Source: an uncultured delta proteobacterium (lineage in GTDB: Bacteria > Desulfobacterota > Desulfobacteria > Desulfobacterales > SG8-13). From it: DNA of 64,000 bases. Where the stretch lies: NCBI GenBank assembly GCA_963848135.1, contig CAWKCK010000018.1, positions 76,938 to 140,937 on the forward strand, in the 5' to 3' direction. Under the pieces are notes generated by a model. That model saw nothing but the letters and a program-made list of their open reading frames with translations, was not told the origin of the DNA and ran no database searches. Of this stretch, positions 1 to 64,000 are shown one piece after another; positions within the stretch are counted from its first letter, which is position 1; every line of letters begins with the position of its first letter. A program made the position numbers and the translations under genes.

Positions 1-219
1 ATCGACTTTAAGCTTATACTTGCTGAGCCATTTTTCTTTTTCAGCAGGATCGGGAAAATAATCTTCTTCCGGTTGGCGGATGACGTGCAGGATTAATACG
101 TTGAAACCTTCAACACCTTCCAGGAGTCCGCCCACATAGGCGACCGCCCGGCGGGCGTTATCCGACTCGTCTACGGCAATCAGGATATTTTTGTTAAACA
201 TTTCCTCGTTACCGAACAT
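1..219 (-). CDS. Universal stress protein (UspA family), N-terminal part, truncated by window edge
   Basis: Manual translation MFGNEEMFNKNILIAVDESDNARRAVAYVGGLL...VLILHVI matches the USP N-terminal ILxAVDxS motif; GGAGG RBS upstream. Confidence 0.85.
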   Translation of the reverse strand, partial: MFGNEEMFNKNILIAVDESDNARRAVAYVGGLLEGVEGFNVLILHVIRQPEEDYFPDPAEKEKWLSKYKLKVD

Positions 220-365
220 GCCTAACCCTCCTTAAGACTTGGATACTGTAATTAAAATTTATTTGATCATTGATATTAGTAATTTATTTAAGATTTGGTG
301 TTTGCGTTTTGCTGTTTCCGGTTTATCCGGGTTAGGTTAAAGTCGTCATATACGTAGTAGTCAAT

Positions 366-1328
366 TTAAGGTTTAAACTCCCCCAAATCATCCAGCAACT
401 GTAACGTGTTTTCATAAAACCAGTTGGCACTCTTTGAAAAATGCATCAATACCCGGTTGAGGGTTTCGGGTATGTAAGGGTAAATCTTTTTGAGATTGGC
501 CACACGGTTGTGGAACACGATATTGACATCCTCTTGCCTAAGTGCCTGCAGGGCCGGGTGGTCTTGTTTCTTCATTTCCGGTACCAACACATCTCCCATA
601 CCCACCAAAAATACCAAAACGTTACCCAGGCCAAAGAGGTCGAAGCCGTATATATTTTCCCGGTGACGGTAATTAAAGTCGAAATCGATCCAGCGGTACC
701 GTCCGCTATGGCGGTCTATCAGAATATGATCGCGCCGGATATCCCCGTGCTTTTCGCCATGTTCGTGAAGAAAACGGATGGCCTCGATGCATTCAATAAA
801 GTTTTTTAGAATGCCAGGGAACTGCTCATAGAAATAGGTTTGATGGCCAAGATTCATATTCTCCACATGGCTATGGAGGGTATTTCCGGCGATAAAATCG
901 AGCACGCGAACGAGATTGCCCTCTTTATCCTCGATCCAATATCCATGCATGAAGTTTTTATGGCCGGCGACCAAATCCAGGATACGGGCCTCTTTTTTAG
1001 GGCTGCGAAAGCACTCGAATTCGATGCCGCCGATATGGGATGTATATTTTTCGTAAAAGACGAGTTTGATGACCTTCAGGCTGCCGCTTTTAAGGTCAAT
1101 GGCGCGCTTTACCCAAAATTTGACCTCGTCATCAACCCCAAACCGCCCTTCTTTGGCATTATGACGAATGAGATAGGGCCTGTCGCCAAGAACAACCACA
1201 TCACCATATTCCACACGAAAATAATCCGTGGTGTCTGTATGAATTCGGAAACGGTGGACGTCCCGGGAGGGAAGAAGCCATCGGGAAGCCATTTGCCGAA
1301 GCTCCTCCTGAGATAGAGGTGCTGTCAT
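366..1328 (-). CDS. Atypical Ser/Thr protein kinase-like protein
   Basis: VIK lysine, KEARIL alphaC Glu, HGDIRRDH catalytic loop, WIDFD (DFG equivalent), DLFGLG. Confidence 0.75.
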   Translation of the reverse strand: MTAPLSQEELRQMASRWLLPSRDVHRFRIHTDTTDYFRVEYGDVVVLGDRPYLIRHNAKEGRFGVDDEVKFWVKRAIDLKSGSLKVIKLVFYEKYTSHIGGIEFECFRSPKKEARILDLVAGHKNFMHGYWIEDKEGNLVRVLDFIAGNTLHSHVENMNLGHQTYFYEQFPGILKNFIECIEAIRFLHEHGEKHGDIRRDHILIDRHSGRYRWIDFDFNYRHRENIYGFDLFGLGNVLVFLVGMGDVLVPEMKKQDHPALQALRQEDVNIVFHNRVANLKKIYPYIPETLNRVLMHFSKSANWFYENTLQLLDDLGEFKP

Positions 1329-1397
1329 TTTGGGCGATTACCTAGGGCAAGAAGTCTCTAAATTTAAGAGAAATATGTGAGAGTTTAGGTCTATACC

Positions 1398-1426
1398 AAC
1401 TTAATGAAAATAGCCTCGGGTGTCAA
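1398..1426 (-). promoter_or_regulatory. Sigma70-type promoter for kinase-usp genes
   Basis: Minus strand TTGACA-N17-TAAGTT about 70 bp upstream of the kinase start. Confidence 0.55.
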
Positions 1427-1551
1427 GGCATGGGATGGTCACCTATGTCGCGTTTTACGATTTCGCAATTTTTCGGACAATTTTCACCAACTCACTCTTC
1501 TCCCATGTCTTCATAGCAAAAGCCCGGATCCTATTTTCAACCCCTTGTTCG

Positions 1552-1895
1552 TTATTGATCCGTCTGGTTAGGGCGGAAGCCAGGATCGCCTATCACGTCA
1601 GGTATTGGTATAAACTTGTTGCATCGGCTTTTTCACTACGTTACCACTACCGGGCAGTACCCGGTTGGCAGCGTTGAAGGTGCATGATTTGAGAAATTCA
1701 TTGAAAATTCCTTAGAGAGGGAGGTATTATCAAAAAACACGTGAAAAAGGGTTCAGACGGGTCTGAAAAACGAATCGGTAGGGTCTTAAACGGTTTCACG
1801 TCTCTTTCGACCCTTCAAACCAAAACAAAAGCATCGAAAACACGGAATAAGGTTTGTGGAACCTCTTTTTGGGGGAAGTCATCGCATAATCCAGG
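1552..1895 (+). mobile_element. IS1380-family remnant (transposase C-terminus, 3' non-coding region and probable right inverted repeat)
   Basis: LLIRLVRAEARIAYHVRYWYKLVASAFSLRYHYRAV* resembles a degenerate IS1380 transposase C-terminus; ends in TCGCATAATCCAGG (revcomp CCTGGATTATGCGA), like the CC(T/C)(A/G)GATT IS1380 termini. Confidence 0.6.
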
Positions 1896-2055
1896 CTTTA
1901 AGAACTTTACGCTTTACCGGAAAAAACTGGTCTACAAAACGACATGCTCTAACTTATCCCGTAGCGGTGAGGTAGCCCAAACCACAGACAGTGTATATCG
2001 CCCATGGCGTATACTCTGTCTGTGCCTGTCCAGGAAACGCTCAGGAAGGAAGCCC

Positions 2056-3801
2056 ATGCGATTGAGAGCTTTGGCCCTTGATTACGACGGGACGATCGCC
2101 CAGCACGGGAAACTCCACCATGATGTCCGCAGCGCAATTGAGGAAGCGCGCGGTCAAGGCATCGCCGTGATCCTTGTCACCGGCCGAATCCTGAAAGACC
2201 TTCGACGTGTGGCTGTTGACCTGGATTTCCTCGACGCCGTGGTGGCCGAGAACGGTGCGGTCCTGGTATTTCCCGAAAAGAGCAGGACAATGATCCTGAC
2301 ACATCCGCCTCCTCCCGTTCTGATTGAGGAATTAAGACGGCGAGACATCCATGCCGTTGCCGGCGAATGTATAATCGAGGCGGATGCAAGCCATGCTCAG
2401 TGCATCCTGGAAGTCATCCGTGAGTTGGAGCTGCCCCTCGCCATCACGTTCAACCGCAGCCGGCTCATGGTCCTTCCCCTTTCCGTCAGCAAGGCGACGG
2501 GTCTTCATAAGGCGTTGTCCTTCTTTCGACTGTCACCGCACAACACCATTGCAATCGGAGACGCAGAGAACGACCACGCGATGCTGGATCTGTGTGAGAT
2601 CGGCCTTGCAGTACAGTGGGGCAGCCCGGCCCTCAAAGCGGTGGCCGACGAGGTCCTCGAGGGACCCGGCCCGGGGGCTATCGCCGCATACATACGAAAA
2701 ATTTCCGCCGAACCAAGGCTTCCCAAGGTGCACAGGCGGCGAAAAATGCTGCTGGGTTTCGTAGAGGATGGCAAGCCGCTCTACCTTGAAGTGAGAGGGC
2801 GGAACATTCTAATAACAGGTGACTCAGGATCAGGGAAATCGTGGCTCGCAGGACTGCTCTGCGAGCAGCTTATCCTGCAAGATTATAGCGTTTGCGTTAT
2901 CGATCCCGAAGGGGATTACTCACCTCTAGAAGACCTACCAGGAGTCGTGGTCCTCAGGGAAGAGTGCGGGCCGAACTTCGAAAACCTTGAGCAGGTATTC
3001 CGCTACCCAGAGTCGAGCATAGTCGTCGACCTCTCGAAGATGTCTCCGGTGAAGCGCCTCGAATACGTTCCAGCCCTATTGGAGAAGCTCGGCGCCCTTC
3101 GCCGTCAGACAGGATTGCCGCATCGCATCTTTGTGGATGAGGCACACTATTTCCTCTACGGGCCAGAGGCCCACCACGTGCTGGACCTCGAGATGGCCTC
3201 ATATACGCTCGTTACCTTCCAGGCATGCCGGATGGATCCCTCGGTGGTGCATGCTTCCGAGGCGATCATCATTACCCGAAAGAGCGATCCTGCCGAAGCC
3301 AGCCGTCTTCATTCACTTCTCGGCGGCCAAGGTAGCGACATGGAATGGCAAGCGTTCCTGGGGTCCCTGAAGTCGAATGAAGCCGCCCTGCTTCAATGCA
3401 CCGACGAATCGAAATGCCGACTAAGCAGCTTCCGGATCGCATCGCGGCTGACGTCCCACATCCGCCACCGCCACAAGTACCTGGACGCTCCCGTTTCCCC
3501 AAAAGAAGCTTTCATATTTACTTCCCAAGGAGGGCTGGCGGTCCGGTGCGCCAACAGTCTGACGGAGTTTATAACCTTGGTTTCGGCTTGTTCTTCGGAA
3601 GTCCTGAAGAATCACATGCGGCGCCACGACTTTTCGCGATGGATCCGGGATGTTTTTCGGGACCTTCCATTGGCGTCGCAGGTTCACGAATTAGAGATGC
3701 GGTATCACATCATGCGTGACTCTGAAATCAAGGTGTCCCTAAAGAAGTTGATCAAGGATCGATACATGCGCAAAACTCGATCAGTATTGGCCACAAACTG
3801 A
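2056..3801 (+). CDS. HAD-IIB phosphatase fused to HerA/DUF87-like P-loop ATPase and DUF5752-like C-terminal domain
   Basis: LALDYDGT, VTGR, SKATG, IGDAEND (HAD motifs); GDSGSGKS, IDPEGDY, FVDEAH (ATPase); HDFSRWIRDVF tail; AGGAAGG RBS before ATG 2056. Confidence 0.85.
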   Translation: MRLRALALDYDGTIAQHGKLHHDVRSAIEEARGQGIAVILVTGRILKDLRRVAVDLDFLDAVVAENGAVLVFPEKSRTMILTHPPPPVLIEELRRRDIHAVAGECIIEADASHAQCILEVIRELELPLAITFNRSRLMVLPLSVSKATGLHKALSFFRLSPHNTIAIGDAENDHAMLDLCEIGLAVQWGSPALKAVADEVLEGPGPGAIAAYIRKISAEPRLPKVHRRRKMLLGFVEDGKPLYLEVRGRNILITGDSGSGKSWLAGLLCEQLILQDYSVCVIDPEGDYSPLEDLPGVVVLREECGPNFENLEQVFRYPESSIVVDLSKMSPVKRLEYVPALLEKLGALRRQTGLPHRIFVDEAHYFLYGPEAHHVLDLEMASYTLVTFQACRMDPSVVHASEAIIITRKSDPAEASRLHSLLGGQGSDMEWQAFLGSLKSNEAALLQCTDESKCRLSSFRIASRLTSHIRHRHKYLDAPVSPKEAFIFTSQGGLAVRCANSLTEFITLVSACSSEVLKNHMRRHDFSRWIRDVFRDLPLASQVHELEMRYHIMRDSEIKVSLKKLIKDRYMRKTRSVLATN

Positions 3802-4142
3802 AAAGTTCTTATGAGTTATGGTCCAACGCGAACCGTAATCAGTGGCCTAATATCCGCTTTATGAAAAACACCCCCTTCTTATCGTAGCATAACAGCCCAC
3901 TATCCTTTATATTATACCCTTTCTGCGTCGTGCTGATAAATGATAGAAATGTTTAAGTTAAAAACCTCAAATCAATCACCTTTTGATATGGGTAATTTAT
4001 ACCGTCGAACCTTTTAAATTCCTCTTCACTACAAGAAAAGTCTATTTGGGCAGCAAAATTTACGAATATGATTATCGCATCCTGCACCATTAACTTTACT
4101 AATTGAAACGTTTTCGAATTTGTCACCCTCTCTGGTGCCTTT

Positions 4143-4180
4143 ATTATAATATGCGATCTCTGTGTGAGAATCTGTGTGAG
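4143..4180. repeat. Left copy of 31-bp imperfect direct repeat with tandem TCTGTGTGAG motifs
   Basis: 4143-4173 matches 11102-11132 at 28/31; TCTGTGTGAG at 4159 and 4171. Confidence 0.8.
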
Positions 4181-4230
4181 TAAATTTTTCCAAAATCGAC
4201 TAAACCGTGTAATATTTACAAATTAGAAAC

Positions 4231-4407
4231 GGCGCGCTGGCAGGTAGCCGTCTGGCCCGGGCCCGCTGTGACACCATCCGCTTGAAGCTTCTTAAAATCG
4301 GTGCGTTGGTTATCCGTAACACCCGTCGGGTTCGGGTGTTGTTATCCAGTTCTTACCCGATGCAGGAGTTGTTTTTGAAAGTATCCAAACGTCTCAGCAC
4401 CATCTGA
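4231..4407 (+). mobile_element. IS1380-family transposase C-terminal fragment (pseudogene)
   Basis: ALAGSRLARARCDTIRLKLLKIGALVIRNTRRVRVLLSSSYPMQELF is the typical IS1380 C-terminal motif; no start codon, in-frame stop at 4210. Confidence 0.8.
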
Positions 4408-4642
4408 GAACTGGCGGTTTGGAGAAAATTGAGCCTTATCATTTACTGTCGCAGGTGGCGTTTGTCCAATTTTGATATTAGAGAAGTATTTTGAGGTGTC
4501 TAAAATCCTTCTGTCGCAGAAATTGCTGTTTTTAAGGTGCCTGGTTTTTGCAATGGAGCATTTTGCCTTCTGGATATTCACACTTCCGTATTAAGACCGA
4601 AGGTGTCCAATAAAAAACGATGAAACAAAACGATCTACAAGT

Positions 4643-5068
4643 CTACCGGACGCGATAAACCTTTTTCCATGGTTGCTTCTTGATGCTGTTGTAATCGGCG
4701 AGGGCGCGATACAAAGCGCCCACCGCGAGTTCGGCACAATGGAAGTGTTCCGCCGGCAGGGTTTCCAGGAAATTAATGACAGCCTCCGGAGTGTTTTCCC
4801 AAGCTTCGTTGATTGTTTTTCCTTCTACCAAGAATGAAACGGTGTTGGCGCAGGCGTTGGTATGCAGGCAGCCGTTGGTTTGATAAGCAACCGACTGGAT
4901 AATCCTTTCACGGACGATCAGGTAAACTTCGACGGTATCTCTGCAAGCACCGGTATGCTTCCCATAACCATCCGGGTGTTCGATGGTTTCGCGGCGATCG
5001 GAACGCAAAGCCATTTCGAGAAATTGTCTTGAGTGATCCTGCCAGAAATCAAAGCTTTTTCCGGTCAT
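4643..5068 (-). CDS. NifU/IscU N-terminal-like Fe-S scaffold protein
   Basis: GACRDT, GC..TNAC, HCAELA cysteine motifs. Confidence 0.8.
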   Translation of the reverse strand: MTGKSFDFWQDHSRQFLEMALRSDRRETIEHPDGYGKHTGACRDTVEVYLIVRERIIQSVAYQTNGCLHTNACANTVSFLVEGKTINEAWENTPEAVINFLETLPAEHFHCAELAVGALYRALADYNSIKKQPWKKVYRVR

Positions 5069-5118
5069 TTTACGAATACATGCCCACCAAAGAAGTCAAA
5101 AACGAGAAGAATTTGCCT

Positions 5119-5221
5119 TATACGGCTTTTGAAAAAATAAACCCCGAAATTCGGAAGGGTGGTATAAGTGGTTGGTGAAAAAACAGTTCGAATAACGGAA
5201 CGGTTATTGACAACCGCTATA
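5119..5221. repeat. MITE-like dispersed repeat, copy 1 (~100 bp)
   Basis: Aligns along its length with 49800-49900, including identical TCGAATAACGGAACG; TATA(G)CGG-like inverted ends. Confidence 0.7.
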
Positions 5222-5243
5222 AACCGGCCGGGAGCGTATGGCG

Positions 5244-6110
5244 TTAACTCTTTATATTCTCCAGCACGCCTTCCCATATTGATTTTACCGCTTTTCCCGC
5301 CGCGGTTGTTGAGTCGTATTCGAAAATCGTCTGGCCCTGAACCATGGCGTGGGTGAATACCGGGTCGAAAGGAATGTTTCCCACCATGGTCAAACCATTT
5401 TGCAACGCATGGGATTGTATTCTTTGGGTCATTTCCGTGTTGAGATCGTGCTTATTCACACTGACCATGGCCGGTATGTTAAAGTGAGCGGCCAGCTCCA
5501 CGACCCGCTGCATGTCGTGTATGCCCGACACTGTCGGCTCGGTAACGATCAGCACGGCGCTCGCGCCGCCAATGGCGGCAATGACCGGGCATCCGATACC
5601 CGGTGGACCATCTGTGATAATGAGGGGAAATTCCAATTTTTCAGCAATTTTTCTGGCTTCCTGACGGACCAGGTTCACCAACTTGCCCGAATTTTCCTCG
5701 GCAATCCCCAGACGTGCGTGTACCATCGGTCCAAACCGGGTGGAAGACATAAACCATTGGCCGCAGGTATTCAATGGAAAATTCACTGCCTTCTCAGGGC
5801 AGAAATGATGGCACACACCGCAACCCTCGCAGGCCGTCTTATCCACCACGAAGTCGTCGCTGATGGCCTCAAAGAGGCAGAGATCTTTACATATCCCGCA
5901 GCTTGTGCATTTTTCGCTGTCAATGATGGCTGTATGACCGGATTGAAAATCATGGCGCTCTTTAACATCGGGGGCCATGATCAAGTGAAGATCGGCCGCG
6001 TCGACGTCGGCGTCGCAAAGAACCTTGTTCTGGGACAACGCGGCAAAGGCGGATACAAGACTGGTTTTTCCCGTCCCCCCTTTTCCGCTGACAACAATCA
6101 ACTCTTTCAT
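5244..6110 (-). CDS. MinD/Mrp-type P-loop ATPase with inserted 2x[4Fe-4S] ferredoxin
   Basis: SGKGGTGKT, DADVDAADL, two CxxCxxCxxxC motifs, DGPPGIGC; AGGAG RBS before ATG 6110. Confidence 0.9.
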   Translation of the reverse strand: MKELIVVSGKGGTGKTSLVSAFAALSQNKVLCDADVDAADLHLIMAPDVKERHDFQSGHTAIIDSEKCTSCGICKDLCLFEAISDDFVVDKTACEGCGVCHHFCPEKAVNFPLNTCGQWFMSSTRFGPMVHARLGIAEENSGKLVNLVRQEARKIAEKLEFPLIITDGPPGIGCPVIAAIGGASAVLIVTEPTVSGIHDMQRVVELAAHFNIPAMVSVNKHDLNTEMTQRIQSHALQNGLTMVGNIPFDPVFTHAMVQGQTIFEYDSTTAAGKAVKSIWEGVLENIKS

Positions 6111-6174
6111 TCGGTTAACTCCTGTTTGCGGCATCACATTCTGGATGTAATCTGAAGTATATATCTCCGGAATT

Positions 6175-7020
6175 TCAGCCGTGCTGAACTATTTCGTTTA
6201 TGTGTTGATAAAGATCCAGAAACTTTTCCTTGTATTCCGGCAACGCGTGAACAATCATTTCACCGTTTGAATATGCTTCGGCGATCCGGCGATCAAACGG
6301 GATCACCATTAAGATCGGCAAGCCGACTCGATGCGCATAGTCGCGCACCTTATCATCGCCCAGACCCATGCGGTTGACGACCAGCCCGGAGGGAATGTTC
6401 AGGGTTTGTACCGCTTCGAACGCCAGTTTCAAGTCATGCAGGCCAAACGGTGTGGGCTCGGTCACCAGCAATACGAAATCCGTATCACGCATGGATGCGA
6501 TGACCGGACAAGACGTACCGGGCGGTGCATCGATGATGGTCAGCTTGTCCGGATTGGCGTAAGACCGCACCTTCTTGATCAGCGGTGGTGCCATGGCTTC
6601 ACCGACCCTCAGGCGCCCGTGAACGAATTCAAGTCGGCCGTGATGACCGCATTCGATGGATCCGATTTCACGTTCTCCCTTCATGATGGCATCAACCGGG
6701 CAAACCTCCCAACATCCTCCGCAGCTATGGCACAGTTCCGGAAAAGTCAAGATGGCTGTGTCGGGCATGACGGCAATGGCCTTGAACTGACATAGCGCAC
6801 CGCATTCTCCGCAAAAGGTGCATTTTTTTTCATCAATTTCCGGAACCGAAACGGTAACACGCTCTTTTGGGTCAAATTCGGGCCGGACAAACAAATGGGC
6901 ATTGGGTTCCTCAACGTCACAATCGAGCAGCTGAACGCCTTTTTCAATCGTCATGGCCAGATTGGTGGCGACTGTGGTTTTGCCGGTACCCCCTTTCCCG
7001 CTGGCTATACTGATAATCAT
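6175..7020 (-). CDS. MinD/Mrp-type P-loop ATPase with inserted 2x[4Fe-4S] ferredoxin
   Basis: SGKGGTGKT, DCDVEEPN, two CxxCxxCxxxC motifs, DAPPGTSC. Confidence 0.9.
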   Translation of the reverse strand: MIISIASGKGGTGKTTVATNLAMTIEKGVQLLDCDVEEPNAHLFVRPEFDPKERVTVSVPEIDEKKCTFCGECGALCQFKAIAVMPDTAILTFPELCHSCGGCWEVCPVDAIMKGEREIGSIECGHHGRLEFVHGRLRVGEAMAPPLIKKVRSYANPDKLTIIDAPPGTSCPVIASMRDTDFVLLVTEPTPFGLHDLKLAFEAVQTLNIPSGLVVNRMGLGDDKVRDYAHRVGLPILMVIPFDRRIAEAYSNGEMIVHALPEYKEKFLDLYQHINEIVQHG

Positions 7021-7460
7021 GCACTGCCTCCTCTTCGACCACCGCCGCCCATGCCTCTGCCGCCGCCCATGCCTCTGCCGCCACCCAGCCCCTGACCGCC
7101 GGTTCCGGCATGCAGAGGCGCATTTGCCGCGGTGGACGAGTCCATTTCACCCTTTTGGCAGGCTTTGACAAGATCTTTGATCGTGCCGGCTTGGCCGGTA
7201 TACAGGATGATGCCGGCCGCATTCAAGGTTTGCACGGCATTGGGACCGCAATGTCCGGTAATGAGTGCTTCGGCCCTTTGGGAAGAAATAAACTGGGCTG
7301 ATTGAATGCCGGCACCGCCGCCGAGCATGGCGTTTTTGTTTTCTATGACCTCAAAGCTCATGTCCTCGGAGTCGACGATGAGAAAATAGGCGCATCTACC
7401 GAACCTGGGATCGAGTTGGGCATTAAGGTCTTTTCCGGACGAACTGACTGCGATTTTCAT
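7017..7460 (-). CDS. NifB/NifX family (Orange-protein-like) with Gly/Arg-rich tail
   Basis: MKIAV..DPRFGRC..GAGIQ..GPNA; GGGRGM repeats. Confidence 0.85.
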   Translation of the reverse strand: MKIAVSSSGKDLNAQLDPRFGRCAYFLIVDSEDMSFEVIENKNAMLGGGAGIQSAQFISSQRAEALITGHCGPNAVQTLNAAGIILYTGQAGTIKDLVKACQKGEMDSSTAANAPLHAGTGGQGLGGGRGMGGGRGMGGGGRRGGSA

Positions 7461-7586
7461 TTTTCATTCCTCCTGTGTTTTCAATTACGGCTTTCTATCC
7501 GCATTCGGCATTTGATGTATGAAAGCCCCATCTGTTGTGCGTATTAAATCGGTGCCTTGGCCGGATGGCTGCCAGAAAAATGCGGG

Positions 7587-7919
7587 CTAGTGGTCGCAGA
7601 TATTTGTGTTGGTCTGCAGGGTATTATCCAGATAACTGCGGACCAGGGTTTCCGGTTCCAGCGCCGGCGCACCGATGAAGACTTCAATATTTCGCTCCTG
7701 AAACAAACTGATGGCGTGTTGGCCCATCCCCCCGGCGATGATCACATTGGCCCCCAGCTCGCCGAGCCATTGGGGAAGAACGCCTGGTTCATGGGGCGGA
7801 GGAACGATCACCTCAGTTTTTTTTATCTCGTTGTCCTCTACCTCGATTAAGGCAAATTCTTGGCTGTGGCCAAAATGAGCGGTTAATTTTCCTTCTGCCA
7901 ACGGTATCGCAAATTTCAT
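7587..7919 (-). CDS. NifB/NifX family protein
   Basis: HFGH, PPPHEPG, IAGGMG, C-terminal N.CDH. Confidence 0.85.
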   Translation of the reverse strand: MKFAIPLAEGKLTAHFGHSQEFALIEVEDNEIKKTEVIVPPPHEPGVLPQWLGELGANVIIAGGMGQHAISLFQERNIEVFIGAPALEPETLVRSYLDNTLQTNTNICDH

Positions 7920-7986
7920 AATTCCCCTCCTGAGTGTTTATCTTGGCTCGAAAGCTTCTCAGCCGATTGCGTTTCGTGGTAACAGA

Positions 7987-8349
7987 TCAAACCCAGTGAC
8001 CTTCCACATTAGCTTCTTCTGCATGTGAGAGTTCACCTTTTTTATAGCGCTCGATGGCCTCATCAATGCGCCCCCCGTCACCGATAACAACCTTAATTTT
8101 TGCGGCTTTCAGAACTTTAAATGCTTTCGGCCCGCAGTTGATGGTTATCAAGACATCGGGCGCGTGAGCAGCAATCGACCGGGCAGCCTGAATTCCGGCG
8201 CCTTGGGAAAGATCCAGATTCTGACTGTTTTCCACGACTTCAAAATCCATGGTGTCCGGATCAATGACCAGAAATTGTTCCGCGCGACCGAAACGTGGAG
8301 CAATTTCCGCGGATAAATTTTGACCTGCAGTCGGTACCACAATCTTCAT
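7987..8349 (-). CDS. NifB/NifX family protein
   Basis: RFGRA, QGAGIQAA, CGPKAF, ANVEGHW. Confidence 0.85.
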   Translation of the reverse strand: MKIVVPTAGQNLSAEIAPRFGRAEQFLVIDPDTMDFEVVENSQNLDLSQGAGIQAARSIAAHAPDVLITINCGPKAFKVLKAAKIKVVIGDGGRIDEAIERYKKGELSHAEEANVEGHWV

Positions 8350-8370
8350 GAGAACAGCCCCCCTTTCATG

Positions 8371-8442
8371 TTATGAGTATATTCTCATAATAGGGCCGCG
8401 GCCTCGTTCCGTCAAGTAAATATTTTTGGCATATGCTCATAA
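8371..8442. promoter_or_regulatory. Two palindromic operator-like sites in divergent promoter region
   Basis: TTATGAGTATATTCTCATAA (8371-8390) and TTTTTGGCATATGCTCATAA (8423-8442). Confidence 0.7.
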
Positions 8443-8505
8443 TAAAATTGGCAGCCGGATGAAGGGAACTATATTATGATCAAATGATCAAAAAGAACTT
8501 TACCT

Positions 8506-8868
8506 ATGACACGACGGAAAAACCACGATGCGTATCCACTTATCCTCTAACGGCATCGTTCGTTCCGAGGGGAATCCCTGTGCTCGGTGAGCTCCATCTG
8601 ACGCTGGAAGAACTCGAAGCCATCCGTCTCAGTGACGTTGAAGGTCTGGATCAGCAAGCAGCGGCAGATCTGATGGAGGTATCCCGCCAGACTTACGGCC
8701 GGGTATTGTCCAGAGCCAGAAACATCGTCGGAAGCAGGGCAAACAATTAAGATCGGCGGCGGCGTATTCAAGGTCCGCGGGGCGCAAAGGCGCTGCCGCA
8801 GAAGGGGAAACAGAAGGACGAAGAATCCTGACGCCCGCCACTGCAGCGAGCAGCTTTTCGGCCAATGA
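8506..8868 (+). pseudogene. DUF134 (UPF0251) sigma4-like HTH regulator, frameshifted
   Basis: Core LTLEELEAIRLSDVEGLDQQAAADLMEVSRQTYGRVL is intact, but start MTRRK (8506) and tail GQTIKIGGG lie in a different frame. Confidence 0.75.
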
Positions 8869-8872
8869 ACGC

Positions 8873-8894
8873 GGGGCGGCCTGCTGGCCGCCCC
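8873..8894. other. GC-rich hairpin after DUF134 gene
   Basis: GGGGCGGCC-TGCT-GGCCGCCCC perfect 9-bp stem. Confidence 0.5.
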
Positions 8895-8938
8895 ATCGAT
8901 TCCATTTTCAAGCCACCGTTATCAAACGGGAGACCATC

Positions 8939-9439
8939 TTGAAAATTGCCGTAAAAGCTAACGGCCCAAACCTTGATTCCCGCGTGAGTATGGAAGAAGA
9001 TATCGTTTTTTCTGAAACCGATATCAAGAATCTCACTCTGAGAAAGGCAGCCGTTTATGCTGGATTCACGGTTCTTTTGAATCAGGCCGGACTCGATTTT
9101 CCCATGGTCGATCGGGTGATCATTAGCGGTGGATTCGGTCGGTACCTTGGCATTGAAAAGGCCATTTCCATTGGCTTGCTGCCGGGTATCAAGCGAAACA
9201 GATTTCAATACCTTGGTAACAGCTCGATCGCCGGAGCCTATATGGCCTTGCTGTCTGACCACCACCGCAAGGAGGAGCGTGACATTTGCAACAATATGAC
9301 CTACATCGATTTCTCCAGTAATGTTAAATATATGGAGGAACTTACCTCGGCGATGTATTTACCCCATACAAACATGAATGCATTCCCCAGTGTCATTGTT
9401 GAGTCGACGATGTCAGATTCCCGTACGACATCGGCGTGA
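8939..9439 (+). pseudogene. Chimeric remnant: NifB/NifX N-terminus fused to C-terminal domain of ASKHA/RACo (DUF4445) corrinoid activator
   Basis: MKIAVKANGPNLDSRVS followed by DIVFSETDI..KAAVYAG..GGFGRYL..IGLLP..GNSSIAGA..AMYLPHT. Confidence 0.7.
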
Positions 9440-9585
9440 AGAACGGTGCGTATAATTATGTCAATACCAAAAAGTGACAAATCACTGATAGAAATTTACC
9501 CTTGAAACAACCATTAGAAATTATATCATAAATCCAGATAGAGCGTGGTCATGCAAATGGGTAATATTGAAGATGGCTAAGGGTT

Positions 9586-10167
9586 TTAATACTCAATGCC
9601 AGCCTGTGCTTTGATGCCCGCATTGTAGGGGTGCTTTAACTCTTTCATGTCAGTAACGAGATCGGCCATGTTCACAATGCGTTTGGGCGCGCTACGCCCA
9701 GTGAGAACGACATGCAAGTTCGATGGCCTGCCCAGCAGAATTTCGCTCAAATCTGCCTCTTTAATAAGACCAAAATCGATAGCCACCAATATTTCATCAA
9801 GTATAATCAGATCATATTCGGAGAGGGACAAAGCATTGCGGAAATAATCCAGTCCCTGCTCCGCGATGCAGATGTCCAGGGGCTCGCAGGTTCTTGAGTG
9901 GACGAACCCTTCACGCCCAAATCTTTTTATCTTGATAGGGAGCCTGAATTTTATCAATGCATTTATTTCACCGATATTCTCCTGTCCCTTCATGAATTGA
10001 ATAATGAGAACTGAGAGCCCCTGACCGGCGGCTCTCAGGGCAAGCCCAAAAGCAGCCGTTGTTTTCCCTTTTCCATTTCCGGTGAAAATGATGATAAAAC
10101 CGGAGGCAGCCTTTCGCAAAAAATCTATTGGGTGTGCATGCATGGTGTGTTTGGTTTTTTTTTGCAT
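9586..10167 (-). CDS. cobO: Cob(I)yrinic acid a,c-diamide adenosyltransferase (CobO/BtuR)
   Basis: TGNGKGKTTAAFG, QFMKG, LDEI, LTGR, C-terminal GIEY. Confidence 0.9.
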   Translation of the reverse strand: MQKKTKHTMHAHPIDFLRKAASGFIIIFTGNGKGKTTAAFGLALRAAGQGLSVLIIQFMKGQENIGEINALIKFRLPIKIKRFGREGFVHSRTCEPLDICIAEQGLDYFRNALSLSEYDLIILDEILVAIDFGLIKEADLSEILLGRPSNLHVVLTGRSAPKRIVNMADLVTDMKELKHPYNAGIKAQAGIEY

Positions 10168-10225
10168 CTATGGTGGTTTCAAATCGAAATGACGGTCACC
10201 GGGTGCGAAAAAACGGAATTGAATT

Positions 10226-10741
10226 TCAGCTGCGAGAGCATGGGGTGCAGACGGATTTGCCGTCCACGATTCTGGTTCGAGATTCCATTACGGATTCACC
10301 ACAGATGCTGCAAGAAACAGAATTTCTGATTGCGGCAGGAGCAGGTTCAGGTACTGCAACGAGGGTCACCGAGAGAATATCTTCCTGAGGAGCAGACAAT
10401 ATCCATTCGGTAAGTACATTTCGATCCTCGCCGATACTATCTGGCAAACCATCGATATTAAATACGACGCGAACGGCCTTTCCTAAGGATCGGGAATAAA
10501 TGGTGTATACGTGCTTTCCATAGTCGCTAAAAATGAGGTTCCCTTTACCGAAAGTGCAACCGGTGATGCACTGGAGCGCATCAACACCACATGCATCATT
10601 CTCGACAATTGAGACAATTTCCTCATCTTCTGATCGTGCTGTTTCGATAGCTTTCAGACCAGCCGAAGCCATTCTGTATCCGATGGCGAGCCCGGGGCAC
10701 TCATGTCCGTGAAATTCAACTATTTCATCATATGTAGCCAT
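10226..10741 (-). CDS. FmdE family protein with C-terminal zinc finger
   Basis: FHGHECPGLAIG, ACGVDALQ..GCTFGKGN, CxxC...CxxC. Confidence 0.85.
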   Translation of the reverse strand: MATYDEIVEFHGHECPGLAIGYRMASAGLKAIETARSEDEEIVSIVENDACGVDALQCITGCTFGKGNLIFSDYGKHVYTIYSRSLGKAVRVVFNIDGLPDSIGEDRNVLTEWILSAPQEDILSVTLVAVPEPAPAAIRNSVSCSICGESVMESRTRIVDGKSVCTPCSRS

Positions 10742-10874
10742 GTTATCGTTCGCTTCTAATTGCCAGATTTTGGTATAAGCGGATGCGATGAGGTAATAAG
10801 GGTCTCTTAAAAATATACCAGACACTGAAATCCCATCCACCTAAATGATGAAATCAGGCTTTAAGAAACTGCTA

Positions 10875-10894
10875 TTATGAGCATAATCCCATAA
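10875..10894. promoter_or_regulatory. Third copy of palindromic operator, upstream of fmdE-cobO
   Basis: TTATGAGCATAATCCCATAA, 17/20 match to consensus. Confidence 0.6.
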
Positions 10895-11101
10895 TTAGAA
10901 TTTCATCATAATTGTTTATTTGTCAATTCCACAGCGTGGTATAATTCTATTATATTAAAGGATAAAGTATAAATTACGTGCCTAAATCAGAAATATAGTA
11001 AAATTCCACATTTGATCTGCTAATCCAATCAACCGGTTGGTCGATTACAACTCCAACAATCCGTTTTTTCCATCCCAGCGCTTTTTTCACTGCGACTCAT
11101 G

Positions 11102-11150
11102 ATTAAAATAAGCGATTTCTGTGTGAGAATCTTTGGAATGATCTGTGTGA
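11102..11150. repeat. Right copy of 31-bp imperfect direct repeat plus second TCTGTGTGA motif
   Basis: 28/31 match to 4143-4173; TCTGTGTGA again at 11142. Confidence 0.8.
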
Positions 11151-11202
11151 TTCATTGACATCGTTGTAACTGTTTTAACTTTGTTCCTAAATCACATATA
11201 TC

Positions 11203-11592
11203 CTATTTGGCTGTAGAATATTTTGACACGATAACAACAGCCAATATTGCTAACACCATCCATATCCCAACAACGACGACAGCGGCGACTCTATTTACAG
11301 GATTGCCTTTGAGCATTATAACCTTTGCTTGTTCTCTGTATTCAGCAATCACTTCTTTAGGTATCATTTTCAGAGCGAGGTCAATGCCCACAGGAAGTAA
11401 TATTAGATCATCTATATATCCAAGAATGGGAATCGGGTCTGGAATTAAATCAATCGGGCTAAAGGCATATGCAACCACGCAAACAGTAAAAATACGTGCA
11501 TACCAAGGAACTCTTGGGTCTTTATATGCCAGGTAGAAAGTATAAACCTCTAATTTCAGAAGCCTTGCTCTATATTTCCATCTTTCAAGCAT
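11203..11592 (-). CDS. YkvA/DUF1232 family membrane protein
   Basis: YAFSPIDLIPD.IPILGYIDD motif. Confidence 0.9.
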   Translation of the reverse strand: MLERWKYRARLLKLEVYTFYLAYKDPRVPWYARIFTVCVVAYAFSPIDLIPDPIPILGYIDDLILLPVGIDLALKMIPKEVIAEYREQAKVIMLKGNPVNRVAAVVVVGIWMVLAILAVVIVSKYSTAK

Positions 11593-12009
11593 TGGGAAGT
11601 CATCTGATTTGATATTGATCAGCTAATTTTTACCTTGAGATCCTCCATTAAGAAAATATTAATTTCTGGCTGAATACACAATTAATTTAACCCCCGAGAT
11701 TCGAAACCTCCTTGACCAAGAACCATGTCAGTCCTACCTTTAAAAATATGATGGAACTCACATTGCAACCTCTACTGCCTCAACTCTCCATTCGATTCTT
11801 ATAGACCATCCCTGCACCGAAAGATAATACGCAGGCGCAACAGATCCCGACCCTATCCCCACAGGCAAGCTTCAAGCCATGAAAACAGGCCATCGAAAAT
11901 TACCCTTCTCAGGCCTCCGGAGAGTACTCGCGCTCCGGGGGCATGCTTGATCGTATAATTTCAAGCCATACAAATCTACGGAATATATTCAAACTAAGGA
12001 GGTCACACT

Positions 12010-12306
12010 ATGGGAAAATATCTACTGATCTGGAGCCTTAACAATGATCTCGTGCCAACCGATCCCAAGGAAAGAGCATCCGGTTGGGGTATGCTCATGA
12101 ATATGGTTAAACAAGATCTCAACACAGGCATCGCCAAGGACTGGGGGTCATTTCCCGGCGAAAACATGGGGTATTGTATTGTTGAAGGGAACCATTTGGA
12201 TGTCATGAAAATGACCCAACAGTACGCCCCCTATGTCGGATTTGAAGTTCATGCTGCGGCTTCAATTGATGATGTCGGAGAGCTCTTGAAGCATTTGTCA
12301 GGCTAA
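12010..12306 (+). CDS. Small conserved protein (DUF3303-like)
   Basis: AAGGAGG RBS, protein-like composition, downstream hairpin. Confidence 0.65.
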   Translation: MGKYLLIWSLNNDLVPTDPKERASGWGMLMNMVKQDLNTGIAKDWGSFPGENMGYCIVEGNHLDVMKMTQQYAPYVGFEVHAAASIDDVGELLKHLSG

Positions 12307-12314
12307 CTGTTAAA

Positions 12315-12340
12315 CAGGCAGGGCGCCGAGGTCCTGCCTG
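12315..12340 (+). terminator. Hairpin, probable terminator
   Basis: CAGGCAGGGC-GCCGAG-GTCCTGCCTG just after the stop codon; U-tract is weak. Confidence 0.5.
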
Positions 12341-12610
12341 ATCCATTTTGGTCCATTTGAAGATCATATCACCAAATAATACGCCCAGAAATAATCATCG
12401 TCTCAACACCTCTTTATTCCCCGCCATTCAAATCCTAAACTTGATTTATCATCTTGCCCATTTCCGTGCTTATCTCGTCGCATATTTGAATTACGATTCA
12501 AACACTTCAAATCACCATATTGTAATTTATTTTATATAGATATCCGCCCTTTCAATATCTTTTTCCCTTAATATTGTTTAATTACAAATAGTTAAAAAAA
12601 TTTCAAACTC

Positions 12611-12626
12611 CGGCACCATTATTGCT
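12611..12626 (+). promoter_or_regulatory. Sigma54 (-24/-12) promoter
   Basis: CGGCAC-CATTA-TTGCT with correct GG-N10-GC spacing; AT-rich IHF-like sequence upstream. Confidence 0.6.
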
Positions 12627-12732
12627 TTTTCATTTCTCAGTCCTTAAACCTGGAAAGTATTCAATTTTATGTGGCTCCTAATTTTTCACTGAGGCACACA
12701 GCTACAGCAAAATAGCTCAGAGTAATTACAGA

Positions 12733-13149
12733 ATGAAACGCGTCTTTCAAAACATATTAACAGTCATAATGCTCTCTTTGATGACGGCCTATGCATACGC
12801 GTACGATATGACTCTCGCCTGGGATCCAAACTTCGAAATGGATATTGTGAGTTACAACCTATATGTTAGTGCTGATGATTCCGAATCATACATTTTAGTC
12901 GATGAATTAACTCTTGATGATGTAGATCCAAACAATCCGCAATTCATGGTCACAAATATGGAGAGTGACGTCACCTACGATTTTGTGGTAACGGCTGTGA
13001 ATAATACTGGATTAGAGAGCGATTTTTCAAACGAAGTAACTGTGTTAAACGGTCAAGCTCTTGTTCCCGTTGGAAGTTCCGGTGGGAGTGACGGTGGTGG
13101 AGGTGGTTGTTTCATCTCAACGTCTTCGCGCGGAGCACGTATCAGGTAA
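12733..13149 (+). CDS. Secreted fibronectin type III protein with GGGGCFI C-terminal motif
   Basis: Signal peptide (AYA), LAWDPN..YNLY..YDFVVTAVN..GLESDFSNEV, tail GGGGGCFIST. Confidence 0.8.
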   Translation: MKRVFQNILTVIMLSLMTAYAYAYDMTLAWDPNFEMDIVSYNLYVSADDSESYILVDELTLDDVDPNNPQFMVTNMESDVTYDFVVTAVNNTGLESDFSNEVTVLNGQALVPVGSSGGSDGGGGGCFISTSSRGARIR

Positions 13150-13854
13150 TATGTGATCGTTTAGCCAAGATCGTACAAGACCTCGTATATAATCACAATT
13201 AATTCAGAGTCTTATCCCCTTCATTAAATTTCCGGCAAGACCGACCTCTGGCACCATTTGCCTACTTTTGCTTACAGTTTCAGTATCATACTGAAACCTA
13301 AAGTGAGCGTTTTAAATTATAAATGGAGAGGGAAATGCTTGAGTTATAAGGAATTCTATCATCGTTTGTTTTTAGATTTGAAACCCGTCGGGATTGCCGA
13401 TCTTGCCGCATCTACGGCGTCATATGCCATCCCGCATAGCTGACTATAGCGGAATGACATCTTCCTTGTAGCTGCGGCAACCTCGACAATCGCTCAAATT
13501 AGGTGAAACTGTTCTCGGTTTTATGCGAAAATCTCGTACCGGCATGTCGAATCCACGGCGCCAAGTAATTTTCAACCGGTAGGCTGTTATACAGCGGATC
13601 GTAACTGTTTGCGTGGTTCTTGCCTCATTTCATCCATTTTTAAATATCCATAAATTGTTGAATACTCTCGTTCGAACGCAGAATTCCCCAGGCTCATAAT
13701 TATTTGTTTAGTTGATTTCTTTCTGTTTAACCAGCGTTTAGCCATGTTTTCAGAATCGCGCAGTCAAGACACTTTCGCCTTAGATTTCTAACTTCGAGAG
13801 GTTAAATTTGCTATCGGCCAATGCAATGGCCATTATCTGTTTTGCGAACTCAAC

Positions 13855-13883
13855 TTGAATGCTTTTGCGTCGGTCTATATTAT
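13855..13883 (+). promoter_or_regulatory. Sigma70-type promoter
   Basis: TTGAAT-N17-TATTAT immediately before a GGAGG RBS. Confidence 0.5.
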
Positions 13884-13897
13884 TATGGAGGGTCTGA

Positions 13898-14305
13898 ATG
13901 AAAAAGCTTGCAAGGAAACTCAGCTTAATATTTGCAGCGGGCGCTTTAGGTGGCCTTATGAACAGTTTGGCTGTGTGGATTTTCGGAGAAATCGGGCTGA
14001 CATCGGCACTGGGAGTAAAAATAGCCCCTCAACTTTCCGCCGCTTGGTTATATCCTCGCATTATCTGGGGCGGAATCTGGGGATTGGTATTCCTACTCCC
14101 GCTCCTGCAAAATCGGTTCTTTTACAGAGGTCTATTTTTCAGTCTGGGTCCGACCATCGTGCAGCTTTTCATTGTCTTCCCCATGAAAGCAGGTAAAGGG
14201 GTGATGGGAATAGACCTCGGCCTGCTCACCCCCCTATTTGTAATTGTTTTCAATGCAATTTGGGGCCTTTCAGCGGCAATCTGGTTAAAGTGGACGAACC
14301 AATAG
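13898..14305 (+). CDS. Conserved four-TM membrane protein
   Basis: Hydrophobic helices, WLYPRIIWGGIWG, GGAGG RBS. Confidence 0.75.
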   Translation: MKKLARKLSLIFAAGALGGLMNSLAVWIFGEIGLTSALGVKIAPQLSAAWLYPRIIWGGIWGLVFLLPLLQNRFFYRGLFFSLGPTIVQLFIVFPMKAGKGVMGIDLGLLTPLFVIVFNAIWGLSAAIWLKWTNQ

Positions 14306-14378
14306 ATTCGCCGAACAATCACTTACCAGGCGTTCAGTCTCATCTCCCAATTCTGCCCTCTTAAGATATTATAATGTT

Positions 14379-14515
14379 GTCTGCCGTGAAGGAAGGTCAG
14401 GGGGCTCAGACGCACCTGTGGGTGACCCATTGAGGATGATGAGCCACCCAGCTTTAAGGAGGTCAGATGAAAAATTGATCATCTGAAGGTAGAAGGAATA
14501 TTCAACCTTCACCTA
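14379..14515. ncRNA. Candidate structured small RNA (four consecutive hairpins)
   Basis: Stems at 14379-14411, 14419-14450, 14463-14486 and 14484-14511; no ORF; strand unresolved. Confidence 0.4.
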
Positions 14516-14678
14516 CAAAATAACATATGCTCAAAACTGTATATTGCAAGCCCACACAAATCAGTGTGTCAGACAATGCACATTTCAAACTCAATATGCG
14601 CATTATTAGCATCTAGGGCACATGGGCATACCCGTCGCTGTATCGACCAATCGATACCGTCGCTATCCCGATTTACCT

Positions 14679-14707
14679 TTGACACTTACCGAACGGTCAA
14701 GTATACA
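14679..14707 (+). promoter_or_regulatory. Sigma70-type promoter for sui1/yciH
   Basis: TTGACA-N17-TATACA; overlaps a TTGAC-N12-GTCAA inverted repeat. Confidence 0.5.
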
Positions 14708-14756
14708 CTCTTCGCAAAGCCCTAATATTTTCTGTTTCAGTGATTGTCGTTCCGAT

Positions 14757-15125
14757 ATGAATAACTCCCGACTTGTATACTCAACCGATTCAGGACGTAT
14801 TTGTCCAAAGTGCCGGAAATCATCATCAAAATGCACTTGCAATAAGAAACGGACGAACACCGGGCCGCAGCTACACCCTAAATCAGACGGCATCATCCGA
14901 ATTCGACGTGAAACTAAGGGCCGGAAAGGCAAAACAGTGACAACGCTTTTGGGATTTGATCTCGACGATCACGCCCTTAAGGACTTGGCCAAAGACTTGA
15001 AGCAACATTGTGGAACGGGTGGATCTGTCAAAGACGGGATGATCGTCATTCAGGGCGATCATCGGGATAAAGTCAAAAGGTTTCTGGCCGCGCAAGGATA
15101 CAGGGGAAAATTGGCTGGCGGATAG
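14757..15125 (+). CDS. yciH: Translation initiation factor Sui1/YciH
   Basis: LVYSTD, CxxC..CxC, RETKGRKGKTVT, CGTGGSVKDG, IQGDHR. Confidence 0.92.
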   Translation: MNNSRLVYSTDSGRICPKCRKSSSKCTCNKKRTNTGPQLHPKSDGIIRIRRETKGRKGKTVTTLLGFDLDDHALKDLAKDLKQHCGTGGSVKDGMIVIQGDHRDKVKRFLAAQGYRGKLAGG

Positions 15126-15417
15126 GATTAACTTATATAATTCAGCCACAACTTCTGGTTGCAAATGATTTAATTATTCAAATACTTATAAATAGACGAG
15201 CGAATATCATTGCGCGGACCTCAAGCCTGATCATATGCAAATGATCAGGGTCTAATAAGATTAACACTTCCTGGAAAACTCGATATCACTGTCTTACGCA
15301 TCGGTTCCAAAAACTTATATGCCAGACAACATCCAGGCTTATTCAGAAAATAATTACCAGTTAAACGTTTCGGTTGAAAACTGAACCTTACTGGCAACAT
15401 AGAGGGAGATCTACCAA

Positions 15418-15900
15418 ATGGATCCAACAAATCTGCTATTAGGAAAGAAGGTCTTAATAGTTGATGATGAGACAGATATTCTTGATACCATGGAAGAAGT
15501 GCTCTTCATGTGTGAAGTAGATGTTGCACAAGATTTCGAGTCTGCCCAAAGGATGTTCGGAAAGAATAATTACGATGTGGCGGTCCTCGATATTATGGGT
15601 GTTGATGGCTATGAACTGTTGAAAATTGCTAACACAAAAAACATTCCGTCAGTCATACTAACCGCCCATGCTCTTAGTCCGGATAATTTTCAAAAATCCA
15701 TGCAGCTTGGTGCTCGGGCTTACATACCGAAAACGAAAATGGTTGAACTCGATGTGATTCTATCGGATGTATTCAAAGACAAAGACAAAAAAGCAGGCTC
15801 GCTGGGGAAATGGTTTGATCGGTTAAAAGGATACTATGATAAAAAATTTGGCCGCACCGATTGGTTAGAAAAGGACTCTATTGAAGATAGTGACAATTAA
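15418..15900 (+). CDS. Single-domain response regulator with C-terminal extension
   Basis: VLIVDDE, LDIMG (phospho-Asp), LTAH, YIPK. Confidence 0.88.
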   Translation: MDPTNLLLGKKVLIVDDETDILDTMEEVLFMCEVDVAQDFESAQRMFGKNNYDVAVLDIMGVDGYELLKIANTKNIPSVILTAHALSPDNFQKSMQLGARAYIPKTKMVELDVILSDVFKDKDKKAGSLGKWFDRLKGYYDKKFGRTDWLEKDSIEDSDN

Positions 15901-16087
15901 AAACATTATTTGATCCGATACAACATCTTGCGGAGAAAATATATGATTGATTTGCGGTTTTAAATCGAGAACTGGCCAGAGCTCGTTAAAACTCCACAAC
16001 CTCATCTGCAAATCGTTATTCTAATGATATTCTGAGGTAAACATTTTCAACTTTCAGCACCACATAGTACGATAAGAAAGAAAACAC

Positions 16088-17435
16088 ATGAGAACGTTGC
16101 TGAAAAACTCATCGGAAATTGCCATCAGATACCTGGAAGAAATCGGCAATCGCATGGTCGCCCCCTCCAGTGCAGCCATCGAGAGCATAGAACGTTTCAG
16201 AGAACCATTGCCCGAAATCTTCCATAAATCCTGAAAAGGTCATCCAGATGCTGGACGACATCGGTTCTCCCGCGACAATGTCTATGGCCGGGCCCCGCTT
16301 CTTTGGGTTTGTCATCGGCGGTTCATTGCCCACCGCGCTGGCTGCCAATTGGTTGGCTTCGGCTTGGGATCAAAACTCGGCTCTGTATCAAGTGACACCG
16401 GCGACAGCGCTAATCGAAGAGGTAGCGCTCGCGTGGCTGGTGGATCTGTTTGGTTTACCTGCAGACAGCGGGGGCGCCTTTGTCACCGGCGCAACGGTGG
16501 CCAACTTTACCGGCTTGGCCGCAGCGCGACACGACGTTCTCAATAAGGCCGACTGGAATGTCGAGGCCGACGGACTGTTCGGGGCCCCGCCGATATCGGT
16601 CATCGTCAGTGCAGAAGCGCACCCGACCCTTTTCAAGTCCCTGGGGATGCTCGGATTGGGTCGCAACCGGGTGATCCGGGTACCGGTGGACGGTCAGGGC
16701 CGCATGCGCGCGGATGCGTTTCCCCAAATTTCGGGGCCAACCATCGTATGCACACAGGCCGGCAATGTGAATACCGGCGCATTCGATCCGACCGGTAAGA
16801 TTTGCGATATCGCCCACGCAAACGGGGCCTGGGTGAACGTTGACGGTGCATTTGGCTTGTGGACAGCCACGACAACGCATTCAAACCTAACAGAGGGAAT
16901 CGAAAAAGCGGACTCCTGGGCCACAGATGCCCACAAATGGCTGAATGTTCCCTACGACAGTGGTATTACCCTGGTCCGCAACCCGCATGCCCTTCAAGCG
17001 GCGATGGCCATAACGGCCGAGTACCTTCCAACCGAATCGGCCGACAGAAACCCGTCGGATTTTACACCGGAACTCTCCCGTCGGGCAAGGGGGATTGAGG
17101 TCTGGGCCGCCTTGCGACAGCTGGGCCGCCAGGGTGTTGCAGATATGATCGAACGCTGCTGCCGCCATGCGCGGCGGTTTGCCGAGGTCCTCGGTGATGC
17201 CGGTTATAAAATTCTCAATGATGTGGTCCTGAATCAGGTTTTGGTTTCGTTTGGAAAGCCTGAAACCACCCACAAAGTAATCGAAGGTATCCAGAAAGAC
17301 GGTGTCTGCTGGTGCGGCAGCACCATCTGGCAGGATCATACGGCCATGCGCATCAGCGTTTCTTCCTGGGCCACCACGGATGCCGATGTCGAGATGAGTC
17401 TGGAATCGATGTTAAAGATTGCACGGAAATATTAA
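16088..17435 (+). pseudogene. Group II PLP-dependent (aromatic amino acid-type) decarboxylase with +1 frameshift near 16217
   Basis: N-terminus MRTLLKNSSEIAIRYL..EPLPE joins SSINPEKVIQMLDDIG if one A is removed; PRFFGFVIGG, DAHKWLNVPYD (PLP Lys). Confidence 0.8.
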
Positions 17436-17663
17436 ACTCCCCTGCAATCAGGCCTGAAAGTGATCCGTCACGTCGCTGCCGTACCATCCGGGAGACATTG
17501 ATCGAAGGTAATTAAACCTGTATTTTGATTCGCCTAAAATACACACCATTTAAACCCTGTCCGTATTGGTCAGAGAAAAAATATCCGTGGGTTTCTGTCA
17601 GATTTGGTTTCTATTCACCCCGTTACAGCTTAACAGCCCTCGCGGATATCCCACTCTTCACTA

Positions 17664-17747
17664 CCCGCAACTCGCTATCCATGACTCGCATCTCGTAACC
17701 CCCAACCCGCATCTCGAAACTCTCTTCTCTAATCCCGCGACCCGTAG
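17664..17747. repeat. Degenerate 7-bp tandem array (12 in-register units, consensus CYCGCAW)
   Basis: cccgcaa ctcgcta tccatga ctcgcat ctcgtaa cccccaa cccgcat ctcgaaa ctctctt ctctaat cccgcga cccgtag. Confidence 0.7.
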
Positions 17748-17766
17748 GGCGGTTCGGCTGGGTTCT

Positions 17767-18399
17767 TCACGTCTCATCCGCATCTCCGCAATCTGGGGGC
17801 AAGAATTCAAAAAGTGGTTGACCGATGACAACCTCTGGATCATTTTTAAAGTCATTTAATATGGCTTGAGAAACCCGCCGGATCGTGTGGATAATCTGCG
17901 CATCGTTTCTTTCCGGCCGTTCATTGTTGTTTAGCAAACCGGCAAATCCCTGGGTGAATATCCACCGTGCCCGTTGAATCATTTCAATCTGACATGCTGA
18001 CAGTCCCTGAAAAGGCGCGTAATCGGCGAGCCTTGCACCGAGATCGGCCCATATTTTGGCGCCGTATTTACGTCTTATAGGGACATGCTTTTCGTCGTTG
18101 ATCGACCGCCACAGATGCTTTTCGTCAATGGCAAACATGACCACGCCTATCGCATGGTCGATCCACAAATCCCCGGTTCTGGTCGCGACGATGTAGTCGT
18201 AGAGCAGCGTCATCGCTTTTTTGACGATTTCCTCTTCCAGATGCGCCATGGAACTGTAACAGGAATAAATCGGCATGGTGGAGCAGTTCAGCTGTTTTGC
18301 CAGATATCGGGCGGACAGGTCCTGCCAACTGTTGTGTCGGACGTACTCGAAGGCGGTATCGAAAATGTCTTGCTTCTGAATTTTCGGTTTTGGAGGCAT
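17767..18399 (-). CDS. TetR/AcrR family transcriptional regulator
   Basis: MPPKPKI..LSARYLAKQLNCSTMPIYS HTH. Confidence 0.88.
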   Translation of the reverse strand: MPPKPKIQKQDIFDTAFEYVRHNSWQDLSARYLAKQLNCSTMPIYSCYSSMAHLEEEIVKKAMTLLYDYIVATRTGDLWIDHAIGVVMFAIDEKHLWRSINDEKHVPIRRKYGAKIWADLGARLADYAPFQGLSACQIEMIQRARWIFTQGFAGLLNNNERPERNDAQIIHTIRRVSQAILNDFKNDPEVVIGQPLFEFLPPDCGDADET

Positions 18400-18413
18400 T
18401 GTCTTCACCTTTT

Positions 18414-18449
18414 TATAATACTGTTATATAACATTGTTATAATTGTCAA
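18414..18449 (-). promoter_or_regulatory. Tandem palindromic operator plus -35 box upstream of tetR (probable autoregulation)
   Basis: TATAATACTGTTATA and TATAACATTGTTATA overlap; TTGACA on minus strand at 18444-18449. Confidence 0.7.
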
Positions 18450-18698
18450 TAAAAAACCAACCCGTTAAATACCTAATTATTTCTCGCCATCTAACAGCCT
18501 CAAATCATTCCCTGACAACTACGTCAACACTTCGCACACATTCGCTCGATGCCAATCACCACCTCGAAAAATTCCCCCTCAAGATCGATTCTCACTAAAC
18601 TTTTTGTGCATTTGTGCCGATATACATTCGGTATCCTTTTGACTGGCTTAGGCTTTTGGAAAATTGATTGAATCAAACGGGGTTGACCAGAAGGAGGC

Positions 18699-20057
18699 AT
18701 GAACGTGCATTATAACGTCGTTTACCAAGGCAAAATACTCGAGGGATTCGATTTTGAAGCAGCTAAAAACAAACTCATCGAAAAATTCGCTCTCACCAAG
18801 GAAAAAGCCGAAAAAGTGCTCAAAAGTCGCCGTGTGGTGTTGAAAAAGACAGTCGATGAAATAACCGCTCGAAAGTTGGGTTTGGCCCTTAAACGGGCCG
18901 GCCTCGATGTTATTCTAACCAAAAGCCGGACCACAGCGACGACTCAACCGGTGACTGTTGGTTCCAGCGCGAAAACCGAACCACGAACGGATAAAGGTGC
19001 CGCCCCTGCTACCGCCGCGATCGACCGTCAAAAAGACCTCGCTGCTTCATCCGCTACAGTCGCTCAATTACCGACAAAAAAAACCGCTGTCATCCCCTTT
19101 GAGTTTCATGGTAATGGTAATGAATATTTTAAAATTTGGCTGGTAAACATTATCCTGACCATAACCACACTCGGTATTTATTCCGCCTGGGCTAAGGTTC
19201 GCCGCAAAAGGTATATCTACGGCTCGGCACAGCTCAACGGCGCCGGTTTCGAGTACCTTGCCGATCCGGTTAAGATCCTCAAGGGGCGCATGATTGCCGG
19301 TGTTGCTCTGGTTCTCTATTCAACACTGTCCAATCTTTTTCCCCAAATTGGGCTTGTCTTCTCATTGGGGCTATTCGTTATGGTTCCCTGGATTGTCGTT
19401 AAAGCACTGGCCTTCAACGCTCGCAACAGCGCACTGCGTAATATCCGATTCGGTTTCAGCGGCAGTGTGAAAGAATCCGCCAAGGTCTTCCTCCTGTGGC
19501 CGATTCTCGTGCCTTTAACTCTGGGAATCCTTGCTCCGTATACTTATTATCGCCAGAGAAAATTCATTGTAGAAAACAGCAGTTATGGAACCACCCGTTT
19601 TACCTTTGCCGCAACGGCGCGTGATTACTATCGCCTTTTTTTCAGTGCATCTGTTCCGTTAATTATGGGCATCGGTCTTGTCGTGGCGGTCGTATTTTTC
19701 CTCCCCCCCCTGGCAATCCCGGTTGCATTGGCATTGTATCTTTATATGTTTGCCTTTTATTCGGTTAAAACCACCAATTTGCAGTTCAACTCCTCCCAAC
19801 TGGCCGCACATCGATTCCAGGCCGACCTGAGAATTAAAGAATACCTGATGCTGGTGGTCACAAACTCCCTGGCAACAGCCCTGACCATCGGTTTGTTTTA
19901 TCCCTGGGCCAAAATTCGCACCCTGCGCTATAAACTTTCCCATCTGAACCTGAATGCATCGGGGGACATCGACACCTTTATTGCTGATGAACAAAAGCAA
20001 GTCGGCTCTTTGGGAGAAGAAATGAGCAACTTTTTCGACATCGATATCGGACTATGA
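18699..20057 (+). CDS. YjgN (DUF898) family inner membrane protein with soluble N-terminal domain
   Basis: FEFHGNGNEYFKIWLVNIILTITTLGIYSAWAKVR; ends FFDIDIGL. Confidence 0.9.
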   Translation: MNVHYNVVYQGKILEGFDFEAAKNKLIEKFALTKEKAEKVLKSRRVVLKKTVDEITARKLGLALKRAGLDVILTKSRTTATTQPVTVGSSAKTEPRTDKGAAPATAAIDRQKDLAASSATVAQLPTKKTAVIPFEFHGNGNEYFKIWLVNIILTITTLGIYSAWAKVRRKRYIYGSAQLNGAGFEYLADPVKILKGRMIAGVALVLYSTLSNLFPQIGLVFSLGLFVMVPWIVVKALAFNARNSALRNIRFGFSGSVKESAKVFLLWPILVPLTLGILAPYTYYRQRKFIVENSSYGTTRFTFAATARDYYRLFFSASVPLIMGIGLVVAVVFFLPPLAIPVALALYLYMFAFYSVKTTNLQFNSSQLAAHRFQADLRIKEYLMLVVTNSLATALTIGLFYPWAKIRTLRYKLSHLNLNASGDIDTFIADEQKQVGSLGEEMSNFFDIDIGL

Positions 20058-21097
20058 TCTCCATAGATGGGAAATGGTATGACGGCCAGACTTCTGCCGA
20101 AGTTCGGTCGGTCTGTAATGTATACGACAGTGGTGCCGTGACGATCGTGCACGCGATAGACGGTCGCCAAATCATGTCTTTACCCCGCTTTGATATCAAA
20201 GTTTCCCCCCGCTTGGCAGACACACCCCGCTATCTTCACTTTCCGAATGGCGAAAAATTCGAGACCCAAGACAACGGCTCCATAGACCGGGTTGTAACGC
20301 GTTTCTCCCGTGCCCGCTGGACGGACTGTCTTCACCGACTGGAGAGTCACTGGCGGTATGTATTCATCGCTCTGATGGCCATGCTGGTGTTTCTGTGGGG
20401 AGGGATAAAGTTCGGTGTCCCGGTTGCGGCCCGAGTTGTCGCCGAGCGGTTGCCACCATCGATCCGGCACGCAGCCGGAAAGCAAACCCTGGACATTCTT
20501 GATCGATCGGTACTGAGCGAATCGGAACTCGACGAAACCGTCCAAAACCGACTGCGGGAGCACTTCTGGCCGGTCATCGACTCCCACCCGGATGAAAGCC
20601 TAACAATCCTGTTTCGCAAAGGGGGCCAGATCGGTCCGAATGCCTTTGCCCTGCCGGATGGTACGATTATTATTACGGATGAAATGGTTCGACTCGCCAA
20701 GCACAACGACGAACTCACGGCTGTTTTAACCCATGAAATCGGCCACGTGGTTTACCGCCACGGCTTGCGCGCCGTAATTCAAGATTCGTTGATTGGTTTC
20801 ACCCTATTGGCAATCACCGGTGACGTAACCGGCTCGTCGGAACTATTTTTAGGGCTACCGGTCCTACTAACCCAAATGGCCTATTCCCGCAAATTTGAGC
20901 GTCAAGCCGATAACTACGCCTTGTCCTACCTGCGCGGCCATAATATCGCACCGAATCATTTTGCTCATCTTATGCAGCGTATCGAACAGAACGATTCATC
21001 CCGCTCCGGGGGGTCCGGTCCCAATTGGGCCGGCTACCTTTCTTCCCACCCGTTGACCGCAGAACGTATCCAACCATTTGAACAAGAAAGCAATTAA
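20054..21097 (+). CDS. M48 family metallopeptidase
   Basis: PNAFALPDG, HEIGH, YSRKFERQAD, SSHP; overlaps the yjgN stop codon. Confidence 0.9.
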   Translation: MISIDGKWYDGQTSAEVRSVCNVYDSGAVTIVHAIDGRQIMSLPRFDIKVSPRLADTPRYLHFPNGEKFETQDNGSIDRVVTRFSRARWTDCLHRLESHWRYVFIALMAMLVFLWGGIKFGVPVAARVVAERLPPSIRHAAGKQTLDILDRSVLSESELDETVQNRLREHFWPVIDSHPDESLTILFRKGGQIGPNAFALPDGTIIITDEMVRLAKHNDELTAVLTHEIGHVVYRHGLRAVIQDSLIGFTLLAITGDVTGSSELFLGLPVLLTQMAYSRKFERQADNYALSYLRGHNIAPNHFAHLMQRIEQNDSSRSGGSGPNWAGYLSSHPLTAERIQPFEQESN

Positions 21098-21141
21098 TCA
21101 CAACAGCGCCATTGATCCGTTTAGAATTCATAAGAATTCTA

Positions 21142-21714
21142 TTATTTCTTAAAAAAAAGATCTTTACCTGTTAGCGCAGCCTGCCCTTGAATATTGGTTT
21201 TATCTTCTGGTTTATCAATATCTTTCAGGTAATAGGTAAAAAAGCGGATTTCTGTTGAGGCTATTAATAATTGTTCAAGATCTTCGGGTTCTGATTTATA
21301 TTTGAAACCCGCATGCCTGAAATACCTGGCATAAACGTTAGTAATGCCCTTATACAGTTCCCCCGTTTTGGGGTCTATTCCGCACCGGCCTTTAATTAAA
21401 TCAATGGTACCTCTGAGTTTATCCACCGCTTCATTTTCGTTCTTTTCAGGATTTTCGTGTGTTCTATTAAGACCAATGACGATTCGATCTGTTTCCCAAT
21501 TATACGATACAATTATCTGAAATTCTCTTTCATAAATACCCTGACTTAAATACTCCTCAAGCCTGTAAATACCCCAGTCAAGCATCGATACCGGTTGGTT
21601 CATAAGATACTTGAATCCAGGGCTTGGTTCTGCGGACACGGATCTATCTGCTGAAAAAAAAAGACATACAATAACAAAACAACACCCCAGCCATTTGTGA
21701 TGTATAGCTTTCAT
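21142..21714 (-). CDS. Hypothetical exported protein (AT-rich)
   Basis: GAGGAG RBS, signal-peptide-like N-terminus. Confidence 0.65.
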   Translation of the reverse strand: MKAIHHKWLGCCFVIVCLFFSADRSVSAEPSPGFKYLMNQPVSMLDWGIYRLEEYLSQGIYEREFQIIVSYNWETDRIVIGLNRTHENPEKNENEAVDKLRGTIDLIKGRCGIDPKTGELYKGITNVYARYFRHAGFKYKSEPEDLEQLLIASTEIRFFTYYLKDIDKPEDKTNIQGQAALTGKDLFFKK

Positions 21715-21965
21715 GGTTTCTCCTCTTGGGCCTTCTATTGAGACTTTCCAGACGAAAAGTAAATCCACCGCGCCAGAAATGGTTTGATCATCATTTTGTG
21801 CACCGACACGCCGCAGAGGTGCAGGTCGCCGGAAACCACATTCTGCCGGCCTGGGTTATGGCCTTCAGTTTGGCACTTTACAGCCCGATACGAAGAGCTT
21901 ATGATCAAATGAACGATCTTACCAAGTATCGATTTTCTTTTTAGACCCGGGTCCAAGGACGCATC

Positions 21966-22670
21966 GTGCATACGCGAAACCGAATTTTTCTGTCCGGTAA
22001 AGACGCCCTGGCAGCGATTCAGGCCGATTTTGACCAATACGCCCCACAAACCCAACTTTTTCTCGAAATCTTTCCGCTGGTTTTCGGCGAACGCGCGGTC
22101 ATTACCGGATCACACCGCGATGACCGCTTATGGATGACTGAACGCGGGCGCAAGATGTTCCGAATCAGCCCTCGGGATCTGGGCACTCGCCTCTGTCTCG
22201 AACTGAAACAAAACACGCCGCCGTTGGACGTTGTGGCCGCAATATGCCGGCGCGTTTTCAGAACCGAGGTCTATCCGGGTAAGCCCGACTGGTCCATCGA
22301 ATCCGGCATATGGCTATTTACGGGCATGGAGACCTTCAAGTGTCACCAGTGCGGACACTGCTGCCACAACCTCGACTACTATGATCAACTCACTGAAACA
22401 GACTATAACCGCTGGCAGTCACTGGAACGAAAAGACATCCTGATGACAGTGCGCCGTGTCAGAAGGGGGAATAAGACGTTCGCCTATCGAATGTGGGAAA
22501 AGACCGGCACAGAAAAAACGGCAAGTCCCTGTCCATGGCTCCGCAAAATACCGACCCAAAATCGTTGGGAATGTCGGATCCATGATGTCCGCCCGGAAAT
22601 CTGCCGTCAATACCCCGGCAGCCGCAAGCATGCGGATATGACCGGCTGCCCGGGCTTCAAGCCTTCCTAA
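21966..22670 (+). CDS. YkgJ family cysteine-cluster protein
   Basis: CxxCGxCC, CPWL, CRIHDVRPEICRQYP. Confidence 0.8.
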   Translation: MHTRNRIFLSGKDALAAIQADFDQYAPQTQLFLEIFPLVFGERAVITGSHRDDRLWMTERGRKMFRISPRDLGTRLCLELKQNTPPLDVVAAICRRVFRTEVYPGKPDWSIESGIWLFTGMETFKCHQCGHCCHNLDYYDQLTETDYNRWQSLERKDILMTVRRVRRGNKTFAYRMWEKTGTEKTASPCPWLRKIPTQNRWECRIHDVRPEICRQYPGSRKHADMTGCPGFKPS

Positions 22671-22701
22671 ACGATTTCCCGCTTCCATTCCAGACTATCT
22701 T

Positions 22702-23955
22702 TTAGCAGGGGACCGCGTTCTTAGCAGAATCTATTCTGTCTACGGGGATGACAACCAATTTTTCATTCTTTCCATGGTTGCGCTCGCCAATCATCTTCTC
22801 GATTTCACTTGTGTAGAGTGGATTCATCGCGACAACCACCTTCGGCCCGATGTCGTCCAGTGCCTCCGGCGAAACAACCTGCTGGCCGCTACCAGGAACA
22901 AAACGTCCCTGTTTATGCGGGTTTATATCGACGACATCATCGATAATACCAGCCGTTCTTAATACATTTAAAAATGTTACCCCTTTTGACCCCGCACCCC
23001 AGACAACGGGCCGGATGTCTCGCCGAAGCATCTTCTTCAATGATTCCTGCCAGTATAATACGGTCTGGGAGTAACTCTGAGCAAAACCGCGCACATATCC
23101 TGCCAACTCGCCGATTGAAGGAAGGGACTCCGGCAGTTCCAGCTCGGATGAAGCCGGCAGAGGCCTGGCTTCGATGCAAAGGTATTGCCCTCCAAACGAA
23201 TCAGCGACGCTCAGAGGCTTAAAGCCGGTATCGGTAAACAAATGGTACAGTGACGGTTTTGTGTAGTAACCACAATGCTCATAAATCAAGTCCCAAATAC
23301 CGAATTTCTCCAGAGTGAACATCGCATTTGGTACTTCGAAAAAAACCACACTGGCGTCATCACGACCGATGGAGCGCCGGATGGATGCCATAAACTTTCG
23401 CGGTTCCGCAATGTGCTCCAGTACCTGACGGCAGGCAATAAAATCCGCCCGGACCCCTGAATATTTATCGGAGTAATAATCCCGAACAATATCGAAATGA
23501 TTGCCGGATTCTTTTTGAGCCGTCCTTTGCTCGTCATAGGCCGGTTCAAAACCAGTGCACCGGTTAGCGCCTTTTTCAGACAAGAGGCGTAGAAAATCCC
23601 CCTGGCCGCACCCGATCTCGATGATCTCCTTCTTGTAAAGATGGTAACGCTGAACAAGCTGCTCTGCCAGATCGATAAGATACGCCCGGAATACCGGTGA
23701 ATACTGTAAAGAATTCTCGTATCGAGTGGTGTATTCCACCCGGCTGGGATCAAAATCTGCGTTGAATACGTGTCCGCAGTGCGGACAGAAGTGAAGGCGA
23801 ATTCTACCCTTGGCGGCAGCCAGCGCTTCGCTGCGGCTGTCATAGAGCACGTTGCAGAAAACCGGCATGTCCTCTATGGTGATAAATTCTTCGGCTCCGG
23901 CAACCCAGCATACCGGGCAACGTATATGTCCTGATTGGCTTTGCGTCATCATCAC
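22702..23955 (-). CDS. SAM-dependent NDP-sugar C-methyltransferase-like protein
   Basis: N-terminal CxxC/CxxC, EIGCGQG, VLEHI, FEVP, IYEH, WGAGSKG, DINPHKQG. Confidence 0.8.
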   Translation of the reverse strand: MMMTQSQSGHIRCPVCWVAGAEEFITIEDMPVFCNVLYDSRSEALAAAKGRIRLHFCPHCGHVFNADFDPSRVEYTTRYENSLQYSPVFRAYLIDLAEQLVQRYHLYKKEIIEIGCGQGDFLRLLSEKGANRCTGFEPAYDEQRTAQKESGNHFDIVRDYYSDKYSGVRADFIACRQVLEHIAEPRKFMASIRRSIGRDDASVVFFEVPNAMFTLEKFGIWDLIYEHCGYYTKPSLYHLFTDTGFKPLSVADSFGGQYLCIEARPLPASSELELPESLPSIGELAGYVRGFAQSYSQTVLYWQESLKKMLRRDIRPVVWGAGSKGVTFLNVLRTAGIIDDVVDINPHKQGRFVPGSGQQVVSPEALDDIGPKVVVAMNPLYTSEIEKMIGERNHGKNEKLVVIPVDRIDSAKNAVPC

Positions 23956-23958
23956 ACG

Positions 23959-25188
23959 TCAATCGACCGCCAATTTACAGTTTTCTAAACTCATCACAAA
24001 TGGATCCAATTCCAAGCCCTGTAACTCGCGCTGAATCTCTTCGCAATAGATGGCATTCATGATAATCACAACATCCGGTCGATATTCCTTCAAGTCTGCC
24101 GGCGCAATGATTCGTTGACCGGAACCGGCCATGAATGTCTGCTGGCGAAAAGGATTGATGTCGACAACATATTCGATTATTCTAGATGCCTTAAGCGCGT
24201 GGAGAAAAGCCACGCCTTTGGACCCACCACCCCAGAGGACGACTCTTTTTTCTTCCTGCTTGAAGTGGCCGAGCTGACTTTCCCAGTATTTTAACACTTC
24301 AGGACATTTCGCCTGGAAACTTGATACGAGTTCATCCATGACGTTGACATCCTCGCACAGGGGCTGGTTTGATTCCGCGCCCTTTTGCTCCGGCCTGGCT
24401 TCCAACATTACGTATTGATCGTTGAACGCCGTCTGCAAATCGAGGATATCGAACCCATTCCGCTGAAACAGCCGTGCCAGAGACCCAGGACTGAAATACG
24501 AACAATGCTCGTAATAAATGTCTTCAAAGGCACAGCTTTTTAATATTCGGGTCACATCCGGCACCTGAAAAAATACAATCGTATCCGCTCGGTCCGCAAC
24601 GGAGCGGCGGATAGTGGCGATCAAATCATCCGGGGCTGAAATGTGTTCCAACGTCATTCGGCAGCAGATCAGATCTCCCTGGTACGTCGAATATTTCTCC
24701 GAGTAGTAGTCCTGAATAAAATCGACGTTATTATCCGTTTCTTTTTCGTAATTTCTACCAGGCACATAGGCCGGGTCGATACCGACCCCGCGATTTGATC
24801 CCAGAGCACAGATGTACTTCAGAAATTCGCCTTTGCCGCAACCGATTTCAACTATTCTTTTTCCATTTAACTTATATTTATCGACCAGATATTGCGCCAG
24901 GCTTTTTGCAAAAGCACTGAAAGTCGGCGAGGATCCCTGGGATTCCTCGCATGCAGAAGAATACCTGACGGCCTCCGGATCGAAACAGGTATTCCAGATA
25001 AAGCCGCATTCTCGGCAAATTTCGAGGGAAAGATCTCCCCGTGGAAAGGCCCGGGCGTCCTCCCTGGAAAGGCAGTTCATCACGCTGTTGACCGGTATAC
25101 TCTTTATTTCGTGAAAAAAACGCATATCCGTAGATCCGCAGCTCGGACAGGCGCATCTTTTTTGCGATATGTCATAGTTAGTGTTCAT
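23959..25188 (-). CDS. SAM-dependent NDP-sugar C-methyltransferase-like protein
   Basis: CPSC/CREC, EIGCGKG, TLEHI, YYEH, WGGGSKG. Confidence 0.8.
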   Translation of the reverse strand: MNTNYDISQKRCACPSCGSTDMRFFHEIKSIPVNSVMNCLSREDARAFPRGDLSLEICRECGFIWNTCFDPEAVRYSSACEESQGSSPTFSAFAKSLAQYLVDKYKLNGKRIVEIGCGKGEFLKYICALGSNRGVGIDPAYVPGRNYEKETDNNVDFIQDYYSEKYSTYQGDLICCRMTLEHISAPDDLIATIRRSVADRADTIVFFQVPDVTRILKSCAFEDIYYEHCSYFSPGSLARLFQRNGFDILDLQTAFNDQYVMLEARPEQKGAESNQPLCEDVNVMDELVSSFQAKCPEVLKYWESQLGHFKQEEKRVVLWGGGSKGVAFLHALKASRIIEYVVDINPFRQQTFMAGSGQRIIAPADLKEYRPDVVIIMNAIYCEEIQRELQGLELDPFVMSLENCKLAVD

Positions 25189-25344
25189 TCGGTGCTATGC
25201 AAATCCCTGTTCTTGATCAGTAGATTACTGCTTAGACGGGCCTTCACCGCCCGCTTCGCTCGCGTCTCAGTGATTGCAAAGGGGTTTTTTAGTAGAACGT
25301 GTCAAAATCTATCGTATTGCCGCAGTAGTGATTTCAGCCGAGCT

Positions 25345-26574
25345 TCAAACGATCCGGGGTTCGGGAACCGGTATGATAAAACGGCCGCCCTTCAGTCGAT
25401 ACGCCTCTTGCTGTTGCATGATCTCATCGGCAAAATTCCAGGCCAGAATCAGCACGTAATCGGGTATTTCTCTGACCAATCTATCCGTGTCGAAAATAGG
25501 AATGTGTTTGCCGGGCATATACTTCCCATGCTTATGCGTATTTCGATCAACTACAAACTCGATCAAATCGGTACCGAGGTCAACGTAATTGATCAGCATG
25601 GTACCTTTGGCCGCAGCCCCATAGGCCGCGATTCTTTTACCTCGATTTTTTATCGAACGAAGAAGAAGTGCCAAATCAGCCTTGAGCTTCTCGACCCGCT
25701 GCGCAAAATCACGGTAGTATACGATTGTATTCATTTTCCGCATGGCCTCCTCGCCCAGAAGCTTCTCCACTTCTTTGCTGACGGATTCGGTTTTTTCCAC
25801 ATATAATCGAAGAGATCCGCCATGGATCGGTATGCGCTTAACGTCATTTAAGAATAACGAATGACGCCGAAACAGATGGTCTAAGGCGGTGACCGAAAAA
25901 TAACACAAGTGCTCGTGGTAAATCGTGTCGAACTCACAGTGGTCGATGAGTTCTCCGATGTACGGCACCTCGATCACCGCAACCCCTTCATCCTTCAAAA
26001 GGATGTGGATACCTTCAACAAAACCATTGGTATCGGCAACATGGGCCAGCACATTATTGGCGTGGACGACATCGGCCCGTTTGCCCTCATCACGCAGCCG
26101 AACGGCAAGTTCCTTGGTAAAGAAGGCTCTTATAGTTGGAACACCCTCCTCAGTGGCAGCCTTGACCTGACCCGGGGCCGGATCGATACCCATTACAGGG
26201 ATTCCCGCCGCCACATAATTTTTCAACAGATATCCATCATTGCTGGCCAATTCGACAACAAGGTTTTCCTCTCCAAGTTGTCGTGAATTGATAATCTCGA
26301 GCACATTCTCGCGGGAATGCTTTAAAAGCGCTGGTATAAAAGAAGAGTAATACTCGTATCCTTCGGTAAATAACTCCTCAGGGGGTAGGGTCCCCAAAAT
26401 TTGGACCAAACTGCAGTGCGGGCAGAAGGCGACTTCGAGAGGATAAAATGCTTCCTTCTGGTTGAGCATTTCTTTTGTTAATATACGATCAGAGGGCGGC
26501 TTCACGCCTAAATCCAGGAAGATTTCAAGATCCTTTGCATTACATGAACGACATTTTGCGTCGTGAGGTTTCAT
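25345..26574 (-). CDS. NDP-hexose 3-C-methyltransferase family protein
   Basis: CRSC/CPHC, ELASNDGYLL, NNVLAHV, FDTIYHEH, HGGSLR, YGAAAKG. Confidence 0.88.
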   Translation of the reverse strand: MKPHDAKCRSCNAKDLEIFLDLGVKPPSDRILTKEMLNQKEAFYPLEVAFCPHCSLVQILGTLPPEELFTEGYEYYSSFIPALLKHSRENVLEIINSRQLGEENLVVELASNDGYLLKNYVAAGIPVMGIDPAPGQVKAATEEGVPTIRAFFTKELAVRLRDEGKRADVVHANNVLAHVADTNGFVEGIHILLKDEGVAVIEVPYIGELIDHCEFDTIYHEHLCYFSVTALDHLFRRHSLFLNDVKRIPIHGGSLRLYVEKTESVSKEVEKLLGEEAMRKMNTIVYYRDFAQRVEKLKADLALLLRSIKNRGKRIAAYGAAAKGTMLINYVDLGTDLIEFVVDRNTHKHGKYMPGKHIPIFDTDRLVREIPDYVLILAWNFADEIMQQQEAYRLKGGRFIIPVPEPRIV

Positions 26575-26655
26575 GAGTGTCCCTTTGGTTAGTTCAGGAG
26601 CGAAAGGTATACGGTTGATAGAAAGGATCATGGGGTTGAAAAATTCGTCCTTCGC

Positions 26656-27717
26656 CTAAGCAACCTCGCCGACCCGTGAGAGTCTGTTGTCTTTATTTTT
26701 CCAGCGAAGGTTTCGATCCAGCATCCCTCTGTCGATCAGTTTTTTAACATGGGCAATTCTTTTAAATATAGGGCCTTCGTACTCTTCAAGGGTCAGACCG
26801 ACCTGTCGATAGGCATCATATAGCTGTTCAATGCCACGCCGTGCCGTCCACTGGGGTTTGAATGTCCTGAGAACCCTGGCAATCTTGTTGCAATCCACCC
26901 GGTAGCAGCGTTTATCAGGTCCGGCATCGGGGGCATAATCTATTTTGCAATTCGGCACGACATCCTTGACGATATCGGCGATTTCACGAATTTGGTAATT
27001 CTCGGTCGTTGAACCGACATTGAAGGCTTCGTGGTGGACCAGTTCCCGAGGCGCTTCCATTGCTGCAATATAGGCCCGGGAAATGTCTTCCACATGCACG
27101 ATGGGACGCCACGGCGTCCCATCGCTTTTCAGGTAAACTTTACCGGTGGTGAAAGCCCAGGCGGTGAGATTGTTGGTCACCAGGTCAAATCGGATCCGGG
27201 GTGACAATCCATAGGCGGTTGACGCACGCATGAACGTTGGGCTGAACCCACTATCCGCCATTTTAGAAAGTGCGACTTCCACATCTACCTTTGACTGAGC
27301 GTAGGGGGTCACCGGACTAAAGTCAGTGGCTTCGTCGAGAAATTTTTCGCCGGCCGCTCCGTAGTTGCTGCAGGAGGAGGCAAACAAGAAACGCTTGATT
27401 CCGACGGCCTTGGCCATTTCGGCCAATCGAATCGACGCATCGCCGTTGATTTCCGCTGTCAACTCCGGTCGATAATCACCCAGAGGATCATTAGACAAAC
27501 CGGCAAGATGGATGATGGCCTCGTAACCCACCAGGTCGTCCTTGTGCAAATCACGAATATCTGTTTTTAACACCTCAATATCCGCTATCTCTCCGGTGAA
27601 CGTGCAGCGGCTGTATAGATCCGTGTCCAATCCAGCGACATCGTGGTCTCTTTTTAATAGCATGGGGACGAGAACTGTGCCGATGTAACCCTGAGACCCA
27701 GTGACCAGTACTTTCAT
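26656..27717 (-). CDS. NAD-dependent epimerase/dehydratase (extended SDR)
   Basis: VTGSQGYIG, HLAGLSNDPLG, YAQSK. Confidence 0.9.
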   Translation of the reverse strand: MKVLVTGSQGYIGTVLVPMLLKRDHDVAGLDTDLYSRCTFTGEIADIEVLKTDIRDLHKDDLVGYEAIIHLAGLSNDPLGDYRPELTAEINGDASIRLAEMAKAVGIKRFLFASSCSNYGAAGEKFLDEATDFSPVTPYAQSKVDVEVALSKMADSGFSPTFMRASTAYGLSPRIRFDLVTNNLTAWAFTTGKVYLKSDGTPWRPIVHVEDISRAYIAAMEAPRELVHHEAFNVGSTTENYQIREIADIVKDVVPNCKIDYAPDAGPDKRCYRVDCNKIARVLRTFKPQWTARRGIEQLYDAYRQVGLTLEEYEGPIFKRIAHVKKLIDRGMLDRNLRWKNKDNRLSRVGEVA

Positions 27718-27719
27718 GT

Positions 27720-28493
27720 TCAATCCTTCCAAATCTTCCAGGGCGCCTTGCCCGAATTCCAGTAACTTTCCAGGATATGTTTTTCCCTGAGAGTGTCCAT
27801 ACATTGCCAAAAAGATGTGTGCCTGTAAGCCATTAACTGCCCATCCCGTGCAAGGTTTTCAAGGGGTTCTTTTTCCCATTGGGTGGTATCACCGTCGATG
27901 TATTCGAACACGCCCGGTTCGAGTATGAAGAAGGCACCGTTTATCCACCCTTCCCCTGTTTGTGGTTTTTCTGAGAATTCGGCGATGCGATCACCGTCGA
28001 GTTCGAGGTGACCGTACCTGGCCGGCGGGCGCACGGCCGTCAGGGTGGCCAGTTTTCCGTGGGATCGGTGAAACGCGATGAGTTTGTCCAGGTTGATGTC
28101 GGCAACACCGTCCCCCCAGGTGAGCAGGAACGTTTCGTTGCCGATATACGATGCCAATCTTTTGATGCGTCCGCCGGTCTGGGTTTTCATTCCCGTATCG
28201 ATCAACTGGACGGTCCAATCCATATCGTTTCCTTCGTGCCGGACGATTTGGCCATTTTTCAGGTTAACCGTCAGGTTACTGGTCAGGGCGCAGCAATCAA
28301 CCATGTACTTTTTGATGTACTCACCTTTGTATCCTAGGGCAACGACGAAATCTTTGAAACCGTAATGGGCGTATATCTTCATGATGTGCCACAGGATAGG
28401 TTTGCTTCCGATTTCGACCATCGGTTTGGGTCGAATCTCAGTCTCCTCTGCCAGCCTTGTGCCGAGGCCGCCCGCCAATATAGCCACTTTCAT
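27720..28493 (-). CDS. rfbF: Glucose-1-phosphate cytidylyltransferase
   Basis: LAGGLGTRLAEET..PKPMVEIG, TGGRIKR, FWQCMDTLR. Confidence 0.93.
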   Translation of the reverse strand: MKVAILAGGLGTRLAEETEIRPKPMVEIGSKPILWHIMKIYAHYGFKDFVVALGYKGEYIKKYMVDCCALTSNLTVNLKNGQIVRHEGNDMDWTVQLIDTGMKTQTGGRIKRLASYIGNETFLLTWGDGVADINLDKLIAFHRSHGKLATLTAVRPPARYGHLELDGDRIAEFSEKPQTGEGWINGAFFILEPGVFEYIDGDTTQWEKEPLENLARDGQLMAYRHTSFWQCMDTLREKHILESYWNSGKAPWKIWKD

Positions 28494-28742
28494 GTGTGTA
28501 CTCCTGCACTGTTTACATTCTCGACGGAATGATTTCAGGCGTCATCCGAGTCAATTTTACGCAGTGAACTCGTGGGATTGGATCATCCCTTTATGGATGG
28601 GCCCTAAATAACAAATTCCTCGGCTATTGTAAAAAAGAATTGCCGAAGTTGACATTGACAGGTGTATTTGGCATTTTTTATTATTTGTGGTGGTCCAAAC
28701 CCATGGATGGCCACGATAAGAACAGACGGATAGACAGGTGCA

Positions 28743-29669
28743 ATGAACCCAAAAACAACCCCGAACGCAAACCATTTCAATAGCGGACATAACCGCCCCC
28801 GCATAAGCTTTGCCATCCCGGTGCGTAACGGTGAACGCTTTATCGGCCGGGCTATCGACTCATTGCTTGCTCAGGACTTCGACGACCTCGAGGTCGTCAT
28901 ATGCGACAATGCCTCGACAGACGGAACCGGAGAGATCGTGCGTCGCTACATCGAACGCGACCTGCGTGTCCGTTACACCCGCAACGTCGAGGACATTGGA
29001 CAGATTGAAAATTTCAACCGCGTCTTCGCACTCTCCCAGGGAGACTATTTTCGCTGGATGGGAGCTGACGACTGGCTCGAACCCGCATACGCCCGCAAAT
29101 GCGTGGCAGCCCTGGATGCCCGACCAGATGCCGTGGGTGTCACCACCCAATGGCGGTTTATGGACGATGAAGGCAATATCGATAGTATCGATGTCCCTGG
29201 ACCGCGTGTCGATGCTCCGACCCCTTTTCAGCGGCTCTGCCGCGCATTGCTGCTGCTGCAAACCCCACCGGCACTTCTTTTCGATCCCATCTACAGCCTG
29301 ATCCGTCGCGATGCGCTGCGGCAGACAGACATGCTCCCCATCAATGCCTGGACCGACCGCCTTTTGGCTGTCGAATTATGCCTCTTGGGGCCATTTTGTC
29401 ATTTGGAAGACTGCCTCTCCACGCGGCGTGCTTCTTTCGAACGCTGGAAGGTGCGTTTGCCCCGTTACAGCGATCGCTTAAAGGAAAAGCGGGGACACCG
29501 CGTAATGCTTTATGCCGGCTACGCGGCTATCGTCCACCGCACCCCGCTCGACAGCTGGCAAAAAATGAGTTGCTGGTTCGCGATCCTGTATTACTGGCTG
29601 CGAGAGGACATCCGACGCCGCGTGAAGCGGATCGTTAAAAGGTTTAAACGACGCCAACAGCACAATTAG
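28743..29669 (+). CDS. Glycosyltransferase family 2
   Basis: IPVRNGE, CDNASTDGT, WMGADD. Confidence 0.9.
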   Translation: MNPKTTPNANHFNSGHNRPRISFAIPVRNGERFIGRAIDSLLAQDFDDLEVVICDNASTDGTGEIVRRYIERDLRVRYTRNVEDIGQIENFNRVFALSQGDYFRWMGADDWLEPAYARKCVAALDARPDAVGVTTQWRFMDDEGNIDSIDVPGPRVDAPTPFQRLCRALLLLQTPPALLFDPIYSLIRRDALRQTDMLPINAWTDRLLAVELCLLGPFCHLEDCLSTRRASFERWKVRLPRYSDRLKEKRGHRVMLYAGYAAIVHRTPLDSWQKMSCWFAILYYWLREDIRRRVKRIVKRFKRRQQHN

Positions 29670-29766
29670 ATCATACTCCTTGCGTACAACCAAGAAAGAA
29701 CGCGTCACCCCCTTCCCCGGCGTCTATCAACAAGGAAGTATCACCGGTCCAGGCGGCTCCGTGCGG

Positions 29767-29795
29767 TTGCAAATTCAATGGGATATGATTATACT
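29767..29795 (+). promoter_or_regulatory. Sigma70 promoter for ClpX-like gene
   Basis: TTGCAA-N17-TATACT ending 9 nt before ATG 29805. Confidence 0.6.
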
Positions 29796-29804
29796 CCCTC
29801 CATA

Positions 29805-31553
29805 ATGAAACCGCAGAATGAAAAAATACCCGATCCAAAAGAAATTGAAAAGGAAATCAGCGAGTTTCTCAGCAAGAAATTCAAAGATAATGTTAAAATC
29901 ATCTCACCGGTAGTCATGAACCAGGAAGTGGCGCTGGACCAAACAGAAGCCAAGTCCAGCCACGGGAAAAACATTAACTTTGATCTTTTGCCCGAGGACC
30001 TTATTGCCTACCTGGATCAATATATCGTCAAACAGGATCAGGCCAAGGCGATTCTGGCGACCAAAATCTGCACTCATTTCAATCGGGTCAAAAAATCCCA
30101 GAGCCATAGCGGCATGGTCTCCAAAATGGTGGGCAGTATCAAGAACAACGTTTTGATGCTCGGCCCCACAGGTGTGGGAAAAACATATATTATCAAGCTT
30201 ATCGCCAGTAAAATCGGCGTCCCATTCGTCAAAGGAGATGCGACCAAATTCAGTGAAACCGGTTATGTCGGTGGCGATGTTGAAGATTTGGTGCGTGATC
30301 TGGTGCGTGAAGCTGACGACGACATCGAATTGGCCCAGTATGGAATAATATACATAGATGAAATCGATAAAATCGCAGGCAGCCGCACGCACCTCGGGGC
30401 AGACGTGTCGCGTGCTGGTGTGCAACGGGGGTTGCTAAAACCGATGGAAGATACCGAGGTCGATCTGAAGGTTTCGCACGACCCGATATCGATGATTCAG
30501 GAAATAGAAAGTTACCGCAAAACAGGCAAAAGGAGCAAGCGCTGCATCAACACCAGAAATATTCTGTTCATCATGAGCGGCGCTTTCGCCGATCTACCGG
30601 AAATCATCGGTAAGCGGCTCAACGAAAAGGGTATCGGATTCGGTGCCCCTGTCAAAAATACTCGGGAAAATACCGATATCCTTCTAAAAATGCGCTCCGA
30701 AGATCTCATCTCTTATGGATTCGAGTCGGAATTCGTTGGGCGCCTGCCAGTCCGTGCCATTTTCGAACATTTGACCGAATCGGATCTATTCGATATCCTA
30801 CAGAACCCGAACAATCCGATAATCCTGGGAAAGAAACTCGATTTCGCCGCCTACGGTATAAATATCAAATTCGATGAAGCGGCCTTGAGAATGATGGCCC
30901 AATTGGCCTTCGACGAAAATACCGGTGCCCGGGGATTGGTCAGTGCTGTGGAAAAGTCTTTGTTGCCGTTCGAGCGGAAACTGCCGTCAATCGGGATCAA
31001 ACTGTTTCCGGTGACCACAAACACACTTCGCCAACCAGATGCGGTACTGGCTGAGATGATCGCAGCACCGCACAGTGAGACGCTTCGCCGATTATTTAAA
31101 GAATTGAGCGAAAAAGAACAGCTCTTTATCAAAGATTACCTGAAGACCAACGCGCGCAAGTTGGCTGAAAAATTTAGTTTAACGATGACCGAATCGCGAA
31201 TCGGCATTGTGGCCCTCTGCTACGCCAGTCACGTTTTGGATGTCGGTACGGCCATTCGACAAATACGGTCCTATTACCATGAAGTTAAAAAAACTGAATT
31301 GTACTTTTTCAAAAATCACGACATCAATATCGTCCTTGAAGAAGAAGCCATCGATTTTATCATTGAAAAGTTTGTAACTTCTGATATGCATTTGGATGAG
31401 TTTTACAAACAGTTGAACGATAATTTTGAACACGGCCTAAAATTGGTACGCGAAAAGACCGGTAAAAGTCGAATTTTCGTGACACGAGAGGCATTATTGG
31501 ATCCTGAAACCTTTATTCGCAGCATGCTCGCCAAGCAATTGGACCCATCCTGA
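29805..31553 (+). CDS. ClpX-like AAA+ ATPase lacking zinc finger, with long C-terminal extension
   Basis: GPTGVGKT, ETGYVG, IYIDEIDK, GIGF loop, TGARGL. Confidence 0.85.
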   Translation: MKPQNEKIPDPKEIEKEISEFLSKKFKDNVKIISPVVMNQEVALDQTEAKSSHGKNINFDLLPEDLIAYLDQYIVKQDQAKAILATKICTHFNRVKKSQSHSGMVSKMVGSIKNNVLMLGPTGVGKTYIIKLIASKIGVPFVKGDATKFSETGYVGGDVEDLVRDLVREADDDIELAQYGIIYIDEIDKIAGSRTHLGADVSRAGVQRGLLKPMEDTEVDLKVSHDPISMIQEIESYRKTGKRSKRCINTRNILFIMSGAFADLPEIIGKRLNEKGIGFGAPVKNTRENTDILLKMRSEDLISYGFESEFVGRLPVRAIFEHLTESDLFDILQNPNNPIILGKKLDFAAYGINIKFDEAALRMMAQLAFDENTGARGLVSAVEKSLLPFERKLPSIGIKLFPVTTNTLRQPDAVLAEMIAAPHSETLRRLFKELSEKEQLFIKDYLKTNARKLAEKFSLTMTESRIGIVALCYASHVLDVGTAIRQIRSYYHEVKKTELYFFKNHDINIVLEEEAIDFIIEKFVTSDMHLDEFYKQLNDNFEHGLKLVREKTGKSRIFVTREALLDPETFIRSMLAKQLDPS

Positions 31554-31602
31554 CGAACGGATACGGATACAAACCGCCGTGCGCCATGACCTTTCACTTC
31601 CA

Positions 31603-31630
31603 CCGCAAACAGTAAACCGTAAACCGTAAA
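31603..31630. repeat. Short 7-bp tandem repeat (CCGTAAA x4, degenerate)
   Basis: ccgcaaa cagtaaa ccgtaaa ccgtaaa. Confidence 0.6.
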
Positions 31631-31649
31631 CACACCTGAATCGAATACT

Positions 31650-32861
31650 ATGATTGGAATATCTAAACTCTATTGTGGAACCGTTGAGCCATCGGATGCA
31701 TTACGATACGGCAGACATTCTTCCCAACTCCCGTCGCATCTGCTGCAGTTCTCGGAGGATAAACGACCGGTAGTGGTCTGGAACGTCACCAGGCGGTGCA
31801 ATCTCAAGTGCGTGCACTGTTACGCCCACGCCACGGATCAACATTATTCTAACGAGATGACGACCCAACAAGGCCTCGAACTTATTGACGATCTTGCGGA
31901 TTTCGGGGTCCCGGTGATTCTTTTTTCGGGAGGTGAGCCTTTGGTTCGCAAAGATCTGCCTGAACTTGCAGATTATGCTGTCAAAAAAGGCATGCGAGCT
32001 GTCATCTCAACCAACGGCACTCTCATTACCGCTCAAATGGCCCGGACTCTTAAAGACATCGGACTCTCTTACGTCGGGATCAGTCTGGATGGTATGGAAG
32101 AAATCAATGACAGATTCCGCGGTGTCAAAGGAGCATTCAACTCGGCTCTAATCGGTATTCAAAATTGCCAGGCAGTGGGTATCAAAGTGGGATTGCGCTT
32201 TACCGTTAACAAATTCAATGTAAATGAAATCCCGAGGATATTCGACTTGTTGGAGGAAATGGATATCCCCCGCGTCTGTTTCTACCATTTGGTTTACGCC
32301 GGCCGCGGATCCAAGCTGGTGGAGGATGACCTTTCACACGCAGAAACACGCCGAGCTGTGGATTTGATCATCGATCGAACCCGGGATCTGCATGACCGCG
32401 GCAAGCCTAAAGAAGTTTTGACAGTGGACAATCATGCTGACGGCCCCTACCTCTATTTGAGGCTTCTAAATGAGGATCCCGAACGGGCTAATGAAGTTCT
32501 GCAATTGCTCAAGATGAACGAGGGCAACAATTCCGGTCGGGGTATCGGTTGCGTCAGCTGGAACGGTGATGTCCATGCTGATCAGTTCTGGCGACACCAC
32601 AGTTTCGGGAACGTCACCGAAAAACCATTTTCTGAAATCTGGACGGATACGTCCGACACGCTCCTGCAGAAACTCAAAAAAAAGAAAGACCATGTCAAAG
32701 GTCGCTGCTCCAGCTGCAGATGGTTGGACATATGCGCAGGAAACTTCAGAGTTCGAGCCGAAGCACTGACCGGCGATGTCTGGGCGCCGGATCCCGCATG
32801 CTACCTGACAGACGAAGAAATCACCGATGTCGCCGGCGCCGGACAGCACTGCGAGGGGTGA
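31650..32861 (+). CDS. ahbC: Radical SAM 12,18-didecarboxysiroheme deacetylase (Fe-coproporphyrin synthase)
   Basis: MIGISKLYCG, CNLKCVHC, SPASM cysteines; adjacent to hemB. Confidence 0.92.
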   Translation: MIGISKLYCGTVEPSDALRYGRHSSQLPSHLLQFSEDKRPVVVWNVTRRCNLKCVHCYAHATDQHYSNEMTTQQGLELIDDLADFGVPVILFSGGEPLVRKDLPELADYAVKKGMRAVISTNGTLITAQMARTLKDIGLSYVGISLDGMEEINDRFRGVKGAFNSALIGIQNCQAVGIKVGLRFTVNKFNVNEIPRIFDLLEEMDIPRVCFYHLVYAGRGSKLVEDDLSHAETRRAVDLIIDRTRDLHDRGKPKEVLTVDNHADGPYLYLRLLNEDPERANEVLQLLKMNEGNNSGRGIGCVSWNGDVHADQFWRHHSFGNVTEKPFSEIWTDTSDTLLQKLKKKKDHVKGRCSSCRWLDICAGNFRVRAEALTGDVWAPDPACYLTDEEITDVAGAGQHCEG

Positions 32862-32922
32862 AAATGGTTGAGTCCGTTAACTATTCAGCCAGTGGCGAGT
32901 TTTCACAGTGGGTCACCGTCGT

Positions 32923-32961
32923 TAACCGGCCAACGGGCCTTACGGCCCTAACCGGCCCAAC
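32923..32961. repeat. Degenerate 9-bp tandem repeat
   Basis: taaccggcc aacgggcct tacggccct aaccggccc aac. Confidence 0.5.
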
Positions 32962-32985
32962 TTAAAGAAGGAGCTCTGCGCCACA

Positions 32986-33960
32986 ATGCTATTCCCCGAT
33001 TACAGGCCACGACGGCTGCGGCAAAACAGCGCGTTTCGACGAATGATTCGTGAGACCCGGCTCGGCGTCGACGATTTCGTACTGCCTCTCTTCGCCATAA
33101 AGGGTAAAAACGTCCAGAACCCGATACCCTCTATGCCGGACCAGTATCAATTATCCATAGACCAGCTGGTAAATACAACCCGGAAGGCGGTAGACCTCGG
33201 CATTCCGGCTGTCATCCTGTTTGGTGTGCCCGACAAGAAAGACGCGCTCGGCACAAGTGCCTATGCCGCAAACGGTATCGTCCAGCAGGCGATCAAGGCG
33301 GTCAAAGACGCGTTGCCTGACCTGGCGGTCATCAGCGACGTCTGTCTCTGCCAGTATACCGATCATGGGCATTGCGGCGTGGTTGAAAAAGGGATTGTCG
33401 ACAACGATGCCACCCTTGATTTGCTGGCCCGCACCGCTCTTTCACATGCCGAAGCCGGGGCCGATATGGTGGCGCCATCCGATATGATGGACGGACGGGT
33501 GGCTGAAATCCGAGAGGCTCTGGATGAAAACGGTTTCAGTCACTTACCCATAATGTCCTATGCCGCAAAGTACTGTTCCGCATATTACGGTCCCTTTCGC
33601 GAGGCCGCCGATTCAGCCCCGAAATTTGGTGATCGCCGCACGTATCAAATGGATCCACCCAACGTCCTGGAAGCCATCCGTGAAGCAACCATGGATGTGG
33701 AGGAAGGCGCGGACATTATTATGGTCAAGCCGGCCCTCGCCTATCTGGATGTTATTTGCCGTGTCCGTGAGGAAATCGATTTGCCAATCGCAGCATACAA
33801 TGTCAGCGGTGAATACGCGATGATAAAGGCTGCCGCCCAAAAGGGCTGGCTGGACGGAGACAAAGTCATGCTGGAAACTTTGACGGCCATCAAACGGGCC
33901 GGAGCGGATTTGATTCTAACCTACTTTGCTATGGAAGCTGCGGGTCTGATTAGAGATTGA
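32986..33960 (+). CDS. hemB: Porphobilinogen synthase
   Basis: [36 protein letters not shown]. Confidence 0.97.
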
Positions 33961-34088
33961 CCACACATAAACGATAACATGGTTTTAAGCGTAGCGCACA
34001 GCGGGGTTTTACTACGGGGTATATGGTCGTAAACCCTTCCCTGTAGACAACCAGCCGCGCTCTTAATATATTCAGTTATGGAGTTTTG

Positions 34089-35189
34089 ATGCATCCACAC
34101 TCAATAGACAAAAGCGATCGTGCGTCATCCAATCCAGAAGAGCCTAAACACCCTGCTCTGCGACTGGTTGCTTGGGAAACGACCCGGAACTGCAATCTCA
34201 ACTGCGTTCACTGCCGCGCAGCGGCCACTCGCGGCCCCTACAGTGGGGAGCTCGATACACCGGCAGCCCTTCGGCTACTGAATCAGATTGCCGAAGTCGG
34301 TAATCCCATCGTCATTTTGACCGGGGGAGAACCCCTGCTGCGTCCGGATATTTTCGCTCTTGCCGACCATGGAACCTCACTCGGTTTACGGATGGTCATG
34401 GCACCCAATGGCACCCTGATCACAGAAGCCATCGCTCACCAGATGGTAGAAGCCGGCATCAAGCGCATCAGCATCAGTCTGGATGGCGCCTCAGCGGAGC
34501 GCCATGACAAATTCAGGGGTGTTAAGGGGGCATATGAGGGGGCTTTGAAGGGCATATCCATGGCAAAAAAGGCTGGCCTTGAGTTCCAGATCAATACCAC
34601 CATCACGCGCACCAATCTGACGGAAATTCCCAAGATTCAGAAACTGGCGGTTGAACTCGGTGCCGTAGCACACCACATATTTCTTCTGGTTCCCACCGGT
34701 CGGGGCAAGTATATTGTCGACCAGGAAATCTCTGCCGAAGAATATGAGCAGACCCTCAACTGGTTCTACGATCAGCAAGGAAAAACGCCCTTGCAATTGA
34801 AGGCCACCTGTGCGCCCCATTACTATCGGATCTTGAGGCAAAGGGCCCGAGCGGAAGGCAAAACCGTCTCTCCCAAAACCCACGGGCTGGATGCGGTAAC
34901 CAGAGGTTGCCTGGGCGGTATCGGGTTCTGCTTCATCTCCCACCGTGGCATCGTCCAGCCCTGCGGTTTTTTAAATGTCAATTCCGGCGATGTCACTCAG
35001 ACTTCATTCGCCGACATCTGGCATCACTCGGAGACGTTTCAGTCCCTGCGACAATATAACGACCTGAAAGGTAAGTGCGGCGCCTGCGAATACAGGAAAT
35101 TCTGCGGTGGTTGCCGGGCGAGGGCTTACGAGGCCACCGGAGACATCCTGGCCCAGGAACCGCTGTGCAGCTATCAACCGGCGGGATAG
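34089..35189 (+). CDS. ahbD: Radical SAM AdoMet-dependent heme synthase
   Basis: AWETTRNCNLNCVHCRA, KATCAPHYYR, SPASM domain. Confidence 0.92.
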   Translation: MHPHSIDKSDRASSNPEEPKHPALRLVAWETTRNCNLNCVHCRAAATRGPYSGELDTPAALRLLNQIAEVGNPIVILTGGEPLLRPDIFALADHGTSLGLRMVMAPNGTLITEAIAHQMVEAGIKRISISLDGASAERHDKFRGVKGAYEGALKGISMAKKAGLEFQINTTITRTNLTEIPKIQKLAVELGAVAHHIFLLVPTGRGKYIVDQEISAEEYEQTLNWFYDQQGKTPLQLKATCAPHYYRILRQRARAEGKTVSPKTHGLDAVTRGCLGGIGFCFISHRGIVQPCGFLNVNSGDVTQTSFADIWHHSETFQSLRQYNDLKGKCGACEYRKFCGGCRARAYEATGDILAQEPLCSYQPAG

Positions 35190-35412
35190 AATCAAACCAT
35201 AAGCGAATATTTCACCAAACGCTGAATATCATCGCATAGGCATTTTGAGGTCAAGCGGGCGCGATCGCTACGGACCAGTCACATGCACTTGCCGCCCCTG
35301 AAACAAGTCGTCGAAACAGGTCCATAGCAGCCTACGTAAGGCTTGAACGGTGAAACCTTCTCCCATCACTTTTATTCAATTAGCCATTTCCAATTTAAAC
35401 AAGGAGGGACCG

Positions 35413-36018
35413 ATGAAGGTCAGGGATCTGATGATTCCGGAACCCATTACCATCACCGCGAGTGCATCCATTACCGACGCTCTTGAATTGATGAAACATA
35501 ACGCCATCCGACATCTGCCTGTGGTTACCTCCAAAAATGTGCTGCGTGGATTTCTGACCTTGGCCGATTTAAAGCAGGGTTTGATTCCCTCGATGGTGGC
35601 GGATGTTTCTCTGACCGATCTGATGATCAGTGATCCGATTACGGTAAGCCCGGACGAAGACATTGAGATGGCCGCCCAACTGATCTACAAACACAAAATT
35701 GGCGGCATTCCGGTAATTGATGGGCGTAAACTGGTCGGTATCATCACCGAATCGGACATCCTGAGGGCATTCATCGATATGATGGGTATACTGACCGGAA
35801 GCTCGCGAATCGATGTGGTAATGAAAAATGAACCGGGGGCGTTGAAAGAAGCCATTCAGATTATCAATGACAGCGGCGGTGATATCATGAACGTGGGAAT
35901 TACCGCACAGCAGACCGGCAATAGAATTTACTACTTTCGTCTGGCGTCTTGCAAAACAGATCGTATCAAAAAAGCCCTCGAAACCGCTGGGTTCGATGTG
36001 TTTTATGCGATGGACTGA
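35413..36018 (+). CDS. CBS-pair plus ACT domain protein (AcuB-like)
   Basis: IRHLPVV, VGIITESD, C-terminal ACT; AAGGAGG RBS. Confidence 0.88.
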   Translation: MKVRDLMIPEPITITASASITDALELMKHNAIRHLPVVTSKNVLRGFLTLADLKQGLIPSMVADVSLTDLMISDPITVSPDEDIEMAAQLIYKHKIGGIPVIDGRKLVGIITESDILRAFIDMMGILTGSSRIDVVMKNEPGALKEAIQIINDSGGDIMNVGITAQQTGNRIYYFRLASCKTDRIKKALETAGFDVFYAMD

Positions 36019-36038
36019 CAGCGGACAATCTTGCACAA

Positions 36039-37010
36039 TCAGCTGAGACGTTTTTGGATATAGAAGGATCCGGGTTCGTGTTCAGGCAACAAATAAGGAC
36101 AGGCGGCCTTGAGGGTCGAATAATGATTGTGGTGCAGCCAATTAAGTGCGCCAATGATCTTCCAATCAGGGTTGTCCGTTAAAAAAGCTTCCAAAAGATA
36201 CTGCTCGTTCCAGAATATAACTTCATCCTTGATCCATACCGCCGGGTAGTCTCTGGGTGAAAATACATCATGTATGTGGACCACGATACCACTACCCAGA
36301 GACGGAAGCAGCTGCAGGTACACAAACAATACATCACCCTGGGGTTTTATGATGTGGGATGAATCGATAAAAAGAATGTCATTGGCTCCCAACTCCTGAA
36401 AAAACGCTACCCCAAGGTCTTCCACCCGGCTACGGACGATTTCGACATCCAAATTATCGAGCCAAGGATTCTCGAAAGGCTCGACACATAAATGTTTGCA
36501 GTGATAATTTCTATCTTCCGCCTTGTTCTTTTCTATCGCCCGCACCGCCATGAGCGTCGAGTATCCGCTTCCCACCTCAAAAATACGCTCGGGTTTTTTC
36601 AATCGTATCAGGTTGTACCAGAATTCTGCATCACCAGACCCGAAAAAGCCATTATTTATAAAAAAAGAAGTCTTTGCCTCTTCCTTGTTCAGCGGTATGC
36701 CGGCCAATTCGTCTGCAAACACGAATGATTCCAGGATATGGAGTTGCTCTGGGGCGTTCCAATCAATTCCAGGGAGAGACCGCTCACCAAACAGATCGTC
36801 CTTTAGTTGCCGTGTATCAAACAATGGCTCGTAATACGTGTTTCTGACAGGGAACACGCCCACATTCAGAAGCGCCGCTTTACATTTGGGAAATCTCTGA
36901 ATGCCATTGCTGCGGATCCGCTTGAGCATATATCCGGCAGGATAGCACAAGATGGACAATAACAAATCGAACTTGGGCAACCATTTTCCTCGTTTTGTGA
37001 AGATCCGCAT
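36039..37010 (-). CDS. Class I SAM-dependent methyltransferase (Methyltransf_24-like)
   Basis: EVGSGYST, LFIDSSH, HIHDVF, WNEQYLL. Confidence 0.82.
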   Translation of the reverse strand: MRIFTKRGKWLPKFDLLLSILCYPAGYMLKRIRSNGIQRFPKCKAALLNVGVFPVRNTYYEPLFDTRQLKDDLFGERSLPGIDWNAPEQLHILESFVFADELAGIPLNKEEAKTSFFINNGFFGSGDAEFWYNLIRLKKPERIFEVGSGYSTLMAVRAIEKNKAEDRNYHCKHLCVEPFENPWLDNLDVEIVRSRVEDLGVAFFQELGANDILFIDSSHIIKPQGDVLFVYLQLLPSLGSGIVVHIHDVFSPRDYPAVWIKDEVIFWNEQYLLEAFLTDNPDWKIIGALNWLHHNHYSTLKAACPYLLPEHEPGSFYIQKRLS

Positions 37011-37034
37011 CGTCTCTTAACTTATCATTCTGAT

Positions 37035-39122
37035 CTAATGCACGGCATTAAGTTTCAGTGTAATCGGCCGGTCTTCTTCAATCTGCCCGCCGAAACGGAT
37101 CGGGCCCGGCCGCCGGTAATCGTCATCTCCCGGGCGGGCGGCAAGCCACTTCTCTCGCAAATATCTGACCACTTTACAAGCGTTGGAATCCACATCGACG
37201 ATGCTTTTTTCGATCACCAGGGCCAACTTTCCCTGCCTTTCTTCAAGGTGCATGAGCGGTGCGATGGGGATGCCAATCGGTTCCCAGCGGGCGAAATCTT
37301 GATCCAGATTCTTAATGGCGGCCATCTGCCCCGACGCACCGTTGGCGATAAGGCTGAAAACCGTGAGGCCTAAGTTGTATGTGTAGTTACAATCAAAACG
37401 CGTAGGATCACTCCCCCGGCCGTCATAGCCATAAAAATGGGTCTGGGTTTTGAAACTGGGCACCGTTTTTTTGTAAATTGCCGCAACGGCTGCCGGCGGC
37501 GTGCCTTTTTTATGGGCTTTGGCTTTTACCAGCTCCTGTTCGAGTGTTTTGAAAGAGATAATGGCGGATTTTCGTAACAGGTAGGCGCCGTCATCATAGT
37601 TGTCGAACAGAATCGGTCCGTAAAAATCTGGATCAAGGCCGTCGCGTTTCATGGTCTTCTGGTAGTATTCCCGCTTGATGCCCAGGCGGTAAATTCCCTC
37701 CTCCTTCAAGATATCAAGGTAGTCCTTGACCAAGCCCATAATGACCTTGTCGGTCTGAACTTGGGAGAACTGAAAATTCCCGTGGGCGTCTCTTTCGGTC
37801 AACAACCCTTCCCTGAAAAACTCGGGTATATCGTTGAACAGATCGTCGTCGCGGGTGTTCCAAACAGTAAAAGAGCTGTCCTCACGCGAACGTTTGGCCA
37901 GTCGCCGCAGGTGTTCGAGTTTGTCTTCCATCAAGGGAAAGTCATTGTGAAAGCGGGTGTCATGAGTGGCGTTGTATTCGCCGATGATCGTGTTGAGTTT
38001 TATGATGAATACCTGAATTTCATTAATAAATTCCAATAGCCCCTCAGGCAGGACGATGACGCCGAAATTCTTACCCACCTCGGCGCGTCTGACAATGGCA
38101 TCGCATATGACTCGCGAGAGGTGGCGTAACGTCATGCCGTATGCCGTAAAATCGACCGTTTTTTGCTTCCTGGCCTTTTCGATCCGGCTCCGGTCGACAA
38201 AATCGGAGAGTTCCTCTCCGATAATCGTAATGTTGGCATGGGTCTGCAAGGCCACTTCAAGTGCCAGATGGCTGGCCACCCGGCCCATGACTTTGCAGAT
38301 ATGCCAATATTTTACATCTGAACTGGCATCGGTGCACAGATTGCTGATGGCATTCGCAAAGGCGCGGGCCGCGGTGTGAAAGCCAAAAGACATAGCGCAC
38401 AGCACATGGCCGTTGGCATCCCGGACCTGGATGTCTCCATCAATGGTCTTCGGCACCCCGAGGACCTGGACACCGGATTTCTTTAAATCCTGGGCGAGAA
38501 AAGCGGCATTGGTATTGGAGTCGTCTCCGCCAACGATGACCAAGGCGTTCAATTCGAGATTTTTGCATGTTTCCCTGGACAAACTCATTTTCTGGGGGGT
38601 GTCAATTTTGGTGCGCCCGGTTTTAATCATGGTAAAACCGCCCAGATTTCGGTAGGCGTCCACATGCGCTTTGGTGAGTTCAACGGCTTCGTTCTCAATT
38701 ATACCGTCGGGCCCAAGGATGAATCCGAAAATTTTCGTATCTGGATTGGCCCTGTGGGCCGCATCCCACAGCCCTGCAATTACGTTGTGCCCACCTGGGG
38801 CCGGCCCACCTGAAAAAACAATTCCGATATTGCGCCGCTTGAAATAGGACGCGGCTCGCGCGTCATCGGAAGTATCTGATCCGACCACTGTCTGGACTTT
38901 GTTCCCTATAATGTCCGGTAGTTGTTTTTGTGCCTCCCGATCGACTTCAAATGAGTAGCCGGTATCCTCTTCCAGGAATGTAAAGCGGTGTTTGAACACG
39001 TCACACGTTTGAGGTTGGCTACGGCGCCGTTCAATAAGTTCCCGGTTGATCGGACTGGTAATTTCCTCTACTTCCGTAAGGCTCAACAATTCTTCGGCAC
39101 TGAGTGTTTTTCCGTCAACCAT
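37035..39122 (-). CDS. pfp: Pyrophosphate-dependent phosphofructokinase (long clade, with insertions)
   Basis: SGGPAPGGHN, GGDDSN, PKTIDGD, MGR. Confidence 0.85.
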   Translation of the reverse strand: MVDGKTLSAEELLSLTEVEEITSPINRELIERRRSQPQTCDVFKHRFTFLEEDTGYSFEVDREAQKQLPDIIGNKVQTVVGSDTSDDARAASYFKRRNIGIVFSGGPAPGGHNVIAGLWDAAHRANPDTKIFGFILGPDGIIENEAVELTKAHVDAYRNLGGFTMIKTGRTKIDTPQKMSLSRETCKNLELNALVIVGGDDSNTNAAFLAQDLKKSGVQVLGVPKTIDGDIQVRDANGHVLCAMSFGFHTAARAFANAISNLCTDASSDVKYWHICKVMGRVASHLALEVALQTHANITIIGEELSDFVDRSRIEKARKQKTVDFTAYGMTLRHLSRVICDAIVRRAEVGKNFGVIVLPEGLLEFINEIQVFIIKLNTIIGEYNATHDTRFHNDFPLMEDKLEHLRRLAKRSREDSSFTVWNTRDDDLFNDIPEFFREGLLTERDAHGNFQFSQVQTDKVIMGLVKDYLDILKEEGIYRLGIKREYYQKTMKRDGLDPDFYGPILFDNYDDGAYLLRKSAIISFKTLEQELVKAKAHKKGTPPAAVAAIYKKTVPSFKTQTHFYGYDGRGSDPTRFDCNYTYNLGLTVFSLIANGASGQMAAIKNLDQDFARWEPIGIPIAPLMHLEERQGKLALVIEKSIVDVDSNACKVVRYLREKWLAARPGDDDYRRPGPIRFGGQIEEDRPITLKLNAVH

Positions 39123-39614
39123 TTTTCCCCCTGTTTTCACAATTTGCCAATGGGCGTTAGGAACCATCTCTTCATATCCGGGCCGAATCGATGATGTCAA
39201 CATTTACCTCCCGGCCGTCGGCTTAAAGTTGACTTTGTCTAACGCGCTGTTGCTGAAAACTTGACAGCAATTCACGGTCCGGTTTAAGAGTAGAATCCGG
39301 CAAAGAAAGCTTTACTTTGCGTGATCGTTAATATAGAAACAGGCAGAATATTGATGCTTCAATAGCTGAACGGCGTTTATTCCCACCGAGGGTGAATTCG
39401 CAGCCTGACACGATCTGCCGCATCGCTTGATGTTTAAAAAAGATAACAATTGATGACAATCAAACATACTGGTATCAGTTGGGTATCAATGGATGACCGC
39501 AGATAGATCCGAAATCTATTGCACATAATGCGGTCCCCCCAATAACCGGCCTGCGATAATCGCCATTGCGAATTCTCATCGGGCCATCATACACAAACTG
39601 AAGGAGGGTTAAGA

Positions 39615-40442
39615 ATGAAAAAAGGTCTCATTACAGGATTGACAGTTCTACTGGCATGCGGGTTCTTATTCACCACCGCCGCTTTCAGTGACGATATCGA
39701 ACTCGCTAGGCAGTCGACAATCAACGATATCATGAAAAGAGGCGAACTGCGAGTCGGGTTCGAAGCCGGCTACCTGCCATTCGAAATGGCCGACAAACAG
39801 GGAAACTTCATCGGATTCGATATCGATATGGCCAAAGAGATGGCCAAATCCATGGGAGTCAAGTTCGTGCCGGTCAACACGGCTTGGGACGGCATCATCC
39901 CGGCCCTGGTTACCAAGAAGTTCGACATCATCATGAGCGGTATGACCGTGACACAGGAGCGCAACCTCAAAATCAATTTTGCAGACCCCTACATCATCGT
40001 CGGCCAGACGATCCTCCTGAATAAAAAACACGAAGGGAAAGTCAAATCTTACAAAGACCTAAACGACCCGAAATTCACCGTGACCTCCAAGCTAGGAACC
40101 ACCGGCGAGCAGGCGATCAAACGGTTGCTTCCCAAAGCCACTTACAAATCCTTTGAGGTCGAATCGGAAGCGGCCCTGGAAGTGTTGACCGGTAAGGCCG
40201 ATGCCACCATTTACGACCTGCCCTTCTGCGCCACTTTCATGGCCCAGCAGGGTGCCGGTAAACTGATCTTTCTGGATGAACCCTTCACCTTTGAGCCGCT
40301 GGCATGGGCGATCCGCAAGGGTGATCCTGACTTTATGAACTGGCTCAACAACTTCCTGCGACAAGTCAAAAACGACGGCCGCTATGATCAGATTTACAAC
40401 AAATGGATCAAGAGCACCGATTGGATCAAGCAAATCCAATAA
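39615..40442 (+). CDS. Polar amino-acid ABC transporter substrate-binding protein
   Basis: Signal peptide, GFDID, WDGIIPAL..KFDII.SGMT.T.ER. Confidence 0.93.
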   Translation: MKKGLITGLTVLLACGFLFTTAAFSDDIELARQSTINDIMKRGELRVGFEAGYLPFEMADKQGNFIGFDIDMAKEMAKSMGVKFVPVNTAWDGIIPALVTKKFDIIMSGMTVTQERNLKINFADPYIIVGQTILLNKKHEGKVKSYKDLNDPKFTVTSKLGTTGEQAIKRLLPKATYKSFEVESEAALEVLTGKADATIYDLPFCATFMAQQGAGKLIFLDEPFTFEPLAWAIRKGDPDFMNWLNNFLRQVKNDGRYDQIYNKWIKSTDWIKQIQ

Positions 40443-40474
40443 ATGACCGCCGTTCGGGATAAAACATTCCGTGA

Positions 40475-40514
40475 CAACTTCTCAGGCCTCCAGAGGCGAC
40501 GGCCTGAGAAGTTG
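40475..40514. other. Intercistronic hairpin (probable mRNA stabiliser or attenuator)
   Basis: Perfect 14-bp stem CAACTTCTCAGGCC/GGCCTGAGAAGTTG between binding-protein and permease genes. Confidence 0.65.
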
Positions 40515-40581
40515 ATGGCCCGAAATATACCGCCTCCGGTCAACAGGACAATTACAGTAAACACTGAAAGAAGAGAAAGTG

Positions 40582-41592
40582 ATGGGACGCGAATCAAAAG
40601 TCCGGCGCGCAATGTCGAAGCGTGCATACTATTTCTGGGTGGGGGTCTTTTTCCTGGTCATCTTTTCAATCGTCTTTCTGATCTATGCCGCTACCATACG
40701 GATCGATTATGTATGGGCCTGGTATAAAATCCCCTCGGCCTTTGTGTACCACGCCCAGGTGGAAACCGATGCCAACATCCAGGGGACGGTGGAAAGCATC
40801 ACGCCCGAGGGTGACCAGTCCATCATTGCGGTTCGGGGGGCTGGCGAGGAAGAGTCCTACCGCGTGCCGACCAAGGATATCCATGTCGCTGTGGGCGATT
40901 TCATCTATCCTGGAGATACACTGGCCAGTTACGGCAAATGGAAAGCCGGCATTATGTTGCAGGGGTTGTGGATTACCCTCAAAGTCAGCATATTTTCGAT
41001 CATATTCGGCATCATCATCGGTGTCATCGGCGGATTGTCCCGGATTTCGGACAATCCGGCCCTCAAGTGGCTGGCCATCACCTATGTCGAGTTGATCCGG
41101 GGCTCTCCCTTGCTGGTGCAAATCTTTATCTGGTATTTTGTCGTCGGCACCATGGTGAATCAACTCCTGGTTTATTACGGGTTAAATGAAATACCGAACA
41201 TCTGGTACGGCGTGGCATCCCTGGCCTGTTTTACCGGGGCGTATGTTACCGAGATTGTCCGCGGCGGAATCCAGTCCATCGGCCGTGGGCAAATGGAAGC
41301 CGCCCGATCGCTGGGAATGAGCTATGCCCAGGCAATGCGCTACATTATCATGCCCCAAGCCCTGCGTCAGATCCTCCCTCCCCTGGCAGGGCAGTTTATC
41401 AGCCTGATCAAGGATTCATCCCTGCTGGGTATCATCGCTGTGCGTGAATTGACCAAGGCCACCCGGGAAGTCATTACAACCCAGTTGAATCCCTTTGAAA
41501 TGTTCTTCCTCGCTGCGGCGTTGTATCTGGTGTTGACCTTTTCTTTATCCATGTTCGTCCAGTATTTAGAGAGGAGGACCGCAGCATCGTGA
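40582..41592 (+). CDS. Polar amino-acid ABC permease with extra extracytoplasmic domain
   Basis: [40 protein letters not shown]. Confidence 0.92.
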
Positions 41593-42320
41593 TTGAAGCA
41601 CGCAACGTATACAAAACTTATTATGTCCCCCACAAGGTTGAGGCCCTGGTTGATGTTTCCACCGATATTGCCGCCGGTGAGGTTGTCGTGGTCATCGGTC
41701 CTTCGGGATCCGGTAAGAGTACGTTCCTCAGGTGCTTGAACCATCTTGAAAAGGCAACCAGCGGCCATATCATCATCGACGGGATCGACATCTTCGATTC
41801 CAAAACCAACATCAACACGGTTCGGGCCGAAGTGGGCATGGTCTTCCAATCCTTCAATCTGTTTCCCCACAAAACGGTGGCGGAAAACGTCACCTTGGCG
41901 CAGCAGGTCGTGCGGAAACGCTCGAAGAAAGAAGCCGCCGAGAGGGCTTTGACATTGTTGGAGAAGGTCGGTATCGGGGACAAAGCCAATGTTTACCCAG
42001 CGCAGCTTTCCGGCGGACAACAACAGCGCGTGGCCATTGCCCGGGCTTTGGCAATGGATCCGAAAGTGATGCTGTTTGACGAACCGACCTCCGCCTTGGA
42101 CCCGGAAATGATCGGCGAGGTATTGGATGTCATGAAAACCCTCGCAAAAGAAGGAATGACGATGGTGTGCGTCACCCATGAAATGGGATTCGCACGCGAA
42201 GTGGCCGACCGAGTGATTTTCATGGACGCCGGCCGCATCGTCGAAGTTGGAACACCGGAACATTTCTTCAAGGATCCTACCCACGAGCGGACCAAATCTT
42301 TTCTGAGTCAGATTCTCTGA
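41589..42320 (+). CDS. Polar amino-acid ABC ATP-binding protein (GlnQ-like)
   Basis: [28 protein letters not shown]. Confidence 0.95.
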
Positions 42321-42542
42321 GGTCAAACCGTGGGGGCTTTGGATTATTACCTGATGGAACTACAAAATGGGAGGGTAACCCGCTAAATCGCAAGGAGCAA
42401 GGGAATATGTTGTAGGAGATCCGTTGGAACCTGATCTCAATACTAATTAGGATCTATCTACAAATGAAACCCTTTAACGCAATTTCGGCGTCAAAGAGAA
42501 CGCTGTAAAGCTTTAAAAAGGCCAATTATGGATGGAAAATAG

Positions 42543-43511
42543 CTAAGCCTTCATTTTCCCCACCAGATAACCATCCATTATCAGGAGCACGATGTGATGC
42601 ACCACACAGAAAACCAGCGCCTGCCCGTATTGTGGAAAAAGAGCGACCTGCAAAATAATCGATAAGGGCAGCGTTTTCTGGGCCCCCATAAAAATCAGAC
42701 TCTCCCGTCGGCCCCGGCCGATTTTGAAAATACGGGCAATTCCCCCGGCAGCTGCCAGCAGTGCACCGTGAAAGAGAAATGACAGCAGAATAATTCCACC
42801 GATCAAATTCCCCCCATCGAAGATAGCCTGCCGTGCCTGAGAAATCCCCATCCAGACGATAACCAGTATAAGGCATTGATTGAAAACCTGCAGCATCGGT
42901 GCCAAACGGATGCAAAATCTACCTGCAAAATACTTGATTACCATGCCGCCACATAAAGGTAGCAAAACGATGCTGAAAAGCTTTGCCATTATGTGCCACC
43001 GGTCGATCATTACCGTTGTAGATCCACCCTTGATCGACAGTAGCAGGGACAACGTGACCGGTACGCTAAATACGGCTATGGTGTTGGCCAGAATTGTGAT
43101 AAAAAGCGCGTGGGCCATATTGCCGCCGGCAGCGCCCGTCATAACGACGCCGCTGCTCAGAGTCGTTGGCATCACCGCTACAAGAAAGATACCGATCAAG
43201 ATTCCGGTTTGCAGCGGAATCTGTGCAAAGGCCAATGCCATCAATGGCGAAACGATGAATATGACCCCCAGCGCGGCAATTGTGCCGGTGAGATCCTTCA
43301 AACCCGCTTTGATCAGCTCGATTTCAAGCAAGATCCCGGATGCGATAAAAATCAGAAGCACGACAATATCCGGCCCGTTGCGTTGGTTGAGCCACCGACC
43401 GAATGAAGAGAAGGTATCGGATCTATCGGCGAGGGTTACGGCAAAAACGGTCCCCAGGGCGATCAGGAACCAGTATCGTTTGATCAGGCTTGACATGAGC
43501 ATATTGTTCAC
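42543..43511 (-). CDS. Bile acid:sodium symporter family transporter
   Basis: MPTTLSSGVVMT..AGGN, QKTLP; multiple TM helices; start uncertain. Confidence 0.85.
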   Translation of the reverse strand: MNNMLMSSLIKRYWFLIALGTVFAVTLADRSDTFSSFGRWLNQRNGPDIVVLLIFIASGILLEIELIKAGLKDLTGTIAALGVIFIVSPLMALAFAQIPLQTGILIGIFLVAVMPTTLSSGVVMTGAAGGNMAHALFITILANTIAVFSVPVTLSLLLSIKGGSTTVMIDRWHIMAKLFSIVLLPLCGGMVIKYFAGRFCIRLAPMLQVFNQCLILVIVWMGISQARQAIFDGGNLIGGIILLSFLFHGALLAAAGGIARIFKIGRGRRESLIFMGAQKTLPLSIILQVALFPQYGQALVFCVVHHIVLLIMDGYLVGKMKA

Positions 43512-44233
43512 GTACCACCATCGCCAATTGAATCCGGTGTCGGGATATTCTCTACAAAGAGGACGGAAGCTGCATTATCCGTTTTCAATGAGCCTTGTCA
43601 ATGGACCGTCCGCCACTTCGATAAAATCAAAATTCAATGCCCCCTGGCAAAGCCGGAGGAGAGGTTTGTGGACCGCTCAGAGCGGTCTTTAAAAACCATT
43701 ATTCCGCGCAACCAATCGGTTATTGAATTTAGACAATAATCATCGTCTCCAGTCGCTGTTAACTCCCGGAACTGTCAAACTTTGGGAGCCCCCCCAACCG
43801 ATGATTATTATGGGACTCGCGACCGCATATCATATTTAATGATATTGCCCAAGTATTCATACTGTAAGCAGCCTTGCCCGGATATTTCACGCACCGTATT
43901 CATCCATTTACGCTCTCCTGGAACAATACATGAAATGGGCGGGCAAACAACAGGATCCAACAGGAAAAAAGAACCAATTGTAAATTACTGTATCGAAGCT
44001 CGGCAACCGGGAAAATGGCAGCGCGCTGCCGATCCTTTACTCGTTAACGAATTGACATTAATGACGCTCCGACAGCAACGACAAATACCCACCACATGTT
44101 GTATTTTGAAGTTCAAATTTACACGCTCTGTTGTGCTTTTCCCTTTACATTCAACCGCCTTCCTGGTATTCTTTTTCGGATTTTAGCCGGTTGCTGTATA
44201 GCATAATGCCGGCGATCAGGGAGCCACACGGCA

Positions 44234-47200
44234 ATGAAGCTAAAAAAAATTGAAATCACAGGGTTTAAATCCTTCTGCGACAAATCCAGTATCGTATTCC
44301 CGGAAGGTGTATCGGCTATCGTCGGGCCCAACGGCTGCGGTAAGAGCAATATCGTCGATGCCTTGCGTTGGGTGATGGGCGAACAAAGCGTTAAGCAGTT
44401 GCGCGGCAAATCGATGGAAGACGTCATATTCGCCGGAGCCAACGGGAAACCACCGTTGAACATGGCCGAGGTAACGCTGACGCTTGCCAATGACAATGGT
44501 TCCGCCCCGGAGGAGCTGAAAGAATTCACCGAAATCATGCTCAGCCGGCGGCTTTTCAGATCCGGTGAAAGCGGTTATTATCTTAACAAGCAACCGTGTC
44601 GCTTGAAGGACATTCACAACGTATTTCTCGGCAGCGGTCTGGGAACCAAGTCCTACTCCATCATCCAGCAAGGTAATATCGGTGCCATCATCGACGCCGG
44701 ACCGGAAGAACGTCGCTATTTCATCGAAGAGGCAGCCGGCACGACCCGATACAAAAACCGAAAAAATGAAGCGCTGCGCAAAATCGCGTCAACCAACCAA
44801 AATCTTCTGCGGGTTTCGGATATTATCTCTGAAATCAATCGCCAAATGGGCAGTCTCAAGCGACAAGCCCGCAAGGCCGAGCGCTACAAACGCTTCCGAA
44901 ACCGGGCCGATGCTCTCGATATACGCCTATCTCTTTTGAAATATAACGAGTTTTGCCGCCAGATTGATGAAACAGATCGCCTGCAACGGGAACTCAAAGA
45001 CGCTGACATCGCGCACACGGCTCAAATCAGGAAGCTTGATGCAGCAGTCGAGGAGATCAAGTTGCAAAGGTCACAGAAAAACCAGGAGATCTCAACGCAG
45101 AAGACGCGAAAGTTCGACCTCATGCGTAAGATCGATCGGCTGGAAAACGATATCGAGCACTTGAAGCAGGAAATCGCACGCCTCACCGCTGAAACAACCG
45201 CACTTCAGTCCGCCCGGCTGGACCTGGAAAGCAAAAACAAGAAAATCGGTTCAGAAATTGAACAGGCTGAAAGTGAAATTTCACGTCTGCAGGAAGAAAT
45301 CGCCAGCATCAGAAATCTTCTTCACCGGGGACAGGAGGAGGCGGCCGAAATCAATGCCCGTCAGGAAAACCTGAGTGCCGAGCTAGAGACGAGCAAAACC
45401 GCCCTGATGGACCGTATGGCCGAAGAAGCCAGATACAAAAACATCTTTCAAAATGCTGCCAATAATAAGGAAAATCTTCAGCGGCGGTTGAGAAGAACCG
45501 CTGAAGAGGCTGTTGCTGCTCGCCAGAAAGTTGAGCAATTTCGTAAGACGAAATCGGCGGCCGAGGAGAATTTGGCCCAACTGACGCAACAGGCCGTGGC
45601 GCTGAAAGAAAAGTTAGATCGGGTAAGGAAGCTGAGCGATGAAAAACGCGAAACCCTGGGCCGGCAAGTCAAACAGACGCAATCCCTCGAACTCGAGCGC
45701 AATACTGCCAAGTCGAAGTATACCACTTTGAAAAAAATGGAGGAAAATTTCGAATGGTACCGTGACGGTGTCAAGGCCATCATGAAATCGCCCGAATTCA
45801 ACCGCGACACCAACCTCATGCCGGTCGATGCACAACAAAAAGGGGATATCCGGAACAGGGCGATCATGGGCCTGCTGGCTGATATCATTGAACCAACCCC
45901 GGACTATCAACCCGCTGTAGAGGCGATACTGGGGGAATCTTTGCAGTACATCTTGGTAGATGGTCCTGATACCGGGGCACGGGCAATCGAATACCTACAA
46001 TCCAACGATGCCGGCCGCAGCGGATTTATACCGCTTGATTCGCTGGTTGACAGCGCTAAAGACCAACCATGTCCGAACGGTGCCTTCTCCACCGCCGATA
46101 CATTATTACATCACGTGAGTGTTAAAAAAGGTTACGAGAGGATTGCCGACGCTTTTTTGGGACATGTACTGGTGGTTGAGAATATTCAATTGGCTCGCGA
46201 AATTCATTCCAGCAGCGACCGACCAATGACAATCGTCACAAGAGAGGGCGATATCATCTCGAACCAGGGAATCATGATTGGCGGCAGTAAGGATAAGCTA
46301 CCCGGAATTCTCGCAAAAAAGCAGGAATTAAAGACCCTAATGCAACAGATAGTATCCTGCGCGCAAAAACTCGAAGATGCCCGCGATCAACAGAATCGCT
46401 TAGAAATAAACGTCAGGAACATTGAAACCGAACTGCAACAGATATATGAAAACAAGACATCGGTGGATAGCCATGTTGTCGAAGCCGAAAAAGCGCTTTA
46501 CAGGACTTCGGAAGAACTGAAACATGCTGTCCGTCATCTTGAGATCGTCGACCTGGAACACGACCAATTGTTGGGCGAAGAAAGCGATATAGACGATGAA
46601 ATCGCACGCTATAACGCTGCTCTGGAACAGCTGACCAAGGCAATAGACGCTGCAAAGGAAGAGGTGACCGAACGAACAAGACAGTTGAGCAATGTTTCCG
46701 CTCAACTGGATACCGTCAACCAGAAAGTCATCGACCGTAAACTGACCGTGACGACACTGATCGCCCGTTTGGAAAACAGCAATAGTACACTCAGACGCCT
46801 GAAGGAATTTCAACAGGACGGGACGAGTCGACTTGTCAGCCTTACCGAAGACATTGCCCTCAAAACCCAGAAATCTACCACCGCCCGTCAAAGGGTCAAC
46901 GAAGACGAAAACAGTCTCTCCCTGATGTACGAAGAACTGCAGAGCCTTGAGCAGACGCTGGAGACAAATGAGTCCAGCTACAGTACCATCGACGAACAGC
47001 TCAAAGACAGTGACAGTGCAATTTCGGACCTCGAATCCAAGCGCGATAGAATTTTGGAAAATTCTCGTATACTGGATATCGAACAAACCCAACGCAGGGT
47101 GCACCGGGACAACACTGTAAAAAGGCTTGAAGAGCAATATCGCAAACCGTTCGAAGAATTCCGTCAGGAACTCGATGCCCTCAATGAGCAATCCCAGACG

Positions 47201-47869
47201 GAAAGCCCGGACGGCAATGCAACCGATGCCATTGAGAAAGAATTGCTCGGACTGCGTGAAAAAATCAGTGCCATAGGCGACGTCAACCTGGCGGCGATCA
47301 ATGAATACGAACAACTTAAATCCCGCCACGATTTTCTGTGTGAACAACGAGAGGATCTTACCAAAGCGATTGAAGACCTGCATAAGGTGGTCAAGAAGAT
47401 CAACCGCATAACCCAACAGCGGTTCATTGAGACATTCAATCTTGTTAATGAAAAGTTAACCGAAGTCTTCCCGCGACTTTTTGATGGCGGCAGCGCCAAA
47501 CTGGTTCTGACTGAACCGGAAAAACCTCTCGAAACCGGTGTCGAGTTTATGATTCATCCACCGGGAAAAAAACTGACGCGAATGAGCCTTCTATCCGGTG
47601 GCGAAAAGGCGTTATCAGCGATAGCTTTTATTTTTTCATTGTTTCTCATCCGCCCGGCGGCCTTCTGCCTCATGGATGAAATCGATGCACCCTTGGATGA
47701 AGCCAATGTGTTTCGCTTCAATAACCTGCTGAAACTGATCGGCGAAAAGTCTCAAATCATTATGGTCACTCACAACAAGAACAGCATGGAATTCGCTGAT
47801 ATGCTGTTTGGCATCACTATGGAAACAAAAGGGGTATCTAAAGTGGTGTCGGTTAATTTAGATCGTTGA
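44234..47869 (+). CDS. smc: Chromosome segregation protein SMC
   Basis: GFKSF, GPNGCGKSN, coiled coils and hinge, LSGGE, DEIDAPLD. Confidence 0.97.
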   Translation: MKLKKIEITGFKSFCDKSSIVFPEGVSAIVGPNGCGKSNIVDALRWVMGEQSVKQLRGKSMEDVIFAGANGKPPLNMAEVTLTLANDNGSAPEELKEFTEIMLSRRLFRSGESGYYLNKQPCRLKDIHNVFLGSGLGTKSYSIIQQGNIGAIIDAGPEERRYFIEEAAGTTRYKNRKNEALRKIASTNQNLLRVSDIISEINRQMGSLKRQARKAERYKRFRNRADALDIRLSLLKYNEFCRQIDETDRLQRELKDADIAHTAQIRKLDAAVEEIKLQRSQKNQEISTQKTRKFDLMRKIDRLENDIEHLKQEIARLTAETTALQSARLDLESKNKKIGSEIEQAESEISRLQEEIASIRNLLHRGQEEAAEINARQENLSAELETSKTALMDRMAEEARYKNIFQNAANNKENLQRRLRRTAEEAVAARQKVEQFRKTKSAAEENLAQLTQQAVALKEKLDRVRKLSDEKRETLGRQVKQTQSLELERNTAKSKYTTLKKMEENFEWYRDGVKAIMKSPEFNRDTNLMPVDAQQKGDIRNRAIMGLLADIIEPTPDYQPAVEAILGESLQYILVDGPDTGARAIEYLQSNDAGRSGFIPLDSLVDSAKDQPCPNGAFSTADTLLHHVSVKKGYERIADAFLGHVLVVENIQLAREIHSSSDRPMTIVTREGDIISNQGIMIGGSKDKLPGILAKKQELKTLMQQIVSCAQKLEDARDQQNRLEINVRNIETELQQIYENKTSVDSHVVEAEKALYRTSEELKHAVRHLEIVDLEHDQLLGEESDIDDEIARYNAALEQLTKAIDAAKEEVTERTRQLSNVSAQLDTVNQKVIDRKLTVTTLIARLENSNSTLRRLKEFQQDGTSRLVSLTEDIALKTQKSTTARQRVNEDENSLSLMYEELQSLEQTLETNESSYSTIDEQLKDSDSAISDLESKRDRILENSRILDIEQTQRRVHRDNTVKRLEEQYRKPFEEFRQELDALNEQSQTESPDGNATDAIEKELLGLREKISAIGDVNLAAINEYEQLKSRHDFLCEQREDLTKAIEDLHKVVKKINRITQQRFIETFNLVNEKLTEVFPRLFDGGSAKLVLTEPEKPLETGVEFMIHPPGKKLTRMSLLSGGEKALSAIAFIFSLFLIRPAAFCLMDEIDAPLDEANVFRFNNLLKLIGEKSQIIMVTHNKNSMEFADMLFGITMETKGVSKVVSVNLDR

Positions 47870-47899
47870 ACAGAACAAACGGAAAGTTAATTCAAGCAT

Positions 47900-49041
47900 A
47901 TGACCTTTAGCTGGTTCAGGAAAAACCGATCTAAAACAAGTGCTGAGGAAGCCGTAGGTAATAGTGCGGCGGCATCACCGACGGATGTTCAACCTACCGG
48001 TGCTGAGGCTGGTGGTGATGATCCATTATCGAATCCGCCACCAACACGCGATCAACCATGAAACCTCCGTTGGTTCAACTACCCCGGCAACAGGTCGACG
48101 AAGGGGCTTCAATCTCCACCGAAACCTTCGATTCCTCAAAATCTTTTTTCGGCCGCTTGCGCCGTGGGTTGTCAAAAACCCGGAAACTGCTCACCTCCGA
48201 TCTTGACGAATTGTTTGCAGAAAAAAAGAAAATCGACCATGCGATGCTGGAAGAAATTGAGGGAATCCTTATCACTGCTGATATCGGCGTTCAGACGACA
48301 ATGGAACTGATGGAGAATGTCTCTGCTAAGGCATCTAAGATCGCAAATGCCGCGACACTCAAAGCGGTGTTAAAAGAAGAGATACTTTCCTTCTTAAAGG
48401 TACAAGAACCGCTCCGGCAGTCAGCCGTATTCAAACCCAAAGTGATTATGGTCGTAGGGGTCAATGGCGTCGGTAAAACCACCACCATCGGCAAGCTTGC
48501 CGCTCGTTACCGGGCTGACGGCCAGAAAGTATTGATTGCCGCGGCAGATACTTTTAGGGCTGCAGCAATCGAGCAACTTGCCGTATGGGCGGAACGATCC
48601 GGGGCAGAAATCGTCAAGCACAAGGATGGTGCAGATCCGGCCGCCGTTGCCTATGACGCTGTCGAGGCCGCACGTGCCAGAGAAGCAGATATCGTCCTGG
48701 TTGATACTGCCGGCAGACTCCACACAAAAATCAACTTGATGGAGGAACTCAAAAAAATAAAGCGCTCCATCTCCAAAATACTTCCGAATGCCCCCCATGA
48801 AGTCCTCTTGGTTCTCGATGCCACCACAGGCCAAAACGCGCTTTCCCAAGCCGAGACATTTAACCAATCCCTTGAGGTTACGGGAATCGCCCTCACCAAA
48901 CTGGACGGAACCGCGAAAGGGGGTATCGTGGTCAGTATATACAATAATTTGAACATTCCACTGCAATATATCGGTGTCGGTGAAAAAATAAATGACTTGC
49001 AGGACTTCGAGCCACGGCAGTACGTCGACGCACTCTTTTGA
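47900..49041 (+). CDS. ftsY: SRP receptor FtsY; N-terminal region (47900-48061) is in a different frame from the NG domain ORF (48058-49041)
   Basis: GVNGVGKTTT, DTFRAAA, DTAGR, TKLDGTAKGG; upstream MTFSWFRK peptide ends at an ATGA overlap. Confidence 0.9.
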
Positions 49042-49387
49042 CTCGTGTCACATGTCACAATGGATCAGGAGACCATTCGGCCTTAGTACCCGGCGATAGG
49101 AGGAATTTACACCTGCAGGACGTTTCGATAGCAGGCCGGCATTGTCGCCGCCAGCCTGTCAAAGGCGCTAACAATTTAGACAGACTATATTCCCAGAAGG
49201 ATCGGCCCATTCGACAGCCGGTTTTTACCGACCTGTTACTTCAATCTCGCAAATAACGTTTAAAATCACAGTTTTCTGTTGACATAAAATCTATCCTTTT
49301 ATAAGGACAATCCACCTGTAATGGGCATTCCGCGGTCAGTCGGGCCGGAATGGATAATCATTTAATCTAAGAAGGGGGAAACGTGTT

Positions 49388-49660
49388 ATGACAAAAGCAG
49401 AATTGATAGACCAAGCAGCGGAAGATGCCGGAATCTCAAAAGCTGCGGCCGCCGCCGCGCTCAGTTCCCTGCTGGATGGCATCACAAAGGCATTGAAGAA
49501 AAAGGACGGCAAGGTGACATTGGTAGGCTTTGGAACGTTTGCCAAGGTTCGCCGCAAGGCGCGCAAAGGCCGTAACCCTCAAACTGGTGAATCGATTAAA
49601 ATCAAGGCTTCAAACGTCGTTAAATTTCGCCCCGGGAAAAAATTGCGCGACAGCATTTAG
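49388..49660 (+). CDS. hup: HU family DNA-binding protein
   Basis: MTKAELI, LVGFGTF, GRNPQTGE. Confidence 0.95.
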   Translation: MTKAELIDQAAEDAGISKAAAAAALSSLLDGITKALKKKDGKVTLVGFGTFAKVRRKARKGRNPQTGESIKIKASNVVKFRPGKKLRDSI

Positions 49661-49796
49661 GAACCATCAGATAAATATTGTGACTATGGCGCTGTTATGA
49701 ACCGGCTCAAAATGCTCACATAAGGCATGTACGCTCCGCTTTTGTGCCGTTTCGTGCCTTGTCATAAATCCTAATCCTTATTTTTTTGACAGGTTC
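49661..49796. mobile_element. MITE-like element with imperfect terminal inverted repeats and TAG target duplication
   Basis: TAG|GAACC-ATCAGATAAATA ... TATTTTTTTGACAGGTTC|TAG; 136 bp, non-coding, internally palindromic. Confidence 0.65.
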
Positions 49797-49799
49797 TAG

Positions 49800-49900
49800 T
49801 ATACCGCTTTTAAAAACTATTCCGAACTATGGAAGAGCGGGAGAAGTGATTGTAGAAAAAAAACGCTCGAATAACGGAACGATTTTTGACGACCACTTTA
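49800..49900. repeat. MITE-like dispersed repeat, copy 2
   Basis: Homologous to 5119-5221. Confidence 0.7.
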
Positions 49901-49917
49901 AGTCATGGACATTCCTT

Positions 49918-49956
49918 AGGCGGTTTATTGGGCCCGGCCGATAAACCGCCTTTTTT
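49918..49956 (+). terminator. Rho-independent terminator
   Basis: AGGCGGTTTAT..ATAAACCGCCT stem followed by T-run. Confidence 0.75.
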
Positions 49957-50035
49957 CCACGCTGGTGTAAATCAATGTGGATTGGTGAACAGATAGGGCG
50001 TATTCTGCTTTACTTATTTTGCAGCGGCTGACAAA

Positions 50036-53173
<3,138 letters not shown>

Positions 53174-53235
53174 ATGCGGTACGCTATAGGGTAAACCGTT
53201 TTTTTACGCGCCTCTCAAGCTCGTTGGATAAACTT

Positions 53236-53490
53236 TCAGGAAGGCCTGGACAGTGCTAACAGTTCTTCTTTTAATTCATCGATTATATCGTAAACCCACA
53301 GAAGATCCTCGACACTCAATCGCCCGGCTTTAACCGGGGCGCGTTGGCTACCGTCTTTTTTAAGCAGTATCCGAGGGCCGATCTGTATCTTTGGTTCTCC
53401 ATCGCCGTAACGGTTGATCGAGATTACCAGCCCAGTTTCATCACATCGCCATTGTTTCAACACCTTGTCCTTTTCAGGTTCGTACGGCAT
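53236..53490 (-). CDS. Small hypothetical protein
   Basis: GGAGG RBS; compact ORF in operon orientation. Confidence 0.7.
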   Translation of the reverse strand: MPYEPEKDKVLKQWRCDETGLVISINRYGDGEPKIQIGPRILLKKDGSQRAPVKAGRLSVEDLLWVYDIIDELKEELLALSRPS

Positions 53491-53552
53491 ATCGTTCCTC
53501 CCGTATTGCTATTGATTTATAATCCCTTTTAATATTCACAGAAGATTCAGGT

Positions 53553-53587
53553 AAAAATCCCCCGCACCCAATGATCGGAGCGGGGGA
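53553..53587 (-). terminator. Rho-independent terminator after glyS
   Basis: TCCCCCGC..GCGGGGGA stem followed by T5 on the minus strand. Confidence 0.7.
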
Positions 53588-53673
53588 ATGCAAACGGCTG
53601 ACGCTACAGCCAACCCACAATGTGGTCAGCGAACGCGTCATACGAATCGTCAGATAGGCAAATGGTTGACAAC

Positions 53674-55776
53674 CTAGATAGAGATCTTCGAAAAATCGGC
53701 CAGTTTTTCGTAAAGTTTGGCAATACCACCGAGCAGGGCCAGCCGATTTTCGCGAATACCGTGATTGTCCGTCATCACCATCACCCCGTCAAAAAAAGCA
53801 TCGACGCTGCCCCGCAAGGCAGCAATGTCGCGCAGGGCTTGGTCGAATTGACTGCGGCCGACCGCCGCCGAAACTTTTTGCTCGGCTTCCTTGAGAGCAT
53901 CAAAAAGCGCCTTCTCACTGTCGTGCTCGAAAAGTCCGCTATCGATCGTTTGAGGCTGAACGTCTACCGGCGACCGGCCGGATTTTTTAATGATATTTCC
54001 CACCCGTTTGAATGCAGCGGCCAGAGGTTCAAAATCCGGCTGCGCTTTCAATGCTTCCAGCGCCGCGACCCGACGCCACAGATCAGGGATATTGTTACTG
54101 GATACATCGACGACAGCAGCAATCACGTCTTTCGAATATCCCTCTTCAGCCATGAGATGAGCGATACGGTTTTTGATGAAAACATAAACATCCTCTGATA
54201 GAGCGCTTATTGCCGGCGCACTTTGGGTCGTGAACAACGCCAAGCTGGAGCGGATCATGTCGATCAACGAAAACGTAAATCCATTCACTTTCATAATCTG
54301 GACAATGCCGATCCCCTGGCGTCGCAGAGCGTATGGATCAGATGCGCCGGTTGGCACCAACCCGACGCTGAAACATCCGCAAATGGAGTCGATCTTGTCG
54401 GCTATGCCGAGAATTGCCCCAAGGGTTGTCTCCGGCAATGGCGCTCCCGAGTATACCGGGCGGTAATGCTCCTCAACTGCAGCCGCAACAGCGGCAGGTT
54501 CCCCGGATTCGGCAGCGTAAATCCTGCCCATTACACCTTGGAGCTTCGGGAATTCACCCACCACTTGACTGACAAGGTCAGATTTGCACAACCAAGCCGC
54601 CCGAACCGCTTGACTTTTCAGTTCAAGAATACCGGGGTCGCTGGCCCCAATAACGTCTGTCAGATAAGTGACGATTTTAGCCACCCGCTCTGTCTTATCA
54701 TACATCGTGCCGAGTTGGGCCTGAAACAAGACACCCTTGAGTTTATCTATCCTTTGGTCATTGGGCACATCCAAATCGCCACGATAGAAAAACTTTGCAT
54801 CCGCCAACCGGGCGCGGATCACCCGTTCATGGCCACTGGCCACCAAAGACATATCCCTGGCTTTGGTGTTGTTAACCGATATAAAACAGGGCATCAAGCG
54901 TTTGTTCTCGTCGAGGACCGAAAAGTACTTCTGATGCTCGCGCATGGCATTTATCAGGACCTCGTCAGGAACTTCAAGAAAGTCCTCATCGAATTTACCA
55001 ACAACCGCCACAGGGTACTCGACAAGGTTGTTGTTGATATCCTCCAGGTCAGGATCGGGAAGTATATGGCCGCCAAGATCTATAGCCATTTTACCAACTT
55101 CATCCTGCAGTACCTTTTTGCGTTCATCAATATCGGCCAGCACGTTTGCGGTACGCAGAACCTCTAAGTAATCGTCGGCATCTTCAATCTTGATGCGGCC
55201 CGGATTCATGAAATAATGGCCATTGGTATACCGCCCACTCTTCAAGGGCCCCAGTTGGACCTGAATGACACTTTTCCCAAACAGGACGACAAAAGAGTGG
55301 ATCGGTCGTGCAAATTGGATGTCGAGATCGGCCCAGCGCATCTTTTTGGGGAAAGGCGTGGCCAGTATAATATCCGGCAGGATTTTCTTCAGCAACATCC
55401 TCGTTGCTAAGGCTCGCTCTGTCTTCTCAACGAACAGGTAGGCCCCTTTATCTGTTTCTTTGGTTCCTATCCGGCCGATGGCGACGCCGACCTTTTCAGC
55501 GAATTTGCGGGCGGCCATGGTTGGCTGCCCAGCAGAGTCATAACTGATGGACACCGGTGGGCCAATGATCTCTGATTTGGCTGCTCTTTGACGGGCAGCG
55601 ACATGCTCGACCTTAACGGCCAATCTGCGCGGCGTTCCGTATGTGATTACTTCGCCGTGATCGATACGGGCATCAGTTAGTTTTTGCCGAATATTCGAAG
55701 CCAGCGCTTCCAAGGCCGGTTTGATATAGCCAGCCGGAATTTCTTCAGATCCTATCTCTATCAATAATGTTTCCAT
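53674..55776 (-). CDS. glyS: Glycine-tRNA ligase beta subunit
   Basis: LLIEIGSEEIP, TPRRL, EFPKLQG.MG, GASDPYALRR, NRLALL. Confidence 0.97.
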   Translation of the reverse strand: METLLIEIGSEEIPAGYIKPALEALASNIRQKLTDARIDHGEVITYGTPRRLAVKVEHVAARQRAAKSEIIGPPVSISYDSAGQPTMAARKFAEKVGVAIGRIGTKETDKGAYLFVEKTERALATRMLLKKILPDIILATPFPKKMRWADLDIQFARPIHSFVVLFGKSVIQVQLGPLKSGRYTNGHYFMNPGRIKIEDADDYLEVLRTANVLADIDERKKVLQDEVGKMAIDLGGHILPDPDLEDINNNLVEYPVAVVGKFDEDFLEVPDEVLINAMREHQKYFSVLDENKRLMPCFISVNNTKARDMSLVASGHERVIRARLADAKFFYRGDLDVPNDQRIDKLKGVLFQAQLGTMYDKTERVAKIVTYLTDVIGASDPGILELKSQAVRAAWLCKSDLVSQVVGEFPKLQGVMGRIYAAESGEPAAVAAAVEEHYRPVYSGAPLPETTLGAILGIADKIDSICGCFSVGLVPTGASDPYALRRQGIGIVQIMKVNGFTFSLIDMIRSSLALFTTQSAPAISALSEDVYVFIKNRIAHLMAEEGYSKDVIAAVVDVSSNNIPDLWRRVAALEALKAQPDFEPLAAAFKRVGNIIKKSGRSPVDVQPQTIDSGLFEHDSEKALFDALKEAEQKVSAAVGRSQFDQALRDIAALRGSVDAFFDGVMVMTDNHGIRENRLALLGGIAKLYEKLADFSKISI

Positions 55777-55893
55777 GATCACCTCTGTTCCGATTAATTC
55801 ATTGCCGTACTATTGCGGTACTCCTCAGTCGCTGCTTAGGAGGGGTTATATATACGACCGGTAGCGTGGTGGAAACCCCGTCCGGATACGATT

Positions 55894-56763
55894 TTACCTA
55901 TTTAACAAGGGGAAACCCTTCTCTTCGCGCTGATTCAGGTAGGCCTCAGCACTGACACGCGCCAGATTTCGAATGCGACCGATATAACCGGTGCGCTCCG
56001 TAACGCTGATCGCTCCCCTTGCATCGAGGAGGTTGAAGGTATGGGAACACTTGAGGCAGTATTCGTAGGCCGGCAATACAAGTCCGACGGCAATCTGCGC
56101 CAAAGATTCAGCCTCGTACTTGTTGAACAGGTCAAATAGAGCGGTGACATCGGCCTTTTCAAAATTATAGGTCGACTGTTCCACTTCCTGCTGGTGATGA
56201 ACATCGCCGTACGACACCTTGTCGTTCCATTTCAAATCGTAAACATTGTTGACTCCTTGAAGATACATGGCAATTCGTTCCAGGCCGTATGTTAACTCTA
56301 CGGATATCGGCTTTAATTCGATGCTACCGGCGAGTTGAAAATAAGTAAATTGCGTAATCTCCATTCCGTCAAGCCAGACCTCCCACCCCAACCCTGAAGC
56401 ACCGAGAGTCGGCGACTCCCAATCGTCTTCGACAAACCGAATGTCGTGATCGAGGGGATCGACACCTAAAACTTTCAAACTGTCCAGATACAACTTCTGG
56501 ACATCGTAGGGTGACGGTTTCAGAATCACCTGGTATTGATAATAGTGCTGCAGGCGGTTTGGGTTGTCCCCGTAACGGCCATCGGTTGGTCGCCGTGAAG
56601 GCTGTACATAAGCAACATTCCAGGGTTCGGGTCCCAGAGCCTTCAACAACGTTGTCGGGTGAAAGGTTCCAGCCCCGACTTCCATGTCATACGGCTGGGC
56701 CATAACACAGCCCTTGCGGGCCCAGAATTTATTCAACTCAAGAATGACATTTTGAAAATTCAT
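55894..56763 (-). CDS. glyQ: Glycine-tRNA ligase alpha subunit
   Basis: [33 protein letters not shown]. Confidence 0.98.
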
Positions 56764-56837
56764 TGTTCGCCTCTCGTAATTTATATCAGCTCACACACCT
56801 GCCAAATGGCCGTCCGTACCAGTCGTTCCTGTCCTGC

Positions 56838-57896
56838 TTAATGTTTCACGAGACCTTGCGTGTCTATGCCGAAATCGAGCAGACAGGCTTCTGATCTTGC
56901 GGACAGAATTTCTCTCCACACCGGTCTGAGCCGCTGAATACTGCCGGTCTCACCCAATGCCCAAAGGCATCCACCGCCGCCGGCACCAGTGAAGCGCGAG
57001 CCGCAATCATTCGCTCGGGCGGCATCCACCAGCTTTACACCTATTTCGTCCAATACGTCGGGAGTCATTTCGCGGCGCAAATCCGTTTCGCGGTTCATGG
57101 CAACGGCAGCCTCTTTATAATTACAACCTTTCAGAGCGTCAATAAACTTTTTGGTCAGGTCCACTATTTCATGCCAGTGAGATCGGTATTCACCGGTGAG
57201 AAATTGCCGCACCCACCGCCCGTTGACGTCTTTCGAAGCATGGGGCACTCCACAATAGGCCACTAATATATTTCGCCTAAATTTACCAACTTCGTGCTTT
57301 TTGTAAAGGAGGGTTTTCTTGCAATCGAATCCTGATAGTTTCGGTTGCCAATACCAGGCATTCACACCGCCAAAAGCCGCAGCGAGATGGTCTTGGCGGC
57401 CGCAGGGAACACCGGCGACACTCTCCTCGATTCGATGGGACAAAAAAGCAATATGGCGCCGAATGGTGGGGGTCAAAACCAGATTTCCTGAGGCGATCAA
57501 ATAAGCCGCAGCCACCGCGACCGACGCGGCGGAAGACCCCCCGAGAGCACTGCGCGGTGGAGACTCTGATTCAATGATCACATGGGTGCCATCGGCCTGG
57601 AAGTATGCAGCGATGGCAAACATAAGGCCAAGAGGATGTTTGAAAGGCGCCTGATCGATGGGAAACTCGGCGCTTTCAAAACCTTTAGAGCTCACTTTTA
57701 TCATTCCGGCACTATAAGGCCGGAGTTTGACTGTGGTCCTGATGTCGACGGCAATGTTGACGGTGCAGGGTAACAGGTGCCTCAAGGGATTATAAAATGT
57801 GCCCAGGTCTAATGTCCCGCCCATATCGATTCGGCAAGGAACCGATGTTTGAACCATAGTTTTCTTAAGGCTGTCGTGTAAATTTCTGGCCGCCAC
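56838..57896 (-). CDS. GHMP family sugar kinase (HddA-like)
   Basis: PCRIDMGG, PPRSALGGSSA, GRQD, GAGGGG. Confidence 0.82.
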   Translation of the reverse strand: MAARNLHDSLKKTMVQTSVPCRIDMGGTLDLGTFYNPLRHLLPCTVNIAVDIRTTVKLRPYSAGMIKVSSKGFESAEFPIDQAPFKHPLGLMFAIAAYFQADGTHVIIESESPPRSALGGSSAASVAVAAAYLIASGNLVLTPTIRRHIAFLSHRIEESVAGVPCGRQDHLAAAFGGVNAWYWQPKLSGFDCKKTLLYKKHEVGKFRRNILVAYCGVPHASKDVNGRWVRQFLTGEYRSHWHEIVDLTKKFIDALKGCNYKEAAVAMNRETDLRREMTPDVLDEIGVKLVDAARANDCGSRFTGAGGGGCLWALGETGSIQRLRPVWREILSARSEACLLDFGIDTQGLVKH

Positions 57897-57920
57897 TATA
57901 TGTCGCCTTTCGTCCGAAAG

Positions 57921-58688
57921 TTATTTACCTCTGACCTGCTGTAAAAATTTTAAGCTGCGTGGTTCTTTTCCGAACTGGTAAGGGACAAACGCCTCGAGCA
58001 CTCTCAGGCTTTCCCGGATGGCTGCTCCCGAGAGTCGGACGCGCCCGGCTTTGGAAAGTCCGCCGGTTTCAATCCAGTGCAATTGCTTGAGCGTACTTTT
58101 CGACATGATCAGCCTTCCTGAATTTGTCACCACGCAATCCGGGCAAACAAGACCGCCACGGGACAGATCGAACTGATACTCTCTGGCGTCGACTTCTTCC
58201 ACCTTTCGGCAGCAATCTTGGCAGCTCCGCAAGTTCGGACGATAACCGGATACAAGCAACAGCCGGATCTGAAATAGAACACTTAACGCCTCGGGTGATA
58301 TTTGCTTTTGATCGAGCCGACGAAGTGTAAATTGCAGCAAATGGTAGAGTTGCGGTTGCTGTTGACCTTCTTCGGTCGATGTCTCAATCAATTCGGCCCA
58401 GTAGCTGGCATAAGCCGTGCGCATGATATCTGACCGAATGCCGGAGAAAGCGTTTTTTAAAACAGCTTCCTGCAGAAACGGAAGGCCATTGCGTCGAGAG
58501 AGGGTGCAAACAATATCAAGCGTTGTGAAAAGTTCTAAAATGCCCCCAAACCGTTTTGTACTTTTCCTGGCAGCTTTCGCAATCGCCGAAAGCTTGCCTT
58601 TTTCCAATGTATAAAATGACAGGATAAGGTCAAAATCACCATACTCTACCCGTCGCAATATGATGGCGGGAGTTGTCAAACTCGACAT
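57921..58688 (-). CDS. recO: DNA repair protein RecO
   Basis: AIILR..YGDFD, AKAARKS.KRFGG.LE, CxxC...CxxC. Confidence 0.92.
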   Translation of the reverse strand: MSSLTTPAIILRRVEYGDFDLILSFYTLEKGKLSAIAKAARKSTKRFGGILELFTTLDIVCTLSRRNGLPFLQEAVLKNAFSGIRSDIMRTAYASYWAELIETSTEEGQQQPQLYHLLQFTLRRLDQKQISPEALSVLFQIRLLLVSGYRPNLRSCQDCCRKVEEVDAREYQFDLSRGGLVCPDCVVTNSGRLIMSKSTLKQLHWIETGGLSKAGRVRLSGAAIRESLRVLEAFVPYQFGKEPRSLKFLQQVRGK

Positions 58689-58777
58689 ACCGCTTACCCG
58701 GATTCATTTTTGAGCTTCATGCGGAACCCCCATTGCGGGCGGCACAAGGCAAAAGGGTTCGCCACGCCTCAAACTTG

Positions 58778-60133
58778 CTAGAGATTGAGTAAAGTCGTGG
58801 AGATATAGAAGTAAAACAAGACACTGATGATGTCCATCGACGTCGTAACAAAGGGCCCAGTAGCCACTGCCGGATCAACGTTAACCCTGGCAAATGCCAT
58901 CGGCACGAAGGAGCCCACCAGAGCGGCGATGGCCATCGATGCGACCACTGCCATACCGACCGACAAGGCCAACATGTCGACCCGATAGCTGAAATGGGCC
59001 ACAAACCCAATAATGGTCCCGTAAATCACGCCAAGTATGAAGCCGACAACCAATTCTTTTAGGACCACCGATCCGATTTCAGCGATCGAAATCCGGCCGG
59101 TAGCCAGGCCTCGGACAACGATAGTAGAGGATTGAGTGCCGATGTTACCACCCATACCCATGATAATCGGAATGAAAGCCGCGAGATAAACGAATTTGTT
59201 CAGACTGTCTTCAAATTGATTGATAATATAGACGGCAAGAATTCCTCCAATACAGCTGGCAAACAACCAGGGCAATCGAATCCTGGTGCTCTTCAATATC
59301 GATTTGGTCTCTACGAACTCCTCGCCAACACCGGCCATTCTCAAAATATCTTCAGTCGCCTCACGCCGAAAAATGTCGATCACGTCGTCCACGGTGACAA
59401 TTCCCATCAATTTATTGGATTCATCGACGACAGGAACCGCAAGGATATCATATCGGGCGACAATTTTTGCAACTTCTTCCTGATCCATTTCGGTTCGGAC
59501 AGAAACCACATCGGTGGTCATAAAGGATTTTAAAGGTGTTTCGGGCGGTGTTACCACAAGCTGTCGCAAGGAACTGACACCCACCAGCTTGCCGTATTCA
59601 TCGACGACATAAAGGTAGAAGGGCATCTCGACGGCAACATACTCCTTCTGCAAGGAGGAAATGGCTTCTTTTGCGGTGGTTTCCTGGCTCAAGGCGATGA
59701 AATCCGGCACCATGATGCCACCAGCCGTATCGTCTTCGTAGCGCAGCAAACCTTCAAGTTGATCCACACCCTCTTTTTTCATAATTTTGAGGATGGCATC
59801 GGACGTCTCTTCCGGAAGCTTCCCCAATAAATCGGCCACATCATCCGCGGACATCGATTCAAAAATGATCACGATGTCTTCGGTTTTAATCTTTCCAATA
59901 AGTTCGAGAAAGAGATCTTCATCCAGCTCGGAAAAAAGGTCGCCTTTCTTTTCAGGGTCCTTTATCATGCCAAAAAGACGGTACCGATCCGGCGGCGACA
60001 GATTGCGAAAGACCACTGAAAGATCCGCTGCATGGGATCTGTTGACAATGTTTTTGAGGTGGGTAACAGCACCGCGACGCAGTAAACGTTTGACGCTGTC
60101 AACCAGTATCGTGTTGTTCAGTTCAACCCGCAT
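58778..60133 (-). CDS. mgtE: Magnesium transporter MgtE
   Basis: TAGGIM, CBS pair, RLPWL, GGNIGTQ, DPAVATGPFVTT. Confidence 0.95.
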   Translation of the reverse strand: MRVELNNTILVDSVKRLLRRGAVTHLKNIVNRSHAADLSVVFRNLSPPDRYRLFGMIKDPEKKGDLFSELDEDLFLELIGKIKTEDIVIIFESMSADDVADLLGKLPEETSDAILKIMKKEGVDQLEGLLRYEDDTAGGIMVPDFIALSQETTAKEAISSLQKEYVAVEMPFYLYVVDEYGKLVGVSSLRQLVVTPPETPLKSFMTTDVVSVRTEMDQEEVAKIVARYDILAVPVVDESNKLMGIVTVDDVIDIFRREATEDILRMAGVGEEFVETKSILKSTRIRLPWLFASCIGGILAVYIINQFEDSLNKFVYLAAFIPIIMGMGGNIGTQSSTIVVRGLATGRISIAEIGSVVLKELVVGFILGVIYGTIIGFVAHFSYRVDMLALSVGMAVVASMAIAALVGSFVPMAFARVNVDPAVATGPFVTTSMDIISVLFYFYISTTLLNL

Positions 60134-60211
60134 GGCTACTCGTAAAACGACAATTTAAACAGTTTGTTTTTATGGTCCGCAACCCGGTTTGCACCCTATC
60201 AGACAGGATGC

Positions 60212-61090
60212 TTAGGGAAGTTCAATCTTGACGACTTGCCCGCTTTTTCCCGGTAAATCCAAAAGTTTACCGTTAAGGTGGAGTTTGATTCCTGCGGCAT
60301 TGCCGACGAGCAAAGTGTAGCTTTCGGCCGCCTCCAGTTCAATCTGATCGCCGGGAAATAGATTGTATTCTTTGGGTTCCTGGTTGTCGACAGTGATTTT
60401 CATCCAGGTTTCTTCGATTGTATTGATTTTCAAACGGTAACCGGAAATCGGTGTTTGGTTGGCAGAACCATCCCCTGGCGCTATTGGCGATTCGGTTGCC
60501 GGCGGGTCTTTAGCGACGATGTCGGCCGATTCAGTTGTTGCCGCCAAGCCCGCTTTCTGCGGTGGATCGTCGACTACTGGAACGGTCTCATTCTTCGATG
60601 GTGTCTCTTGAATCTGTGTGTTTTTTTTTAATGAGGATTCCGCCGGAGCCGGTTCGGCAATCGCGATGGACGCCTCCTCAGTTTGTGCCTGTTTTTCGCG
60701 CCATATCGAAACAGCATATAAAGTGGCGACAATGAGGCACAAGAGAGCACCGATAGACAACACAAAGCGCCGCCAGAAAGAAACCCCTTCTGACTTTTTC
60801 AAGTCCAACTCCGAAGTGGTGATTTTCTGCATGACCTCAAGGCGGGCGATATACCGACGCACGGCCTCGTCGCCGTCGGCACCGATAGCCTTGGCATAGG
60901 CTCTCAAAAAACCTTTGACGAAAACGATATCGGGTAGATGCGCATGATCTTCTTCTTCGATATGAACCAGCGTTTCCGGCCGAATCCGGGTTTCCGTTGA
61001 CACATCCCCAAGCCGTATTCCTTTCTCGATTCGAATCGACTGAAGATAGCGTCCAAAGGATAGAGATGTTTTTTCCGTTTCTATGGTCAT
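60212..61090 (-). CDS. rodZ: RodZ-like HTH/DUF4115 protein
   Basis: HTH with FVKGFLRAYA, single TM helix, C-terminal VGNAAGI..NG. Confidence 0.82.
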   Translation of the reverse strand: MTIETEKTSLSFGRYLQSIRIEKGIRLGDVSTETRIRPETLVHIEEEDHAHLPDIVFVKGFLRAYAKAIGADGDEAVRRYIARLEVMQKITTSELDLKKSEGVSFWRRFVLSIGALLCLIVATLYAVSIWREKQAQTEEASIAIAEPAPAESSLKKNTQIQETPSKNETVPVVDDPPQKAGLAATTESADIVAKDPPATESPIAPGDGSANQTPISGYRLKINTIEETWMKITVDNQEPKEYNLFPGDQIELEAAESYTLLVGNAAGIKLHLNGKLLDLPGKSGQVVKIELP

Positions 61091-61142
61091 TTCCCCCCGC
61101 TTTGTCCATCGCTAAACGCAATTTCCCGCCGGAACCGACGCT

Positions 61143-62162
61143 TCAATTGATGATCTTGATGTGTGATCGATCTCTTAAGGTCTGAAGCCAGGATTGGTAT
61201 TTCTGATCGACGATCTGGTTGAAAAGTTTGTCTTCAATCTCAGAGAAGGCTTCTGCCAACGATTTGCCGGCCGTCTCATTGACCTCTTCCACAAGTACGA
61301 TCTGGTATCCAAACGGTTCCTCAAGCACAGGAGTAAATTCCCCCGCGTTCATTTTCTCAATGGCGGTCCGCAGGGAAGGTGAAAGATCTTCCTGCTTAAA
61401 TTCACCCAAGTCGCCGCCATCTATATTTTGACCCCATTCGGTTTCATTATCGGTCAAAGCGTTAAAGGGCTGTCCCGCCCTCAACTCCGCCAGGATCGTT
61501 TCCATAGCATTCCGGGCACTTTGTCTCTCAGCATCGGTTGCCATGGGAGATACACGGATAAAAATGTTGCGCAGGTGATATTTTTTCTCACCGGCATACT
61601 CCGCGATGTGTTGGTCGTAATATTCTTTGATATCCTGTTCGGTTATCACAATCTTCGACCGAACTTCCCGGTTCACCAACCTGGCCCGCAATAGTTGTTT
61701 TTTCGTTTGTTCACGGTACTCTTCATAGCTTATGCCTTCACTGGACAGAGCCTTGCGCAGTTCTTCATCAGTGATTCGGCGCGATTCTTTCAGGCGTTCG
61801 ATTGTACTGTCGACTTCCTTTTCGCTAACCGATATGTCCTTCTCCTTCAGTTCCTGGTCTGCCAGCTTTTGGTTAATCAGTTCGCTTAACACTTGCGCTC
61901 TAACTTCAAACAGAACCTGTTGTTCGACATCCGCAGGGTACTGAGACGCTTTTACTTTCTGGATGTAGGGGGCAATTGTTTGATCCAATTCATACAGCGA
62001 AATGACTTCATTGTTCACAACTGCAACGATTCTATCAACAACCTCTGCAGCAGCAGCCTTCGGTATTACACTACCTGAGAAATAAAAAAGTGCGAGCATC
62101 AAAACCAACGGACCCTTAAGCCGGAATATATGTTTATGCAATTTCAATAGCCGTAGTAACAT
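61143..62162 (-). CDS. SurA-like peptidyl-prolyl isomerase/chaperone
   Basis: VDRIVAVVNNEVI, GGDLG, parvulin domain. Confidence 0.88.
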   Translation of the reverse strand: MLLRLLKLHKHIFRLKGPLVLMLALFYFSGSVIPKAAAAEVVDRIVAVVNNEVISLYELDQTIAPYIQKVKASQYPADVEQQVLFEVRAQVLSELINQKLADQELKEKDISVSEKEVDSTIERLKESRRITDEELRKALSSEGISYEEYREQTKKQLLRARLVNREVRSKIVITEQDIKEYYDQHIAEYAGEKKYHLRNIFIRVSPMATDAERQSARNAMETILAELRAGQPFNALTDNETEWGQNIDGGDLGEFKQEDLSPSLRTAIEKMNAGEFTPVLEEPFGYQIVLVEEVNETAGKSLAEAFSEIEDKLFNQIVDQKYQSWLQTLRDRSHIKIIN

Positions 62163-62278
62163 TTTTATTTTGCGCTTAAACTAAAAACCAGAAGTGCCGA
62201 ACAACCGCCGGTTGTCAATTCGAACCTTAGATGCAATCGTGATAAGGGAATCTTGAATTCGTTAACGTTAAAGCGTTT

Positions 62279-62977
62279 TCAATCGTTCGCTGCGTTCAGT
62301 AGTTTATCCCACTGTTCGTTGTTAATGTCGACATTGTAGGTTGTGCGTAGTTTTTCTATCCATGCCTTGTAAGCAAGTTCTATCTTTTTTCTGCGCAACT
62401 GTTTGATAATGATTTCTTCGATATCTGTCGAATTCTGCATTTCGTTAAGCTGATTGGGATCATTATCATAAGTTTCCCTGTAAAAAGTGGCCACCTCATC
62501 GGCGGTGATAACAATTTCATCCTTCAATTCCTGTTCGACGAGTTTCTCCATAAGCAGGCGGGTTTTCAAGCCATTTTCCCAGGATTTGTAGGAGACCGCG
62601 TATTCCAGTAACGTTTCTTCGAAAACATCGTCCGGATAATCCGATTTAATCTTCGCAACGGCCTGTTCCACTTCCGCATCCGAAACACTGACGTTCAATT
62701 CACTGGCACGTTGAAGCAGGATCATTTCTTCCGTCATCTGATTCAACAATCTTAATTGCGTATCTTTGATATCCGCCGATGTCTGCATACTGCTGAGCGG
62801 ATAAGCGGCTTTGGATATTTCAAACGCCCTGCTAAAATCTGCAACGGTAACCACACGATCCCCTATCCGAATCAGATACTCATCTCCAGCACCGTTATTA
62901 TGCCCTGAACAACCAGTGAGGTAGAGCAAAGAAACAACCATGACCAGGTTGAATGTATGTCTGATGAGATCTTTCAT
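62279..62977 (-). CDS. SurA N-terminal domain lipoprotein
   Basis: Lipobox LTGC, SurA_N-like helices. Confidence 0.78.
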   Translation of the reverse strand: MKDLIRHTFNLVMVVSLLYLTGCSGHNNGAGDEYLIRIGDRVVTVADFSRAFEISKAAYPLSSMQTSADIKDTQLRLLNQMTEEMILLQRASELNVSVSDAEVEQAVAKIKSDYPDDVFEETLLEYAVSYKSWENGLKTRLLMEKLVEQELKDEIVITADEVATFYRETYDNDPNQLNEMQNSTDIEEIIIKQLRRKKIELAYKAWIEKLRTTYNVDINNEQWDKLLNAAND

Positions 62978-63110
62978 ATTTGTTGGCGAATAAATACGCG
63001 AAAATAGATCTGCCTACTCCAGGATTACAGGCAATCAGTTCCTGTCCGGGTCAGCCGAAGTTGGTTTATCATTCCGAAAACTTACTGATATAACTCTGAT
63101 TTATAAACCA

Positions 63111-64000
63111 TTAACTGTTAACATGACGCGCAATTTCTTTCAAGATGTTTTTGGTCTGACTCAGCAGGCCCGGCGCCTGCCCGACCTTTAACTGGGTTTT
63201 CAAAGCGTGATCAACAGTCAGGTGATATTTCTTGGGTTGTGCCATAACGAGATCGGCCAGACCCCGGGGGTTTTTCAGGTGGGCTTCTGAAAACGATATC
63301 GTTAGGTTGGCCCCCGTTAAATCGAGTCGTTTCGCACCGGCTCGGATAGCAAAAACTCTCAGCATGATTTTCAGCAACAAATTCACCGCTTCTTCGGGTA
63401 ATTTACCGTATCGGTCGGCCAGTTCTGATTTGATGTCCGTTATTTCCCCGACGTCTGTCAGGCGCGAAAGACGCCTGTAAGCAGACAAGCGTTGATCGAT
63501 GTCCGGAATGAAAGACTCCGGGATGAATGCCGACAACGGGATATTAATTTCCGGCTCCAGCGCTTCGATCACCGGCTCACCCTTGAATTCGGCAATTGTA
63601 TTTTCCATGAGTTCCAAGAACATTTCATAGCCGACTGCTGCTATGTGGCCGGATTGTGACGCACCGAGTATCGTACCGCCGCCGCGGATTTGCAAATCGC
63701 TCATGGCAATTTGGAAGCCTGAACCCAAATCACTGTGCTCCATTAACACCTTTAAGCGTTTCTGAGCGTCTTTTCCCAGCAATGATTCGTTGGGAATAAA
63801 AAGGTACGCATAAGCCTGCTCATCAGAACGGCCGACTCTTCCTCTCAATTGGTACATTTGAGCCAGACCGAACTTATCGGCCCGATTGACAAGAATGGTA
63901 TTCGCAGAAGGGATATCGAGGCCGGACTCCACAATTGTCGTGCACACCAGCATATCGGTTTCCCGTTGAAAAAAACGGAGCATGGTCCGTTCCAAGTCGT
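63111..64000 (-). CDS. mfd: Transcription-repair coupling factor, C-terminal part (truncated by window edge)
   Basis: CTTIVESGLDIP, QLRGRVGRS, DLQIRGGG, TRCF domain. Confidence 0.96.
   Translation of the reverse strand, partial: DLERTMLRFFQRETDMLVCTTIVESGLDIPSANTILVNRADKFGLAQMYQLRGRVGRSDEQAYAYLFIPNESLLGKDAQKRLKVLMEHSDLGSGFQIAMSDLQIRGGGTILGASQSGHIAAVGYEMFLELMENTIAEFKGEPVIEALEPEINIPLSAFIPESFIPDIDQRLSAYRRLSRLTDVGEITDIKSELADRYGKLPEEAVNLLLKIMLRVFAIRAGAKRLDLTGANLTISFSEAHLKNPRGLADLVMAQPKKYHLTVDHALKTQLKVGQAPGLLSQTKNILKEIARHVNS

Follow-up and report, generated by a model that had tools for sequence, protein, structure and literature searches.

The closest described counterpart of the locus presented here is the orp system of Desulfovibrio vulgaris Hildenborough, whose two divergent orp operons are under the control of OrpR and sigma-54 (PMC8359166, PMC6345978). 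OrpR, a large protein, activates as a sigma-54 enhancer-binding factor and has a [4Fe-4S] PAS domain. The targets are homologous, namely MinD-like Fe-S ATPases (Orp3/4), the NifX-like Orange protein Orp8 and Mrp (Orp9); in both systems, putatively so in the present one, control comes from a short stretch between divergent genes that holds two or more binding sites, and a redox/Fe-S theme is common to them. The difference lies in the switch itself: here the promoters are predicted to be sigma-70-like, and the candidate regulator is an HTH protein of 100-150 aa placed for repression.

Small dimeric HTH repressors that sense metals or Fe-S clusters, such as those of the Rrf2 (IscR/NsrR) and ArsR/SmtB families, bind a palindromic operator over the promoter, have their own gene in the regulon and act on targets that handle cofactors. 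In the scheme we propose DUF134 (UPF0251) would work alike, with no relationship to them in sequence or fold. We put a probability of about 0.75 on the reading that the palindromes of this locus are operators of a DUF134/UPF0251 homodimer, an autoregulated repressor, and that the DUF134a encoded on C2 of the same genome acts here. An earlier note on this DNA had suggested DUF134 as the protein that binds the site, and knew of no characterised DUF134 operator; we too found no described operator or function of DUF134 in the literature, and its suggestion is strongly supported in silico. For this we computed the enrichment, position and conservation of the sites, as well as the fold and the predicted dimer of the protein.

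Palindromes and promoters in the window

Searched with up to three mismatches through the window (the whole 64 kb stretch of DNA that was analysed), the pattern TTATGAGCATATGCTCATAA gives exactly three matches, at the very coordinates of the three 20-bp palindromes reported earlier, and dinucleotide-preserving shuffles give matches in 0/100, the chance expectation being 0. The consensus was derived from the window sites, and scoring was therefore repeated with an independent matrix of 40 unique sites upstream of DUF134 genes, taken from other named genomes only. A fourth palindrome, O3, beyond the three first noted, came from the genome scan. The putative operators and the predicted promoters are as follows.

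8371..8390, no strand: putative operator O1, TTATGAGTATATTCTCATAA; pattern search (two mismatches to TTATGAGCATATGCTCATAA) and matrix (32.0 bits, the best of the genome)
8423..8442, no strand: putative operator O2, TTTTTGGCATATGCTCATAA; pattern search (three mismatches) and matrix (27.0 bits)
8474..8493 (C18:85411), no strand: putative operator O3, variant palindrome TTATGATCAAATGATCAAAA; genome scan
10875..10894, no strand: putative operator upstream of fmdE-cobO, TTATGAGCATAATCCCATAA; pattern search (three mismatches) and matrix (26.5 bits)
8387..8415, minus strand: predicted sigma-70-like promoter of the NifX-like operon, TTGACG-17-TATTAT; consensus scan, 10/12 matches
8448..8475, plus strand: predicted sigma-70-like promoter of DUF134b, TTGGCA-16-TATATT; consensus scan

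O1 lies 22 nt ahead of the ATG of the NifX-like operon (8349) and shares bases with the minus-strand promoter's -10 hexamer, O3 overlaps the -10 of the DUF134b promoter, and O2 sits between the two divergent -35 boxes, its centre 52 bp from that of O1 and 51 bp from that of O3. In related populations position 8451 is A, which turns the DUF134b -35 box into TTGACA. A paralogous cluster on C3 has a predicted promoter (TTGACA-17-TATTAT, 11/12) of the same architecture as the NifX-like operon of the window, and the consensus scans place a -10 over the C3 site as they do over O1 and O3; in Syntrophaceae-type loci the palindrome occupies the -35/-10 spacer and terminates in TATAAT. Over the fmdE, CGGC and TatD sites the same kind of scan called no sigma-70-like promoter, and the TTATGAGCATAATCCCATAA site is found about 134 nt ahead of the probable fmdE ATG (10741). 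The predicted repressor geometry would apply to the O1, O3 and C3 sites, without extension to fmdE, CGGC and TatD. No sigma-54-type -24/-12 match occurs within 800 nt of the sites; the whole window holds 12 such matches versus 19.9 expected, the nearest at 11752.

This layout bears on a possibility that we regard as unlikely, namely that DUF134 binds the site as an activator or dual regulator, for instance from O2 or from the fmdE site. A -35 box does follow closely on O2, and likewise on the upstream sites that b-type promoters have, and the missing promoter calls under the fmdE, CGGC and TatD sites would also agree with activation. Most sites, however, are over -10/+1 or in the spacer, promoters so near to consensus should need no activation, and the spacing of paired sites (49-53 bp) suits cooperative repression.

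Genes next to the sites and their distribution

Profile search confirmed the gene context as it had been read from the sequence: three NifX-like genes, two ATPases and a NifU gene, a divergent DUF134, and FmdE-CobO behind the third site.

7987..8349, minus strand: NifX-like gene 1 (Nitro_FeMo-Co, 78.3 bits), first gene of the operon
7587..7919, minus strand: NifX-like gene 2, matching the C-terminal domain of MrpORP (Orp9); NF041136 (positions 265-365, 131 bits)
7017..7460, minus strand: NifX-like gene 3, its tail repetitive and rich in Gly, Met and Pro; profile match
6175..7020, minus strand: MinD/ParA-type ATPase with two 4Fe-4S motifs, Orp3/Orp4-like; profile match
5244..6137, minus strand: second MinD/ParA-type ATPase with 4Fe-4S motifs; profile match
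4643..5068, minus strand: NifU_N/IscU-like scaffold gene, which ends the same-strand gene row; profile match
10226..10741, minus strand: FmdE-domain protein with a C4 zinc finger; profile match, open frame reaching GTG 10840
9586..10167, minus strand: CobO/BtuR corrinoid adenosyltransferase, 58 nt behind fmdE on the same strand; profile match
8939..9439, plus strand: chimeric remnant, NifX-like start and RACo 3' part; profile match and related-contig comparison

MinD ATPases with ferredoxin-type 4Fe-4S motifs, Orp3/Orp4-like at the family level, number two in the window and two on C3. The genome has no match to the full-length MrpORP (Orp9) equivalog NF041136 at its cut-off of 450 bits; MrpORP is split: C2 encodes its N-terminal part (366-368 bits, NF041136 positions 3-250), and the window encodes its C-terminal part, as NifX-like gene 2 (130-131 bits, positions 260-365).

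A genome-wide scan had been proposed as a check on the palindrome, and it yields a multi-locus set: six sites in 6.03 Mb at up to three mismatches, and six matches to the independent matrix at 24 bits or more, three of which are the window sites, versus a single match (24.4 bits) in the reversed genome. The predicted regulon includes the operon of three nifX-like genes, two ATPase genes and a nifU-like gene (O1, O2), the promoter of a dead DUF134b (O2, O3), fmdE-cobO, a DUF5320/NifX-like/ATPase cluster with two ATPase genes on C3, a CGGC-domain gene, a TatD gene and DUF134a-mrp. As predicted in this way the regulon is mainly ORP-like, made of NifX-like proteins, MinD/ferredoxin ATPases, Mrp, NifU-like, DUF5320 and CGGC proteins.

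Sites gathered by their likeness to the consensus occur at least once in 33 of 41 related genomes, which are not independent of each other, and the reversed-pattern control is found in 3/41 with one match each. Ninety-seven sites belong to 33 DUF134-positive genomes versus nine in eight DUF134-negative ones. Nitro_FeMo-Co genes adjoin sites in 13 loci of the relatives, where NifU_N, MinD/Fer4 ATPases, Mrp and CGGC genes are met as well; with NifX/ATPase genes recurring beside sites both here and in the relatives, the proposed tie of the site to an ORP-like module is supported.

The co-occurrence of palindrome and DUF134 elsewhere, another check proposed in the earlier note, is borne out as well. 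In an order-level sample of relatives, 19 of 20 loci with a-type or short DUF134 genes have a site (up to five mismatches) 24-42 nt ahead of the start codon, and all ten b-type loci (10/10) have a variant palindrome in that place, the O3-type variant being found almost only ahead of b-type DUF134 genes. Named genomes of several phyla carry a site (up to five mismatches) within 100 nt upstream of DUF134 in 53 of 79 loci, versus 1/290 control windows; Syntrophales, Omnitrophota, Hydrogenedentes, Sedimentisphaerales, Zixibacteria and Acidoferrum are among them, and 17/79 DUF134a loci are without a recognisable palindrome. The gene behind DUF134a, in 33 sampled named loci, codes for Mrp in 11 and for a NifX-like protein in 14.

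The inclusion of FmdE and CobO in the regulon, also put forward earlier, stands in part. The site itself is real and strong, but it is kept in three genomes of the genus only (the window genome, G003 and G006). The orthologues in G005 (two loci), G009, G011 and G029 have no such site upstream, and 97 site-flanking ORFs of the relatives include no FmdE gene. Since the site is missing in these orthologues, the corrinoid theme rests on one lineage-specific operon. RACo, which had been counted in as well, has to be withdrawn. The 166-aa frame at 8939..9439 consists of 17 codons of a NifX-like start, a junction near 8990 at which related contigs diverge, and a RACo_C_ter part covering profile positions 124-260 of 261; a functional RACo is ruled out here, the frame being a deletion remnant in which a 3' fragment is fused to the NifX-like start.

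DUF134 genes and the predicted protein

8484..8868, plus strand: b-type DUF134 pseudogene; PF02001 match and comparison with related contigs

The gene beside the sites had been taken for that of the regulator. Its family assignment is sound (48.1 bits to PF02001, gathering cut-off 27, profile positions 8-77 of 98), but the gene is dead: counted from the ancestral ATG at 8506, it has lost 1 nt in an A-run near 8519-8523 and 11 nt after 8733, both present in related contigs, and its open frame 8484-8750 is truncated. The genome's only intact copy is the DUF134 on C2 (87.2 bits, positions 5-96), an a-type protein, thus of a subtype other than the window's, with 137 aa, a C-terminal CxxC...CPxC ribbon and a putative operator of its own upstream; it is co-transcribed with an Mrp ATPase gene. 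Because the copy in the window is dead, the acting regulator is most likely this C2 DUF134a.

DUF134 matches Pfam Sigma70_r4_2, and its AlphaFold model (pLDDT 83.6) superposes with its core on 2h27_D, an ECF sigma region 4, with an rmsd of 1.0 over 48 columns. Top Foldseek matches are again sigma region 4 (rmsd 0.7-1.0 over about 49 residues), with E only about 0.04 and none reaching 0.001, so that the sigma4-like HTH noticed earlier is upheld by family match and superposition, with weak Foldseek E-values. The core has the same three-helix HTH fold as region 4 of E. coli sigma-E on -35 DNA (2h27); unlike ECF sigma factors, DUF134 has no region 2, is a predicted dimer and would read a palindrome instead of the asymmetric -35 element. 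The homodimer prediction scores 0.78 versus 0.01 for the best control, a mark reached by 20/30 solved pairs and 1/23 single chains in a calibration that is only approximate, since our own alignment was used; at least 95% of the contacts are common to the runs, and partner pLDDT is 78 or higher. DUF134 is thereby predicted to be a sigma-region-4-like HTH protein forming a symmetric homodimer. Its best sequence match among solved structures (E 6.4e-4) is the N-terminal HTH of the SorC-type DeoR of Bacillus subtilis (7bhy), over 37 residues (profile positions 39-75) that comprise the HTH only; effector domain, operator and biology are not common to the two.

Absence of a palindrome, seen in 17 named loci, concentrates in three recognition-helix variants, RILRNAR (6/6), RILH[KR]ARQ (3/4) and SRPTYHRIL (3/3); a residue-to-base specificity code did not emerge. 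These variants have a bearing on the supposition, in our opinion quite unlikely, that the palindrome is bound by some other transcription factor, whose regulon simply includes the DUF134 genes as conserved members. The link between DUF134 and the site is positional throughout, and genome G018 keeps five sites ahead of NifX-like, CGGC and ferredoxin-like genes while neither the family model nor a protein search detects DUF134 in it. That genome, however, is only 85% complete; three near-complete DUF134-negative genomes have zero sites, and the four other DUF134-negative ones have one each. The near-fixed position of the site before DUF134 across several phyla, subfamilies and helix variants that track different or missing palindromes, and the prediction of a symmetric dimer that has a DNA-binding fold all argue for DUF134 itself.

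It is very improbable that the palindrome acts as a 5'-leader RNA hairpin, controlling stability or translation, and not as DNA. Before DUF134 genes only 10-12 nt separate the end of the repeat, which immediately precedes the ribosome-binding site, from the start codon, and at least part of it is for this reason probably transcribed. Yet among 40 unique sense-oriented sites the mismatched pairs are of the G-U type in 17 cases and of the A-C type in 18, and one-sided changes (90) versus pair-preserving double changes (12) indicate that the sequence is conserved, not just the pairing; in several promoters the repeat contains the -10, which would leave a single arm to be transcribed, and O2-type sites lie upstream of the -35. 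That AT-rich promoters resemble one another by chance, or that the motif is a dispersed repeat without regulatory role, has a practically negligible probability, for although the motif is AT-rich with -10-like hexamers and the reversed genome gave its one match, shuffles and control windows are next to empty and the same gene families recur next to the sites in many genomes.

Proposed repression and its possible signal

Repression is the likeliest reading of the role of DUF134. A symmetric homodimer would bind the 20-bp inverted repeat and, where the repeat lies over the -10 and transcription start or fills the -35/-10 spacer, would block RNA polymerase, so that DUF134 would repress its own gene together with genes for the handling of metal clusters that many anaerobes possess. 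In this scheme we infer the DNA binding, the sign of the regulation, the binding paralogue and the signal; as to which paralogue, a or b, would read which site variant, we go by the distribution of the variants only. The signal is probably the state of Fe-S or heterometal clusters, or the redox state, because the targets handle clusters, DUF134 is very often fused to a cluster-binding domain of the NifX-like kind and the homologous orp genes of Desulfovibrio are redox-controlled. Sensing may fall to the C-terminal 4-Cys ribbon, or else to a NifX-like domain that is either fused or supplied by a partner.

It would be tempting, though tentative, to go further and to see in DUF134/UPF0251 a widespread one-component family of anaerobes, present in many bacterial phyla and possibly in archaea, which reads the loading of NifX-like Fe-S/heterometal carriers and represses the ORP-type module via one 20-bp operator. 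Loading would be sensed via the fused NifX-like domain and, in unfused forms, via the 4-Cys ribbon or a partner NifX-like protein. If true, this would make the family the sigma-70 equivalent of the redox switch that OrpR and sigma-54 form in Desulfovibrio, and the enigmatic ORP module would gain a defined regulatory input.

DUF134-NifX fusion-like proteins number 1098 at E of 1e-5 or better, and among the matches listed 120/120 carry both PF02001 and PF02579, the label in one source being 'predicted DNA-binding protein (UPF0251 family)/predicted Fe-Mo cluster-binding NifX family protein'. The DNA-binding domain is common to them and to the DUF134 genes of the window genome, all of which are unfused, and the function of the fusion is putative too. 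Such a widespread fusion points to cluster sensing rather than to the corrinoid theme. One fusion gene (G021, L032:163-921) has the same two-site promoter layout.

Distribution of the palindrome and its proposed reading by DUF134

The three copies of a 20-bp palindrome that the earlier note placed in the window were confirmed by the sequence itself and by a pattern search, and none of 100 shuffles of the window preserving dinucleotides gave a match at up to 3 mismatches.

Palindromes of the window, compared with TTATGAGCATATGCTCATAA
8371-8390, palindrome O1, 2 mismatches
8423-8442, palindrome O2, 3 mismatches
10875-10894, palindrome before fmdE, 3 mismatches

The window is C18:76938-140937 of the source genome (6.03 Mb; 18 contigs, C2, C3, C5, C17 and C18 among them). 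A scan of the whole of it, as the same note had proposed, returned 6 sites when 3 mismatches were allowed, 10 with 4 and 28 with 5, those of the first class outside the window being C3:29762, C5:578313 and C5:596710. To avoid circularity, a symmetric weight matrix was built from 40 unique sites taken only from DUF134 upstream regions in other, named genomes; this independent matrix recovered the same six sites at 24 bits or more (1 in the reversed-genome control), and 16 hits against 5 in the control at 16 bits or more. The second tier comprises two weaker sites inside a gene cluster on C3, a variant palindrome (O3) at 8474-8493 of the window, and C2:639310. An identical 20-mer of 13.1 bits, TTCTGGGCATATGCCAAACA or its complement, occurs in six copies (C3:755086, C5:125935, C18:595635, C2:287987, C17:528993, C17:1254992) and probably marks one end of some repeat or mobile element unrelated to the operator.

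Among 41 related genomes of the same order (Desulfobacterales by record titles), 33 possess DUF134 (PF02001) above the cut-off, and the palindrome at up to 3 mismatches likewise occurs in 33, the reversed pattern in 3, once each. The DUF134-positive genomes hold 97 sites in total, 28 of the 33 having at least one. Nine sites fall to the eight negative genomes: none in G024, G034 and G036 (94-100% complete), one each in G019, G028, G038 and G040, and five in G018, before NifX-like, CGGC and ferredoxin-like genes. The latter genome, 85% complete and giving no DUF134 by family model or protein search, is the sole clear exception to the pairing; the ORF left of its sites (L050:790-1311) bears no relationship to the DUF134 profile.

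Stronger evidence than these counts is the position of the palindrome before DUF134 itself, where the earlier note had suggested looking for it in other genomes and where it was indeed found. Of 20 a-type or short DUF134 loci of the relatives, 19 have their best match, with 5 mismatches at most, 24-42 nt ahead of the start codon. At b-type loci a variant palindrome resembling TTATGCTCAAATGAGCATAA or TTATGATCAAATGATCATAA, with no more than 4 mismatches and almost exclusive to these genes, lies 21-37 nt before the start in 10 of 10, usually with another site about 53 bp further upstream. A public genome collection supplied 80 named loci, 79 of them with sufficient sequence ahead of the gene; in 53 of the 79 a match with 5 mismatches at most lies no further than 100 nt upstream, as compared to 1 of 290 control windows. 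By record titles, Syntrophales/Syntrophaceae, Omnitrophota, Hydrogenedentes, Sedimentisphaerales, Zixibacteria and Acidoferrum are among the positive loci. A related palindrome with 6 mismatches was seen in a Methanobacteriota archaeon. The 17 named loci without a match (at least 9 mismatches) are concentrated in three recognition-helix variants (RILRNAR, 6/6; RILH[KR]ARQ, 3/4; SRPTYHRIL, 3/3), as would be expected if the protein itself reads the site, even if these numbers overstate independence because the groups are clades. A simple code, by which A, Q, H or P in SRxTF sets a GAGC versus a GATC/GCTC core, was rejected, since SRQTF proteins are also found with GAGC-type sites.

The sole intact DUF134 of the source genome is a 137-aa protein on C2, with the C2:639310 site a few bases before its start codon and a Mrp/NUBPL ATPase gene behind it. 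In the a-type alignment the HTH core is invariant and the C-terminal part holds a CxxC...CPxC motif; the tail of b-type proteins is rich in Arg. Foldseek with the confident AlphaFold model (pLDDT 83.6, pTM 0.62) returned no match at E ≤0.001, its best being region 4 domains of ECF sigma factors, superposed at 0.7-1.0 Å over about 49 residues; in a sequence comparison, the solved structure that matches best is the HTH of B. subtilis DeoR (E 6.4e-4). As a homodimer the protein passed the prediction at 0.78, the best control scoring 0.01, with contact agreement between runs of at least 95% and partner pLDDT of at least 78; in the tool's calibration, which holds only roughly here because our own alignment was supplied, 20 solved pairs out of 30 reached this mark, as did one single chain out of 23. 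The predicted interface (residues 17-26, 36-51 and 76-91) is symmetric, which would support binding to a palindrome.

To our knowledge, sites of the CRP/FNR, Rex, NikR, Fur and Rrf2 types have arm sequence or spacing unlike those of the palindrome. Its reading as an RNA hairpin fails, because in 40 sites oriented by sense (400 arm pairs) mismatches of the G-U type are about as frequent as those of the A-C type (17 and 18) and one-sided changes (90) far outnumber pair-preserving double changes (12). Taking comparative genomics and modelling together, we consider it well supported, with a probability of about three in four, that DUF134 binds the palindrome.

Anaerobic bacteria and archaea commonly have DUF134/UPF0251, a family without an assigned function, which a precise predicted operator together with its promoter geometry and recurrent targets makes directly testable. 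The motif can be used at once for regulon annotation in metagenome-assembled anaerobes. Our search of the openly available literature found no publication on DUF134 function or its operator; in a Rex paper UPF0251 is a mere name in a mutation table, and passages of PMC11484787, on Mo sources in Methanococcus, hold nothing relevant. The papers listed for the motif itself deal with other subjects.

Predicted promoter anatomy and gene decay at the window locus

The gene context described by the earlier note is borne out by Pfam matches.

4643-5068, minus strand, NifU_N gene
5244-6137, minus strand, MinD/ParA-type ATPase with 4Fe-4S motifs
6175-7020, minus strand, MinD/ParA-type ATPase with 4Fe-4S motifs
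7017-7460, minus strand, Nitro_FeMo-Co (NifX-like) gene
7587-7919, minus strand, Nitro_FeMo-Co (NifX-like) gene
7987-8349, minus strand, Nitro_FeMo-Co (NifX-like) gene
8484-8750, DUF134 frame, divergent from the preceding row
9586-10167, CobO, behind the third site
10226-10840, FmdE, behind the third site

By consensus scan, the NifX-like operon is preceded by TTGACG-17-TATTAT (minus strand, 8415-8387), whose -10 shares four bases with O1, and the DUF134b gene by TTGGCA-16-TATATT (plus strand, 8448-8475), which runs into O3; O2 sits between both -35 boxes. The centres are spaced by 52 bp (O1-O2) and 51 bp (O2-O3), about five helical turns. A paralogous cluster on C3 has TTGACA-17-TATTAT over its site (11/12 matches), most DUF134 genes have a CTTGACA box before the palindrome at a gap of roughly spacer plus -10, and at Syntrophaceae-type loci the spacer is filled by the palindrome, which ends in TATAAT. 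Such overlap of the palindrome with predicted promoters is the geometry of a repressor. It was not seen at the fmdE, CGGC and TatD sites, over which the consensus scan called no promoter. A scan with a sigma-54-type pattern gave no match near the sites.

The neighbouring DUF134, which the earlier note proposed as the regulator, belongs to the short, Arg-tailed b-type subfamily and in the alignment with orthologues has two frame breaks. Contigs of related populations (88-95% alike) have one more G at 8519/8522 and 11 further nt after 8733; each insertion brings back the reading of the orthologues (from ATG 8506 to about 8868). Their -35 reads TTGACA where the window has TTGGCA; the 1-nt deletion is also present in a contig identical to the window, possibly from the same sample. 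None of the listed differences to the related contigs falls inside O1 or O2. The copy adjoining the sites is dead, and the acting regulator is not that gene.

Neither does RACo, counted into the regulon by the same note, stand: its frame (8939-9439) covers just positions 124-260 of the 261 in the profile of the RACo C-terminal domain and opens with 17 residues resembling the start of a NifX-like protein, and from about 8990 the related contigs part from the window. Judged by these features it is a deletion remnant and therefore has no claim to regulon membership. The decay across 8484-9439 (DUF134b deletions, weakened -35, NifX-like 5' end fused to a RACo 3' fragment) is specific to the source genome, intact forms of these genes persisting in related populations represented by sediment metagenome contigs.

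Two further features of the window deserve a mention. The third NifX-like gene has a repetitive Gly/Met/Pro/Arg-rich tail at 7020-7110, with near-identical 21-nt units present twice, and its stop overlaps the start of the next ATPase gene. A 686-aa ORF (1741-3801, plus strand) is an unusual fusion of a HAD-type hydrolase (Hydrolase_3) with a HerA/DUF87-like P-loop ATPase region.

Content of the predicted regulon

Elsewhere in the source genome, the C3 site belongs to the second, paralogous cluster (DUF5320, NifX-like, ATPase, ATPase, with a DUF3786 gene ahead), and the other sites to a CGGC-domain gene, adjoined by a rubrerythrin gene, and to a TatD-family gene. In the relatives, 97 ORFs flanking sites at up to 3 mismatches were surveyed; those outside the following families are assorted or have no family.

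Families among 97 ORFs flanking sites in relatives
Nitro_FeMo-Co (NifX-like), 13
TatD and/or divergent DHODB-type Fe-S flavoprotein, 7 loci, all from the family to which the window belongs
DUF134, 6 distinct genes
AhpC-type, 3
NifU_N, 2
MinD/Fer4 ATPase, 2
Metallo-beta-lactamase fold, 2
CGGC, 1
Mrp, 1
Aldehyde:ferredoxin oxidoreductase, 1
FmdE, 0

In a sample of 33 out of 59 loci from named genomes, the gene following DUF134a is NifX-like in 14 cases, Mrp in 11, HD in 2 (both Desulfofundulus, without palindrome), MinD/Fer4, DUF5320 and CN-hydrolase in 1 each, and unassigned in 3. The predicted regulon is chiefly an Orange-protein-like module. The corrinoid theme of the earlier proposal finds mostly no support, with RACo a remnant, FmdE missing among the flanking ORFs and the fmdE-cobO site limited to 3 of 8 orthologous loci.

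The fmdE site itself (26.5 bits) is kept upstream of orthologous fmdE in G003 (87% identity, 28.6 bits) and G006 (77%, 27.9 bits), both with cobO retained downstream, and is absent at the orthologues of G005 (two loci), G011, G009 and G029. On this comparison of sites fmdE-cobO is a genuine yet lineage-specific recruit. The source genome, G003 and G006 also conserve another inverted repeat ahead of fmdE, TATACCAC-N3-GTGGAAT (minus strand of the window at about 10931-10950; relatives' loci L114 and L115); it directly adjoins a TTGACA box on the upstream side and may be the site of another regulator.

An unexpected predicted member is the TatD-family hydrolase gene, which keeps a DUF134-type palindrome upstream (L003, 6711-6730; L049, L055-L057, L061, L100, L103); in relatives throughout the window's family the palindrome lies between TatD and the divergent gene of the DHODB-type Fe-S flavoprotein. 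An AhpC/TSA gene of G015 (L097:1400-1926, minus strand; likewise L096 and L098) carries TGA in frame precisely at the codon of the peroxidatic residue (…DFTFVU…) and therefore probably encodes a selenocysteine peroxiredoxin. Three genomes of the genus have, before this gene, a promoter-like stretch, TTGACT-17-TAATTA, that runs into a DUF134-type palindrome; the source genome has no close orthologue, its best match being 39% identical and without the site.

Orange-protein link and a possible signal

The Mrp encoded on C2 matches the N-terminal 250 positions of MrpORP (NCBIfam, about 367 bits), and the C-terminal NifX-like domain of MrpORP is matched at 131 bits by window gene 7587-7919; the same search found no full-length MrpORP in the source genome. 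These family matches tie the module to the Desulfovibrio Orange-protein complex, and the predicted operator and its target set connect DUF134 to the Orange-protein/NifX-like/MinD-ferredoxin module, whose cellular role is called unclear in the Desulfovibrio literature (PMC8359166). In D. vulgaris the orp operons are activated by OrpR, an enhancer-binding protein that works with sigma-54 and carries a [4Fe-4S] cluster sensitive to redox (PMC8359166, PMC6345978).

What the regulator senses is hinted at by a very common fusion of DUF134 with a NifX-like domain. In G021, a 252-aa protein (L032:163-921, minus strand) joins DUF134 (residues 2-96) to a Nitro_FeMo-Co domain (144-235), and its gene lies behind a two-site promoter laid out as at unfused DUF134 genes. 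A database search with it gave 1098 proteins at E ≤1e-5, and all 120 among the 120 matches listed (P0003-P0122) have both domains; one source names them UPF0251 DNA-binding protein fused to NifX-family Fe-Mo-cluster-binding protein. Given this fusion, the cluster-handling targets and the selenocysteine peroxiredoxin and rubrerythrin neighbours in some regulons, our most economical guess is that the signal is cluster or redox state. The fusion of about 250 aa is widespread, its records including Desulfocarbo indianensis and Pseudodesulfovibrio tunisiensis.
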